Shown piece by piece: positions 1 through 64,000 of a stretch of DNA of 64,000 nucleotides. The stretch is taken from positions 578,679 through 642,678 of the forward strand of contig JALMLS010000255.1 of NCBI GenBank assembly GCA_038496445.1. The letters are read 5' to 3'. The stretch is from Trichosphaerium sp. ATCC 40318 (lineage: Eukaryota; Protista; Tubulinea). The position numbers and the translations under genes are program-made. How positions within the stretch are numbered: position 1 is the stretch's first letter; every line of letters begins with the position of its first letter. The notes beneath the pieces are model-generated. The model worked only from the letters and a program-made list of their open reading frames with translations, made no database searches and was not told where the DNA came from.

Positions 1-1841
1 TCAACAGTACCATTTGATTTTCCGTTCTTGTACATACACCGTAACTTGAGCTGTCCGTTGTTGTACCACTGTCTATACTTATTGGTCATCTTTCCATTGG
101 TGTACACGCATTCTATTTCGATTTGTCCAGCTTCATACCATTGTCTAAACCTTCCGTTCATCTTGCCGTTGACGTACATGCACTCTGTTTTAAGTTGTCC
201 GTTTAAGTACCACTCTTCAAACAAACCATTGATGTTGCTATTAAGGTACAAACATCTCTTTTTGAGTGTTCCATTTTCATACCACTCCTGAGACTTTCCA
301 TTGCCAGTATTATAATGTGCCTTTAGGTGGCCATTGTAGTACCATCTCATGACCTCGCCAACCTCAACGCCATCAACATGGTAAGAAAGCTCTCTCATTT
401 GCCCGTTCTCATACCATTCTATACAGTCACCATTCTTCATTCCATCCATTCTGTGAAAGTGTAGTTCAAGCTTCCCATTTTCATACCACATCTTATGCTC
501 ACCTTCTTCGTTACCATCTTTAAAGAAGCAAAGCTCTTTGACTGTTCCATCAGCGTACATATACGAATACGCTCCATCCAACTTGTCATCCTTGTAAATA
601 CACTGTTCCTCAAGTGTTCCGTCTTCATACCACCTTTTGGCAACGCCATTTTTTTTACCATGCTTGTAAATAGCACTTTCTTGGATTCTTCCATTATCAT
701 ACCATCTCCTGCACTCTCCTTCAAACTTGTCGTTATAGCTTATATAGAAATGTCGCTTTTTTCCATTCTCAAACCACGTTTTCCGGAGGCCATGCACATT
801 ACCGTCCTTGTAAACACATTGTTCCTTTCTTTCTCCGTTCAGATGCCACTCTTTGTACTCTCCATTTTTTTCACCAGCAATGTAATAGCCCTCTATTTCA
901 GGAGCTCTATCGTTATACCACAAAGTACAGTGACCGTTTCGTTTGCCGTCAACCCACATGCTTGTTTCTCTAAGTGCGCCATCTTTACACCACCTCTTCA
1001 TCTCACCTTCTTTGATACCATCGCTGTAACAGCATTGCACTTTGACTTGTCCGTCTTCATACCATTTTATACACTTGCCCGTCTTATTACCCTTCTCGTA
1101 AGTGCACCGTTTTTTGCATTGTCCGTTCTTATACCACTCTTTGTAGTCGCCATGTCTTTGATTTTCAACATAAGCACAATCAAGTTCACATTGTCCGCTC
1201 TGATACCACTTTTTAGCCTTCCCGTTTTGTTTGCCGTCAGCCCACAAACTGTATTCTTCAGGCTTTCCATTCTGAAACCATTTCTTACACTCTCCATATA
1301 GCTTGTTGTCAATGCTTGTGTAATCAAGCCGTGGTTTTCCATTACCATACCACCTCTTGCACATTCCGTGTATCTTGCCTGCTTTGAACATGGACTGCTC
1401 TTTCGTTACTCCATTCTTGTACCACTCGGAACACTCTCCGTTCTTCTTGTCATCTTTGTAAATGCGATGTTCCGCAAGTTGTCCATTCTCATGCCACTTT
1501 TTATATTCACCGTTCTTCTTGTTGTCAATGAAATAACAGTGCACATCGAGTTTGCCGTTCTCGCGCCATTGTTTAAAAACACCATTCTTCTTTCCATCAA
1601 TCAACAAATACTTAGAACGTATATTGCCACTGTTGTACCAGACCGTCCACATTCCGTGCTTATCAAGGTTTTCATTGTAGTGCGTGCTGATTGCAGCTCG
1701 CTTAGATAGCGTATGAAACTTCTTAAAAGTTTCGTCATTGAAAGAGCACAAATAACGTTGAATATCTCTTGGCAGGTCTAGTAACTCTGTGGGAGGAGCA
1801 ATGACAATAGGTTGGTATTGTCCAGGCTTGTTTGTAGTCAT
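1..1841 (-). CDS. F-box-like N-terminus plus ~23 MORN-variant (YwqK-like) 24-aa repeats; intronless, 3' end runs off window
   Basis: Manual translation is open from ATG 1841 to position 1 (613+ aa; absent from the ORF track because there is no stop). N-terminal ELLDLPRDIQRYL, then repeats like HGEYKEWYENGQLKxxCxYxDGK. Confidence 0.88.
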   Translation of the reverse strand, partial: MTTNKPGQYQPIVIAPPTELLDLPRDIQRYLCSFNDETFKKFHTLSKRAAISTHYNENLDKHGMWTVWYNSGNIRSKYLLIDGKKNGVFKQWRENGKLDVHCYFIDNKKNGEYKKWHENGQLAEHRIYKDDKKNGECSEWYKNGVTKEQSMFKAGKIHGMCKRWYGNGKPRLDYTSIDNKLYGECKKWFQNGKPEEYSLWADGKQNGKAKKWYQSGQCELDCAYVENQRHGDYKEWYKNGQCKKRCTYEKGNKTGKCIKWYEDGQVKVQCCYSDGIKEGEMKRWCKDGALRETSMWVDGKRNGHCTLWYNDRAPEIEGYYIAGEKNGEYKEWHLNGERKEQCVYKDGNVHGLRKTWFENGKKRHFYISYNDKFEGECRRWYDNGRIQESAIYKHGKKNGVAKRWYEDGTLEEQCIYKDDKLDGAYSYMYADGTVKELCFFKDGNEEGEHKMWYENGKLELHFHRMDGMKNGDCIEWYENGQMRELSYHVDGVEVGEVMRWYYNGHLKAHYNTGNGKSQEWYENGTLKKRCLYLNSNINGLFEEWYLNGQLKTECMYVNGKMNGRFRQWYEAGQIEIECVYTNGKMTNKYRQWYNNGQLKLRCMYKNGKSNGTV

Positions 1842-2390
1842 TATTGGTACTGTTGTCTAAAAAGTACGTCAAAAAAAAGCTGTTCAGTGAAAAAGAAGAC
1901 AAGAACAAATGAAAACGGGTTGATTGATAGTGCTGAATTTCAATATTGATTTAAAGTTGATGTTAATTGTTTTTCGTGCACTTGTGTTGTCTGATGTGTA
2001 TACTTGAAGTCCAGAAACCTTTTTGCGAGCTCTTTCAAGAGCAATACACTAAACCACTTGACGTACGTTGTTTTGTTATAATAGTAGAGTTAAACGGTGA
2101 TTCGTCAAGTATCACCAGCTGTTGCACAAGTAGTTTGGTATCTGGAAATTAAAAATCACTCAACAAAATCCTTTAAGTAAGTACTGTCACTTAACCGCAC
2201 AAAAAAACAGTGAAAACATTCCCCCGCAAGTTTCCTTTGGTACTGCTAGTATAATGGTAGAGTCTCATTGACAGCGTACTGTTCAAATTGGCCCTGGGAT
2301 CAATAATAATAGTTTGGGAAATTGTTTATTTTTCAAATTTTTTTTATCTTTACTGACTTTATGTGCTTTCTTTTTTATTTGTACAACTTA

Positions 2391-3771
2391 TTATTTGTAT
2401 CTATTATATCCTCCTTGTTTCCTTGCTGGAGCCGATATCTTCTTCAATGGGTGCATTTTAAGCCCAATCATTTCCAAATACTTCGTTGTTTGAGGTTGAA
2501 CTTTAAAAACATATTCTTTGCCTTCACCGCCATCTCCACCAGTTGTCTTTGGTCTGACAGTCATAACAAAAGGCTCAGTGATAGCATAAGTACCTTTTTT
2601 CGCCAGAACATTCTCTTTCACCCACCTAGAGTTTTCCTCAAGAAGGGCTTTCTTCAATTGTTTTGGGAATCTTGGATTTGCATTTTCACGCAAAGGAAAC
2701 AGCTTGTGCGTAGCACGTACAATGGATAACCACTCTTCGTCATAATGTAATACCTTAGGTAAATTTGGTACCGAAGGATATACTTGAATAACCTTACAGA
2801 AGCGTCGGTTAGGTACAGGCTTATCAAGCGCCAAAAATTTTGTTTCTTTGACAGGTTCATCATCATTTGATTTGGGTGTTTGCCTTTGCCCTTTTCTACC
2901 CCTTACAGGTCTCTTTGTATGCTTCACTGTAGCTTCAAAGTGAACATGCATATGACCAGAACACCATCACGTTGGTTTAAGGTCTTTTAAGAGTTTCAGG
3001 TACCCACGAAATCCAAGAGCGTCTTGTTTGTTTGCATCTTTTTCAAACCATGGTTTTGTACGAAATAGCTTCTCAGCGTCACCGTAGGTGAAGATACTAC
3101 CCGGCCAGTCGTGTGACATTATAATATCAAGATGACCACGTACTTGAGACAGCTTAAAAAGCTCATACTGCCGAACATGGAAAGCGCTTTTTTTTTCTGC
3201 AAAAGTGTACGGTGGAAGCTCAAAATGGCCTTTCTGGAAGTCGTAACCCTTCCAAATACCGCTAAACCCTCCAATACGCACTCCTCCAAAGTTTAGAACG
3301 CCTGAATAGCCCATGAAATAAATATTAGGCGCAGCGTATCCTCCATAGTAGATTTCGCGCAAGTGGTTGCTTGCCTAGCGAAAGTAAGCATTTGTGATGA
3401 TTTTGGACGCTTTTTAACGTACTTCATGGTTGCCACCGATAAAAACAGTTGGAATAGGCGCTACAAGTTCTCCGTTGTAGTATTTGTAGAAATCTTTAAA
3501 GATGTGGTATTTTGCTGGTCCTGAAAGACATTCTAGGTCGTAATCGCATCGAACAGCCTCAAAATCGCCACAACAAAGGACGAGATCAACTTTGTAATCA
3601 TTTTGCTAATTACTTGTTGTAAGGTAAAGGTAACATGCTTATATGCGTTCAAACCTCCTCATAGTGCTTAACTTGCTCGTATATTCTATCTAACTGTCCA
3701 TGAGAACAGCCAATAACAGCAATATTGAGTGGTTCTGCTTTGGTTTCTTTTTCTTCCTCTTTAGGTTCCAT
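2391..3771 (-). CDS. DBR1: RNA lariat debranching enzyme, with in-frame TGA at 2967-2969
   Basis: Motifs GCSHG, CCGDFEA, GGNHE, SHDWP, WCSGHMH and TKFLALDK; two GT-AG introns; ends TAA. Confidence 0.93.
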
Positions 3772-3809
3772 CGCAGCAGTTATTTGAGTAATTGAAACGA
3801 ACGTCAATG

Positions 3810-4411
3810 CTACCATTCACCGAAGCAATTTACTTCGTCATCACCATTACCTAAATTTTCTTGTTTTCTGAACTCAAGCACAACACCGTGTATCCTTTCT
3901 TTGTCGTGTGCCACTATGACTCTTGCAACATACAAATGGAAGATCCAGATTTACGAAGAAAGGCATTTGAGTCTGGATCTTTGCTGTGGGCAGTGCAACA
4001 TTTACTAAGCTCTGCTTCTCTGGACTATTTATTGTGTCCTTTCTATGGTGTAAAAGAAGCACCTTTGCCCCACGTGTTTGTTTACAACTTAACTTTATTA
4101 TGGTCATCTCTTGAATGGTAACAAAACAATTTGAGGCACGAGAAAATTCATGTGTTTTAATCTTGCTTACATAGCTTTTTTCAATTTTTAAAAATGAACT
4201 ACTCAGCCAACACTTTATTGTTCTTTGGCTCACCATTATCGTAAAGCATATCATGCCAACCTAAAAGTAGTTAAAGGATGTAAATACGACACTAATGGAA
4301 ACAGACTAAGCAAAGGCTTCAACATGTCAAAAAGAATACATGGCTTGATTTGAAATCAATGGACAAGTTACGTAAATAGGTCGTATCTATTGCCTCGCTT
4401 AAATGATATCA
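3810..4411 (-). CDS. Possible small spliced hypothetical protein
   Basis: Exon-like open segments with GT/AG borders; last segment reads IHGVVLEFRKQENLG...EW*. No recognisable motif and the structure is unresolved. Confidence 0.25.
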
Positions 4412-4539
4412 TCCTGCACGGACTCAAATTGAATTTCTACTTGGTATTGTATTCTTACATGCGTGCGTTCGATGACGCGAAAGAGAAACGAAGGAAGAGT
4501 TATTGACTTCTTTTTTTTTGTACAATTTGTTTTTTAAAA

Positions 4540-7500
4540 TTACGTTGTGTATGATAGCTGGTTTTTAAGTCTATGTGCTCGCTGGAGTTGAAAATTTTTC
4601 ATTTGTTTCTTTATACTCTGTAGCCATGACTATATTATAAAGTCAGTTGATGTCATTAATAATAAAGAGAGGCGTGATTTCGAAAAAAAGTGAATTTGTT
4701 AGTTTTATACCTCTTTTGAGTCGTTTGACTCGCATTGTATAAGCATTGTAGAGCTTGACGTTAGTTCCATTATTTCGAATAAATTTACAGCAGATTTATC
4801 TATAAATTACTATGTCAGTTGAAAACCATAAAAAAGAAAAGTTGTAATCTCTAATTAACGAACCTTCTTTATCTGCACAGTTCACTACAGATATCTCTTT
4901 TAACATCCATTTCTTTTTCCACATGTATTTTTTGTTAAATTGCTATCGTGCGTATTAGTACAACCATTAATGGACAACGAAACGAGGAAAAAAATAAGAA
5001 TAATTTTGCTTCATTGTTGTGTTTTTTTTGTTGCCTAAGCAGGAACTGTCGTGAAGATGAAAAAATTAATTTGTGTTATAAGTACGTTACGAAGCATCTT
5101 CTTTGAGCTTGGAATGAGTTTTCTCTTTGTTAGAACCAACAACATATCAGTAAATAAATACACTCGAATTTTTTTAAGTTTCTGCTCCAATACTTCACTC
5201 TGTTTTAATCATTTTTAGCATACGTCTACCACATAACACTCAAAAGATTTTATATCCAAAAAAATATACACATACCGCATCACCCTCTTTTATCAACCTT
5301 CGGTTTCTTTGAACCAAATTAAGCTCTGATCCGTTATAAATGTTTAGTTGAAGATCTGCTAATTTTTTCATGCAAATCTCTGAGAAACTCTCCGCTTGTT
5401 CATTAACCTTATCAATAAATCTATTCATAGTTTGTAAGTTAGCAAATGATAATATTATAGCTTATATCACATGTTTCAAAAACGCACGTGACAGCCTCGT
5501 CGATGAGTTTAATTGCTCTTCCAAGATTTGTATGTTCAGAATGAGATTGAGTAGTGTGTTGATGGAGTTGCTAAAAATCGATAAGCCTTTTGATGTTTAA
5601 AACTAATTGCGTTTATTATACCCGTAGTAGTAAGCTATATCTACCTATAACATAAATGCAGTTAGATTTTTTTCGAAGCATAATACATAATTACTAGTAA
5701 AACGCAAAGGGAAAACAAAACAAAACAATTGAAATCACTATTTTGTTAGCAAACAAGAAGCTTTTTTCTAATGCGTACATATTCGTTGTATCGGCTTTAT
5801 AAGCATTGCTGAAAATTCCAGGTTTTTACATGCCGGATCTTGGAGGAAAGTCTAGAAAACACAAGGCATCAGACATGTTGTTTTGGCATAACATTAACTT
5901 ACCGTCATGTATGTTTTAAATTCTCTGTTGCTCTGATACAAACTATCCGCCATTGCTTTTGATAATGTCTTCATACTACAATACTCTGTGTATACTTTCA
6001 AATAACCAGCCTACAAACAGAATGCTTAGAGAAAGAGAAGAAAAAAACTACAAAAAAAACTAAACATACAAAATCAGAAAAAATGTCACCAACAACCATA
6101 TACGCAAGTGACTTTACTGGTCCCCATTTCATGGCTGCTTCTTCATGTCTCATATTCAAAGGTTGGTATAGATGTACATTATTCGTGCGGGCAATAGCCT
6201 TCATGTTACACGTTAGCATAAGCCAGTCTCGAAGAAGAAAAGGTTAAAGATTACAAACCTTTATATTTCCAAACAACACTCTATGTTCTTCTTTAGATAC
6301 AATACCTTGCTCAAGCATAGGGTTCATGAATAGCTGTATTAAAGTTATGTCCAAAAATCGTAAAAAATATTATTTTCAAAAAACCACGTGCGTCAATGAG
6401 TGTATTCAGGTCATCTTTGTAGTCGCTTTCTGTTTTCATAATTTCTGCCATTATATTCCCTTCAAAAATATTAATCTGTGATGCGGTTACAAGTATTTAC
6501 CTCTCTTGGCGCTGTGGTGTGGTAAAGCAGGTGAATTCTGATCATTTGCACCATCCATAAGTTTAGATACGTGCTGTAAAGAAAGAGAAGTTAAAAACAA
6601 TTGAAAAACTGATTCCGCTTTTTCGAAAGAAAAAAAAAACACAAAACAACACAAAAATCACGCTTTCTTTCGGAAGTAATTTTACGAAATGATTCATTGT
6701 GTTGTTTAGAAATTATTTCATATAATAGTGTACCATTGATTGTGCGCGTTTATGATTTTTTCCAAATCCGGTTGACAAATTTCGATTAAGGTTAACAGGT
6801 GGAGTGGACTCAACAAAACCGATTCTTGTTCTTCTATCATAAAGAGATGACTCTGATGCTGATTTTTCATGTTCTCTCGTCTTAAATGGAGTAGGTGGAG
6901 ATGAAGGCGGTGTATATTTCGGCGGTGAAGAGTGTAGAGAAGTTCCTAAACGTCTGTTCACTTTTGGCTTGGGAGGGACTTTAGGTGGAGGACTTGGTTT
7001 ACTCCTCCTCAGAATTCTATTTGGAGGAGCAGGTGTTGAGACTGCACGCTTTCCTCTCAGCTTTCTACAATAAATTAAGAAAATGTATTGAACACAAAAG
7101 GAAGTAAGTACAGTCGAAGCGTAATGAAAAATACATAAAAAAAATCGAGTGAACTTCACGTGTTGTTTTTACTGCAAATAAACCTTGTGGGGTCGCATAG
7201 ATTTTTTTTTTAAGTGTTCCTAAGGCAAACACACAATCTTACACGTAGAAATATTTATGTGTTCAAATCAGATCACTCTTATAAGATTCAATTTCGTGGC
7301 TCTGAATTTTTGTTCTTTTTGGTTTTTTTTTTTGAAAATCACGTGATCTTACCTTGTTGCTGGAGAAAGACGATGTATTGGCGGTTGTTTTGGTTTCGGT
7401 GGATCAATTAAAGGCTTTTTCGGCGCATGGCCGTTTTCATGGTGCTCCGACAATGATGTCCCAGGGTTTAATTGCTTAAGTAATGAAGCTACATCACTAC

Positions 7501-7733
7501 GGAGCTCCGAAAGAACGCGTGATGTTGTCGTTTTATAATCCTCAAATTCTTTCTTTAATGCTATCAATTGGCTTTGGTTGTCTTGTATCACCTACATAAA
7601 AATACTGCGTTGAGGATATGAATTGGGCAATTAAGAACATAAAAACAAAAAAGATGTGTTGCCATCCTTCTAGTTGTAGTTAATTGTTATGTACCGAAAA
7701 ATTTGATTCTGGCGTCGCAAAGGCTTTGTACAT
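4540..7733 (-). CDS. RhoGEF (DH-PH) with N-terminal coiled coil and proline-rich region
   Basis: Spliced DH motifs EIMKTESDYKDDL, LFGNI, YLKVYTEYC and LIKPIQRICRYSLLL; PH motifs RRLIKEG, VYLFTDMLL and KESWLQSI. Confidence 0.9.
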
Positions 7734-7981
7734 TATGCTTAATACTCACGTTTCTCCAACAGGTATTGTAAAATCCCCCAAAAAATACGTAAGCTGTACA
7801 GTATACTACCTGTTCTCTTTTGTTTTAATAAAGTAAAAAGCAATAGTGCTTATCTAATGGTAGAGATTAATCACTTTGAAAAAAAAAAAAAAACCCAAAA
7901 ATTCTCACGTGCGAAAGAAATTTCGTTGACACTCTTACTTGTTACGTTACATCAATTTGTATCAAACAATGGTATAAGACT

Positions 7982-10096
7982 ATGACAAGCAAGCTAATAA
8001 AGAAAAGTAGCAACTTAGTAACGCGATTACACGATGCCAAACGTCAGAAAGTTGATAACGAGGTAGTGGCTATCGACAAAACAAGGCATCGTCAACATAC
8101 GTATGCTACGTAGGTATAGCGCACAAGCCGAAATCAACCAAGCCCTCACAAGACAAAGCACGATATCAAAAACCTGCGTAGCGCTTTTTTCTATTTACTC
8201 GCGTAGACGCTCCAAGTAACTCATACTTCGGAGAAAGGCGTATGGGACACTTTTAATCGACGAAGTCAATTGTTGTCAATAACGATAATAAACAAAAGCC
8301 GGCTTTACGTACCTTGCATTAACTCCTGCATGATAGCGTAGTTCCGACTGTCTGAATGTGTAAGAATACACCGTATTTAGCAAATTCTAACGTATTTAGC
8401 TCTACGGAGAAGTAACACTAAGAAGAAGACTATACATTCCTTTGTAAAGACTCACGTAGATTTAAAAAACGCATCGTACGCCTTTATTTGCGAAAACGCA
8501 AGCCGCTTTTTGTTTTTTTGATTATTATGCACAAAACACAATACTAACGGTTTTATAAGGTCTGATATTGATTATGGATACCATCAAGTGTTTCATCCAG
8601 GGAAGCCAGACGCCGGTGAAGACACCTTTTTCATTAACGCCCAATATAGAGCTATAGCTGTGTTTGATGGTACGTATAACGTTATTTTTAATATTTAAAC
8701 CTCTTGTTTCTCCATTTTGCAATCAATTTGACTGTTTTGCTTTTAAAACCACGGTACAATCTCCGTGATGTTATACAATACCCAAGCGATACCGTTTGGA
8801 GGTTATATACAAACTCGACGCTAATACAAAGCGTACCCGGCCAAAAATACATTGAGCCACTTAATTTTATTTGTATATTCTCTTTATACGGACAACGATC
8901 AAATTTACTCTCGTTGATACCTCTAATTCAATCAAAGAGTTGTAGTTCCTTCTTTTTTTTGAAATATCTGTTGTTTCTCCTTGTATTATCACTAAAACAC
9001 CTCTAGGTATTGGTGAATGGCGTAGGCGTGGTATAGACGCAAGAGCTTACCCTCTAAAGCTATGTGATACAGCGCTAGAAGCTGTTCAAGATAATGAGCG
9101 TGATCCACTTGAAATAATGTCTATTGCTTGCAATGGGAGTAAAGGTATCGATGGTACAAGTACTGCATGTGTTGGCGTATTCGAAGGAAATGAGTTCAAG
9201 GCAGCAAACTTGGGTGATTCTGCTTTTGTCGTTATTCGTGATTTTTCACTTCATTTGCGATCAAAGTCTCAACAGGTACTTACTTAGACACCTTTTTGCC
9301 CACGGCCAAGATTTTCCTTTGTTTTCACAGAAACACGTCAACGTTCCTTTTGGGATTTTTGGCAGTTCCTTTTTTCGTAATTTCGTATTTATACACGTGT
9401 GAGGTGTCATCACTGATTTTGCTCGTTTTTACAAAAAAATCAGAATATTACAAAAATCATTTGCTACAACGCGTGTGGACGTCTTAATTTTGCTCAAGTT
9501 TTGCCTACATTTTGTTGCAAAACTTCAGGATTTTATTTTGGAAGTAACTAGTTCCTAGTCGTCACTTTAGTGTTTTTTTGACTCATTTTTTTTGTTTTAG
9601 ATTAAGTTTAATGTACCGTATCAAATGGGTAGCACATCTAATATTGTACCGTGGGAAAAAGCGGATACGTATAAGACAACAATAGAAATTGGTGATGTTA
9701 TCGTTATGGGTAGTGACGGCCTTTTTGATAACTTGTTTATTGAGGATATAATCAAAGTCATAAAAAAAGTGCGTCAGATATCCACAGAATTAACTTTGCT
9801 TCACGGCCTCATTTGATGACCTTTCAATTTATTGATACTATTGGTATTCTATCTAACAATGGTTTTTGTAGAATTGGGATAGCTCAGCGCAGAAAATGTC
9901 AAAAGCAATGGGCCATAAAGCGTTTGTAAAGTCTAAAAACAGAAAAATCAAGACACCTTTTTCAGAAGAAGCAAAAGCTAGCGAATATGATTGGCCTGGT
10001 GGTGGTAAGATGGATGATATTACATTAGTGATTGCACGTGTAAAATCGTTACCACCAGCACCAGATATGACACGTTCACCATCATTAGACCTGTAA
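7982..10096 (+). CDS. PTC7: PP2C-family phosphatase, PTC7-like
   Basis: GEDTFF, AVFDGIGEW, GTSTAC, ANLGDS, MGSDGLFDNL and GGKMDDIT. 5' exons are approximate. Confidence 0.85.
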
Positions 10097-10411
10097 AAAG
10101 GAAGAAAAAAAAGGATTTCAAAAAAAAAAAGAAAAAAAACCGAAAAAAACCTTTTTTTTGTATCATTAATAAATTATATGAAGAACTAATAACACTCCTG
10201 TTGCTGCCCACTCGGCGTTTTTTAAAACTGAAGAACAACATTCCAGAAGGTGTTGCACTAAGAAATCTTCAGCTGTCGTATATGCAAAGAGTATAAAACC
10301 ATTTATTGCTTTTTACTGAGAAAATGACATTTTTAGACAATTTACACGTCTTAGTCCCCATTTACGTAAGAGCAATGGATATCACCAAAAGGTAAAACTC
10401 AATTATATTAC

Positions 10412-13400
10412 TCAGTTCACAAGATGGGTTCTGAGATAATTTGTAATGTAAGTGAGGTAATGTTTTTTTGCACCTAAAAAAACAAGTATTAGCAAAAAAA
10501 AACAAATAAGGGAAGACTCGCTATCTCGAGTAGTAAGGGATTACAATACTTAAATAACATACCAAATTTAGCTAGTGCATGTGCTCTGTTCGCATAGTAT
10601 ACAGAATCATACTGAACACCAGCAGCTACCAAAGAGACATTCAATTGCGCCGAGTTTTGGAAATGTACATTATCATCACCAGTACCATGTATCACCAAAA
10701 GCTTTGTCTTGATGTTCGATACCTTATCTAATATAGAGCTATCGTTATATCCATCAAGATTTTGTGAAGGTGTGAGCATAAAACGTTCAGTATAAGCAGT
10801 ATCTAATGATTCAGTATCAGCAACATTGGATAACACAAAAACCACTAGTTGTACCATAGTAACGCCAATCTGTAACTGGTGCTACTGATACACCAACACG
10901 GAATGTTTCAGATCCTTCAGGAACAATAAGACATGCTAGAGTAAGCAATCCACCAAAACTATGGCCTCTGATAGCCATACGATTTGCATCAATCTCTTTT
11001 CTTTGACCAATCAATTTAGCAGCTGCTATTTGATCAAGAGCTTCTTTGACACCCAGTTTAAGACTAATCACTTTGTTAATCATATCTTGTTTTTTGGCCT
11101 TGTGAGGTTATAAACGTACTATGTCTCTTGCATGAATTTAATGCCTCTACCACCAGTACCAATATTGTCAATTATAGCAACAACTATGTTAAGCGTAGTT
11201 GAGAGATAATCATCATATCCAAGACCATAGCACGTGTTCACACGTTGAGAATCAGGTCCACCATAACTAGGAGAAAGCGATTAATTATAGAAGAGTCATG
11301 CTATGGTGTTTATTTTTTTTAAAAAGAGACGCACGGTGATAGTAAGAGAGGGTATTCTGATTCTTTTGTTTTGTCAAAACCAGGAGGATAAAGGAACTTG
11401 ACGTTAAGTGTATGTCCATTCACTTCAATCGTAGTTATCTCAGAAGAAGGTAACTCAAAGCCTTGAATAAGAGATTAATAAATAAAAAACCCTCATGACT
11501 CATTACTAAGCAATCAAAAAAAATCACGTGTCTGAAAAAGATTTTGTTACCTTCTAACTTTTTAGCAAGTTCTGCATTGTCTTCAAGGACATGCTCAAAC
11601 GAATAATCTTTTGTAGATTTTATCACTTGACGTGGTACATTAGGTCCACTATAAGTTAGTATATAGTACAGACCAACAGGTGAGAAGTTTACACGGTAGT
11701 AAGCTAAAAGAAAAATCAGGCAAGAAAATTCAACAGATCTAAAAAGTTTCTTGTACCTTTATCTCCGTCAACATTTGAGAGTGATACACGCTTAACTTCA
11801 AGAGTATCAATGTTTACAATACATACATGATTCTCAACAGATGAAGCATGAGTACTTGTGAAGTACATCTCCTTGGATTCCGGAATGTATTTCAGGATAT
11901 CGCGGATATCCCAATCACCTTTTTGGTAAGTTAAAGTTGCTTTTCTTGAAAAGTTATACCTTCAGTAAGGAATTTAACAAATCCAGACTCTCTGTTATAT
12001 AGTGCTATATGTAGGTGGCCGTTATTATCTCCCATTGACACAAACCGATCACAATCAAGCCAGATTGGTTCACTCTTTAAAAAAGAACAGTTAAAATAAC
12101 TGATGGACATAATAATGAATTTAGTGGCTTACTCCAAGAGCCCACCCAGTCTTGGCTTTCCAAGTGAGAACATTACTTATTGTAGCGCCTTTAGTAGCAT
12201 CGGCAACAATTAACCTTTCTTCAGTTTGATCTCTATTGCGAACACTACAAAGACATAAATAAATAACTTGAAGAACAAAAGTTTAGGCAAGCTTACCTTA
12301 TGCCAAGGTACTGAGACTTTGAGTCAGGAACCCACGTAATGGCATACAACCACCTATTAGATTCTTCTTCAAATGGAATAACCTTTACAAGAACTATTAA
12401 ACAAACACTGAAAATAATATTTAGCAATAAACCTTACCATATCATTTGTTGTTTTATCTTTAAGATCGTAAACCTTGACCTGAACAAGAGGGTTTGGTGT
12501 ACCGACCTTAGGGTAAGGAATGACCATTTGGGAAGGATAAAGGTTATCCTTAGGATCATGATATACTGGTATGGATATACGTTGTACAAGCTTAACAAAA
12601 TGTTGTCAGTTGCAATGCCTAATTCAATTATCACTTTTTTTACGTACACGTTCATCAGAGCGCTTGTATGCTATTTTTGTTCCCTCTGGGGACCACCATA
12701 ATGCAACAGGACTACTAGTTACATCTTCTTCGTATACCCAAGTTTGTACACCATTATAGATTTCATTAATGACACCGTCAGTAGTAACTGTTACTGGATC
12801 ACATTGAGGCACAATGCTTCTGTAGTAAATATTGTTATCCTTCACATACGCCTACAACCAATGTTAAATATCTCTTAAGTGATTAGCCATATATAACGCA
12901 TACAATAGAGTGTCCTACAGGATTCCATACGGCATTTTGAACCTTATCAGTACCAGACAAAGCAAAAGTTTCCCTTTTAGTTTTTTTTTGTTAATATTAT
13001 TTCAAAACCAGAAGACTTACTTTGTGGCAATGTTGTACACCACATAAACAGCTTTAAAAGAGTGTCTCCATATCTAGAAAGTAGTGTAAGTCACGTGACT
13101 ATCATTAACACGCTATATATAGTGCACCTTTTCACGCTTTGTAGCGAAGAGGACATGAGATTGGTCAGGAGAAAACCAGTAAGAAAAATACTTGACTTGT
13201 TCTCCGTTCTAAGTAGAAATTAGTTGTCAGAGCTGGATTAGGCACTATTGGCGCGTGTTGACGCCATAGAATGATGATTGAAGAGTTTCAAAAAGCGGTT
13301 TGTTGAATGGGAAACACAAAAATAGGAGATTGTACCAGTTTAATGTCTGATTTGTTAAATAGAGGTGTTTTATCGCCAGTTTTTGGATCTAGAGAGCTTA

Positions 13401-13594
13401 CTATGCCAGTTTTGTCATCGGCTGTAGAAAGAGTGCCTAAGAGCTATTAATAATATTTTGACGCGTAATATACCATTTGGAAGCCATTTGGTAGTCGTAG
13501 ACTCAGGAGAGAGCGTGCGATCAAACATGTTTTCAAAGCTAAACTGTTTGCGTTCAGCAGTCTCACTCGCTGGTGCTTTAGATGTTTCAGCCAT
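10412..13594 (-). CDS. Dipeptidyl peptidase IV family (S9B) peptidase
   Basis: IWRHSF, WVYEED, WWSPEG, YPKVGTPNP, nucleophile GHSFGG, APVTDWRYY, HGTGDDNVHFQ and catalytic His in AHAL; ~16 introns; first in-frame stop is TGA. Confidence 0.92.
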
Positions 13595-13774
13595 GATTCC
13601 TACTATTTAATGCTAAACGAACTTCGAAAGTTGTGAAAAACTTCAAAGTCGCCTAAAGTCAGTTTAAACTCAACTACATTTGTACAATGAATGTGAGTGT
13701 ACACCACGATACTTTCTAAGGACAACTAAGTGACTAGTGAAGTTATTTATTTTCAAGAGGCAAGCTTGTTATTT

Positions 13775-14740
<966 letters not shown>

Positions 14741-15180
14741 TGTGTTTGCCTGGAAATGAACTTAAGCAGTTTAAGTTTACTGACTTGTAAAACAGTTGGT
14801 AACGGCGGGATTGCAGCAACTTCTCCTCAACGCATTCTTTTTTACGCACAACAGTACGTGGAAACTACTCTAAATAAAATTTTCGATGACATGTGAACCA
14901 TGACCTTCGTCTTGGTATCCTTGGAGCGTTTAGCGTGTTTGGCGGGTCATTTGGTAATTTTTGTTGTAACGAACAAGTAATTCCAAGTAACAGCTCTACA
15001 ATATGTTTTATCTGCTTTTACAACACAAACGCTACCATGTCTCACCACTCCATTTGAATTTTCGAAGCGAATTCGGTTCGATACCCGCTAAATGAGTGTT
15101 TGTATTCTTTCTAAAGCACTAAAGAACTATTTTGTGATGTTCATTCGCTCATTCTGCCATTAGATTAAAAAGTGACATTA

Positions 15181-16865
15181 ATGACGACAAGAAAGTTTGA
15201 CGAGCTATGCTGCGAACATCAAGGATCCCGTAAACGCTTCAAGGTACTATCATTCTCTTCTACAAAAAGCTCACGCGAAAAACAGAAAGAGCCAGTTCAA
15301 TCGACCCCACAGCATATTAAAGTACTTCCACCGCCTATAGAATCACTATGGTAATTACTTAAACCGAATTCAGGACGTTTATCCTGTTTTCCTTCCCAAT
15401 CCCAAAACTAAGATTCTGACCCATTCCGTAGCCTTAACCCTCGTTACTTGGGGACAACAAAGCCTACTAGAGCTAAAATAAGATACAGAAGAACTCTTTA
15501 TGATGATATCTTATTTGTTGAAGCGTGTGGTCAGTGTAGATTCTTTAGTCTCAAAAAACAAGGCACGTGAATATAAGGCGGAAATTCGGTTGGGTTTTCC
15601 TCTTGTTTTGTGAATATTCAAAAAAAAGTTGGTGTTTACTGTTGACTTTGTACTTATTTTAAGACGTTAGGGTTGGGAACTATGTTTCTAAAAAGTTTCT
15701 CTAATCGTGGTATGGGTAAGGTTGTTGCATTCCCATCATCGATAGTGACTACCATCACGGATAGTTTCATCGAGACTTGGGACTTTAGGTACGCTTTTTT
15801 CTTCGCTTTTTTTCTTCAACACTTGAGCTCATTTTTTTTCATGCAGGGGCTCTAAACCCGTCCAGTTGATGGATAGAACTCTAGTGCCTCAAGGGAACAA
15901 ACCTCAATGGCCTATTTTCGCTGATACTATTGGAACTGATCTCCTTGTTGTTGTCTTCGATCATCTCATTATTGTTTATTCTATCAGCGCACTTCGGATT
16001 GTTGCACAAAAAGTAGTATCTGCCAAGATCGAAAATGTCATTCAAGCAGGACCAGCAAGCTTTATAGGCTTAACAGATGGTGGCCTTGCTTTTTACTGGA
16101 TGTTTAATAAGAACAGTATGATTTTGAAGCAACAAGGTGTTCGTCTTCAACGTGGACATGCAGCTCATATAAATCCAAATATTACAACTTTCTTAAGCGG
16201 TGGACACTTGGTCTGTACGTACAATTTCTCGTCTCGTTTTTTGTTTTAAGTGCCGTGCACGACTGTATTATCTGGTTTTACTTATCGTTTATTGTTAGGC
16301 GCATGGACACAGAAGCATTCGAGGGTGTCTGATGATAATGTTGGGATTTGGAATCTTAACGGAAAATTGTTGGCGAATTTACAAGTTAGTCGTGTTGTTA
16401 CTTGCTTGAGGGATAAAACTGCACATGTACAATATCTACATGGTCTTAAAGATGGACGTGTTGCTATTGGAAACTCAAGGAGTGAGCTTATGTTATGGAA
16501 TCCGAGAACAAACAAAAAACATATTATTTGTCAAGGTGAGTTTTTTTTCTTTTTTTGCGGAAAGTCTCTTCTGTAGACCTTCTGCTCTCTATCGTTTTTG
16601 GTGTCTTACATTTTTAATAGGTGTACAAGAACCTTATTGCGAGCTACCAAGCGGTCATTTGGTTGTATGTGGTCAAGATGCTCCAGAATTGCTGTTTGTC
16701 GACTTGTCATCTAGAACAGTTTTGGGTCGTATTCATAATGCTATGCTTCGTGATGTCACTTCTCTGGACTACCTACAGCACCTTAATAAGATACTTGTAG
16801 GACATAAGCATAGTACTAGTATATGGGAACCTTATGCAGAAGTACCAATCAACTCAAGTTGCTAA
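15181..16865 (+). CDS. Divergent WD40/beta-propeller-like hypothetical protein
   Basis: Repeated strand-like segments ending in W (IETWD, VGIWN, LKDGRVAIG..LMLWN, LPSGHLVV, TSIWE). Start is approximate. Confidence 0.55.
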
Positions 16866-17229
16866 GCAACAACATTGTTGGGAATGGAACATAGTATTAA
16901 TTTTTGGCCACGTGGAAAAACATTTTTGTAAAACACTGTAAATAAACATAGAATATCTCAGTATTCCTTAGACTTCCGTATCACTAAAATGTACATACAG
17001 TTCAGTTCTCACGTGAAAATGTAACGCTGTAAAAGCTTGATGTACATCAATACAATTTTTTCTTGTTTATTGGTTGTAAAACGCACGTGTTTAAACGAAC
17101 CCACGTATTTCAGGGTTTTACATAAAACCACAATAAAAAAAGCTGTTACACTTTGTGCATTAAAAACGCAATACTTGTTCTTTCTAGTGTAAGGAGAGAC
17201 GTCTCTTTGCAACCAAAACTTGCTTGACA

Positions 17230-17474
17230 ATCATTTGTAGAGCCTTCCAGAGGAATACAGGAAGCGCTTAAGTAGAAGCCTTCTTCAGTCCTGTACAACC
17301 TACTAGACAAATCTGGAAGATGTTCTAATGAATCGGGTTGGTGACAACAATGGTCGTTGCCAGGTTGTCTTCCCGAAGGGGTAGAGAGCGTCCGTCACCA
17401 ACAAGATCTTTGAAGCTGCGGTTTTAAGGAACTTCGGAGCAGCTACTGAGCAGCTACGAACTCCTTTTTTTTTT
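17230..17474 (+). ncRNA. Candidate structured non-coding RNA, family unassigned
   Basis: GC-richer island with nested perfect stems: 17244-51/17312-19, 17256-62/17289-95, 17337-45/17394-402. A terminal hairpin is followed by a T10 run. No coding signal. Confidence 0.45.
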
Positions 17475-18219
17475 CAAAGTGACGGTTTTATCAGACGTAC
17501 GGGCAAGATCATGCATAGCCTTTTAGTAGTTACTAGCGTCCTAGCGATGATTTTTGGTAAGTAGCCCGCGTCATGTACGTCCGCCTTGTACCAGAAACTG
17601 TGAGATTTTGGAAGCGTTTGTTTGGTACTTGCTAGAACCAGGCTGTAAGCTTTGACACATGTAGCACAGAATACAAATAATTCATATTAGAATACTAGTT
17701 AGAAATTGCCCTGAACTGTTTTATGGGTTCAACTGACAACACTGTGTAAGGGTACAAAGGTTGGGTATATGGAAACTAAGTATTTAAGTAATGTAGTTAA
17801 GTACAGAGCGTTACACACTGAGCTATGAAATACAAGTTCAAAGGTACCATTTTTTTAGTTCTCTACTACATACATGCTGTGTCTAATTTAAAATGTATTT
17901 TGTTGGGACTGGAGTCATTGTGGAGAGCTTTGCAAACCGAATTGCTATTTCGAAAGAAATATTGATCTTCATTGTAACTCGTTTAATGACGTTTTTTCGG
18001 ACCGTTTAAGATAACATATTGTAAACGCTCTAAAGGACAAACGTATTACGACGGAGGTGATGGCTGTAGGTTCGGTTTACATTTCAGAGAAGCCGGAATG
18101 TATTCCCGAGGACAAGAATACTAAAAGAAAAAACCGCTCGGCTTACCTTCCTTTTTTAGAAACAGTTCCGCCCTGCTGACTTGGCATCACTTGATCATTA
18201 TCTCAATTCTATACCTCCA

Positions 18220-19131
18220 ATGGCTACTATTCACTACCTTTTCTATCCGCTCCATGTCGTATTGCTCACATTGGTGCTCTTGCTACTGGTACTGACGTAA
18301 CTCTCAAGGTACTCATCAAAAACATGAACAACTTGGTTGCTGATAAAGTATCTGTTAGCCTGTAGATTTGCTCAACGGTGAGCACAAACAAGAAGCTTAT
18401 TTGAAAATAAACCCAAAACACCAAGTACCATCTGTAACCGAAGGAGATGTTGTTGTGCGCGACTCAAGTGCTATTCTCAGGTACCACTTTTGAACACATT
18501 ATTTCTCCGCAAGAACAAAAAAACACAAGCCGCTTATACCCAAAATAGGTATTTTAGCATTCAAAATCCATCACCTGTTTACCCTATAAACAACGCAGTA
18601 GCACTTGCTCCAGTACGTTTACAAACTTTTATGAATTGATTAAAACGCAATATCACGTTTTGTGAAAAGACAACTAAAGCAGTTTTTTATTTTAGATTGA
18701 CTCTGCCTACGAATCTATTCGCAGTGATATCTTCAACACTTGCAACAAGTTTGCTGTTGAGAATTGCTTCGTTTCAAAGGTGTATAAGCAAAGAGAGACA
18801 TGTCCTAAAAAACTGAAAGAGATCACCGATAAACTACAAGCTGAGGTATTTAACACTCTTTTTTTTTTTGCTGAGTTCCTTGTATTTGCTTACCTCTGAA
18901 TAGCTAGCATTCTACGAGAAGAACTACTTCAAGAACTCACGTTTCTTGGTGGGAGACTCTGTATCCATGGCTGACTATGCGTTGTGCGTTTCTCTCGCTC
19001 AAGCTACTGGTACTGGATACAAGGACGCGCTTCCTAAAAAGATTGCTTCTTTGTTCAAAAGAGTTAAGAAAGACCCTGTGTACAAAGAAGCACACGCAGC
19101 TTTCTTCGAGTTCGCTGCCACTATGGAATAA
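18220..19131 (+). CDS. Glutathione S-transferase (theta/delta-like); 5' end has an apparent 1-nt frameshift
   Basis: LSAPCR, DLLNGEHKQEAYLKINPKHQVP, DSSAILRY and FLVGDSVSMADY. Confidence 0.85.
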
Positions 19132-19316
19132 TAAACAGTACAATAATGTAGTTTGTTAATAAACGAATTCCAACTGTAGCAAGTGTGTTTCAAGTCTTTA
19201 AGTCTTTACTTTTCTTAAAGGCAAAGGGTGTATTTTTTATCTTACATTCACTGTTTCGACACAGCTCCGAATCCTTGTTACTAATACAATGTTTATTTAC
19301 AATTTTTTTCTACTGT

Positions 19317-21186
19317 TTATGAAAATAGCGACATAGAGCGTCGTGCAAGAAGCCTAAAACAAATCAAAATTGTAAAAAAGGTTGAACGGTTTACTGTTGA
19401 TAGGATTTCTTTTGCGACCAAGTTAGTGATGTATTACTTAAATCTAATGTAGGATGTAATAAATCCAATACTTTAGGATAGTATGGTAGTAATCCACCTC
19501 CACCAAGGCATCGAATTTGCCATTTAGAAACAGAACACCTAAATCAGTTTTAAGCTATTTTTGTTGGAGCTTAGAAAAGAAGAACAAGCAACTGTTTTAT
19601 AGCTGAGTTACGTACCATGATTGTAGCTCACTAATGTTTAATTCATTTGCTATCTTATTCAGAAAATTTAATTGGTTACTCTGTTTAGACCAGTAGCCGT
19701 AAGTGACACGTGATCCTTGTTTTCTACATAAAAAAATTAAGCCGATGGCAACTTCTCCTTTGTTTCGTTTATTGATTTAAACACGCACACAACAGGCCAT
19801 ATGAGATTTGGATACATTGATTTCATCGCTTTTGGAATGACATAATTGTACCTAGTGATGATGAGTATAAGTATGTATAGAGTATAAAGAGGAACAAGTT
19901 GGTAAAAAAAAAGAAATGTAAAAAAAAGTTGGGATCTCACTTTGCAAGGATTGGAGCGCCACCACATTTCTCTATTTGCTTATGTGATATTGTAAACCAA
20001 TCACTGAGTAATTTTACATTTAATTTAAATCCAATCTCTTCGAATTTCTCGCGTTGGTTATTCACACTATTCCAAAATGATTGAGGAACTTTTTTGAACT
20101 TCCAAGCAACCCAAGAAAATAAAGGGTAGCATGCTCTCAGCATCAAAAACCCTGAAGACTTGTACCTTAGGAGAACAATTAACCGCCATGGCTACTTATA
20201 ATGATATTATCTCGTACTTGCTTAGTATACCAGACCCACCGTGATTGTGTAAAGTAGCATTTGATACTCTGTACCACTCGCTGTGAGATTTTAAGTTCAA
20301 TTTTTCTCCGATCTCATCTAATTTATCTCTTTGGTTTTTTAAACTGTTCCAGTGATCCATAGGCACATTTCTAAGCAAATAAAAAGGTAAACATTGACTC
20401 CAAGGTTGAAATAACCGCTGACTCCCAATTGTTTTCGAACAACCTTCAAATTCCAAAAAAAACACGTGATTTTTATGGTCTTCGTTAAACGATCAAATTT
20501 ATGTTCACGAAACGTTATTGGAGGAAATGAATGTCAGTTGAGTGTCAGTTTGGTCGTGTCAAGAAAGTGGAAAAAAATGAGATAATATTAGCATGCTGCG
20601 TACTGAAATTTGCTAGGTTGCCAAGGATACTTTGGAAAGACTGCTTTCAAAGTTTTGTAGAGCGAACGTCCATGCCTTCGATAATGCATCAGTTTAGCAT
20701 CATACTACTGAAGAACGTACCGCTCTAGCACCATAGCAGAGCCAAGAGATTCAAAGTTTTCAAAGCTTACGGTGTACCATCCATCTAGCGTTTTAATTCC
20801 CATACGCTTACCAACTGCGTTTAAAGCCGCAATTTCATTGCGAACACTAAGCCAATAGCCGTTTGGAGATTTCCTAAACGATCTAATTACAAAAAAGCGA
20901 TAACAGCCTGTAACGTACTTTAATCGCTTTTTCGTTGCGTGTTTGGTGCGTTCGAAGGGTTGAAAACGAGAAGTTAGTGTTTTGACGTGTGTACTGTCAG
21001 CAAGTTAGTACAATTGTTGTATACAGAGTGTCTCGATGGTAATTACGCACATGGTAGCTTTTGGTGTCGCTTTTTGATTGTTTTTGTTAACAGCACCAGT
21101 CAAATGGATTTCAACGCATCGGGGTGTAGTATTAAATGCTACTGAATCGATTTTACATCCCGTTGATGCTATTCGTATTGGACGCA
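19317..21186 (-). CDS. Trp-rich ~70-aa repeat protein of unknown function
   Basis: Four repeats of pattern P.G(Y/F)W....NQ...L..IG..L.....W..VS......GG..L..Y......L...YP...W. Both ends are approximate. Confidence 0.7.
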
Positions 21187-21334
21187 TTAGTACAAGGCGG
21201 GTAACACGTTTGTTGTTGCGCCCACCTGTTTCATTTCTCGTTGTAACGTGACTGCACAAGACCACAATAAATTCTTGGCGTTAAACTACAAAACTGTTGT
21301 TTCTTTGATCACTCACGTACTTTTTGACCGTAAA

Positions 21335-22747
21335 ATGTCTACAGGGTTTCAGAATGAAGATCAGGTAATTTTACGCCTCCCAGAGGGCTTGGCGAGCCAA
21401 TTACGTAAAATGATAAGATCTGGCGGTTCTTCTAATGGCATTGAGTTATCCATGGACAGTACGGGTTGATTAGCTACACAATTGAACTAAATTTTGAAAG
21501 GTAAACGTGAGGGTGTCTTTACAATGAATGGCACAGAGCATGAGGTTACTCTAGTGGACTTACCATGTATAATTGAGACGCAAAAGACTCTAGACAATAG
21601 AACGTACTATAAGAGTGGTAGCATATCCCAGGTACATACAATGGGTTGAATGCTCGTATAACAAGGTAAAAAGATGTTACTCGTACAAAATGAAGAAGGA
21701 TGGGAGCAACAATGGAATGATCGTTACGAGGTTGACTCTGGACTCACTCCGCCAACGAGAAACATAAGAAGGCGTAAATTTAAACACATCGAAAAAATGA
21801 AGCGGGAAGAGGTTCAACCAACAGAAAACGAGCTAATTAAGCGTATAAGAGGTAAACACAACCAAGAAAAACCAGAACTAGTGGAGGATTTCCTTCAAAA
21901 ACATGAGCACTGCTCGCTTTTGGAATTTTGATGTGATAGCTTTTATGTCACTTAACACGGTCTGTTCTAGGCGAAAGCAGCGGTAATGGTGCTGAGAATG
22001 TAGAACTTGTGTCTGTAGATGCTATTAAAGATATAGTGAAGAAAAAGGATAAGAACACAATCGTTACAGTGCGTAATACGCCTAAAGGCGAAAAAACAAA
22101 AAGTACGTCCACGTGGAATTTGTAAAATTTTTTGTTCTTCTTCTTTCCTTGGAATCTATTTTAACTGTATTGTAGCTGGCATTACTATTGTTGATGAAAC
22201 AAAAATGGCTGATGAACAAGAAGCTGCTCAAGCGGCAGCAAGTACGCCAGAAAACTTCATAAAAAAAGACTATTGCTTACCCTGTCAGATATGCCTAATT
22301 TATTCGATCAAAGTGGAACACAAACTCCAGCAAGTCCAGGCGCCGTTGCTATGTCTCCACCACATGTTTTGAAGCCTGGAAAACCAAGTACGCTACAAAC
22401 AAACAACACAATTTTGTTTTTTAGCTTTAGCCAGTTTTTGTTGATCCCACTTCTTTAGGCTACGAAAGTAACCCAGCATATTTGGATTTGCGACAAAGGC
22501 GCCTTAAATTAGAAGGTACAATACGTGAATTGATGCGTAAGCGTCAAGGTCTAGAGAGTAACCTGCAGAAAGAACAAAATCCAATGATGAAGGTATCTTA
22601 AAAATAATTGTTTTTTCAAAAGACTAAATCTTGTAGAACCGCATCCAACAAGACATTAACCAAGTAAATAATATTATGGCTGTGAATCAAACGGAGAATA
22701 ATACAGTTAAAGAACAAATGAAGCGTATAGCAGATGCACATGCATAA
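21335..22747 (+). CDS. TAF7: Transcription initiation factor TFIID subunit 7
   Basis: EDQVILRLP, LVDLPCIIETQKTLD, YKSGSISQML and SGLTPPTRNIRRRKF; C-terminal NPMMKNR coil. Confidence 0.92.
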
Positions 22748-23036
22748 ACATAACAAAAAACTGAGGAATTAAAAAAACTGTATTGGAGTATCGCAATCGA
22801 TCTGTTGCTGTAAGTTTATCCTTGCTCAAACAAAAAAAATATCAAATAAAATTGTACATAGTTGTAAGATTATAACTCGTTTATACGCATTTCTTTTGTA
22901 CAAACAAGTGACATTTTGACACATGTTATTCAATGAACAATAACGACCAAACATAGTGCAGATGTCAAAAAAAAACAAAGCAGTGCGTTGCCGATTTATA
23001 GGTTAGTTACAAGAATATACATACAGAGCCTCGATG

Positions 23037-23808
23037 TTACTCAGCAGAGAATGCCAAGACTTGTAAACATCCCTCAATATATTCATCTAGAGTCACCTAA
23101 ACGAAGATAAGAAAATGCAATCCAAAAGGGTACCGATAAATAACGGAGCATTTAACAAATCATGTTCTGTATCTTTCAAAAAATTACCTTTCCATCGTCA
23201 TTAGCGTCAAGTTCCTTTAAATACTCTTCTGCGCCAGTTTGCTAAACCCATAAATTAAACTAAAGCAAACCAACGGAAAACCAGAGTTATTAATAGTGGC
23301 GTTTGTCTAGGTTAGTTTATTGCGCGTACGTCAAGTCTTTGGAAAGCTTTTTTCATTTCTGTTAGAGTTACAACGCCATCTTTGTTTTTGTCAAGGAAAT
23401 TGAAGTCATCAAGGAAGCGTCTCTTTACAAGATCTGTAAATTCTTCAAGATCAATCCTAGTGCAATTTAACGGTCTGTAAAAACTCAAATGATATTTTGG
23501 AAGCGAAATATGATCTTTTTATCGATTTTGCGTACTGTCCGTCGTCGTTTGCGTCGATTTGTTTGATTCCCTTTAAAATTTCTCCTCGTGACAATTTAAG
23601 CACTGCCTAGCACTCTTTGAGCGTGGATTATGTTATTTGCGTGGTTTTAAACGTTTTTAGCTCATTTGTGTATGTTTGGTTAACAAAATGGTACTTCTAG
23701 TTCTGTTAGGCTCAGTTTTCCATCACCGTTTGAATCCAGTTTATCGAAGACTTTTTTTATCATTGCCTCCTTTTTCTTGTCTATCTTTCCTCCTGCCTTG
23801 TTGCCCAT
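23037..23808 (-). CDS. Four-EF-hand calcium-binding protein with possible N-myristoylation
   Basis: MGNKAG start; loops DSNGDGKLSLTE, DANDDGQIDLEE, DKNKDGVVTLTE and DANDDGKVTLDE. Confidence 0.88.
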
Positions 23809-24099
23809 GTTGTCACAAACCAAATTATGGTTTTTCTCGGAGTAATGACACGAATTGACCAGTTTTTATTAAGGTCCGATTTGTAACACTACAACCAACT
23901 CTGCTGTGGGTCAACAACGAAGATATACCGGTTTTAACTTTTTTTTTAACTTTCAGTGATGACGTTAACACCCTTTGCCAAATGAGGACAAGGCGACTGA
24001 CTACTTCTTTACTCATTGTGTTTATGACAGTTAACTTAATGTAATTGTGTTCCATCAAGGTTACAAAGTGACATTTTACGTTGAAGTTTACAATGGTTG

Positions 24100-27000
24100 A
24101 CCGATTTTAGGATATCACGAGATCTGACATGCTTCTCGTTGAGCGATTGTATTCATTTTGTAAAGGCCTGGGTGGGGAGCGTTACGAGAAAGAAAATAAA
24201 GCGCTGACTGACGCTTGTACGCTTTGAAAGTTTTAAAAATTGGCGGCTAACCAATTCCAGTTCAAATATGCGACTATGGATGTCCTGGAGAGCGTATGGC
24301 GTTACGTGTTCGAAAAGTCAATACAAATGCCACAAGAGAGGTACATGAATCTTACGCCTAGGAATGGTACTGTAGTGTTGTGGTAACAGTATACAGGATT
24401 TCGTGTTGAGAAATCTAACCGATCTTCGAGAGGGTATCTCGTATTGCACTGAAATAGGTACTCGCGTACACAGAGGTGCTAGTCAGATATTTCTTGGCGG
24501 TACGGGTTGAAATTAGAGTCTCGAAGGCGTAATCGCTTTACTTAGGTGGTTTTATAACTGTTGCGCTACCTAACTCAGGTTTGACGTATCAACTGGTTAG
24601 TTTTCGCACGTGAGTGTAAATACGAAGTGCTAACGTCAAATCTATCTATAGAAAGGATCATTACACGTCCCAGTACTAAAGAAGGCTATACAACTATTCC
24701 TCAAAAACGAAACGGTTACAAAGAATACACCAATGATTTTTTTCGATAAATCAAAGAGATTCACGTTCTTCGTTAGTGACTTACGTAATCTATCATTGGT
24801 ACGTAACAACCAACTTTGGTCTATGTATTTTCATATACAACATGCACCCAATAATGGGAGAGGCTCTTTTTAAATAACAAGTTGAACCAAACAATGCAAT
24901 CCACAAGAAAACCAAGTTTTGTCAAAACTTGTATTTTGTGTTTTTTTAGTTTTTCGTTGGTCGATGATTTTGTCCATGTGCTTACTCGGATTGTTGTTAG
25001 AATATTGCGTATTATAATCAAGATGAAACTATTGAACTATACCGTCAAAATAAAGGAGATATCATTGACTTTAAATTTGGACATAAGCTCAAGGATTCAT
25101 CAACAATTATTCCAAGAAACGTACTTAGTCAAATTAAACAAGACGAAAATGCTCCACCAAATGCAGTTACAGATAAAATCAAATATGATAAAGATAAGAC
25201 TACGATCACATATATTGATGTCGCCAAGCGGCGTAACGAAAAAGTTGTACTACTCAGTGCACTGCTCAAAAAAACTCCTATGGTTTTGCCTGGTTAGCTT
25301 TTTTGTTGAGCATCTTATTGACTGTTTTATAGCGCCAGAGCCTATGAATATAGTATCTAATTCTGCTGGAAAAAAGAGAAAACGGTATGTACCATGAATA
25401 TTGTTTGCGCATCGTTATGTTAAGGCTATACTTTCTTACTTTCTTTTTAGCATAGCAACACCGTTACAAGCGTCCCCACCACCACCTCCACCTCTACCTC
25501 CACGACCTCCGTTGGTGCCTATAGCTCCACCACTACCTGAGAGAATAGGGCCGCCACCACCACCAATTATGGGACCGCCACCAATGGCACTGGGGTCTTC
25601 TAGAGTAAAGTTAAGGAAAACCAAGGCAAGAATAACGATTTTCTTTTATGTCTAACATGCCATTAGAGTACCAAAAATTTTCATTGGTCTGCTGTGCCCA
25701 AGACACAGTTACCTCAATCTAGATGGTTTAAGCGTGAAGGAACAAAGTCTGTACCGACACTAGCGATTCTTGACGAGCAAGAAATACAAGCTATTTTCGC
25801 TAAATCGCCTGACAAGGCTGGTGCGCTTTTTTTTTGTTTTCTTTTTTTTTCTCATTTTACAGTTTACGTGTTTCCTCGTGTTTCATAGTCTTTCTTACGT
25901 CTTGTTTTGTGTTACAGCACGTGAGAAATCCAGGAAGAAAAAGAGTAATATCACTACATTAACTAGAGCTAAGAAGCGTAAGTTGTCGTTGCTACCAAAC
26001 AAACGTGCACAAACAGTTTCAATCATGTTGCTCAACTTTCGTGGGGTTCTGTTTGATGATATTAAAACAAGCTTAATGTTATTGGAAGATACTTGTAATG
26101 AAGAACAGTTAATCAACTTAAAACGTATATTCCCTTTGACAGAACAAGAGGTATAAGAAAAGATATTTACTTGTTTTATTTGGTTCTGACGTAGTTTTTT
26201 AGATGAGGGTGTTTAGTAAGTTTAATGGTGTTGCATCTGATCTTGGTAACCCTGATCGTTTTTTCCTGACAGTATGTTTATTATTAGAGTCTGTTGTGGT
26301 ATTAACGCTTGTTTGGTAGATGCATGATGTCCCAGATCTTGAGTTTAGAATAGATATGTTGTTGCTTAAGTGTGAAGCTCCAACGCTTATGAACGAGTTG
26401 TCACAGGTACCCATTTATTATTTAGTCTGGTTCTGTGTATTGGATGCATTTAATAATATTTTAGTCTCTTACAATCGTACAAAGCGCATCTCGAGAGCTT
26501 AGGTCCTCTAAACTATTTGAAGAAGTTTTTGATGTAAGTTCATTTCTTTTGTGATAATGTCTTATTCTATTAGCTCATTTATGAAATGGGCACTGTTCTC
26601 AATAGAGGCTCGTTTTTGGGAAGAACCACTGGCATTCGATTGGATACTTTATTGCAGGTACAGTAAAACAGAATTTATGATTTTATTAACTGTTCCCAGT
26701 TGACAACAATAAAATCACGAAAACATGGTATAGACTTGCTTGATTATGTGGTAAATGTGACTTCAAAGAAAAAGCCAGAATTGATAAACTTCTATAACGA
26801 GTTGTCGAGTGTAGAACAGGCAGCCCAAGGTAAGAGGAGAGTACAATCTCGTTCGTCTTTATTTTTTAAAACACCATCTCTGACACGCCTTTTTAGTGTC
26901 ATTGCAGGCCACAAAGAATAGTGTATCACAGTTAAACACACGCCTTTCTTTACTAGAAAATAAATTAGAGCAAGCACGTGGGTCTGACGACAGTTTGAAA

Positions 27001-27361
27001 GGCTTTGATGCACTGATAGTATCCTGGAGTATTTTCTTAAATCTTTCTTATTTTTTTGTTTATAGTAGAATTATCCTTAACCATCTGTAACAGCCATTCC
27101 ATAGCCGATGTAAAAAAGAATTAGATGTACTGAACGACGCCCTTAAAACTGCTACAGAGGAGTTTGAGGAGACCTCAAAGTATTATGGTGAAGATCCGTC
27201 AAAAATGACATCTTTAAAATTATTTGGGACAGTTGACAAGTTTATCAACGTTTTTAAGGTATGTCTGTTGATATCTATATTATTGAGATGGATGGTATTT
27301 TCTTAATTTTAACATGCTATTACAGGTTGCTGTGGAACGGTACAACACAAAACCAAAATAA
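24100..27361 (+). CDS. Formin (FH1-FH2)
   Basis: Polyproline FH1 at ~25460-25585, then NFHWS, KRAQTVSIML, PDRFFL and MGTVLNRGS..TGIRLDTL, LLDYVV, YYGEDP. 5' end is unresolved. Confidence 0.88.
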
Positions 27362-27547
27362 AATTTGAGTGAGTTTTTGGTATTCAAAGGATATTGCCGT
27401 GAGGTACAAAACACAAGTGTAAATAAAGATGGACAAATATTATGTACTAAAGTGGTATTGGTTGTATCAGTGTAGGAGCTGTGGTTTAAAATAAGTGACG
27501 TAAATCGGACAAATGAGCTTAATTAAGTTTCATTATGTTTACTAAAT

Positions 27548-29495
27548 CTAAACAAATTTGCGAAAGGATTCGGATTGCTTTTCACAGCTCGCTAACTGAG
27601 ATAAGTAAACAATAAACTTAGAAAAAGCGTACAATAAGACCTTCAAAACCTTGCCACGTGCCAATGACCATAGCAACAACACCAAGAGCAATAACAAGAG
27701 TATGCAGAACACATCTAAAAATAGATATATTCTTTGAAGCAATCTTCCAGTGAAACAAGACTGGGAATATCTACCATCAAGTTAAAACACTGTATTCATA
27801 ATTTTCACTCTTACAAACAATCCAGGTACTCCAAAAGTTGCAGTTAGTAATGACATAAGAGGCAGAAAATACGGTAACTAAATAAGAGCGTCAGGCATCA
27901 ATTTTTATAAGTCGACGAAGCAAGGAATATTCTTTCGTACGCCAAGTCCTACAATGACGAATAATATCATCAATATAACACGTGTCATGCCTCTCTTATA
28001 AAACGTATTGCTCAACCCTGTTTGATGCTCAAGCTACAAAGAACTTAAGTGAGTAGCACTATACAAGCGGGTAAAACAAAATTATACTTACAAACGAAGC
28101 CAAAGCTGTCATGAAAATTGGAAAAGCTGACATTAAGTGAACCACAAGCAAACCATTACATATATCAACAACAACCTAGTAACAAGGTTAACAAAGTGTG
28201 TTTGATGTAACCTGTTTCAACAGTCAAAAAAATAAAACCTTGTATTTGGAGAACATCTTAATACTATCAAGTAAGTTATCAACATGCGGTGAATTCAAGT
28301 TATGTCCGTAAGTGAAGTAACCTATTGCTGCAACCGGGAAGTACATAACTAAAATATATGTTAACAAAAAATTAGAAATAAAAAAACCCGCACGTGATAC
28401 AGTTGTAAAGCCAACAATTACAGTCATATCCCAATCTTTCTTGTCTTTTAATTCTACCCAATAATTTGGAAACTAGATGATCATGAACAGTACTGTCATG
28501 TTGTATCTACATACCACTGGGATTGATCCATAGGCAAATAGAAATATATTAAATCCTATAGCAATAGTATCCCATTTAACTGGATCATGGTACATACCAT
28601 TCTCCCTCGATGTAATAAAATAATCATCCGAAGTATAAAATATCATAGGTAATATAATACTGACGATTGCAACGACTATATCCATGTTAGATGCCGACCA
28701 CATACTTCAACTATACCCATAGTAGATCCAGAAGCTAAATAGCTACCATAGAAGTCAAAAGAGCTTTATACAATAGTGTACCTTGTCCATTTGACTTCAC
28801 CAAATGTTTGTGTCAATACAATAACAGGTGTCAAAAGTATACCAGCAAGAAGAGTCCAAAAGCCATCTGGAACTGTAGGTACAATACTATGCATAAGATC
28901 ACCTATTACTTAATCAATAAACAATACATTAGAACCATTTAGGTGCCTGTCAACACAAGGAATATGATACCAACGCCGCCAAGCGTCACATAAACAGTAA
29001 TCCACGTGAGTAATTTTCCCGTGAAACCGAATGCGTATTGACCAATATCACCGTACCTAAATACCATTTGGTTCAGCTCTAGGACTAAGTACGACTAGTA
29101 CTTGCTCTCTAAGAGGTGCTCCTTCCATAACCATAATCTCCATTGTGTCACCAAGGCTCATACCAGCGTACGTCGTAACAACGACGACAACAAACAACAT
29201 GACAATACCAACCCATCCAGAGCTATCTACAGCCGCGGGTAACCCAAGCTAACAGTACTTTAAAGAGTATACCCGAAATAACTCTTGTCGTACAAGTCCA
29301 GCGCCAGCAGTGGCGCCTACGATCAAGCTACTAGTAGAAAACCTAATCAAGTTAGAGCGAGAGCCAGCTAGACTGCTTTTCGTTTAATAGAGCGTACCAT
29401 GCGTTTTTACCTATTGTACCAGTATTGTAGCCTTCTATAGTCGGTATATCAGCTTGTATGCGTTCTTTAGTAGACACCGTTGACATTTCCAGCAT
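27548..29495 (-). CDS. Amino acid transporter (AAAP/Aa_trans family)
   Basis: GAGLLGLPAA..SGW, YGDIGQYAFG, FAYG...VFP and IGYFTYG; multiple TM segments. Confidence 0.88.
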
Positions 29496-29605
29496 ATTTT
29501 TCTACGCATGTCACGTGCTTTGACTTTTTTTTGCCATAATGACCAAAAACAAAAACAGGCTTGTTTATACAACTTACATGCCTGTAGAATAATAAGGCTA
29601 CCCAT

Positions 29606-30046
29606 ATGACGTTAGAGATGTATTTACTGATCTATGGCTGTATTATAATACTGACCATTACAGCATACCTTACCTGTACTATAGAGCCATGGTTTAAATT
29701 AAAACATGAAGATTGCTATCTGTTGCATCTTCCAGTTGAGATTCAGCTCGATATTATTGATCTAGACTCATCCACGTATTTAAATTTTATATGGCCATTA
29801 CTTTCAAAGCAGACAGCGATGGTGACGAGATTTGATAGTAGCATGAAGAAGCATGGGAAATGGCAGAGAAGAACAATAGATAACCACCTTGTTTGGCAGG
29901 AATATTGGAAACATGGTAAACAACACGGATACTGCAAACGTTGGCACCGCAATGGCAGGTTACAGGAGCAACGTGATTATATCAATGGCATAATGGTAGA
30001 GCACAAAAATTGGAATGATAAGGGACAGTTATGGTTTAAGTACTAG
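29606..30046 (+). CDS. F-box-like plus MORN-variant repeat protein with hydrophobic N-terminus; intronless
   Basis: LLHLPVEIQLDI..WPLLSK, then KHGKW, QHGYCKRWHRNGRL; same family as 1-1841. Confidence 0.75.
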   Translation: MTLEMYLLIYGCIIILTITAYLTCTIEPWFKLKHEDCYLLHLPVEIQLDIIDLDSSTYLNFIWPLLSKQTAMVTRFDSSMKKHGKWQRRTIDNHLVWQEYWKHGKQHGYCKRWHRNGRLQEQRDYINGIMVEHKNWNDKGQLWFKY

Positions 30047-30174
30047 TACTTTGATGCTATTTGCGACTGAGAGAAGACAAGCCTCGTACATGAGATGGGG
30101 TTTTTGAATGTGATTTGTAACCGGCGTGTTAACCACAAACATATTTCGCTTAGGTGTTACTTTAGTTCTTATTT

Positions 30175-33100
30175 TTACTCCTTTTTCTCTTGTTTATCCT
30201 TTTCATACTCTTTATCAAGTACTTTTTGAGCCAATACACACTTATCAGTGTTGTTCTGCTTCTCGGGAATAGTAAACTCGTGATCCATGTACCACCTAAA
30301 CAAATCAACTGTAAGCAATAAAACAAAGCAAAGACCGAATTGTACATTTGTTTAATATGCTCAGAAACGTCATTAGCTGTGTCTTTCAAGACAACAATAT
30401 CGCGTAGCGTTTGTCCTTTATGAGGAACATCTGAAAGGATATCCAAGAATGACTCTGTAGTAGATGGTTTGTCAATCACAATCTTTTCAATGAATGACAA
30501 AGGTACAAATGAAGGCAAGTGCACTTCGATTTGAGTGTGGCCGTTTGTGTTTAGATAAGCCTCAATTATATCGTGAGCTGTTGGGTTTTTAATAATAGGA
30601 TGAGGTTCAGAATATTTATCAGGTGATACTTTGTCGCCCAGCATTAGTTTCATTGAGCATTCAATATCCATTGCTAGAACTTCCTTCCATTTCTCTTCTG
30701 AAACGTGTAACAAGTCTCTATGATTTAAGAAAACAGCCTTCGCAACAGTTTATTGAGGTGGAACAACAACAAAGTTCGTACCTCTGCCTTTTGACTTCTT
30801 TGTATAGTGTCATCCTATTTGATACATTTAGCTTAAAGTCTATATGTATTCTACAACGGACCTTAGTAGACCAAGGTCTTCTGTTACTAAGAATGGATGG
30901 AGTGTAGTAGTAAATACTCGACATTGGAGACATGTTGCAATCCAAGTGCTTCAAAATTTCTATGCAAAGTGTCACACTTTATACATCAAAGAAAAATTAG
31001 CAACATGTTACCTTCGTTTAGAACGATGTGTATCGGACCGTATTTGTCAAAATTGTTGGAGCCATGTGTAGCAAATACGTGCTTGTTTGTACCCATTGTC
31101 TTGTCTTTTATATTACCAAATCCAGGCGTTCTTGCTGTGAGATCTGATAAATATTTTTCACCAATCTCTTCTGAAATATCTGAAAACTAATAAGAAGCAC
31201 TTAACCAGAAACCGTGTACCCCCAAGAAGCGGTATGTAAGATTCTGTTTGTAGCATTTCAACTACTTCCTTTTGAAATCTAAATAAGGTAGTTATATAAG
31301 AGAAGTAAGTTGTTCGGAGCGCTTTTCCGCGAATGTATAATTTGAGAATAAAACATAGTTTCAGTCAAAATAAATCACGTGTTGATAAGAAAATGTGTTA
31401 ATTTGGCCAAGTTTACTCTACGTTCTTGTACTCATACCTTTTCTGTTTACCTGCAACATCTTCACTGATTTGCGAGAAGCGGCCAGATCGCAAAAGAACC
31501 ATAAGGACACAGTAAACAACGTACTTTACAACAAGTTTGTAGCGCTTTTTCTTTTTATCTTTAGACAATTTTTCTTTTGGAGTGTGGAGGGATAATAGTT
31601 TACTGATTTTGTGACTATTAGTAACACGCCTCCATATGTATTTTTTAGGATGTGTAGCAAATCTTTCTGAAAGCAAATCAAATCGGGATCTGAAACCACC
31701 TACAAAAAATATAAAGCTTGTGTGATTTACAGTTTCCTCACCAGAGTTGATGATCCTGATAAAAGTGGATACTGTACATCTATGAACCGGCTTACATTTC
31801 TCAAGGAATGATATTATCTCTTTATTATAACTAATTGCATAGTTGCCTAAGTGTTAAGTAACTTTAGGCATTTATCTGACAAATAGATTAAAATGGTCGT
31901 ACCATTTTTTTCAATAAAGCGGAGTATTCTTCTCTTTAACGATTCTGTATTCTCACTAAAGTTGATACCATAATTTAAACCTCTGACACCACAGCCATCT
32001 TTTCTCATGTACACGTTTAGTTAAAAATGATTTCGGATTTTTTGTGGTTTTTTTTTTTTGGATACCTTTCGCTTTTATACTTGGTGTTTGTATTTCGAAG
32101 ACAGAGCATCTCTGTTCAAGGGCTTTCTTGAACACTTTATATGCAGTATTGTCAAACAATACAATACGAACATGTGATAAATTAAATCCATTTTTTGATG
32201 AAAGACCAAATATAGCATTAAACATAAATCTAGCAACAACCTCAACTGGCCATGAGCTCTCTCCAGTTCCTTGAATCAATTTAGTTAGTTCCCGTATTCT
32301 AATGGCTGACCTATTGCTGGAAAAGACACTGAGTTAAATTCTGCATCCATGCAAGCATGTAACACTTTTGATATCTGTTTGCGAAATGCTAAGTTCTGGT
32401 AGACTTCTGGATTATATTTTGGAGCAAACGCATGAACTATAGCTTCCACTCCTTGTGCTGCAAGGTTTCCACTCGGCGTTATAATACAACCTTATCAGAA
32501 TTAAACAAGTAAATAGGCTAATAATGTTACCTCCACTCTTCAAAGGACCGTTTTCAGTCACATGTACATCACACAGCGGTTGTATTCCAGCCTTGAAAAC
32601 AAAGTAGTTTTAGAACAGTTGAAGAAACACTATACCTTTGATACAATCGCTTTCGCAGAACCTCCTTTATTTTTCATATGTGAGTCGCAAGGGCTCACTA
32701 TTACCTCAGAGCTCTCTGCTGAGATGTCACCAACAACAAGCTCCACTTTGAGAAATAAGAGAGGGAGTAACAACAAAATTGATTTGTACCAGTAACCCCG
32801 TTCTTTGTTCCACCAATTGATTTTGTGATATTCAACGGCCATCTCCGGATGTGCCATGCATACAAAAGGGCAATTGAATGTGATTTCTGTGTTGCAATGA
32901 ATCGTATCTTTCCAACAGACGACTCATCAACTGTACTGAACACCTAAATTGAGTTAATATTAGTAAAAAAACCTGTTCTCACCTCCGTTAGTGCAAGAGC
33001 AAATGCTTTGCTTTCTTCGCTAGAACCACAACGTAACGGTATGCCAAGACTACACATTTGGAAAGACGAAGCTAGCTTCCATATATCCAAAAGTACTTCC

Positions 33101-33593
33101 TCTAGTTGCCTGCAATATCAACGTGTTAAAAGAGAATTTTTTTTTCAATTTCACGTGCTTTCCTTCCGCTGGATTGTAAATTAAAAACCTTTCACAAGAA
33201 TAACCATCCGCTGCACAAGACACAATGCTTCTATTTTCAAGTGCTTCAAGTGCTTTTTTAATGGATCTAGGTTTTATAAGCCCACGTGATCAAAAAATAA
33301 TCACGTCATAATTTTTTCTGGCGTTTTCAGAGGACGTACGAAATACAAGGATAACAGTCTTCAGCGTGTTCCCTCGTTTGTTGTTTGTTGTATTCGGTCA
33401 ATAACCCTTCAGCATCATGTTTTGTGATAACAAGAGCTTCTACTCCTGTATTTTTAAGTCCCCCACATGAATAAACTTGAAGGCGAATGCCTTCCTTAGT
33501 AGTGTGGTTTGCTAGCGGCTTTCCATTGTAATTAACACCAACTAGTACTGGATCTACTTTTGTATCTTCTTCGGTACTGGGTCTATTTCCCAT
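30175..33593 (-). CDS. Macrodomain protein (one degenerate plus one clear macro) with C-terminal putative ADP-ribosyltransferase-fold domain
   Basis: VELVVGDI..SEVIVSP..GGSAKAI, ITPSGNL, IVHAFAP and SVSFPAIGTG. The C-terminal part has VHRC..IINSGGFRS, HVFAT..YG.I.IVL and QIEVHLP..VP...IEKIVI. Confidence 0.8.
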
Positions 33594-34169
33594 CTAGAGA
33601 TATTAAATACTTGTTTAGTTATAAAAGTCACCGCATTTCTCAGATTAATTTTTGTTCTGTCAAACTGGTTAAAGTCTTTGTCTCAGAATAGTTTTCTTGT
33701 TGAAGACCTTACTAGAATGAAAGACTTTCGTTCTTACTACGTAATATAAGAAGCCATAAAGTAGATTCCAAACGGCCCAATTGAAATGTAACTGAGGTGA
33801 AAGACGCCTCAATAATTCCCTACAGTGTATTGGCCACTACTCTTAAATAAGTAAGAAAGTCTTACTTGTTGAAACGCTTTATTGGTGAAACCGTAACCGA
33901 ATAGCTGAAAGGCTCTATTTGTGTTGTTTATTATATTGCAAAAACAGGTGGCGAAACAATTTATTACGTGCTAGTGACATGATGTGCTTCAAAACCCACT
34001 AAGAATAAATCGGGAATAACCTTTATCCTTCACTGGGCGCTGCATAGCTTACCATTGTTCAATAGCGTATTAGTCTGTTTTAGGAATAAGTAATAACCAC
34101 GTAATAAAACCTAAAAAAGTGGCTTAGATTGCCTAACTTGACAACAAACAGTTCTAAACAGTTGAAATC

Positions 34170-36656
34170 ATGGCACAAGTAAAGTCTAGGCAGAAAGTCC
34201 AGGTTATGAAGACTCTAGACGTTCGTAGTAACCTTTAATTTTTATATGCTTCAAAAGCGCGTTTTAACGTTGTTTGCATAGGATGTAGTCGAAAAACCGG
34301 AACCAAACGTTAATACGAGGTATTCAACAATTCATGTTGTTACAAAAGGCTCCACAGGCACGCTATAACGTCAAAACGGCGTCGGAATACAAAATTAGCC
34401 GTTTTATAGTCTTGCATTCACTTTAATCGAACATGGCATCAAAACAGCGTTAAGCGCCTTTTTGAGAGATTTCCGTTGTTAAAACTACGTTATACTAACC
34501 CAAGAGACTAGGCGAAATACGTCTTGCAAAGGATTTACTCACATACAGAAAAGTAGCCATCAAAAGTATAGCTATGACTAGAAAACACAACGGTGAAATA
34601 GAGGGCGAAAGGTATACGCTGTTTGTTATAAGTCAAATGAGAAAAAACCGATTTCCGTTCAATTTAGTTCAACAATTCTAATTTGTCCTAAAACGTACTA
34701 ACTATAGTAATTAGTCAGCTAGTCATTGAATTAGACATATTAAAGCAGTGTAAAACGTGTCCGTACATTATAGAATACTTGAATAGCTATATTGTTGGTG
34801 ACGACCTTTGTATTGTACTGGAGTGGATGAATTTGGTGCGTTTAAAACTATACCTTATTAGGAAAACGCATTAAAACTGAATTCGGTCGTTACGCGTAGT
34901 GTAAAAACCAAAGAAATGATTTGACTTGTTTTTTTTTTCTTTGATTATTTTCGTTCTTCGTTGACTTGTTTCTTTAGTACTCTCTAGCTAAAGTTCTAGA
35001 ACAAAGTAAAAAGCTTAGTATTAAAATATCACAAGAGCCTACGATTGCTTATGTTTGTGAATGTGTACGTGAACTTTAAAACTTCCTTTATTTTTTTTTT
35101 TGGATTTTTTTTACCTAAAAGTTAATTGTTTTCCCCCTTGTAGATCATGATGGCTTTACATTTCTTGCACGACCTTGGAAGAATTCATAGAGATGTGAAG
35201 AGTGATAATGTACTTATTAATAGTGAAGGACGTATCAAAATAAGTACGATAAGAGTGATTAATAATAATTTTGTGTTAATGTACATAAATTTAGCTGATT
35301 TTGGCGGTTCGGCTGAGTACACACTCTCTCGTAAGTTTAGAGATACAATGGCCGGTACTCCGTATTGGATGGCACCAGAGGTAATAAGAAAGTGGTAAGA
35401 ATTTCCTCTAATATCATTTCTATAGGTATGCTCTGGGCTTGAGTACACACGCAAAATTGATATTTGGAGTTTGGGTTGTACTACAAAAGAAGTTGCTGAA
35501 GGTCAGCCTCCTTTTATACAACTTCATCCAGAGGATGCTTTAAAGCAAATTAGTGAAAGTACGATACATTTAAAAACAGTTGAACAATTAACGACAAGAC
35601 TCTTTTGTTAATGATATTTTTAGAGGGCGTTAAGTCTTTAGAAGAACCTGAGAGATGGTCCTTTGAATTCCGTGAATTTTTAGACTTATGTCTTCATAAT
35701 GATCCGGACAAGAGACCAGAGATATCTGAACTTCTAGAGGTACGTCCATAAATGAGAATTAAAGCAAACCTTAAAACTTGTATTCTGATTGATTTTTAAT
35801 GTTTCCTTAGCATCCGTTCATCAAGTTTGCTTGCAGACAGGAGGATTTTGTAAAACTATTATTACCTATTCCACGAGAAGAAAATCACGTTCCACCTGTT
35901 TCTGTTGGACCTATAAGTCCAACAAGTGGTAAACGTGTTACACCCATATATTTAAAGAACGGCTCTGGATATAATAGCGTGATACACGCTAATCCAATAC
36001 AAGAGAATTCTCGGGATGGTTCAGGTTCAAGACGTAGGCCACGCCCTGTACGTCCTAGAAAGACCGGGTTTGTACCTATGGGATCATTGTCTGAGGAAGG
36101 ACAAGGTACAGGAAGAGCAACAAATACATTCTCTCCTTTTCAACCGATAAGTGAGGAACGTGAAGGTATGCTTTGTTTTTTTGGATTGTATTTTGTGTGT
36201 ATGCTTAATGTCAATATTAGGCGCAAGTGCTAGAATGAATGTTATGGAAAAGTTAAAGAAGAAACGTGTTGGTGGCCCACGGCGTTCTGCACGAGGTGTT
36301 CCTCGAAGTACGTTTTGTTAACTCAACTTTTGTGTCATTTTTTTTTGCTAAATGACTTCTTATTAGCTCCACCAAGAGAACATCGTGAGAGATCAGAACC
36401 AAAAGAAAGGCGCAGTGGTATACAGATTGGACAACGTGGTCAACAGAGCAATAATAGTCAATATAGAGTTGAATCAAATAGAACATCAACATCACCATCT
36501 TCAAAACGTGGTACTCAGGACTACACACTATAAGAATCCATAGAACCCTTGAAGAACGGAGGTTCTATTTCAGGTAGGCTTTCATAAACATTATTACCAT
36601 ACTAACACGTGGTTATAGAGATGTTATTCATCGATTTTGGAGTAAAAAAGCGTTAA
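34170..36656 (+). CDS. STE20/PAK-like Ser/Thr protein kinase
   Basis: VAIK, IHRDVKSDN, DFG, GTPYWMAPE, DIWSLG, WSFEFREFL and LLEHPF; low-complexity tail. Confidence 0.92.
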
Positions 36657-36915
36657 GATTGTTTCTCAGAAAACAAAGTAAAATAGGTCGTTCATTTGCG
36701 GCATAAAATGAACAAACGGTGTACGAGAGTATCTTTTTTTGTAGAAAAAAAGGACGTACGCTGTGTTGTAATTGTAGAATAAAAATGCGCAACATATCTG
36801 TTGTGGCTTTCAAATAAAGAAAATACAAAAGTTCATGTGTTGATTTTTATTACTTGTGAGTGTCATGTTTTGTTTTAGCTTGGCATGGCTGGTGGAATAA
36901 AAAGAGCTCTGTTTT

Positions 36916-38465
36916 TTAGACTACGTTGAAGGTATAATTCTTGCCATAATTGGAATCCCAGTACGTTTTAATAGGTGTTGAGTTGAAGAACCACAACTTA
37001 AAAATAAAGGTTAAGCCCGAATTGATTCATTGTAAAAAAAAGGTATGAGACTATTTTCTGTACCTCTATTTTTACAGTTGATTTTGGTATCACCACTGGT
37101 TTCGTGTAATACGATGTTTCACGAGGTGGGCCTTCTCCTAGACAAAATTGAGATGAAACAGATTAAAACTATTTTTTTGCTATTACGTACCTATTTTGTT
37201 CCAGTGGAAGATGTCAAGTTGCTTAGATATTATACTCCCATTAGAAAGAATCAAATTACAACCAGCAAATATATTAACAATATGACCACCTTTATATTGA
37301 TCAACTTGCGGTAAGCGCTTCCTAAAAACAGTATCAGTAAAATTCCAAGTTTTTTTTAATCAAACCTGCAAAACTTGATGATAAACGTGTCACCTCTGTA
37401 TAAACGAACCATATTAATACCTTACTTCTTTCTGTACTTATTATATCCGTACTTTTTTAGGTCTTTCGTTGCCCTATGTGTCCAATATTGCGTAAAAATC
37501 AACATTGATGAATAATAAGGTCTTGCTTCTTCTGCTTTTATCTCAATAAGTCCTAAAAGATCGTTTTAGTACACGTTTATGTCACGTGATATAAATAATT
37601 GTTTTGATAATCACGTGATTACCTGGAAACAAAAAGAGAGATGCACAAATGGGATCATCGTTTCTGTATATATTCCTGAGGTGCGCTGTTACTTCATCTC
37701 TTGTAAGTGTTCCGGTATGTTTGAAATCAAGTAATTCAAATCTTTTCTCAGCTTCTGCTTGGTCTACGCCAAAAACTGTTTGCTGAGCACAAAATTCAGT
37801 CTTATTGATACATCCAGAGTTATCTACATCAAGGCCATTGATGACAATATCAGTGTAATCGCGTCCGACATAACTAAGTCATAGTAAAAAAGTGAGTTAC
37901 AAAAAAAAAAAGTTCTCAGTCACAAGAGCTTATCAACCGTGTTACATATTTTAACGTACGTGTTAAAGAAATGATCATCTAAGAAGACTTTATGAGTTGC
38001 AGGCTCATACCTTAGCACCAGTTAGAAAGACGAATAAAAACAAAACAGAAAAAAAGATTTTCTTTGTCACATTTTGTTGTTGTGATTCTGTCGTTACTTA
38101 CTCTTCCCACGTGACGATATTATCACCGTTCTTATCAGCAATACCTTGTAATGGTTCCCAATAAGAAAGCCAAGTGTTTTTTATTTGCTCAACCTTCTTT
38201 TCGCTTTTAACGCCCAATCTCTGTTTTAAACGATGTATTAGAATATAATTAAACGTTTTAAACTGTTTTCAAGTGACGTTACCGTTGTAATGCGTTTTGC
38301 CATTTGTAAATAATCATTCTTTGATAAATAGCCTATATAGATGATGTTAGGCCTCATTTCATTAACGTTCTTTGGTGTACCGTTATTATCTGTATCTAAA
38401 AAGTTAAATATCTTTCTAGCACGTTGTAGTTGCCACTCTGCCGGTGATACTGGAGGGGAAGCCAT
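36916..38465 (-). CDS. EF-hand (sarcoplasmic Ca-binding/calerythrin-like) protein fused to a C-terminal DUF6209/CBM21-like domain
   Basis: DTDNNGYLSKND, DKNGDNIVTWEE, DVDNSGCINKTE and DFKHTGTLTRDE, then IFTQYW..GDTFII..RLP and ELWFFN..YWDSNYGKNYTF*. Confidence 0.75.
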
Positions 38466-38710
38466 TTTTAGAGGTACAGCACAATGTAAATGACTTTGAG
38501 ACGCACAATATTGACAAGTTAAGCCAGTTTTTTCCGTTGAGCTTAAAATGCCCCGTCACGAAACATGACGTGTCATTATCAAACGGAATGAAAAAAATCA
38601 GCTTTAATGTGAATAGCCACTATTGCTGTCTTTATTGTATGTTATCACATTAGTAACGTATGTGCGAAGACTACATTTGTGATCCACAACGTGAGTGTGT
38701 ACTTACTCAA

Positions 38711-41700
38711 ATGAGGCCCGTTCAATGGATTAATTTCTCACGTGATTTAATCAAGCCATACCGTCAATTTCCTACAAGTACACGATTTTCGGACCGCTCA
38801 ACTCCGTTAAGTTTGATTGTTTAACTTAATGAAGGTGCTTTTTTTAGGTTTCTTTTTGGATTAACGATTTCTGGAGCAGCTTGCATTATGCCTGGCGTAG
38901 TACTACGTACTGTGTTATCGGAGTTAATTGATTAAACCAACTGATCTTTTTGTAGGGATAGTATTCATTATAGCACTGTTTAATATCACATTAATTGATG
39001 CTGTGAGAGATGGCAATAAAATTGTAGTCGGCTTGAGTTACACCAATTTCAGCTCAATCCCATTAATGGTACGAGCTTAAAATGATACTTAAATCCAACT
39101 ATAATAAATAACGCCTTGTTTGGTAGAATATATTCGGCGTTGGTCAGTACAGAGGTATCGAACTTTGGAAAGAAACAGTAAATGCAAGAGGTGGACTATT
39201 AGTAAACGGGAAAAACTACTCTGTAAGTCCTAAATGAGTGATTGTCTACAAGGAGTAATTAATTAATACGAAGATTGAACTCGAAGCATTACAGGATGCC
39301 AGAACTTATAATACTACAGTACCAAACTACAAACTATTAATGGCTGATTCAACTATTGATTTTTTATTTGGTACTCAATCAACATTAGAGCTCTAATGAC
39401 CAACACGTGACTAGGCCCAGTTGGTTCAGCTCTAAGCGTAGCAGTTGCAAAGGAAGTAACAGAACCGGCAAAGCGATTATTGCTAGCTATTTCTGCACCA
39501 ACGAATGAGATTAATGAAGGTCATGAATATGCCTTTAGTGGCGCTCCTTTAGGCGATAGGTACGAACTAGTATTTTATGTGTAGTCAAAACCCTTAGGCT
39601 CGGGCACGTGACGATGCCTTTTCTGAGATCTCACAAAGTTAAAACTATTACTTATATAATCATGGACGAAGATGATGGTCCTGGATGCCGAGGCTTTACG
39701 GAACTAGTACGCGAATCAAACATACTATTTGAACTTTTTAAGTTTTGTTCAGGCTCTTGAAAACGGTGTGAAGACGATTAACATCTTTACAACCGAACCT
39801 CCCGATTCGATAAACAACTTGCATTTAAATAACTGGACAAGGGTGGTAAACGTGCGTACTCCTAGATTCAAAAAGTAAAAACAAATTGACTTTCAATCAA
39901 GAGAGCCATAGAAATAAATGCAGATGTTTTGTTTGTCTGTGGAGCTCAAAATTTAGATAGCCGCAGATGGATAATGGAAAGATTTAAAGAAATGAACTGG
40001 GTTCCAAAAGCCCTCATAGCAATTCCTATTGTGGGTTGGGAGAGCATTAGTCCTGAGCTAACTAGATTTGTTTCCGGCACTAAATCAGTATGGAAGAATT
40101 CGCTCATGAGTATATACTAACGATTCTACAGAACAGTGCCAAGTCAAGGCGAAGAGGTGATTTTTTTGGAACAACAGGCGACTATATTGATAGGTTAACA
40201 GAAGCTTATCCAGCACCACACCCAATAGGGGTTCAGTTTTCTACTTTAGCAACAGCAACAGCTCTCATTCTGGAGAATGCAATTGTGGTAAGCGCTACGT
40301 CTGTTAATTGTTGTTTAAATTATAGAAAGGAAGCTAACAGTCTTGATAATGACAACGTTACATTTGCTATAAAGCTGACTGATTTGAATACATACATTGG
40401 TAGAGTAAGTTACAAAATGTTGTTTTTTTGGTTACCTTAACTTTGCAAAGCTCCGATTTTCGTCAACCAATGGTCAGCTTAATGAAGGCAGTTTTGTACA
40501 GTACATAGACACGGAGGAGGTTGTTGGACCTCTTCTCAGTGCTTCGCATGGCTTCGTGTATCCGATGCCAACGTGGGAAGAAAGAGTATTCGGAGGCGTT
40601 TTTGGTGAGTTTCTTTTCGTGCATTGCTCTGTTTAGTTTATTGTTCAACAGGAGACTCAATATACGAAATTATAGTACTAGTGATAGTGGCTATTGCATT
40701 TATTCTAACCGCAATATTCGGTTTACACATAATTTTGAATAGGAATGAGTACAAGAGTACGAGTGTTTTCTGGTTTTTTTCTTACTGTTGTTTTGTAGGC
40801 TCGTCTCCCGTTTTCGTTATCGGTATCCTAGTAGGAGCTATTTTTATATACATTAGCACTCTGTTTAACACACCCAACAATGCTGAAACATTTGCTTGTC
40901 ATATGCAGAACTGGTTTTTATTTGTAGGCGTTCACATAATGTTTGGGTACCAGCCAGTTTTTTTAATAAAGAATAGTACTAAACAAGCTGTTAGGTGCTT
41001 GTTTGCAAAATCATGGAGGGTTTACCGAATTTTCAGGGTGTCTAAGACACTTCATACTATAGCTATTTCTGATTGGCAAGTTCTTGGATGGGCTGGAGCG
41101 TTTTGTTTCGTCAGTTGTGTATCTTCTTTTTTTTTTTTTATATTGTACCCAACATATTCTGTTGTGTTCTCCTTGACAAATAGATCATGTGCATAGTTTT
41201 TAGCGCTATTATGAAACCATCCGAAATACATATCGTTGATCCTTACAGGGTATCAAAGAACCATTACGAATGTACACTATCTACAGCTTCCAGAGTGGTA
41301 CTTGATATTCAGTATATATCTTTAGTACGTTATGATTCAGCTTTCACGTGTTCTAAATTGCATAGTTGCTTGTTATGGTAATTGGAACAGTTACAGCTGT
41401 ATTAATAAGGAAAGTTCCTCAGCGAGTGTTTTGTGAGAAAAAGGTAAGGTTTATCCGTTTACTTAGAAGTTTCCAAACATTTGTTTAGGTTATTTGCTAT
41501 TCAATCTATAACATGACGCTCTTCATGTCAATAGCGGTCCTAGCAAAGTTCTCAATGGATGAAGATAGTGTAAGAGAACAGAAATACTTGATTCACTCTC
41601 TTTGTGTAATAGCAAGTGCAGGTACAATCAAAGAAACCAAAGGAGCCTACAAGTAATAACTAACCATGATTGTTTGTTTTTTAGGCTTCAGTGTCGCTGC

Positions 41701-41854
41701 AATAGCTATATTATCAAAGCGTATAACTGGAACTCCTGAGTCTCTAAGCACACCAAGTATAGACAATCAAATAAGTCAAATGGAATCGAAGAATCTTACA
41801 CAACTTGAGACCCAACTAGAATTTTTACAGAAGGAGTTAGCAAAAATAAAATAA
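38711..41854 (+). CDS. Class C (GABA-B/Grl-like) GPCR with periplasmic-binding-protein-type ectodomain
   Basis: GGLLVNGK, DFLFGP.GS and VYPMPTWEER; TM motifs SSPVF, LFAKSWRVYRIF, IRKVP..FCEKK.ICYSIYN. Start is approximate. Confidence 0.82.
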
Positions 41855-42237
41855 AATCAAAAGACGCCATTATAACACATTAATAAACCACTGTTTCTTT
41901 GTATACGTTTTCTCAACTTAAATGAAACATTGCTCTAACTGGGCCTTTGTGAGGAAAACAATACGCAATCAAAAACTGCACAACTGTGTTTTTGTGTTGT
42001 CATCAAAAATGACACTTAAGAACGCGTCTAAACTACAATTTATGTTTCCGGACAAGTCCGAAGGATAAACAGTTTTTCCCGAATACCTAATCTCCTGACA
42101 TTTAGTTGTTTCGATTCCCTTATTTAGTTAACACTGTAGTGAAGCCAAGTATTGAGCCCGATCTGGCCATTGACGATGTCATGTGATTGATTTTATAGTG
42201 CTAAAAAAAATACTATTTTTAAAGAAACATCTTGTCT

Positions 42238-45200
42238 ATGCCGCATCTACCGGTTTTATTTACACTAATAGCACTCTTGGGTGCCGTTTGCGGTACACTA
42301 CGATATTTATCTCCTACAGGTACAAAACCAAGACTCATATTACGTCGAATGACTCTTTTTTACAGGCGCTGATACTGGGGCGTGTACAGACGAAAACGTG
42401 CCATGCAGTTCTCTCGATTACGCGTTATTTTCTGCTTCGTCGCCGGGAGACGTGTTAATAATGGCGTCTGGAACCTATACAGGCACGTTTTTTACATTCT
42501 TGAGTCCAAAAAAACCAGAAAGGGCAAATACCTAATTTCGATTTCCAGGACAATCAAACACGAATATACAATGGCAACAAGGCCTTTACGACATTGAGAT
42601 TAGAGGTACGATTTCGTTAATTTATACGTCGGCTAGCATTTAATAATGTGTATAAAAGGTTCGATCACGGGAGAGACCGTGATAGACGGGGAGAACATTA
42701 ATTTCATGTTTTTCGTACCTAGCTGTAGTTCACCTTTTGCGCCGTACACGCAGTTTCTCAAGTTCTCGTTCATTACATTTACACGTGGCGCATGTGTTCA
42801 AAACTATCTCGTAACAACCACTGTACGTAACTAATAATATCCGAAAATACTGTTTATTGATTTGAACTAACATTTTTGATTAGTCTAATGGAACTGAAAC
42901 AGTGCGTTTTGCTCAGCGAGCTGAGCTTGAAATTTAAGTTTATAATTTTGTTTTAGCTTGAACGGGGAGCATCTGTACTATATGCAAACGAAGACTGTGG
43001 GATTTCATTTGAGCACGTGATTTAAAACGATAGAAATGCCGTTTGTCTGGAAAATAATTATTGTTTAGAGACTGTTCGTTCATATCAAACTCTTGCGGTG
43101 ACGTTTCATATGAAGGCGAAGAAGCTTCGCTCTATGGTGTATTAAGTGTAGAGGATTCACATTTAAACCTCACAAGGTAAATATTGTCTCACCAGAGCGA
43201 TTAACCGCTACGATATTTATCATCAACGCATTTTGCTATGAAAACGTCCACATGCTTACTATATTGTAGAGTTACTTTCAGAGACAATAATGTGTTACCA
43301 GTATTTGGTCGTGGTGTACTTCGAATGTCTAACGCTCGCGTTCATTTGATTGATTGCGTATTCGATAATAATAGAGTTTCTGGCACAGGTACTCTTGTAC
43401 AATTGTAGGAGCAACAAGTTTGCTAACAACACAATAGGTGTTGTATACGGTGAAAAGAACATTGATCTTTCCGTGGACAGATGCGTATTTCAAAAAGGAA
43501 GCGCCCAACAAGGATCCGCTATATGTACAGATATGATATTTATGTTAGAATTACTAAGCAACTTAGATTTGGATGGTGACTCTGAGACAATAGCAAACGT
43601 AGTTGTTACTGCTTCTCATTTTGACGCGAACAAAGCAGTAACGGAAGGAGGTATGAAACGAATCAAAGAAACAGCGGTCTAGAATACTAATTAATTACAA
43701 AGCTATATACCTATCAAAAGTAGATGGAGGCTATATTTCTGATTCAAACTTTATGTGCGCTTCTTCTGTGACATGGGCAAAACATTACACAGCCTGAGTT
43801 CCGAGTGACGTATGTTTACTTACCTTATGCATAGGAAAAATTTAAACACGTCCATATATCTCAAAGAAAGCAAAGATATAGTAATAGACGCCAATATATT
43901 TGATAATAACAATGCAAGTGCTTGTGGTACTGGTCTTTTTTATGATGGTGACAACGAGAATATGGTATTGACAAACTCGATATTCGTAAATAGCCATGCA
44001 CCTCGTGGTTCTGGTGTTTACCTTCGTAATAAGAATTACAACTTTACAATGAAACACTTGTACTTTAGAAACAACGATGCACCAATAGCTGGTAAGGTCG
44101 AGCCTGTTGTGTTTAATCTCACATTTTATTTCAGGAACGTTTTACATACGAGGACTGCAAGGAGGTGTTGTAGAGAACATAACAATAAGGTACAAACTCA
44201 TTTTACATAACTAAATCTTGTTTCTGTTTGAAGATTAGAATAATATTTCTCTTTCACGTGTTCACTATTGTTTATAGGGAAAATACTCAAAAGTACTGCG
44301 CATTGTTTATAGATCAAAGTGAAAACCTTGTAGTAAAGGATATCCTACTACATAGTAACAATGCTACAAGTGAGGGCGGTGGTTTGTACATTGAGTACTT
44401 AGTTAAAAATGTTTCTTTTGAGAATATCAAATTCATAAACAACCGTGCTACTGAAGGCGGCGGTTTGTATTTCTATGGTGATAATACCAATATTTCATTT
44501 CGTAACATGTACTTTTCTGGAAACGTAGCAGAAAGAAGTGGTGGTACGTCAACGAAGTTGCATTCACGCAGAAAACGTAAGCCTCATTCTAACTGACTTA
44601 GGTGCTGTTTTTGTGAACCATGACAACAATTACGTTTCATTCGAAGATTGTATATTCGAAGACAACTCCGCTTCAATATCTGCAGGTGCAGTACTTTTTG
44701 GAGGAACAAACATATATCCAGTTCTTCGCAATTGCACATTTATTAGAAACAAATCAGGAACAATTGTAAGCTTATTCCCTTTGTTCTTCTTCGAAGTACT
44801 GACTATGATTAGGGAGGCGCTGTACAGTTTAATGACAACGATCATGCAATCATTGAAGATTGTGTTTTCATTAATAATACTGCTTCTGTTTCAGGTGGTG
44901 CTATTGCTTTAGCTACAGAAAATAATGCAACAATACAAAATTGTGATTTTCAAGGAAACAGTGCTGAAAACGGAGGTGCTATCTTCATTGTAGGGAACAC
45001 TATCAAGGACTGTTCTTTCAAGTCAAACCGAAACTATGGTAACTAGTTATCTAGTATTTTGTATTGTAGCTAACTATGATTATAGACATCAGTAGTGCTG
45101 AAGCTGATGATTTTTCTGAAATTATTCTTCTATCGTCTACGTTTGAAGATTCATCTCCTGCGGAAATTAATGGATTCTTCCCTAAGGGCAATAGAGGTTC

Positions 45201-47522
45201 GGTTTCTCTTTGGTTTAAGGTCTATGTATAACACACTTAAGGAATTAACTACACACATTTGGAAGTTCCATCAACTGGAGTTTGGGATGTACTCGATACC
45301 TTGGAAGTATCAGCATTTACAATGTCCCATGGTAGTGTTAACGTGAATCAATCTGGTTCTATTGTTGTAACTACAAGCGCTATTTTTGGTGGAGGATATC
45401 TCATAGTAAGTCTTATTATATCTCCTTGATACCTAACTTACTTACAAAAAGGGAGATGTCAATGAAGGTGATTCACAATTGATTCTTGGACAATCTTCTA
45501 ACAACCTAATTGCCCTTGGTCAACTACAACTCACTGACATTACTATTAAAAACAACGGTATGCCAAGTGAGATAATACGTACCTCGTCTAATCTTTAATT
45601 CAGGTAACTTACATATTGCTACAACTAATCGATTCACTCTGGTAATGGAGAACACTCACATCAAGAACAACATTGGTTCATCATTAGTAGCAAATGATGG
45701 TTTAATTGTACTTGGGATAGGCAGTAGCGTAACTTTTGAGAATGCTACGTTAGTTATTGTGGTAAGTATTCATCAGCAAATCCTTATCTGTAACTTCATC
45801 TTACGTTTAAAACAAAAGGGAGAAGTTCATGTCGTAACACTTTTTGAGTTTGAAGAAGAAAGTCAAGTACAAATGACACTTGGTCAATCATATATTGATT
45901 GGACTCATGTTCCTGCTTTCAATAGTGAGTATAAATACGTAAGTTTCGAATGCTAACACTTGTGTAGGTGCATATTTAAACATCTCTGTACCAAAAGAGT
46001 TGCAACTAAAAGTGGGAGAGATTTTCCCAATAATGCACTTCTTTAACCAATCATCGTCATGGCGCTTCTCATCAGCTTTTTACAAAATAAGTATAACATA
46101 TTCAAATGGCTCTCCAGTACCGTTTAAAATAGTTTTTGAAGATACAATTGCAAAGGTTGTTATCACAGATAAGACAAGAACACAAAGACCTTGGAGCGAA
46201 TGGGATGATATCTCAACAATAATTGTACTCTTCTTAGTATGCATCGGACTGTTGGCAACTATAATAACAACAATAATGATTATAATCCATTGGTATGTAG
46301 CCCTCAAAGCTATGATTTTGTGTTAAATATTTTAGGAAAACAACGGCTATAGTGGCATCAACGAAGGAGTTTTTACTTATAATTCTTTTTGGTATTGCAC
46401 TTTCATTTTTGGGTGCTCTGGCATGGTACGTTAGGGCAACCCTAAGGTTTTTGAAGGTATGGATTTATTAAAAGTATTATTTAGGATTGCTCCGGTATCG
46501 AACGTGTTCTGTGAGTTGAGAGTTTGGTTACCATTGTTGGGACTTATTGTTACTTTTGCGTACATACAAATATCTCATTTTATACTTAGTTTACTCACTA
46601 TGTTTAGACCTCTTCTCTCCAAGACATACAGAATCAAGCGAGTGTTTGATCGTAGTAATAATTCAGTTTCAGTCATATCATTTTCGAAGCTCACGCAGAT
46701 AACTCTTGTTCCAATCTTAATCCAGCTTGTATCCTACTTATTTTAAATTTCATTCATCTTGTGAACCTAGTTTCTTTCACTTTGAAGATGATCTTAATAG
46801 TTTGGACTGCTACATCACGTAACGTTATAGAATTAACAATAGACCCGAATGATGATGACTTCACATTGCGAAAGTGCACCAGCAAACATGGTCAAGTTTT
46901 TTTGATTCTAACTATCGCCTACAACGTACGCTGCACATGCGGTTTCTCCTTGTCTGTGATTCATTCTGTTCACAGGGAATTCTTCTTCTGACAGGCGCAT
47001 ACTTTGCCTTCGCTGTAAGAAATGTACCAAGTACATACAATGAGTCCAGATGGATGGCTGCCATCATTTACAACGATTTAATGTGGGCTACTTTATTGAT
47101 GATTTTTGGGTTTACGGTAACGTCAGTGTCTTCTCTTAAAACTACAAGTATTGTGGTGTCTCTTGGTATATGGGTGATTGCATCAGGTGAGCGACATGCC
47201 TAATCAATAAGACTCACGCAGATAATTATAGTGACACTTGGCATGATGTTTATTCCAAAGCTGTGGCTTGCTTACACTCAAAGCGAAACTGAGGTATCTT
47301 TCGTGTACGTGTGATTGTACCTGTAAGCTTGCTATTATTAACATGAGTAGTACAAGAGGAACCAAATCGAGTGTGACAGTTAGAAAAGCCAACATTACTT
47401 CCACTAGAGACCCAAGCTCCAACGTTGATGTACTGAAGCAACAGCTTAAAGAAGCACGGGAAGCTCACGAAAAAACAAAAGCGAAACTTGCTGCACTGTT
47501 AGCCAAGGAAGAGAGCTCGTAG
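42238..47522 (+). CDS. Class C GPCR with large parallel beta-helix (Pmp/pectin-lyase-like) ectodomain
   Basis: Signal peptide, PCSSL..AL, GTYTG, many FxNNxAxxGG(A/G)(I/L/V) repeats; TM motifs LLSKTYRIKRVF and VRNVPSTYNESR, FIPK. Confidence 0.85.
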
Positions 47523-47665
47523 TCACTTAAATAAAATTGCATCAATAAAGAATACATGTAGAAATCCTCAACCGACAGTTGTGTAATTTATAAATCTTCA
47601 TTCGCATAAACAGGCTATCACCTGGTCAAACTGATTCCCGACGTCTCGTTTTAAAAGCTAGCCAA

Positions 47666-49532
47666 ATGGAGACAGAATCGGACAGTTCCTCTTCAAATGG
47701 CTTTCATCAAAACTCTCCTTTGATTACAGATGTACAAGAAACAGAAATTACGCGTAAAGGCGCTGGCATACCCAGTTCCGTGTTCAATCTTGTCAATACC
47801 ATAATTGGCGGTGGTATTTTGGCACTACCGTATAGTTTCCGTATTGCTGGCATTGGATTATCACTAATAACATTATTTATCATCGCCTTAATGGTCATCT
47901 ATAGCGCTAGGGTTATAATAGCGTGCGCACGGCCTCCAATATCAGGTGGTACGTTAAAAAAAAATTGTCACGTGACTTTTCTTTTCTGCACGTGGTTTGA
48001 CTTTACAAAAAAAGGTTGCTCCTATCGTGAGATTGCACGTTCTAGTTTCGGATTTACTGGAGAGTTGATTGTGAGTGCTTAGGTTTAAGTAGTTTTAAGT
48101 CATTTGAAGGAGTTAAGATATGCGGTTTAGGCTGATTTGTCAATTTTTTTTTTTTGCTTTGGTGCTCTTATTGGCTATATTATCATTCTAGGTGCGTTGT
48201 TTTTTGTATTTTAAGCTGATTAAAGTATGAAGGCGATGTACTTACGCCATTACTTGCATGGGGCAATTTTCACGTGGATGCAAGGTATGTGTTTTTAGTT
48301 TTTTAAGGTAACTTATTGTTTTTGTTGAACAACAGGTGGGTTCAGGCAATTCTTTGTGTATTTGTACTATTTCCTTTGTGTAATTTACGGCGTATACAAT
48401 CCCTATGGTTTGCCTCACTTGTATGATTTCCGAGATGATCAAGAGCAACTTTTCAATTCTGTTTAGGCTGCTCTCTTTTGTATTGCTTTTTTGGTGTTTG
48501 GTATTATACTAAAATTTGCTCTTCTAGTTAAAGACGAAGGTAGCGTTTCCTATTAACCCGTTGTAACAAACTATTTTATCTTTGCTAATCATTTGTGACA
48601 AGGATTCGATGAATCAAGGATTGTATATTTCTCATGGTCTATTGATACCTTTACAGCAGTTTCAATATTTATTTTCGCTTATGGATTTCATCCAAATATT
48701 TTCCCTGTCTGGAATGAAATGACTGATTACACTGGAACTTCTATCAACATATCAGTAAGAAAGAAAATAGCGTAACCATGTCCTTTTGACTGTAGATAGA
48801 TAGCTTTATCAGTAATGATTTGTTTCACAACGTACACCCTAGTCGCTACATTTGGATATCTTCAATTTTTTGAAGAAACTGATGGTACTTAACATAAATT
48901 GTAAACCAGTCAATAATATTCTTTGTAGATGTCATTCTCGTCAATTTTGCTCAAGACGACACGTTTTTTAATATAGTCAAGCTAGCTTATTCTGGTATCG
49001 TTATACTATCTTATCCGATAGTTTGTTTTCCAACGAAGTACGAAGAACTTTGAAGGTAACTGTGTTGTAACCTAAGTACATAGGAGAATTGTGGACAGAC
49101 TTATTTTTCCAAAAGATCAACCGCCAACACCACTGAGGACATTCATAGAGGCATCATGCATTCTAATATCTACGTACATATTAGCAATAGTAGTACCAGA
49201 TATAAGTGTAGTATTTGGGTTCACTGGAGCAACAGTAAGTCGCATTCTTGAGCTAAAGTTTTGTTATGTTTTTAAACCACCTTTCGTAGGCTGGCACCTT
49301 GATTGTGTTTATCCTACCTGCTCTTTTTTATGTAGTGTTACTTCCTCCAGCGTAAGGATACCTAATAGGCTTATAAAGATATTTGACACTATCATAGGAG
49401 AAGCGATATTGCTGGAATTCAACGGCTATTATCGCCATACCATAAAAAAATACCAGCAATGCTATTAATTCTTGTGTCAGGAATATTGGGATGCATATCC
49501 GTAGTCAGCGCAATAAGAGGTGTAATCAATTA
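47666..49532 (+). CDS. SLC38/AVT-like amino acid transporter
   Basis: SSVFNLVNTIIGGGILALPYSF, FAYGFHPN, FGYLQF and VFGFTGAT. Confidence 0.92.
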
Positions 49533-49693
49533 GCAATCTACGAATACAAATATTTTATTGCCTAGAGCAGTCAAGTTGTCAGCCAAAAAACTCCGCCATC
49601 AAAAGCGCGAGAAAAAACCAAAGTACTTAGTTTATTGTATGCGTTACGTTCAAATGTGTGGCTTCTAGAAATCATTCAAATGATTTAATGTGT

Positions 49694-51328
49694 CTAAGAA
49701 TGTCGTGGCTTTGCCATAAGAAGGTTGTACAAAGCGTTGCTAGCACTTTCTCTGCGTTCTCTTTCAGATTCTTGGTATGCTGTATTTATAGCCATCATCC
49801 ACTCTCTTTCTCCTCTGAAATACCTAGATATCAATGATTAATGAGAACAGTATGACATGTATCGTACGGTTTTTCTTTATCAGGTGCAGTAACATACGAA
49901 TCAGACCAAAGATGGAAACTCACTTTAGGTGTTTTTTTCCCTTCGAAATCAAACATGTCAAGTTTTAAGTAAGGAAAGTTCCTCAGTTTTTCTTTCCTAC
50001 TGCACCCCAAGAACTTTATATATAATAGAGGTAGAACCATTTTTCGGGGTTTTTCATCATCTTTCTAATCGGAATTAGCAAGGAAAGAATACAAGCTTTG
50101 ATACACAAAATTGAACAGTCAATATTAAATGCTTACACATGGCCATTCTATTGTTAGCTCTTTCTTTGTTAGAACCATCCAAACTCTATGAGGCTCTTTA
50201 GGTGTTCCTGGTGTAAACCCTTTGAACAAGCTTAGTGGAGGAAGGAACTAACACAACAAAAAAAATTACCTTGTTGAATCCATGCTTTTCCTTCTGCCTC
50301 TGATTTAGGCTCTGCGCCAGGTATTTCTGAAACTGTCATAAACCCACAATATCTTAGGTCTTTTGGCTATATAAAAAAAAGAAGAAAAGTAAGATAACAT
50401 GTCATGTGTCAACCAAAAATAAAGTTGTTTGATTATCACTTACCAAGGACTTAATCCTTTTGAGTATCTCTATACACTCCTTAACTTGGCGCTTAATTTT
50501 GTCTTTATGCGGATTTTCCGATTTATCCAGCATCTTATCCAAGTACTCCTTCCACTTCTGTATGAGTGCGATTAAAACATCCTTAAACAAAACTTCAGAA
50601 TCACCGAAGAAATAAATAACAGTCAGAGTGCACTCTTTACTGACTAGTCATAATCACGTGCCTGGCTTTTTTGAGAAGCTTCATCACTTATTGTATTGAA
50701 ACTAGATATAGAACCCACTATACGCTCATACGCTTGACCGAATACAGTGTCAACTAAATGTTCACTGCATCCTGTCATTTGTGATGCGCAGTAGTTAAAC
50801 GTTGAACTAGCCCAGTCTAAACTATAAGCTGCGAGCATAAGCTGTTCTTTTGATGGCTTGCTATCGCCCTAACAAAAAACAAAAAGAATTAAGAGAACAG
50901 CAAGCCACATAATGCTCTGCGTTAACAACTTTTTTTTTTGGATATCTAAAGGGTACGTTCTGGTTGAAAAAGCTGTAAATCATTACGTACCTCTGGTAGC
51001 CGCCCATTATTATGTTGTAACGCCATAGCTCGTCTCATAAGCGAATTCGCGTAAGATGGCTGTAAAGCTTTTTCCAACTGTCCCATTTGAATGCTAGCCA
51101 GTATACGTGCGTCTTCGAGCTCATCAAGCGTATCTGGATGTCGTTATTTGAAAAGCTAACGGCAGAACTATTAAAACGCATGCCTTTTTCTTCCTTCGTG
51201 CATAACTCTAAGCATCGTACGAATCCTTCACTTGTGAAGAAATTACCTTCCGTTTTGGCAACTTTAAGAGTATCCTGTTGTTTAGGCTTTGCTTCTGTTC
51301 CTTCAGTCACAGAATCTTTGGTCTCCAT
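49694..51328 (-). CDS. Hypothetical helical protein
   Basis: Consistent spliced open exons from METKDS to ..MAKPRHS*; no recognisable motif. Confidence 0.6.
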
Positions 51329-51749
51329 TTGCAGAGGATTATTTAGCCGATTATGTTAAGTGGGAATAAGAGGTTGAAAGTATTTTTGTGATGTTCACTT
51401 TGGCTGTGTAGTGTTTGCTTGCAAAGAAGACTTTGGAAATAGTGATGTTCAGTAGGAAAAAGGCAACACATGAGATGTCACGTGAATGGTATTGTTTTAC
51501 GCTTGGAGGCATTTACTGGTTCCTATATTGCTACTGTTAGCGTGAATGTGAAAATATCTTGCCATGGTTTCGAGGTTTATCTGTTTAAATTCAAGGAGAA
51601 CAATATTATCCTCACTAGAGGTGATTACTTGCACTCATTGAGAAATGATGTACGGACTTAAGGAAACTTTTTTTTTTAGAGTTGGAGCCTTTTGAACCCA
51701 ACGCTTACTTTGAAATGCCTACTATATTTACACCAATTACAGTAACGTT

Positions 51750-52450
51750 CTTGTAGGAAAGACCGTTTCTCCGATTTCAGTCAGAGCAGCAACAACTTCT
51801 TGATCTCCTTGAGGGAGGTGATAAATCTCGAGTTGTTGTTCTGTCTTCTATTGCACACATACTGATAGTACGTTTGTTGAGACTATCACGTTTTATAAAT
51901 GTTGAAACTATATTTGCTTAATGCGCTGGCTATTTAGATGGTAGTAAAGACCTTAAATTAGACGACATCAATAGGGAGAAAAGAAACTATGGTCCATTTA
52001 CAGCTTACAATGCAAATAAACTTGCAAACATTTTGTTTGGCAAAGACTTCAATGACTACTCTGAAAAGGATTCTGAAGTTACCGTCCACTGCGTTCACCC
52101 AGGGATAGCCAAAACTAATCTCATGCGTCATCAATCGTGAATGTCTTCGCACCTGCTTTGTATGTTATCTAAAAAATAAAAACAGCACCACAGGTAAGCA
52201 CGACAAACCCTAAGCCTTTCTGCTTAACTTCTATTTAAGAGTGCTGCTACAAGCATGCATTGTGCTCCTAGAACCTAGCCTACAACATAAACCTGGTAGA
52301 TACTATAGTAACTTGAAGGTATGTCGCATTGGATGCTTGAATGTACCTTCTAACTAAATACACCTATAAGTTGCATGTCACTTCGTCCACATAAGATTGT
52401 GTAAAGCAGAAAAGCATCTAGCCTTCTTGAACTCTAGCATGCCTAACTTG
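51750..52450 (+). pseudogene. Degraded duplicate of the SDR gene at 56099-57345
   Basis: Near-identical segments (cttcttgatctccttga..ggtgataaatctcgagttgttgttctgtcttct; tagaacctagcctacaaca..aacctggtagatacta). Has frameshifts and stops, and the 5' exons are deleted. Confidence 0.85.
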
Positions 52451-52586
52451 ATAAGTAGGAACGCTTACTACAGGTCCCGTTTCGCTGCAATCATTTGCAA
52501 AGACTGAAAGGCAGCTGAAAATAGAGTTATCGAATCATATGTACTTGCAACAAGGTTACTCAGGTATTATTCGTTGCAAAAATAAT

Positions 52587-52659
52587 TGAATCCGTGGGGA
52601 GTCGAACCCTCAATCTCGAGAGCGGAAGTCTCATGTGTTACCATTGACACTACGGAGAC
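52587..52659 (-). tRNA. tRNA-like gene, anticodon TCC (nominal Gly), aberrant or pseudo
   Basis: GTCTCCG TA GTGT CAATGGTA ACAC A TGAGA CTTCCGC TCTCG AGATT GAGGG TTCGACT CCCCA CGGATTC A. A- and B-boxes present; D and anticodon stems pair; acceptor and T stems have mismatches. Confidence 0.6.
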
Positions 52660-53048
52660 ATTATTATCATCAACCTGATTGTAAGTAAACTGTAAATACA
52701 ACTGAATATCTATCTATCGTTTGCTAATAGTGTACAAGCAAGATTGTAGCACTGCGTAATTACAAAATCTGCAAGGCTGTATCTCCGATATACAATCCAG
52801 CAGAACTCTTCAAAATGAAAAAGACATGAAATAACAGATGTTTTCCTCAATGCTAACATAATTTACATGCAAACGGACTGCAGTTACAAGTACTACGACA
52901 TCTACTTAACACAAATGCGTAGCAATAAGTGAATCGTAAATATAGTTCGACGTTTAACAAAATCAAATTGTTAAAGATTTCAGTGAATAATTGTCGGAGT
53001 TAATGTCTTTTGATCTACAAAGTCGACTAAATCCACAATTATCCAACA

Positions 53049-55549
53049 ATGAGAAGAAACAAATCAATCCGTGTTGAGATTATCGCCATATCTATATTAA
53101 TCGCATACATAACACCAGTATCAGCTGTAATCGATGGTAACTATTTGATCCATTCAACAACAGAAAACGATGGCTTTCACGTTAGAAACCTAACTGTACC
53201 TTCACAGATTATAAGAAGTACGTATCTTCTACAAAAAGCTTTTTGTTTTTGCAGTACATTATCCCAAACACAACCGCGGTTTTTTGAAAGTTCTAACCCC
53301 TTTGTAGCATGTAGAAACTCTAATATTACAGCTGTTGCACAAGCTATTGCAGCTTTTGGAGATAATATAATTTATTTTGCTAGTGGAGGTCAAATTCACT
53401 TTATGAATCCTCAAGATTGCTCATACGTGCGTGATTTACTACTTCGCTGCAACTTGAAGTATAGATAAATAGAAAACACTTTTCGTCACCTCTTTTACAG
53501 TAGAACGCTATTTCTACGCCAGGAAAATGGAAACGTCAACATTACACCTTTTTCTGAAACTAAAATTCAACACCAGTTCAAATTCAGGGAAAGCACTCGC
53601 TGTTTTCTTTTTACTGAAAGAATACTAGTCAGAACAAGGGTTTCTTTTGTCTATTTTGAACTGTGGTGGTTCGATGTCTCTTGTCTTTCTTGTTTTTTTT
53701 GAACCACTACAGTTCAACATCTTTGACAAAAGAAATGTTTGTGTGAGAATTCCGAGAAACTAAGTTGTATTACTTATTTGTTTGGCCTGAACTTTATGGT
53801 TTACTTACGAGTTATTGATAGATTAAGACCTGTTTTGGCAATATAAACGGTGTCTCAGAAACTCCAGTTTTTGGAGAATTTATTACGTCTGTACAGACTA
53901 ACATCTTTACTTTCAATGCTGAAACTTGCTCTTTTACTACGGAATGTAGCACTTTTGTAGGTGGCACTTCAAGTACGTAACCTCTTTTTCTACGCGGATA
54001 CACTCATGACTGTTTTGATTGTCACTCTCATCATTATGCCAAATACAACCAAAGTCCATAATTAGATAATTCTGGGTTTTTTTTTGGTATTGAAAGCGAA
54101 ATTTGTATCAAGACTTAGACTTTTTTGCGCTTTTCGTACTATCTATTACCTACCAAAGCTTATCAACAAAAAGAAAATTTATTTGTTTTACCTCTAACTA
54201 TAATCTCCTTCTTTATTAACCATACTAGTGGAACTTATAAACGGTTACATCTATACAACAAGATCTGGGCCAATATTATTCAGGTATCAGCACACTACGG
54301 ACTACTGCACAAGAAACGCAAATGAAGTAATTGACATACCTGAGGTCTCTTTAGGTACATAATCGTTCTTATTCTTCATTTTTCTAAGAACTGCTTAGGA
54401 TCTGCACAAATATCCGCAACACAGTTACTTCTCCTTGCTCCAGACGGAACGTTGAGAGTTCAGAATCTAACCAACTACGTTGATAACAGTGCTGAAATTT
54501 GGGGAGAGTTATCAGCCGGTAGTTGGGGTCTCACAGTTGTGCCTTCTCTAATGAACGGGCCTCCTGTAACTCTAGCTCCTATACCGCCTCCTTCTACTGC
54601 TGCTCCTACAACAGCTCCACCACCAACTACGCTACCTCCAACAACACTACCCCCAACGACTCTACCTCCAACAACATTGCCACCAACAACATTGCCACCC
54701 ACAACATTACCTCCAACAACTCTACCGCCAGCGAAAAACCCAACCACGCAGCCCCCAACAAATCCACCAACAACAAGACCACCTACTACTCTGGCACCAA
54801 CTACTCTTCCACCAACAACTGCTCCTCCTATAACAGCATCGCCAACAGAACCTCAGCCTCCAACAACTGCTACACCAACGCAACCTCCAACAACTGCTCC
54901 TCCTACAACAACCCAACCAACAACTCAGATGGCACCAACTACTCTGCCGCCAACAACCACACCTACTACAGCACCGCCAACAGAACCTCAAACAACCCAG
55001 TCTCCAACAACTACACCAACACAGTCATCAACAACTACTACAACAGCACCTCCCGTGACCAATGTTAGTACTTCTCCAACTATTTCTCCTACAGTCGCAG
55101 CATCAGTGAATGTAACTATAGAGTTCATTGTATCACGTGCACTTACACAAACAGAAATAGAAGAAATTGCTTCTGCTTTACAAACAGTTCTTCACCTCCA
55201 ACTGTTGTACAGCGCGTTACAAAAAGAAGTACAGAACAACAGATTATATACGATGTTACTTTCGACTCACAAGACTCATCTAAAGTTATAACATTTGTAG
55301 AACGTTCAGACTCAACTACAGTACTCGCTACAGAAATAAACATACCAACACTACAAGTGGTACGCAGCAAACATCTTTTTTTTTTTGTTGTCATTTGTAT
55401 GTTGTCTAACTCTTTTACAGTTGAGCCTTAATACTGTCAATACAAATCCAACGTCCGAGCCCACAAGTCAATCCAATACAAGTAGAGGTAGTGTGTTATT
55501 TTCTGGTACAATAGCTAGTGTTGTTATTGCTTTAATAGCAGTACTATAA
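53049..55549 (+). CDS. Secreted or GPI-anchored mucin-like surface protein with Pro/Thr stalk
   Basis: Signal peptide, Cys-containing N-terminal region, PPTTL repeats and hydrophobic C-terminus; apparent 1-nt frameshift near 55190. Confidence 0.75.
54590..55060 (+). repeat. Coding tandem repeat, 15-nt PPTT(L/A) units degenerating into a P/T/Q-rich tract
   Basis: About 8 near-perfect ccN ccN acN acN ytN units at ~54605-54730. Confidence 0.9.
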
Positions 55550-56098
55550 ATACAAAATTGTTAACAATACCATAAAATAACAATGCATAAAAATTGCTTT
55601 GATACGTTCATCTGTTACTGATGTGGAACTATGTTAATAGTACGAACACCAAAGAGTACTTTGATACGTTCGTTATCTTGTTACAACAATCAAGGCTACT
55701 TGTATGACTCCTACAAGAGCTTTGACACCTTATTCTGTTTTCTGCATAATGCAAGGGGAGTGTAAGTACAATTTCGACTTCTGATAAGCAATGTCTTTTT
55801 CTTGCTACACCAACTGTTTTGATTTCACAAACACTTAAGTTTGTCGTGAACCGATAAAAATCCCAACAAACTTTACGGTACGCCTTATTGCTGTTTTTGA
55901 GGCTTTTCTTGTTTTTAAATCACGTGCACATCTTTCTAGCGCTTTCCAAACACGTAATAAGATACCTTTAAGTGTATGAGAGCGTATTTAATGACTATAG
56001 TAGGTTTTCGGGAGGAAAAACCGTTTCTCCGATGTCAGGGCAATTAATTCGCCGGCGATTTATCATTTTTCATTCTCAACAATAAAGAACACAACAAG

Positions 56099-57345
56099 AT
56101 GGGTAACGCCTGCGAGTCATGCCATAATAAGAACGCACCAACAACATTGACATGGAAGTCGACTGCAGAAGATGTAGCACGTTTCTACAATGCTGATCTA
56201 AAAGGCAAAGTAGCTTTAGTAACAGGTAACAGCCACTCAACAATGTATCATTTTTGTTTCGTTAATTTATGTCGCCAGGTGCCAACATCGGTATTGGCTA
56301 TGAGACGGCTAGAGTATTCGCTGGAGCTGGCGCAAAGACATATCTTGCATGTAGAAGTAAGGATAAAGCAGATCAAGCCATAAAAGATTTAGTAAATGAG
56401 GGTTTGGATAAAAGTCTATTTGGGTTCCTTCCTGTAAGTCTAAATAAACTAGCAACTCGAATTTTCGTGTATGGCTAACCTCTTGTCCAGCTAGATCTGG
56501 CTTCACTACAATCTGTCAAAGACGCGATTAAAGAGTTCCATGAGAAGGAAGAGAAGCTTGATTTCCTTATCCTAAATGCTGGTACCCTTAGCAAACTCGA
56601 CCTTCTTACTTAGTTTTTTAAGGTATTATGGCTTGTCCAAACATGAAAACAAAAGAAGGTTTCGAAATGCAAATTGGTGTTAATCATATTGGCCATCACG
56701 CATTAGCAACAAGACTTCTTGATCTCCTTGAAAAAGGTGATAAATCTCGAGTTGTTGTTCTGTCTTCTGTCGCTCATGCTATGGGTACACTTGTTGTTGA
56801 CCTCAAACTATGATATTTAACTGTATGATAGGTAGTGGTAAAGATCTTAGGATTGATGACCTCAACTGGGAAAAGAGAAGCTATGGATCATTTAAAGCGT
56901 ATTCTGCGAGCAAGATGGCAAACATTTTGTTCGGGAAAGAGCTTCAAAGACTTCTCACTGAGAAGGGTTCCGAAGTTACTGTTCACATCGTTCATCCAGG
57001 AATGGTTAAAACCAATCTAGCAAGACACCAAAAATGGGCAAATGCTATTACACCTGTTTTGGGTGTAGTGGCCAAAGTTAAGTCAGCACCTCAGGTACTA
57101 CTTTTATTATGAGATATTTGACTTAAACCTTTGTAGGGCGCTGCTACAAGCATGTATTGTGCGCTAGAACCTAGCCTACAACAACAACCTGGTAGATACT
57201 ACAGTAACTCAAAGGTATGTTAAACTATGATGCTTGACTAAGAACAAAATAGGAAAAACAACCATCTACCAGAGCTCAAGATATGACTCTAGCAAAACAG
57301 CTTTGGGAAGCCACGGAGGATTTGATTGAAAAACACCTACAGTAA
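56099..57345 (+). CDS. Short-chain dehydrogenase/reductase (retinol dehydrogenase/WWOX-like)
   Basis: VTGANIGIG, LILNAG, GFEMQIGVNHIGH, VLSS, YSASK and HPGMVKT. Confidence 0.93.
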
Positions 57346-57503
57346 AATTACCGCATGTTTTGTTCTAATTAGAAAAATAAATATTATTTAATAGCCCTTC
57401 TTTCTCTATTACAGCTGATTTTTCATGTGGCCATTCAGATTCTGTGTTTCATTCAAACGTGTTGACCTGTTTCACAGTATAAACCAAATAGTTCGGGTGT
57501 GAC

Positions 57504-57758
57504 TTGCTACTTTATCATTGCCAGACGGTCAAGAATAGTAAGTACGACACAAATTACTTATCCCTCCACATAGATAAATCAATAACTTGTGTTGATTATG
57601 AAATGCATGGTGAGTATACAAAGTGGACAAAGAACGGAGAAAAACTATTGTATTGTTGGTACAAGAAAGGTAAACAAAATGGCAAGGCAAAACTGTGGTG
57701 GCAACTAGCCGAACAATGCGGCAAGCATGGCAACATCAATGGAATAACTAACGAGTAA
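57504..57758 (+). pseudogene. Degraded F-box/MORN-variant repeat gene fragment
   Basis: MHGEYTKWTKNGEK..YKKGKQNG repeats. An LSLPD remnant lies in another frame; frameshifts; no ATG at the 5' end. Confidence 0.6.
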
Positions 57759-57910
57759 AATTAGTGCACAAGGAAGTTAAGTACCGTATCTTTATTATAT
57801 TTTACTAGAGGTAGTTAATGTCAATGAACGAAAGGACCTTAGAACAGTTACAACCATCAGTACTCAGTACTAACAAGAATATATTAAAAAAAAACATGTT
57901 ATATTCATTG

Positions 57911-58513
57911 TTAATCCTTTGTCTTCATGCTGTGAAGCAAGTCTTTATTCTTTGCTTTCAAATGGACTTGGAACTTGTGAATATATATCATGCCATTATC
58001 GTGCCACTGACTGTATTCGCCATATAGCTTTCCTTGCTTATAGAAGGCCTTTTCCCAAAGTCTGCCATTATCATGCCATTGAAGTTGCTTGCCGTGCTTC
58101 CTACCTTGCTGATAGAAACACATTATTAACAGTTGACCTTTAACGTTCCACATCATATATTTACCATCTCTAAATCCATCTACAAAGTGACATTGCTGAG
58201 CAATTTTGAATGTAATCTGTTCAATTCTAAAACTCTTAAATATCCCATGTTTGTCTAAAGCTTCATTGAATCGAGAAGTCAATGCTGTTTTCAGGCATAG
58301 GAGAGGCCATTTGATGTATACATCAGCTGAAAGGTTTTGTATAATGATATGTAACTCAACGGGAAGTGCTGACAAGGATGAATTGATTGGATAGGCATCT
58401 AGTCGCCTGTGAAAGAAATAAGACTGAATATGTTATTAACATCGCGAGAATTACCGTTTGATAAAACTGTGGCTATTTCCTTTGTCATACACAAACAATT
58501 CGGAATCCTCCAT
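57911..58513 (-). CDS. F-box-like plus MORN-variant repeat protein, one 5' intron
   Basis: ATG 58513; GT-AG intron ~58454-58407; LSALPVELHIII..WPLL..DKHG, then about 4 repeats (HGKQLQWHDNGRL). Confidence 0.8.
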
Positions 58514-58921
58514 GGTGACGGAAAGTATCAGATTATAGAATGTTACTTATAGCCCCTTAAGTCAAGGGAACTATTTTTTTGTAAAAGAAAACATAAGCTG
58601 GAGCTGGTAAAAGGTTGCAAGCTAATAAGTTGTTATTTCCTTACTTTCAAATCAATCCACTGCAACATGTGTTGTTAATCGAAACACGCAAGTTGAAGAC
58701 TTAACGTAACAGCATGTTACTTTTCATTGATTACAATTAACCACAAGAAAAATATCATCTTGATAAATTGTATTCTCTGAACTGTACAACCGTAGTAAAC
58801 AGACTGTTTCTAAGTGGCTCGTACGCATTAATATCTTTGGTGTACCTTTAACGTTTCACTAAAAATGACTGGTATAACGTCACCTTATACGCCATGATAA
58901 AAACAAAAATACAGAATTTCT

Positions 58922-59583
58922 TTAAACTTTTTTTATTAATCGCAAGGACTTATCAAGTCTCCTTCCCGCGGCTCTTAATAATCTATTTGCCTGTTCTGTT
59001 TGTTTATGTTTATAATTGCGTTTCTTAGCACGTTTTAAAATTGATTGAAGGCAGTTCTGGTATGTATCAAGCACGTCATCAGTTGTACTTATCTCGTAAA
59101 ATTTAAAGTTATTTCTTTTTGCATATCCTTTACCCATGTCTGCAGAGACACATCTCTGATTTCTCAAGTCTGTTTTGTTACCAACTAGAAATATAGGTAC
59201 TCCTTCCTCTATAGCTGCTTTGACCATTGTTTGGTATAAAGGCAGTGCCGAAAACGAAGTGGGACTTGTAACATCCTAAAAAAAAAGCCGTTAATTTTTG
59301 AACTTGTTCGAACGAAACACAAAGCACGTACGTATATAAGTACTATCCCATTTGCGTCCATGTAGGTATTGTTTCCATACATATCCATAGATTCCATACC
59401 ACTTGTATCTACAAAATCTACACGTTCGGTATTGGCACGTGATATAAAGGATGTTTTGCCTATTTGTGTTGTAAGAACTTTATCCTGATAACGTAAGACC
59501 TTTGTGTTTTCTTTTGTTTTGTTTAAAGACTTACCGGTACTATTAGCTCCTATTACCACTATTCTTAATATTTGTTTGCTCAT
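58922..59583 (-). CDS. Divergent Ras-superfamily small GTPase
   Basis: G1 GANSTGKTS, G3 DTSGM, G4 VGNKTD, G5 EIST. Confidence 0.8.
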
Positions 59584-60320
59584 TTGTTGCTATCCTTGTG
59601 TTTGTTCGAAATAAATGCAGTTTTTTATGGTTCGCCACTCACAGTGACGCAAACTTAACAATTATGGTTCGTTCGTTAATAAAATCATCGCTAAAGACCA
59701 TTCCAAGCTACGTTTGCAGTAAATAAAAAACTGCTTGTTCGAAATTCTTTTCGATCACGTGATACGATAATACGGCGTAAGGTAATCTATTGAGGACATG
59801 GTTGTATCAAATCGTTCGAAAAGAATCTTTTTACGTAAAAGCAGTCAATGAAAAGTAACGCAATGCGAAAAACATGAATGATTTCGCTTAAAAACCATCC
59901 CTAATTAGCACGTCAGATAACGGAGTGTACGTACCTTGTACTTTTTTGTACTCGGGGAGTTATTATTCTGAAGAAAGTATACAAAACACGGCAATTCCAA
60001 AAAAAACTGCAAACAAATACTACACAAAGTGTCGGATTTCATTTAAAGATGGCACGTGTTTAGGGATAATAAGTAGAAGCATACAAGCACCCGTTTTGTA
60101 GCTCTGAGAAATTGAGACTTCTGTCCGAGAATTTCTTTTAACTAGCTTTACTAGCGTTTACTTTTTTGCTGTCTGTGGCGTGCATATAAACATAACAAAG
60201 TTCTTACTAAAATGAAGATGAAATCTGACGTCAGATCAAGCACTTGCGTTTTTGGGACTCATTCCGGATCAATTTCTTCTCAAGGCAGTAAATGCTTATT
60301 GACATAGGTCTTGTTTTTAT

Positions 60321-62015
60321 TTAAAGAGCAGGTTCAGCGTTTTTACAAAGAGCTAAAAAGTCGCTAGAGAACCATTGACCAGCTTCAGGTGCAGGTACGA
60401 CACTATCTTCAGAGCGACAGTGGAAGTCGTATCTTGTGGATGTGGTATTTGTGGTACCATCAGATTCACCTGTTGAGAAAGAATAGTTAACAAAAAATTG
60501 CGTGATGGAATTTAGAGCTTACCAGGAACTTTGACGAAGATGAAAGCGTCAATGTTGCTCACACCAGTAGATTGAGTGCTTGTGGTTGGTCTTACACCTA
60601 ATCCTGATCCCTTGATGTTACACCAGTTTGAGCAGTCTTGGCGAGTGTCTGGGTCACCGTTTCTTGATGTATCAATGACAAATGTCTTTCCTGTGATACC
60701 AGCTTGTTCTAGCGCTCCAGAGAGAAGGCTTGTGTAAATGACTTCATTGATGGCATTGTTGTATTGTGATTTTAGTTTACAAGGGTCAGCGGTACTGCTC
60801 ATGGATCCAAGAGGTTGGTAGTTGGCGACCTTAATAAAAGATTAGAAAAAAAGCAGACAAAGTATCAACATACGTTTGTAGCGAAACCGCGGATCTTGTC
60901 GTTACCACCAGCAAGAGCCAAGACTTTAGAGAATACAGCAGATGCTTTTTGGAGGTTGTCTGGCCATCCGAGCCAACCACCGTGAGCGGCATCAACGTAT
61001 AAGTGTACGTTGCTTAGGGTAGACAATTGTTGGATAGCGTAAGCAACACCCTAATACATGTTAACGTTTATACGCCGGAATATTTTTTCCTTACTTGTGT
61101 GTAAGCGGTTTCAGCTTCTTGACACTTTTGAATAGCCAAGTTGGTAGCGAGATTAGGCAACGAATCAGGTTCTGTTTTTTTTCGAAAAAAAGTAAGTGGA
61201 TTATTCTTTCATTGAGATTTCATGAGAAGTGTTACGTACCAACAATACCAACGATTGTTTGGTTAGGAAATCTCTTGAATGTAGCAACAATAGGATCAAT
61301 GTACTTTGTTTTGTATGTATTCAAACCTGGTAACAGTTAGCAAAAAAGAAATTTCCGCCAACATGTTTTATTTAGGATAAAAGTTCTTTCGAACGCGCTT
61401 GTACGTACCGTCAGCGCATGCAGCGTTTGCACATAATATCTCTCCGTTGGAGGCAGCAGCGGCGCAATCGCGGTTAGGTAAATCGTAGATTACGAACATC
61501 GTCAATTCACCAGCAGCTTTTGCATTTTCGAGGACTTTCAAAGCGCCTGGAATTTTCGACATTGAGTCCATCTAAAAAAAAAGCGCGTTACGGTTTGGTG
61601 ACACGTGATTTTTTCTGTTCGTAAACTTTTCGTTCGAAAAAGTTGGCAAACTTACCCAATACGCTACTGGGATGTCTCTGGCTTTCTCCAATAGAGATTT
61701 TTCTGAAGGATAATCTTTAATGGAAGAATCAACCTCCGCTTGGTAGTCTGGGTTTACAAAGAATGTCTCGCCCTCAAAAGGGTTTCCAGCTATCTTAGGC
61801 TAAGTTAAAGAGTAAGTTACTGGCCTTTTTAATAAGTTGTAGGAAAGTACTGACGGTTGGGACACGGGAAGTGAGTAAAAAAAGTTACGCCCCGTGGTAT
61901 TCACTTTTTAAAGCGTGTGTAGCTCGTTGAGAGTGTTCAGTACCTGATTTACTAATACTTCTGCTGAAAATGCAAAAAGCGCAGCAACGGCGCATAGTAA
62001 TACGAATGTTCTCAT
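60321..62015 (-). CDS. Secreted glycoside hydrolase family 6 cellulase
   Basis: Signal peptide; IYDLPNRDCAAAASNGE, EPDSLPNL, DAAHGGWLGW, IDTSRNG, WCN, VKVPGESDG and PEAGQWF. Confidence 0.95.
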
Positions 62016-62867
62016 GTGCGGCCTTTGTTGTGGGATACTTTTGAAAAAATGGACAAAAACGTGAAAAAAAAATGTGATAGGAAAAGTTTTACTGCTGAAA
62101 ACGCGGGCCAACTCACTTTATAAAAAAAATAATATTGGTCACAGGAATACTAGCGCAGCGTACAATTTCTTACTACAACCAATAGGTACTGAGTCAATGT
62201 GTGCATCAAAAAACAGTCACTCAAAACTTTACACACAGGTAAGTCGACCAACCTACTCCGTGAGCTGTTCTTATCTCTTCTATTGAGTATATTCACACAA
62301 CATAGACAGCTAAAATACCAGAGATAGTTATTTCAGCAAGCTACACGCTGCGTGTGACTTTTTAAGGTCCTAGTCGCACTAGCAAATATGTGCGCCCTTA
62401 CTTTTAGGTAAAGCTGTAATGCCCTTCTATTTTATCAATTTTATATGCTAACGATACTTTCTATTCTGTTAACAGTAATTTGATACGGAATAGCCACAGA
62501 CAGTGAACGTTATTTGTCTACTTTCAAACATAGCATCTATAGTAATAAGTGCGCTCTTGAGCATAATTGATAAAAGCACGTGGCGTCTTTACGCTTTTGC
62601 GATGAGACGGATTTATTGTTTTTTTAAAATTGGTTGATTGTCAGGATTTGCTAGCGCTGCACTAGCGTCCACCAACGCCAATACTAGCTCACATGGCACA
62701 TCACAGATATCAACTACAAACAATAAATGTGCGGTTTGGTTGATTAAAATCGCGAGGGTGGACAGGCTTCACAATTTTAAGCTTAACAAAGCCTACTGTA
62801 GCGTAAAGCACATTTGATTGTGAAGGAAATCTTAATACAATAGGTTAAGGAAGTTTATTCAGAGTAG

Positions 62868-64000
62868 CTACACTTCAAGGAACATAAAAACTTGGTCTTC
62901 TTCATACTCTACCAGTTTTATATCGGTTTCATAAAGTGTATTAGCAAATTTTTGTGATACATTTGTGCAAAAAATACACAACACCTTGACACCACCAGAA
63001 ATAAGTGGTACAAGCCATTCATCTGTTGCATTTGTTGAGGACAGATCAATGGTATGAACACCTGCAATACTTTTCATACATGTTCCAGTGATACCTTTAC
63101 AAGAAGCAAGGCCTAATTTATGTACACCAGCAAGTGCTGAGACTCCTTTGTCTGTAACTGATGTATGTTTTAAATCTATAACATGTACACCGCCCAATGC
63201 CAAGATACCTAAATCGGTGATTTTTGTACTATCCAAGCATATAGTATGAACGCCTGCTAGTGCCGAAACTCCTACATCTGTGACGTTTGTTTCATCCAGT
63301 AGTATTTCATGGACACCAGCTAGAGCTATAATAGCTTCATCTGTTACTGGCATTTCGTTCAAGTCTATGGAATAAACACCAGCTAATGCTGAAATACCCT
63401 TGTCTGAGATCAATGTTTCTGTTAAATCTATAGTATGTACACCAGCTAGTGCTGAAACTCCAACGTCAGTTATTGTTTGTACCGAAACCAAAGTTATTTG
63501 ATGAACCCCTGCCAATGGTGAAATACCTTTATCAGTGACTGATGTACCGTTCAAGTAAATGGTATGTACACCTGCCAATGCTTTAACACCCTCATCTGTT
63601 ATAAGCTCACACTGGTTCAAACATATAATGTGTGCACCAGCCAATGCTATCAAACCGTCATCTGTAACTGATGTATAGAAAAAATCTATTTTGTATACTC
63701 CTGCAAGTGAAGAAACACCAGCACTTGTGAAATTCTTACAAGAACGCAAAGCTAAGGTATGCACTCCAGCATATCCACATAATATATCATCACTAATAGT
63801 GACGCCGTCCATTTTGATCTTTTGTACCCCAGCTAGTGCTTTCAGCCCAATCTCAGTTACTTCAGGACGACTAAAGAAATCTATTGATTGAAGGTGTTTT
63901 GAGAGTTGCACGAGTGCTGAGTCTGTGATACCTGGACAACGAAAGGAACTCAAATGCTTTACTCCACATATAGACTTTACTCCCAAGGTCTGTTATACAG
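62868..64000 (-). CDS. Leucine-rich repeat protein (FBXL/cysteine-containing type), intronless in window, 5' truncated
   Basis: About 14 repeats of LAGVHTIxLxxTxVTDxGVSA (22-23 aa); apparent 1-nt frameshift or splice acceptor at ~63988. Confidence 0.85.

What the first reader, a model, noticed from the sequence alone, without database searches (positions are those of the whole stretch)
30175..33593. Myristoylated macrodomain protein fused to a putative DarT-like/QxE ADP-ribosyltransferase domain
Seen: MGNRPS start (Gly2/Ser6), a degenerate macro-like region, and a clear macrodomain with IVSPCD where hydrolases have IVNAAN. The C-terminal domain has motifs in ART-fold order: beta1 PVHR followed by IINSGGFRS (His at 31782-84), beta2 HVFAT..YGPIHIVL (~31070), and HTQIEVHLP..VP...IEKIVI (Glu at 30525-27). 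Known: DarT has H.T...L..IL..G.L.S and QAE..V...VP...I..I, pairs with the DarG macrodomain in anti-phage defence, and QxE marks nucleic-acid-modifying ARTs such as pierisin and scabin. Animal PARP9/14/15 use macro+ART in antiviral immunity. Inference: a non-PARP, membrane-targeted reader/writer ADP-ribosylation module in a protist, possibly defensive. It sits tail-to-tail with an F-box/MORN gene.
Basis: partly seen in the sequence, partly recalled or inferred. Interest (0 to 1): 0.75.

Follow-up and report, generated by a model that had tools for sequence, protein, structure and literature searches.

The report
Myristoyl-tagged macrodomain fused to new ART-fold domain
An expressed 17-exon amoeba gene joins an ADP-ribose-binding macrodomain to a domain with no recognisable sequence family, whose predicted fold is that of the bacterial ADP-ribosyltransferases DarT, SopF and OspC3. 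This points to an undescribed eukaryotic ADP-ribosylation enzyme family.

Summary
The observation largely holds. A 17-exon gene on the minus strand (CDS 30175-33593) starts MGNRPS. A public transcript contig that matches the window at 100% confirms 11 of the 16 splice junctions.

The C-terminal ~420 aa match no Pfam, PADLOC or PDB sequence. An AlphaFold model built only from family members (pLDDT 65, pTM 0.58) was compared with 48,161 PDB chains. Its six best matches were all ART-fold enzymes: four DarT (Z 7.5-8.4), Tpt1 and SopF. OspC3 and CopC followed.

The family motif H-x3-E-x-H-x-P is invariant, and E-x-H-x-P matches the catalytic motif of OspC/CopC. The Q of "QxE" is not conserved. The "degenerate first macro" found no support.

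The family is tiny. There are four macro-fused paralogs and two genes in the same genome that carry the domain behind a bacterial-type PARG, plus three fragments from other organisms. This scan had already reported the PARG fusion on other DNA of this genome (s1-404259).

Best reading: a divergent, probably active ADP-ribosyltransferase tethered to an ADP-ribose reader and to membranes. Its target is unknown. It is DarT-like in fold but not a DarT family member.

The parts
30175..33593 (-). Coding region of the gene: 17 exons, about 830 aa. The mRNA 3' end reaches 30032.
   Evidence: Stop-to-stop frames. Transcript contig L011 is 100% identical to the window and gives the exon blocks from 32590 to 30032. 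An in-frame TAG precedes the ATG.
33340..33593 (-). Exon 1. It carries the N-terminal MGNRPS motif (Gly2, Ser6; codons 33576-33593), a candidate N-myristoylation site.
   Evidence: The paralogs start MGNRSS and MGNTAS.
32814..33266 (-). Exons 2-4 (33155-33266; about 32983-33109; 32814-32943). An N-terminal region of unknown fold, conserved in two paralogs. The exon 2/3 junction is not resolved: a canonical GT..AG intron 33100-33154 would keep the frame.
   Evidence: Conservation at 41-72% in L006 and L007. No Pfam, PDB or hhalign support for a macro fold.
32066..32745 (-). Macrodomain. Exons 32636-32745 (ELVVGDI..IVSPCD..KGG), 32531-32591, 32311-32490 and 32066-32269 (FPAIGTGESSWP...).
   Evidence: PF01661 hits. 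PARP14, PARP15, PARP9 and macroH2A macros are the best PDB sequence matches. Junctions from 32531 downward are confirmed by cDNA.
31903..31998 (-). Linker exon between the macrodomain and the C-terminal domain.
   Evidence: cDNA block.
31742..31846 (-). First exon of the ART-fold domain. It holds predicted beta1 with His168 of P0001 (codon 31782-31784) and helix alpha1 (STFIRIINSG).
   Evidence: Model strand 28-31 and helix 33-41, pLDDT 70-88. The motif P-x-H-R-C..F..[IV]..SG is conserved in L006, L007, L008 and L009.
31220..31699 (-). Exons 31438-31699 and 31220-31278. They encode predicted beta2 (GFR) followed by a helical, Lys-rich insertion of about 115 residues between beta2 and beta3.
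   Evidence: cDNA. Model helices 48-164, mostly at pLDDT below 50.
31012..31179 (-). Exon with motif 2. KHVFATHG (Phe324) is predicted beta3 and YGPIHIVL is predicted beta4.
   Evidence: Conserved in L008, L009, L013 and L014.
30782..30959 (-). Exons 30862-30959 (DCNMSPMSSIYYY..RRPW) and 30782-30814 (DDTIQRSQKAE).
   Evidence: cDNA blocks and the P0001 sequence. The RPW motif is shared with L013 and L014.
30346..30737 (-). Largest exon. It holds the invariant motif H455-x3-E459-x-H461-x-P463-x3-P467. The Glu codon is 30525-30527. Predicted beta5/beta6 hairpin.
   Evidence: Invariant columns in A2. Model strands 320-322 and 332-338 at pLDDT 85-96. hhalign places it on the catalytic QPEFHVP of OspC.
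30175..30295 (-). Last coding exon, an acidic/Lys-rich tail, with the TAA stop at 30175-30177.
   Evidence: cDNA block 30295-30032 and the P0001 C-terminus.

Best explanation
The gene encodes a protein of about 830 aa with four parts.
1. An N-terminal Met-Gly...Ser motif that would be N-myristoylated (inferred).
2. A conserved region of about 210 aa with unknown fold.
3. A macrodomain of the PARP14/macroH2A type. It lacks the Asn-Ala-Ala-Asn hydrolase signature, so it is more likely an ADP-ribose binder than an eraser (inferred).
4. A C-terminal domain of about 420 aa from a previously unclassified family that adopts the ADP-ribosyltransferase (ART) fold (predicted).

In the ART-fold domain, His168 lies on beta1 and is followed by the usual alpha1 helix. 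Phe324 lies on beta3. The invariant Glu459-x-His461 opens beta5. A helical insertion of about 115 residues sits between beta2 and beta3.

I propose that the domain binds NAD+ and transfers ADP-ribose to a target that is still unknown. The attached macrodomain would either read the product, for localisation or feed-forward, or hold the enzyme in check in cis. Lipidation would place the module on a membrane.

Two other genes in the genome carry the same domain behind a bacterial-type PARG. The family is therefore repeatedly wired to ADP-ribose-handling modules.
For: Gene and expression
- Transcript contig L011 is 100% identical to the window and is spliced.
- Paralog exons have dN/dS 0.15-0.46.

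Fold
- The AF2 model was built from an alignment of family members only. It has pLDDT 65 and pTM 0.58, with the core at 70-96.
- In the VIA-align search of 48,161 chains, ranks 1-6 are all ART-fold enzymes: Mtb DarT (Z 8.4, 148 aa, 3.2 A), Thermus DarT (7.9), E. coli DarT1 (7.8, 176 aa), Thermosipho DarTG (7.5), yeast Tpt1 (7.5) and SopF (7.2, 190 aa). OspC3 and CopC score 5.1-5.4.
- Foldseek ranks 1-4 are SopF twice (best E 0.069, prob 0.84) and DarT twice.
- In the re-alignment, all 11 top chains are ARTs, then Z drops to 3.8.

Motifs
- H-x3-E-x-H-x-P-x3-P is invariant in 8 sequences.
- E-x-H-x-P equals the essential E326/H328 of OspC3 and E325/H327 of CopC (PMC9239266; OspC alignment invariants).
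- hhalign's best local match falls on that motif each time.
- Language-model features of residues 300-525 put the OspC family first (0.92). DUF3626, DUF3841 and DarT come lower.

Context
- The domain is fused to a macro in 3 genes (a fourth close paralog shows only its C-terminal part) and to a bacterial-type PARG in 2 genes of the same genome.
- Gly2 and Ser6 are conserved in the paralogs.
Against: - No structural match is statistically strong. Foldseek E is above 0.001, and Z 7-8 is the typical best score even for models without true relatives (notes).
- The model is of medium quality, and three of the five AF2 models were poorer.
- Sequence tests are negative or non-significant. There is no Pfam, PADLOC or PDB hit. 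The PF06128 and PF14487 searches of the genome found nothing, but they also found nothing in the control genomes, so they are uninformative.
- hhalign against OspC gives P of about 0.1, and 5 of 60 shuffled controls reach the same score.
- The aromatic residue on beta3 is not invariant: it is Ile in L014 and, by eye in an exon not in the alignments, Leu in L009.
- I could not measure whether His168 and Glu459 converge in one pocket.
- Catalysis, NAD+ binding, ADP-ribose binding and myristoylation are all untested.
Confidence: 0.6

Rival explanations
1. The domain is a DarT-type enzyme that ADP-ribosylates nucleic-acid bases, and the fused macrodomain acts as a built-in DarG-like antidote in a defence module.
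For: DarT structures are the four best VIA-align matches and cover about 74% of the DarT chain. The offset of Glu459 from the end of the aligned range (55 residues) is close to that of DarT E160 from its C-terminus (49 residues) (E160 from PMC5179494). The writer-plus-macro pairing mirrors DarT-DarG.
Against: There is no DarT Pfam or PADLOC match (the genome search is uninformative because its controls also failed). DarT scores only 0.84 by language-model features. The Q of 'QxE' is not conserved in the family. The macro is of the PARP14/macroH2A type rather than TARG1/DarG, and it lacks the usual hydrolase Asn. A myristoylated membrane protein is an odd fit for a DNA-modifying enzyme. SopF and OspC3, which modify proteins, match about as well.
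Confidence: 0.2
2. The domain has the ART fold but a different chemistry. It could be a Tpt1/KptA-like RNA 2'-phosphotransferase, or an NAD+ glycohydrolase whose ADP-ribose product is sensed by the macrodomain.
For: Yeast Tpt1 aligns at Z 7.5 over 111 of its 120 residues, and mouse Tpt1 at Z 4.8. In the alignments made here the only invariant polar residues found are His, Glu and His.
Against: By my own knowledge, Tpt1 uses an Arg-His-Arg-Arg tetrad and lacks the catalytic Glu. Here Glu459 is invariant, and it matches the transferase Glu of OspC/CopC. There is no Pfam Tpt1 hit.
Confidence: 0.1
3. The ART resemblance is an artefact of a medium-quality model, or the domain is a non-catalytic scaffold. 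The conserved His-Glu-His could then be, for example, a metal site of an unrelated enzyme.
For: All Z values are in the range that unrelated models can reach (note). Foldseek E is above 0.001. The sequence comparisons are not significant. H-x3-E-x-H could bind a metal ion.
Against: The model's alignment held no ART sequence, yet 11 of 11 top re-aligned chains and 6 of 6 top chains among 48,161 are ARTs. The three conserved motifs fall on the strands that carry the catalytic triad in ARTs. The fusions to macro and PARG point independently to ADP-ribose chemistry. An earlier agent reported the same fold for the PARG-fused paralog (s1-404259; I did not check its model).
Confidence: 0.12

Closest known systems
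DarT (DUF4433, PF14487) of the DarT-DarG toxin-antitoxin system
   Same: It is the best structural match: Z 7.5-8.4 over 148-176 aligned residues, covering most of the DarT chain. Both have an N-terminal His strand followed by a helix, and an invariant Glu at the start of the beta5-like strand. Both writers are paired with a macrodomain.
   Different: No sequence model detects the relationship. This domain has a helical insertion of about 115 residues and is twice as long. It is fused rather than operon-paired. The macro is of the PARP14/macroH2A class, not the TARG1/DarG class. The gene is eukaryotic, has introns and carries a myristoylation motif. The target is unknown.
OspC3 / CopC arginine ADP-riboxanases (PF06128)
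   Same: Both share the motif E-x-H-x-P at the catalytic Glu (the window copy even has Q-x-E-x-H-x-P). A candidate His-Phe-Glu arrangement resembles CopC's H137-F183-E325. OspC is the top language-model match (0.92). The structural match is Z 5.1-5.4.
   Different: There is no Pfam match, and the profile-profile score is not significant (P about 0.1). This protein has no ankyrin-repeat domain and no evidence of calmodulin dependence. The spacing of the His motif differs. OspC-family proteins are secreted bacterial effectors, whereas this is an endogenous eukaryotic gene.
Salmonella SopF (ADP-ribosylates ATP6V0C)
   Same: It is the top Foldseek match (E 0.069, prob 0.84) and has the longest structural alignment (190 residues, Z 7.2). 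It is an ART core with helical elaborations.
   Different: Identity is 10-14% and there is no sequence-level link. SopF needs ARF1 as a cofactor. Nothing comparable is known for this protein.
Animal macro-PARPs (PARP9, PARP14, PARP15)
   Same: One polypeptide joins macrodomain(s) to an ART-fold catalytic domain. The macro here is closest in sequence to PARP14, PARP15 and PARP9 macros (E 4e-6 to 1e-4).
   Different: The catalytic domain is not a PARP. There is no PF00644 hit, and no PARP is among the listed structural matches. Lipid anchoring is predicted.
PARG-fused paralogs in the same genome (contigs C81 and C86; earlier finding s1-404259)
   Same: They carry the same C-terminal domain family with all three motifs. 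They are also coupled to an ADP-ribose-handling module.
   Different: The partner is a bacterial-type PARG (an eraser) plus a C-terminal FAMeT-like domain, instead of the N-terminal region and macrodomain. Identity in the motif regions is only about 40%.

Membership tests
Macro domain (PF01661) | Pfam HMM match above the gathering score | tested here: met
   24.1 bits against a cut-off of 22 on P0001. 22.6 bits on exon 32288-32491 alone. PDB macro hits down to E 4e-6.
Macro domain (PF01661) | Hydrolase-type signature N-A-A-N and G-G-G loop (MacroD-like erasers) | tested here: not met
   The sequence reads IVSPCD...KNKGGSAKAI, and the paralogs keep SPCD. Whether ADP-ribose is still bound cannot be told from sequence.
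DarT (PF14487 / DUF4433) | Sequence-profile membership | tested here: not met
   No PF14487 hit on P0001 at E<=1. No PADLOC DarT model hit. The search of the whole genome also found nothing, but its control genomes did not respond either, so that search is uninformative.
DarT (PF14487 / DUF4433) | ART fold superposable on DarT structures | tested here: met
   Predicted model against 7yk3_C (Z 8.4), 7omy and 7omw (8.1) and 8baq (7.8). These are ranks 1-4 of 48,161 chains. The model is of medium quality.
DarT (PF14487 / DUF4433) | Completely conserved catalytic Glu (E160 in T. aquaticus DarT) | tested here: inconclusive
   An invariant Glu459 opens the beta5-like strand. Its equivalence to E160 is inferred only from collinear offsets (PMC5179494). 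No residue-level superposition was available.
DarT (PF14487 / DUF4433) | Partner macrodomain of the DarG/TARG1 type that reverses the modification | tested here: not met
   The fused macro is closest to PARP14, PARP15 and PARP9 macros and to macroH2A. No TARG1 or DarG chain is among the 27 PDB sequence hits.
DarT (PF14487 / DUF4433) | ADP-ribosylation of thymidine or guanosine in ssDNA | not testable with these tools
   Needs a biochemical assay.
OspC family ADP-riboxanase (PF06128) | Sequence-profile membership | tested here: not met
   No PF06128 hit (the genome search is uninformative because the control genomes did not respond). hhalign against a 34-sequence OspC alignment gives P 0.12-0.18, and shuffled controls reach the same score in 5 of 60 runs.
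OspC family ADP-riboxanase (PF06128) | Catalytic E-x-H (OspC3 E326/H328; CopC E325/H327), followed by a conserved Pro | tested here: met
   E459-V-H461-L-P463 is invariant in the family. The OspC invariants are E325, H327 and P329. hhalign aligns the two motifs. Their role is documented in PMC9239266.
OspC family ADP-riboxanase (PF06128) | C-terminal ankyrin-repeat substrate-binding domain | tested here: not met
   The protein ends about 75 residues after the ART core. There is no ankyrin Pfam hit.
PARP catalytic domain (PF00644) | Sequence-profile or fold match to PARP catalytic domains | tested here: not met
   No PF00644 hit. No PARP chain appears among the listed Foldseek or VIA-align matches.
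N-myristoylated proteins | Met-Gly start with a small or uncharged residue at position 3, Ser/Thr at position 6 and no Pro at position 7 | tested here: met
   MGNRPST here, with MGNRSSA and MGNTASA in the paralogs. The motif is necessary but not sufficient. Lipidation itself is not testable here.

The most novel reading that the evidence does not exclude
Eukaryotes possess their own DarT/SopF/OspC-like ADP-ribosyltransferase family, invisible to sequence searches. In this amoeba it is built into membrane-anchored writer-reader proteins (macro fusion) and writer-eraser proteins (PARG fusion). These would modify a non-canonical target, such as a nucleic-acid base or an arginine or glutamine of a host or invader protein, as part of cell-autonomous immunity against giant viruses or intracellular bacteria.
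Probability: 0.2. Interest if true: 0.85.

Novelty: new variant of a known kind. Interest (0 to 1): 0.62.

Why it matters
Macro-plus-ART proteins are known in animals (PARP9, PARP14, PARP15), and DarT-DarG pairs are known in bacteria. DarT-, SopF- and OspC-type transferases have so far been described as bacterial toxins and effectors. One paper explicitly raises the possibility of a 'DarT-like ART' acting in animal cells (PMC8501950).

This gene gives a concrete, expressed eukaryotic candidate, together with its PARG-fused relatives. The catalytic residues to mutate are clear: His168, Glu459 and His461. If the domain is active, it widens the ART superfamily in eukaryotes. It would also offer a natural single-chain writer-reader module for studying how ADP-ribosylation is confined to a membrane.

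Tried and rejected
- Exon-by-exon scans of the C-terminal exons found nothing in Pfam or PADLOC. The whole-transcript product also found nothing in Pfam or by PDB sequence search.
- The big HMMER search with a four-paralog profile gave only the gene's own product plus two fragments.
- Two word-based searches gave only the gene's own product.
- The metagenome scan gave one fragment. The viral scan gave none. The genome-contig scan could not run.
- MAFFT misplaced short exon fragments, and several alignments were discarded (A3, A5, A11, A12).
- The first AF2 run, with a thin alignment, was unusable (pLDDT 51), and its Foldseek hits were meaningless.
- Homology to OspC could not be made significant by hhalign, even with a re-built alignment and global mode.
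- BFVD gave only weak hits: a DUF3626 phage protein, giant-virus ORFans and baculovirus ORF30/32. I therefore claim no link to giant viruses.
- The 'first degenerate macro' was tested and found no support.
I replaced it with coordinate-based references.
All whole-domain work used the natural spliced transcript L011/P0001.
Full report
**Organism and locus.** The window has about 37% G+C and short introns. Its assembly is 70.28 Mb in 642 contigs. These figures fit the published Trichosphaerium sp. genome: 70.87 Mb, 37.69% GC and a mean intron of 75 bp (PMC10521059). Earlier notes of this scan give the same name. I did not prove the identity.

**Gene model.** The finding is a minus-strand gene. 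I read it exon by exon and did not join the window's exons. A public JGI contig, L011 (Ga0186627_101933), is a spliced transcript of this very gene. It is 100% identical to the window in 12 blocks from 32590 down to 30032. Its ORF is P0001 (558 aa), which was returned by the big protein search. L011 and P0001 served as the natural joined sequence.

The CDS has 17 exons and runs from the ATG at 33593 to the TAA at 30175-30177. An in-frame TAG lies just upstream of the ATG. My hand model was wrong in one place: the transcript shows an extra 33-nt exon at 30782-30814.

Two points stay open.
- The exon 2/3 junction is not covered by the cDNA. A canonical GT..AG intron at 33100-33154 would keep the frame.
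- The transcript contig lacks 23 nt (32457-32479) inside a macro exon. The genome frame is intact there and is conserved in the paralogs.

**Check of the observation.**
- MGNRPS is the start. Two paralogs begin MGNRSS and MGNTAS, so Gly2 and Ser6 are conserved.
- The macrodomain is real. PF01661 scores E 1e-4 on one exon and 24.1 bits on P0001. The best PDB sequence matches are PARP14, PARP15 and PARP9 macros and macroH2A.
- 'IVSPCD' replaces the usual IVNAAN and is kept in the paralogs.
- The proposed first 'degenerate macro' (exons 1-4) found no support in Pfam, in PDB profile searches or in hhalign against the true macro exons. The only weak hit of exon 1 is a 27-residue match to a ricin-B-type module (E 0.0018).
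- The neighbouring ORF at 29606-30046 is tail-to-tail and overlaps the 3' UTR by 15 nt. It gave no F-box or MORN hit.

**The family.**
- The largest C-terminal exon has three paralogs in the genome at 70-75% identity. Two of them (contigs C144 and C279) share the whole architecture, including the N-terminus.
- dN/dS between the copies is 0.15-0.46.
- Two more distant members (C81 and C86) carry the same three motifs behind a bacterial-type PARG (GGG..AQEE-like and GCGAFGNP motifs) and ahead of a FAMeT-like domain. These are evidently the genes an earlier agent reported (s1-404259).
- Outside this genome I found only fragments. P0002/L013 is a JGI metatranscriptome contig that also has motif 2 upstream of an in-frame TAA. 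P0003/L014 is a 57% GC eukaryotic contig with three matching exons. L010 is a third fragment.
- A profile search of the genome finds six members in all.

**What the C-terminal domain is.** Sequence methods are silent. There is no Pfam, PADLOC or PDB sequence match. The Pfam DarT and OspC model searches of the genome also found nothing, but their control genomes did not respond either, so those two searches are uninformative.

A first AF2 model with a thin alignment failed (pLDDT 51). After adding L013 and L014 rows, the model of P0001 residues 140-534 reached pLDDT 65 and pTM 0.58, with the conserved core at 70-96. The alignment contained only family members, so any resemblance to known folds is not built in.

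- A Foldseek-independent search of 48,161 PDB chains put six ART-fold enzymes in the first six places: Mtb DarT (Z 8.4), Thermus DarT (7.9), E. coli DarT1 (7.8), Thermosipho DarTG (7.5), yeast Tpt1 (7.5) and SopF (7.2). OspC3 and CopC scored 5.1-5.4.
- Foldseek's first four were SopF twice and DarT twice, with best E 0.069.
- On re-alignment, all 11 top chains were ARTs before a drop to Z 3.8.

None of these scores is strong alone, and the tool notes warn that Z 7-8 is common. The exclusive enrichment for one fold is what carries weight.

In the model the three motifs sit where ART catalytic residues sit.
- V167-H168-R169-C170 form beta1. Helix alpha1 (STFIRIINSG) and a short beta2 follow.
- V323-F324-A325 and I338-L342 are the next strands.
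- E459-V460-H461 open beta5, and I471-D477 form beta6.
- A long, low-confidence helical insertion (residues about 187-303) lies between beta2 and beta3.

**Relation to known families.** The E-x-H-x-P motif equals the essential E326/H328 of OspC3 and E325/H327 of CopC, which has a His-Phe-Glu triad (PMC9239266). In a 34-sequence OspC alignment, E325, H327 and P329 are invariant. hhalign's best local alignment falls on that motif every time. Its P value is only about 0.1, and 5 of 60 shuffled controls score as high. Language-model features of residues 300-525 rank OspC first (0.92). DUF3626, DUF3841 and DarT rank lower.

I therefore place the domain in the ART superfamily, near the DarT/SopF/OspC group. 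I do not file it as a member of any of these families.

**Mechanism.** What is shown:
- The gene is expressed and spliced.
- It has a macrodomain.
- It has a conserved domain family under purifying selection.
- That family is repeatedly fused to ADP-ribose modules.

What is predicted: the ART fold, with His, Phe and Glu on the canonical strands.

What is inferred: NAD+-dependent ADP-ribosyl transfer, a reader or cis-regulatory role for the macrodomain (which lacks the hydrolase Asn), and membrane anchoring through myristoylation.

The target, whether protein or nucleic acid, is unknown. A defensive role is speculation. The amoeba's heavy traffic with giant viruses (PMC10521059) makes it a reasonable idea. 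My viral fold search gave nothing significant.

**Novelty.** I found no paper describing a eukaryotic DarT/SopF/OspC-like ART or its fusion to a macrodomain. One paper only speculates about a 'DarT-like ART' acting in animal cells (PMC8501950). The scan itself had already noted the sister PARG fusion on other DNA of this genome, so the domain family is not new to the scan. The macro-fused, myristoyl-tagged branch is.

Noticed in passing
window 32457-32479 (minus strand), against L011 positions 60-75: The transcript contig lacks 23 nt that the genome has inside the macro exon. This frameshifts the contig's ORF, so P0001 starts at VEAIVHAF. The genome frame is intact and conserved in the paralogs. 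The cause could be an assembly artefact, a polymorphism or odd processing.
   Followed up: partly
L013:372-374: The homologous JGI metatranscriptome contig has a single in-frame TAA between the motif-2 and motif-3 parts of the domain. This could mean a TAA-reassigned genetic code in that organism, a retained intron or an error.
   Followed up: no
window 33441-33521 (exon 1, residues 25-51): There is a weak 27-residue similarity to ricin-B-type carbohydrate-binding modules of xylanases (1knl, E 0.0018). The N-terminal region may not be macro-like at all.
   Followed up: no
window 29606-30046 (+): This is a 146-aa ORF tail-to-tail with the gene. Its last 15 nt overlap the gene's 3' UTR, which ends at 30032. 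By eye it has MORN-variant-like repeats, but it gave no Pfam hit at E<=0.01.
   Followed up: partly
L008 (G000:C81:143000-152999) and L009 (G000:C86:148500-158499), minus strand: Two genes combine a bacterial-type PARG, the same ART-fold domain and a C-terminal FAMeT-like region. P0002 from another organism has the ART-fold C-terminus followed by PF12248 (E 1.5e-18).
   Followed up: partly
G000:C60:112966-113545: Exons on this contig match only the FAMeT-like (PF12248) part of P0002. This is a separate FAMeT-like gene in the genome.
   Followed up: no
L014 (Logan SRR6476074 contig, 57% GC), 1204-1293, 1727-1831, 2753-2863: Three exons of a homolog of the ART-fold domain lie in an unrelated GC-rich eukaryote. 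The family therefore reaches beyond Trichosphaerium-like amoebae.
   Followed up: partly
window 33100-33154: The exon 2/3 junction cannot be made with the obvious GT (33154) and the CAG acceptor (33110) without breaking the frame. An AG at 33100-33101 works but drops three conserved residues (QLE).
   Followed up: partly
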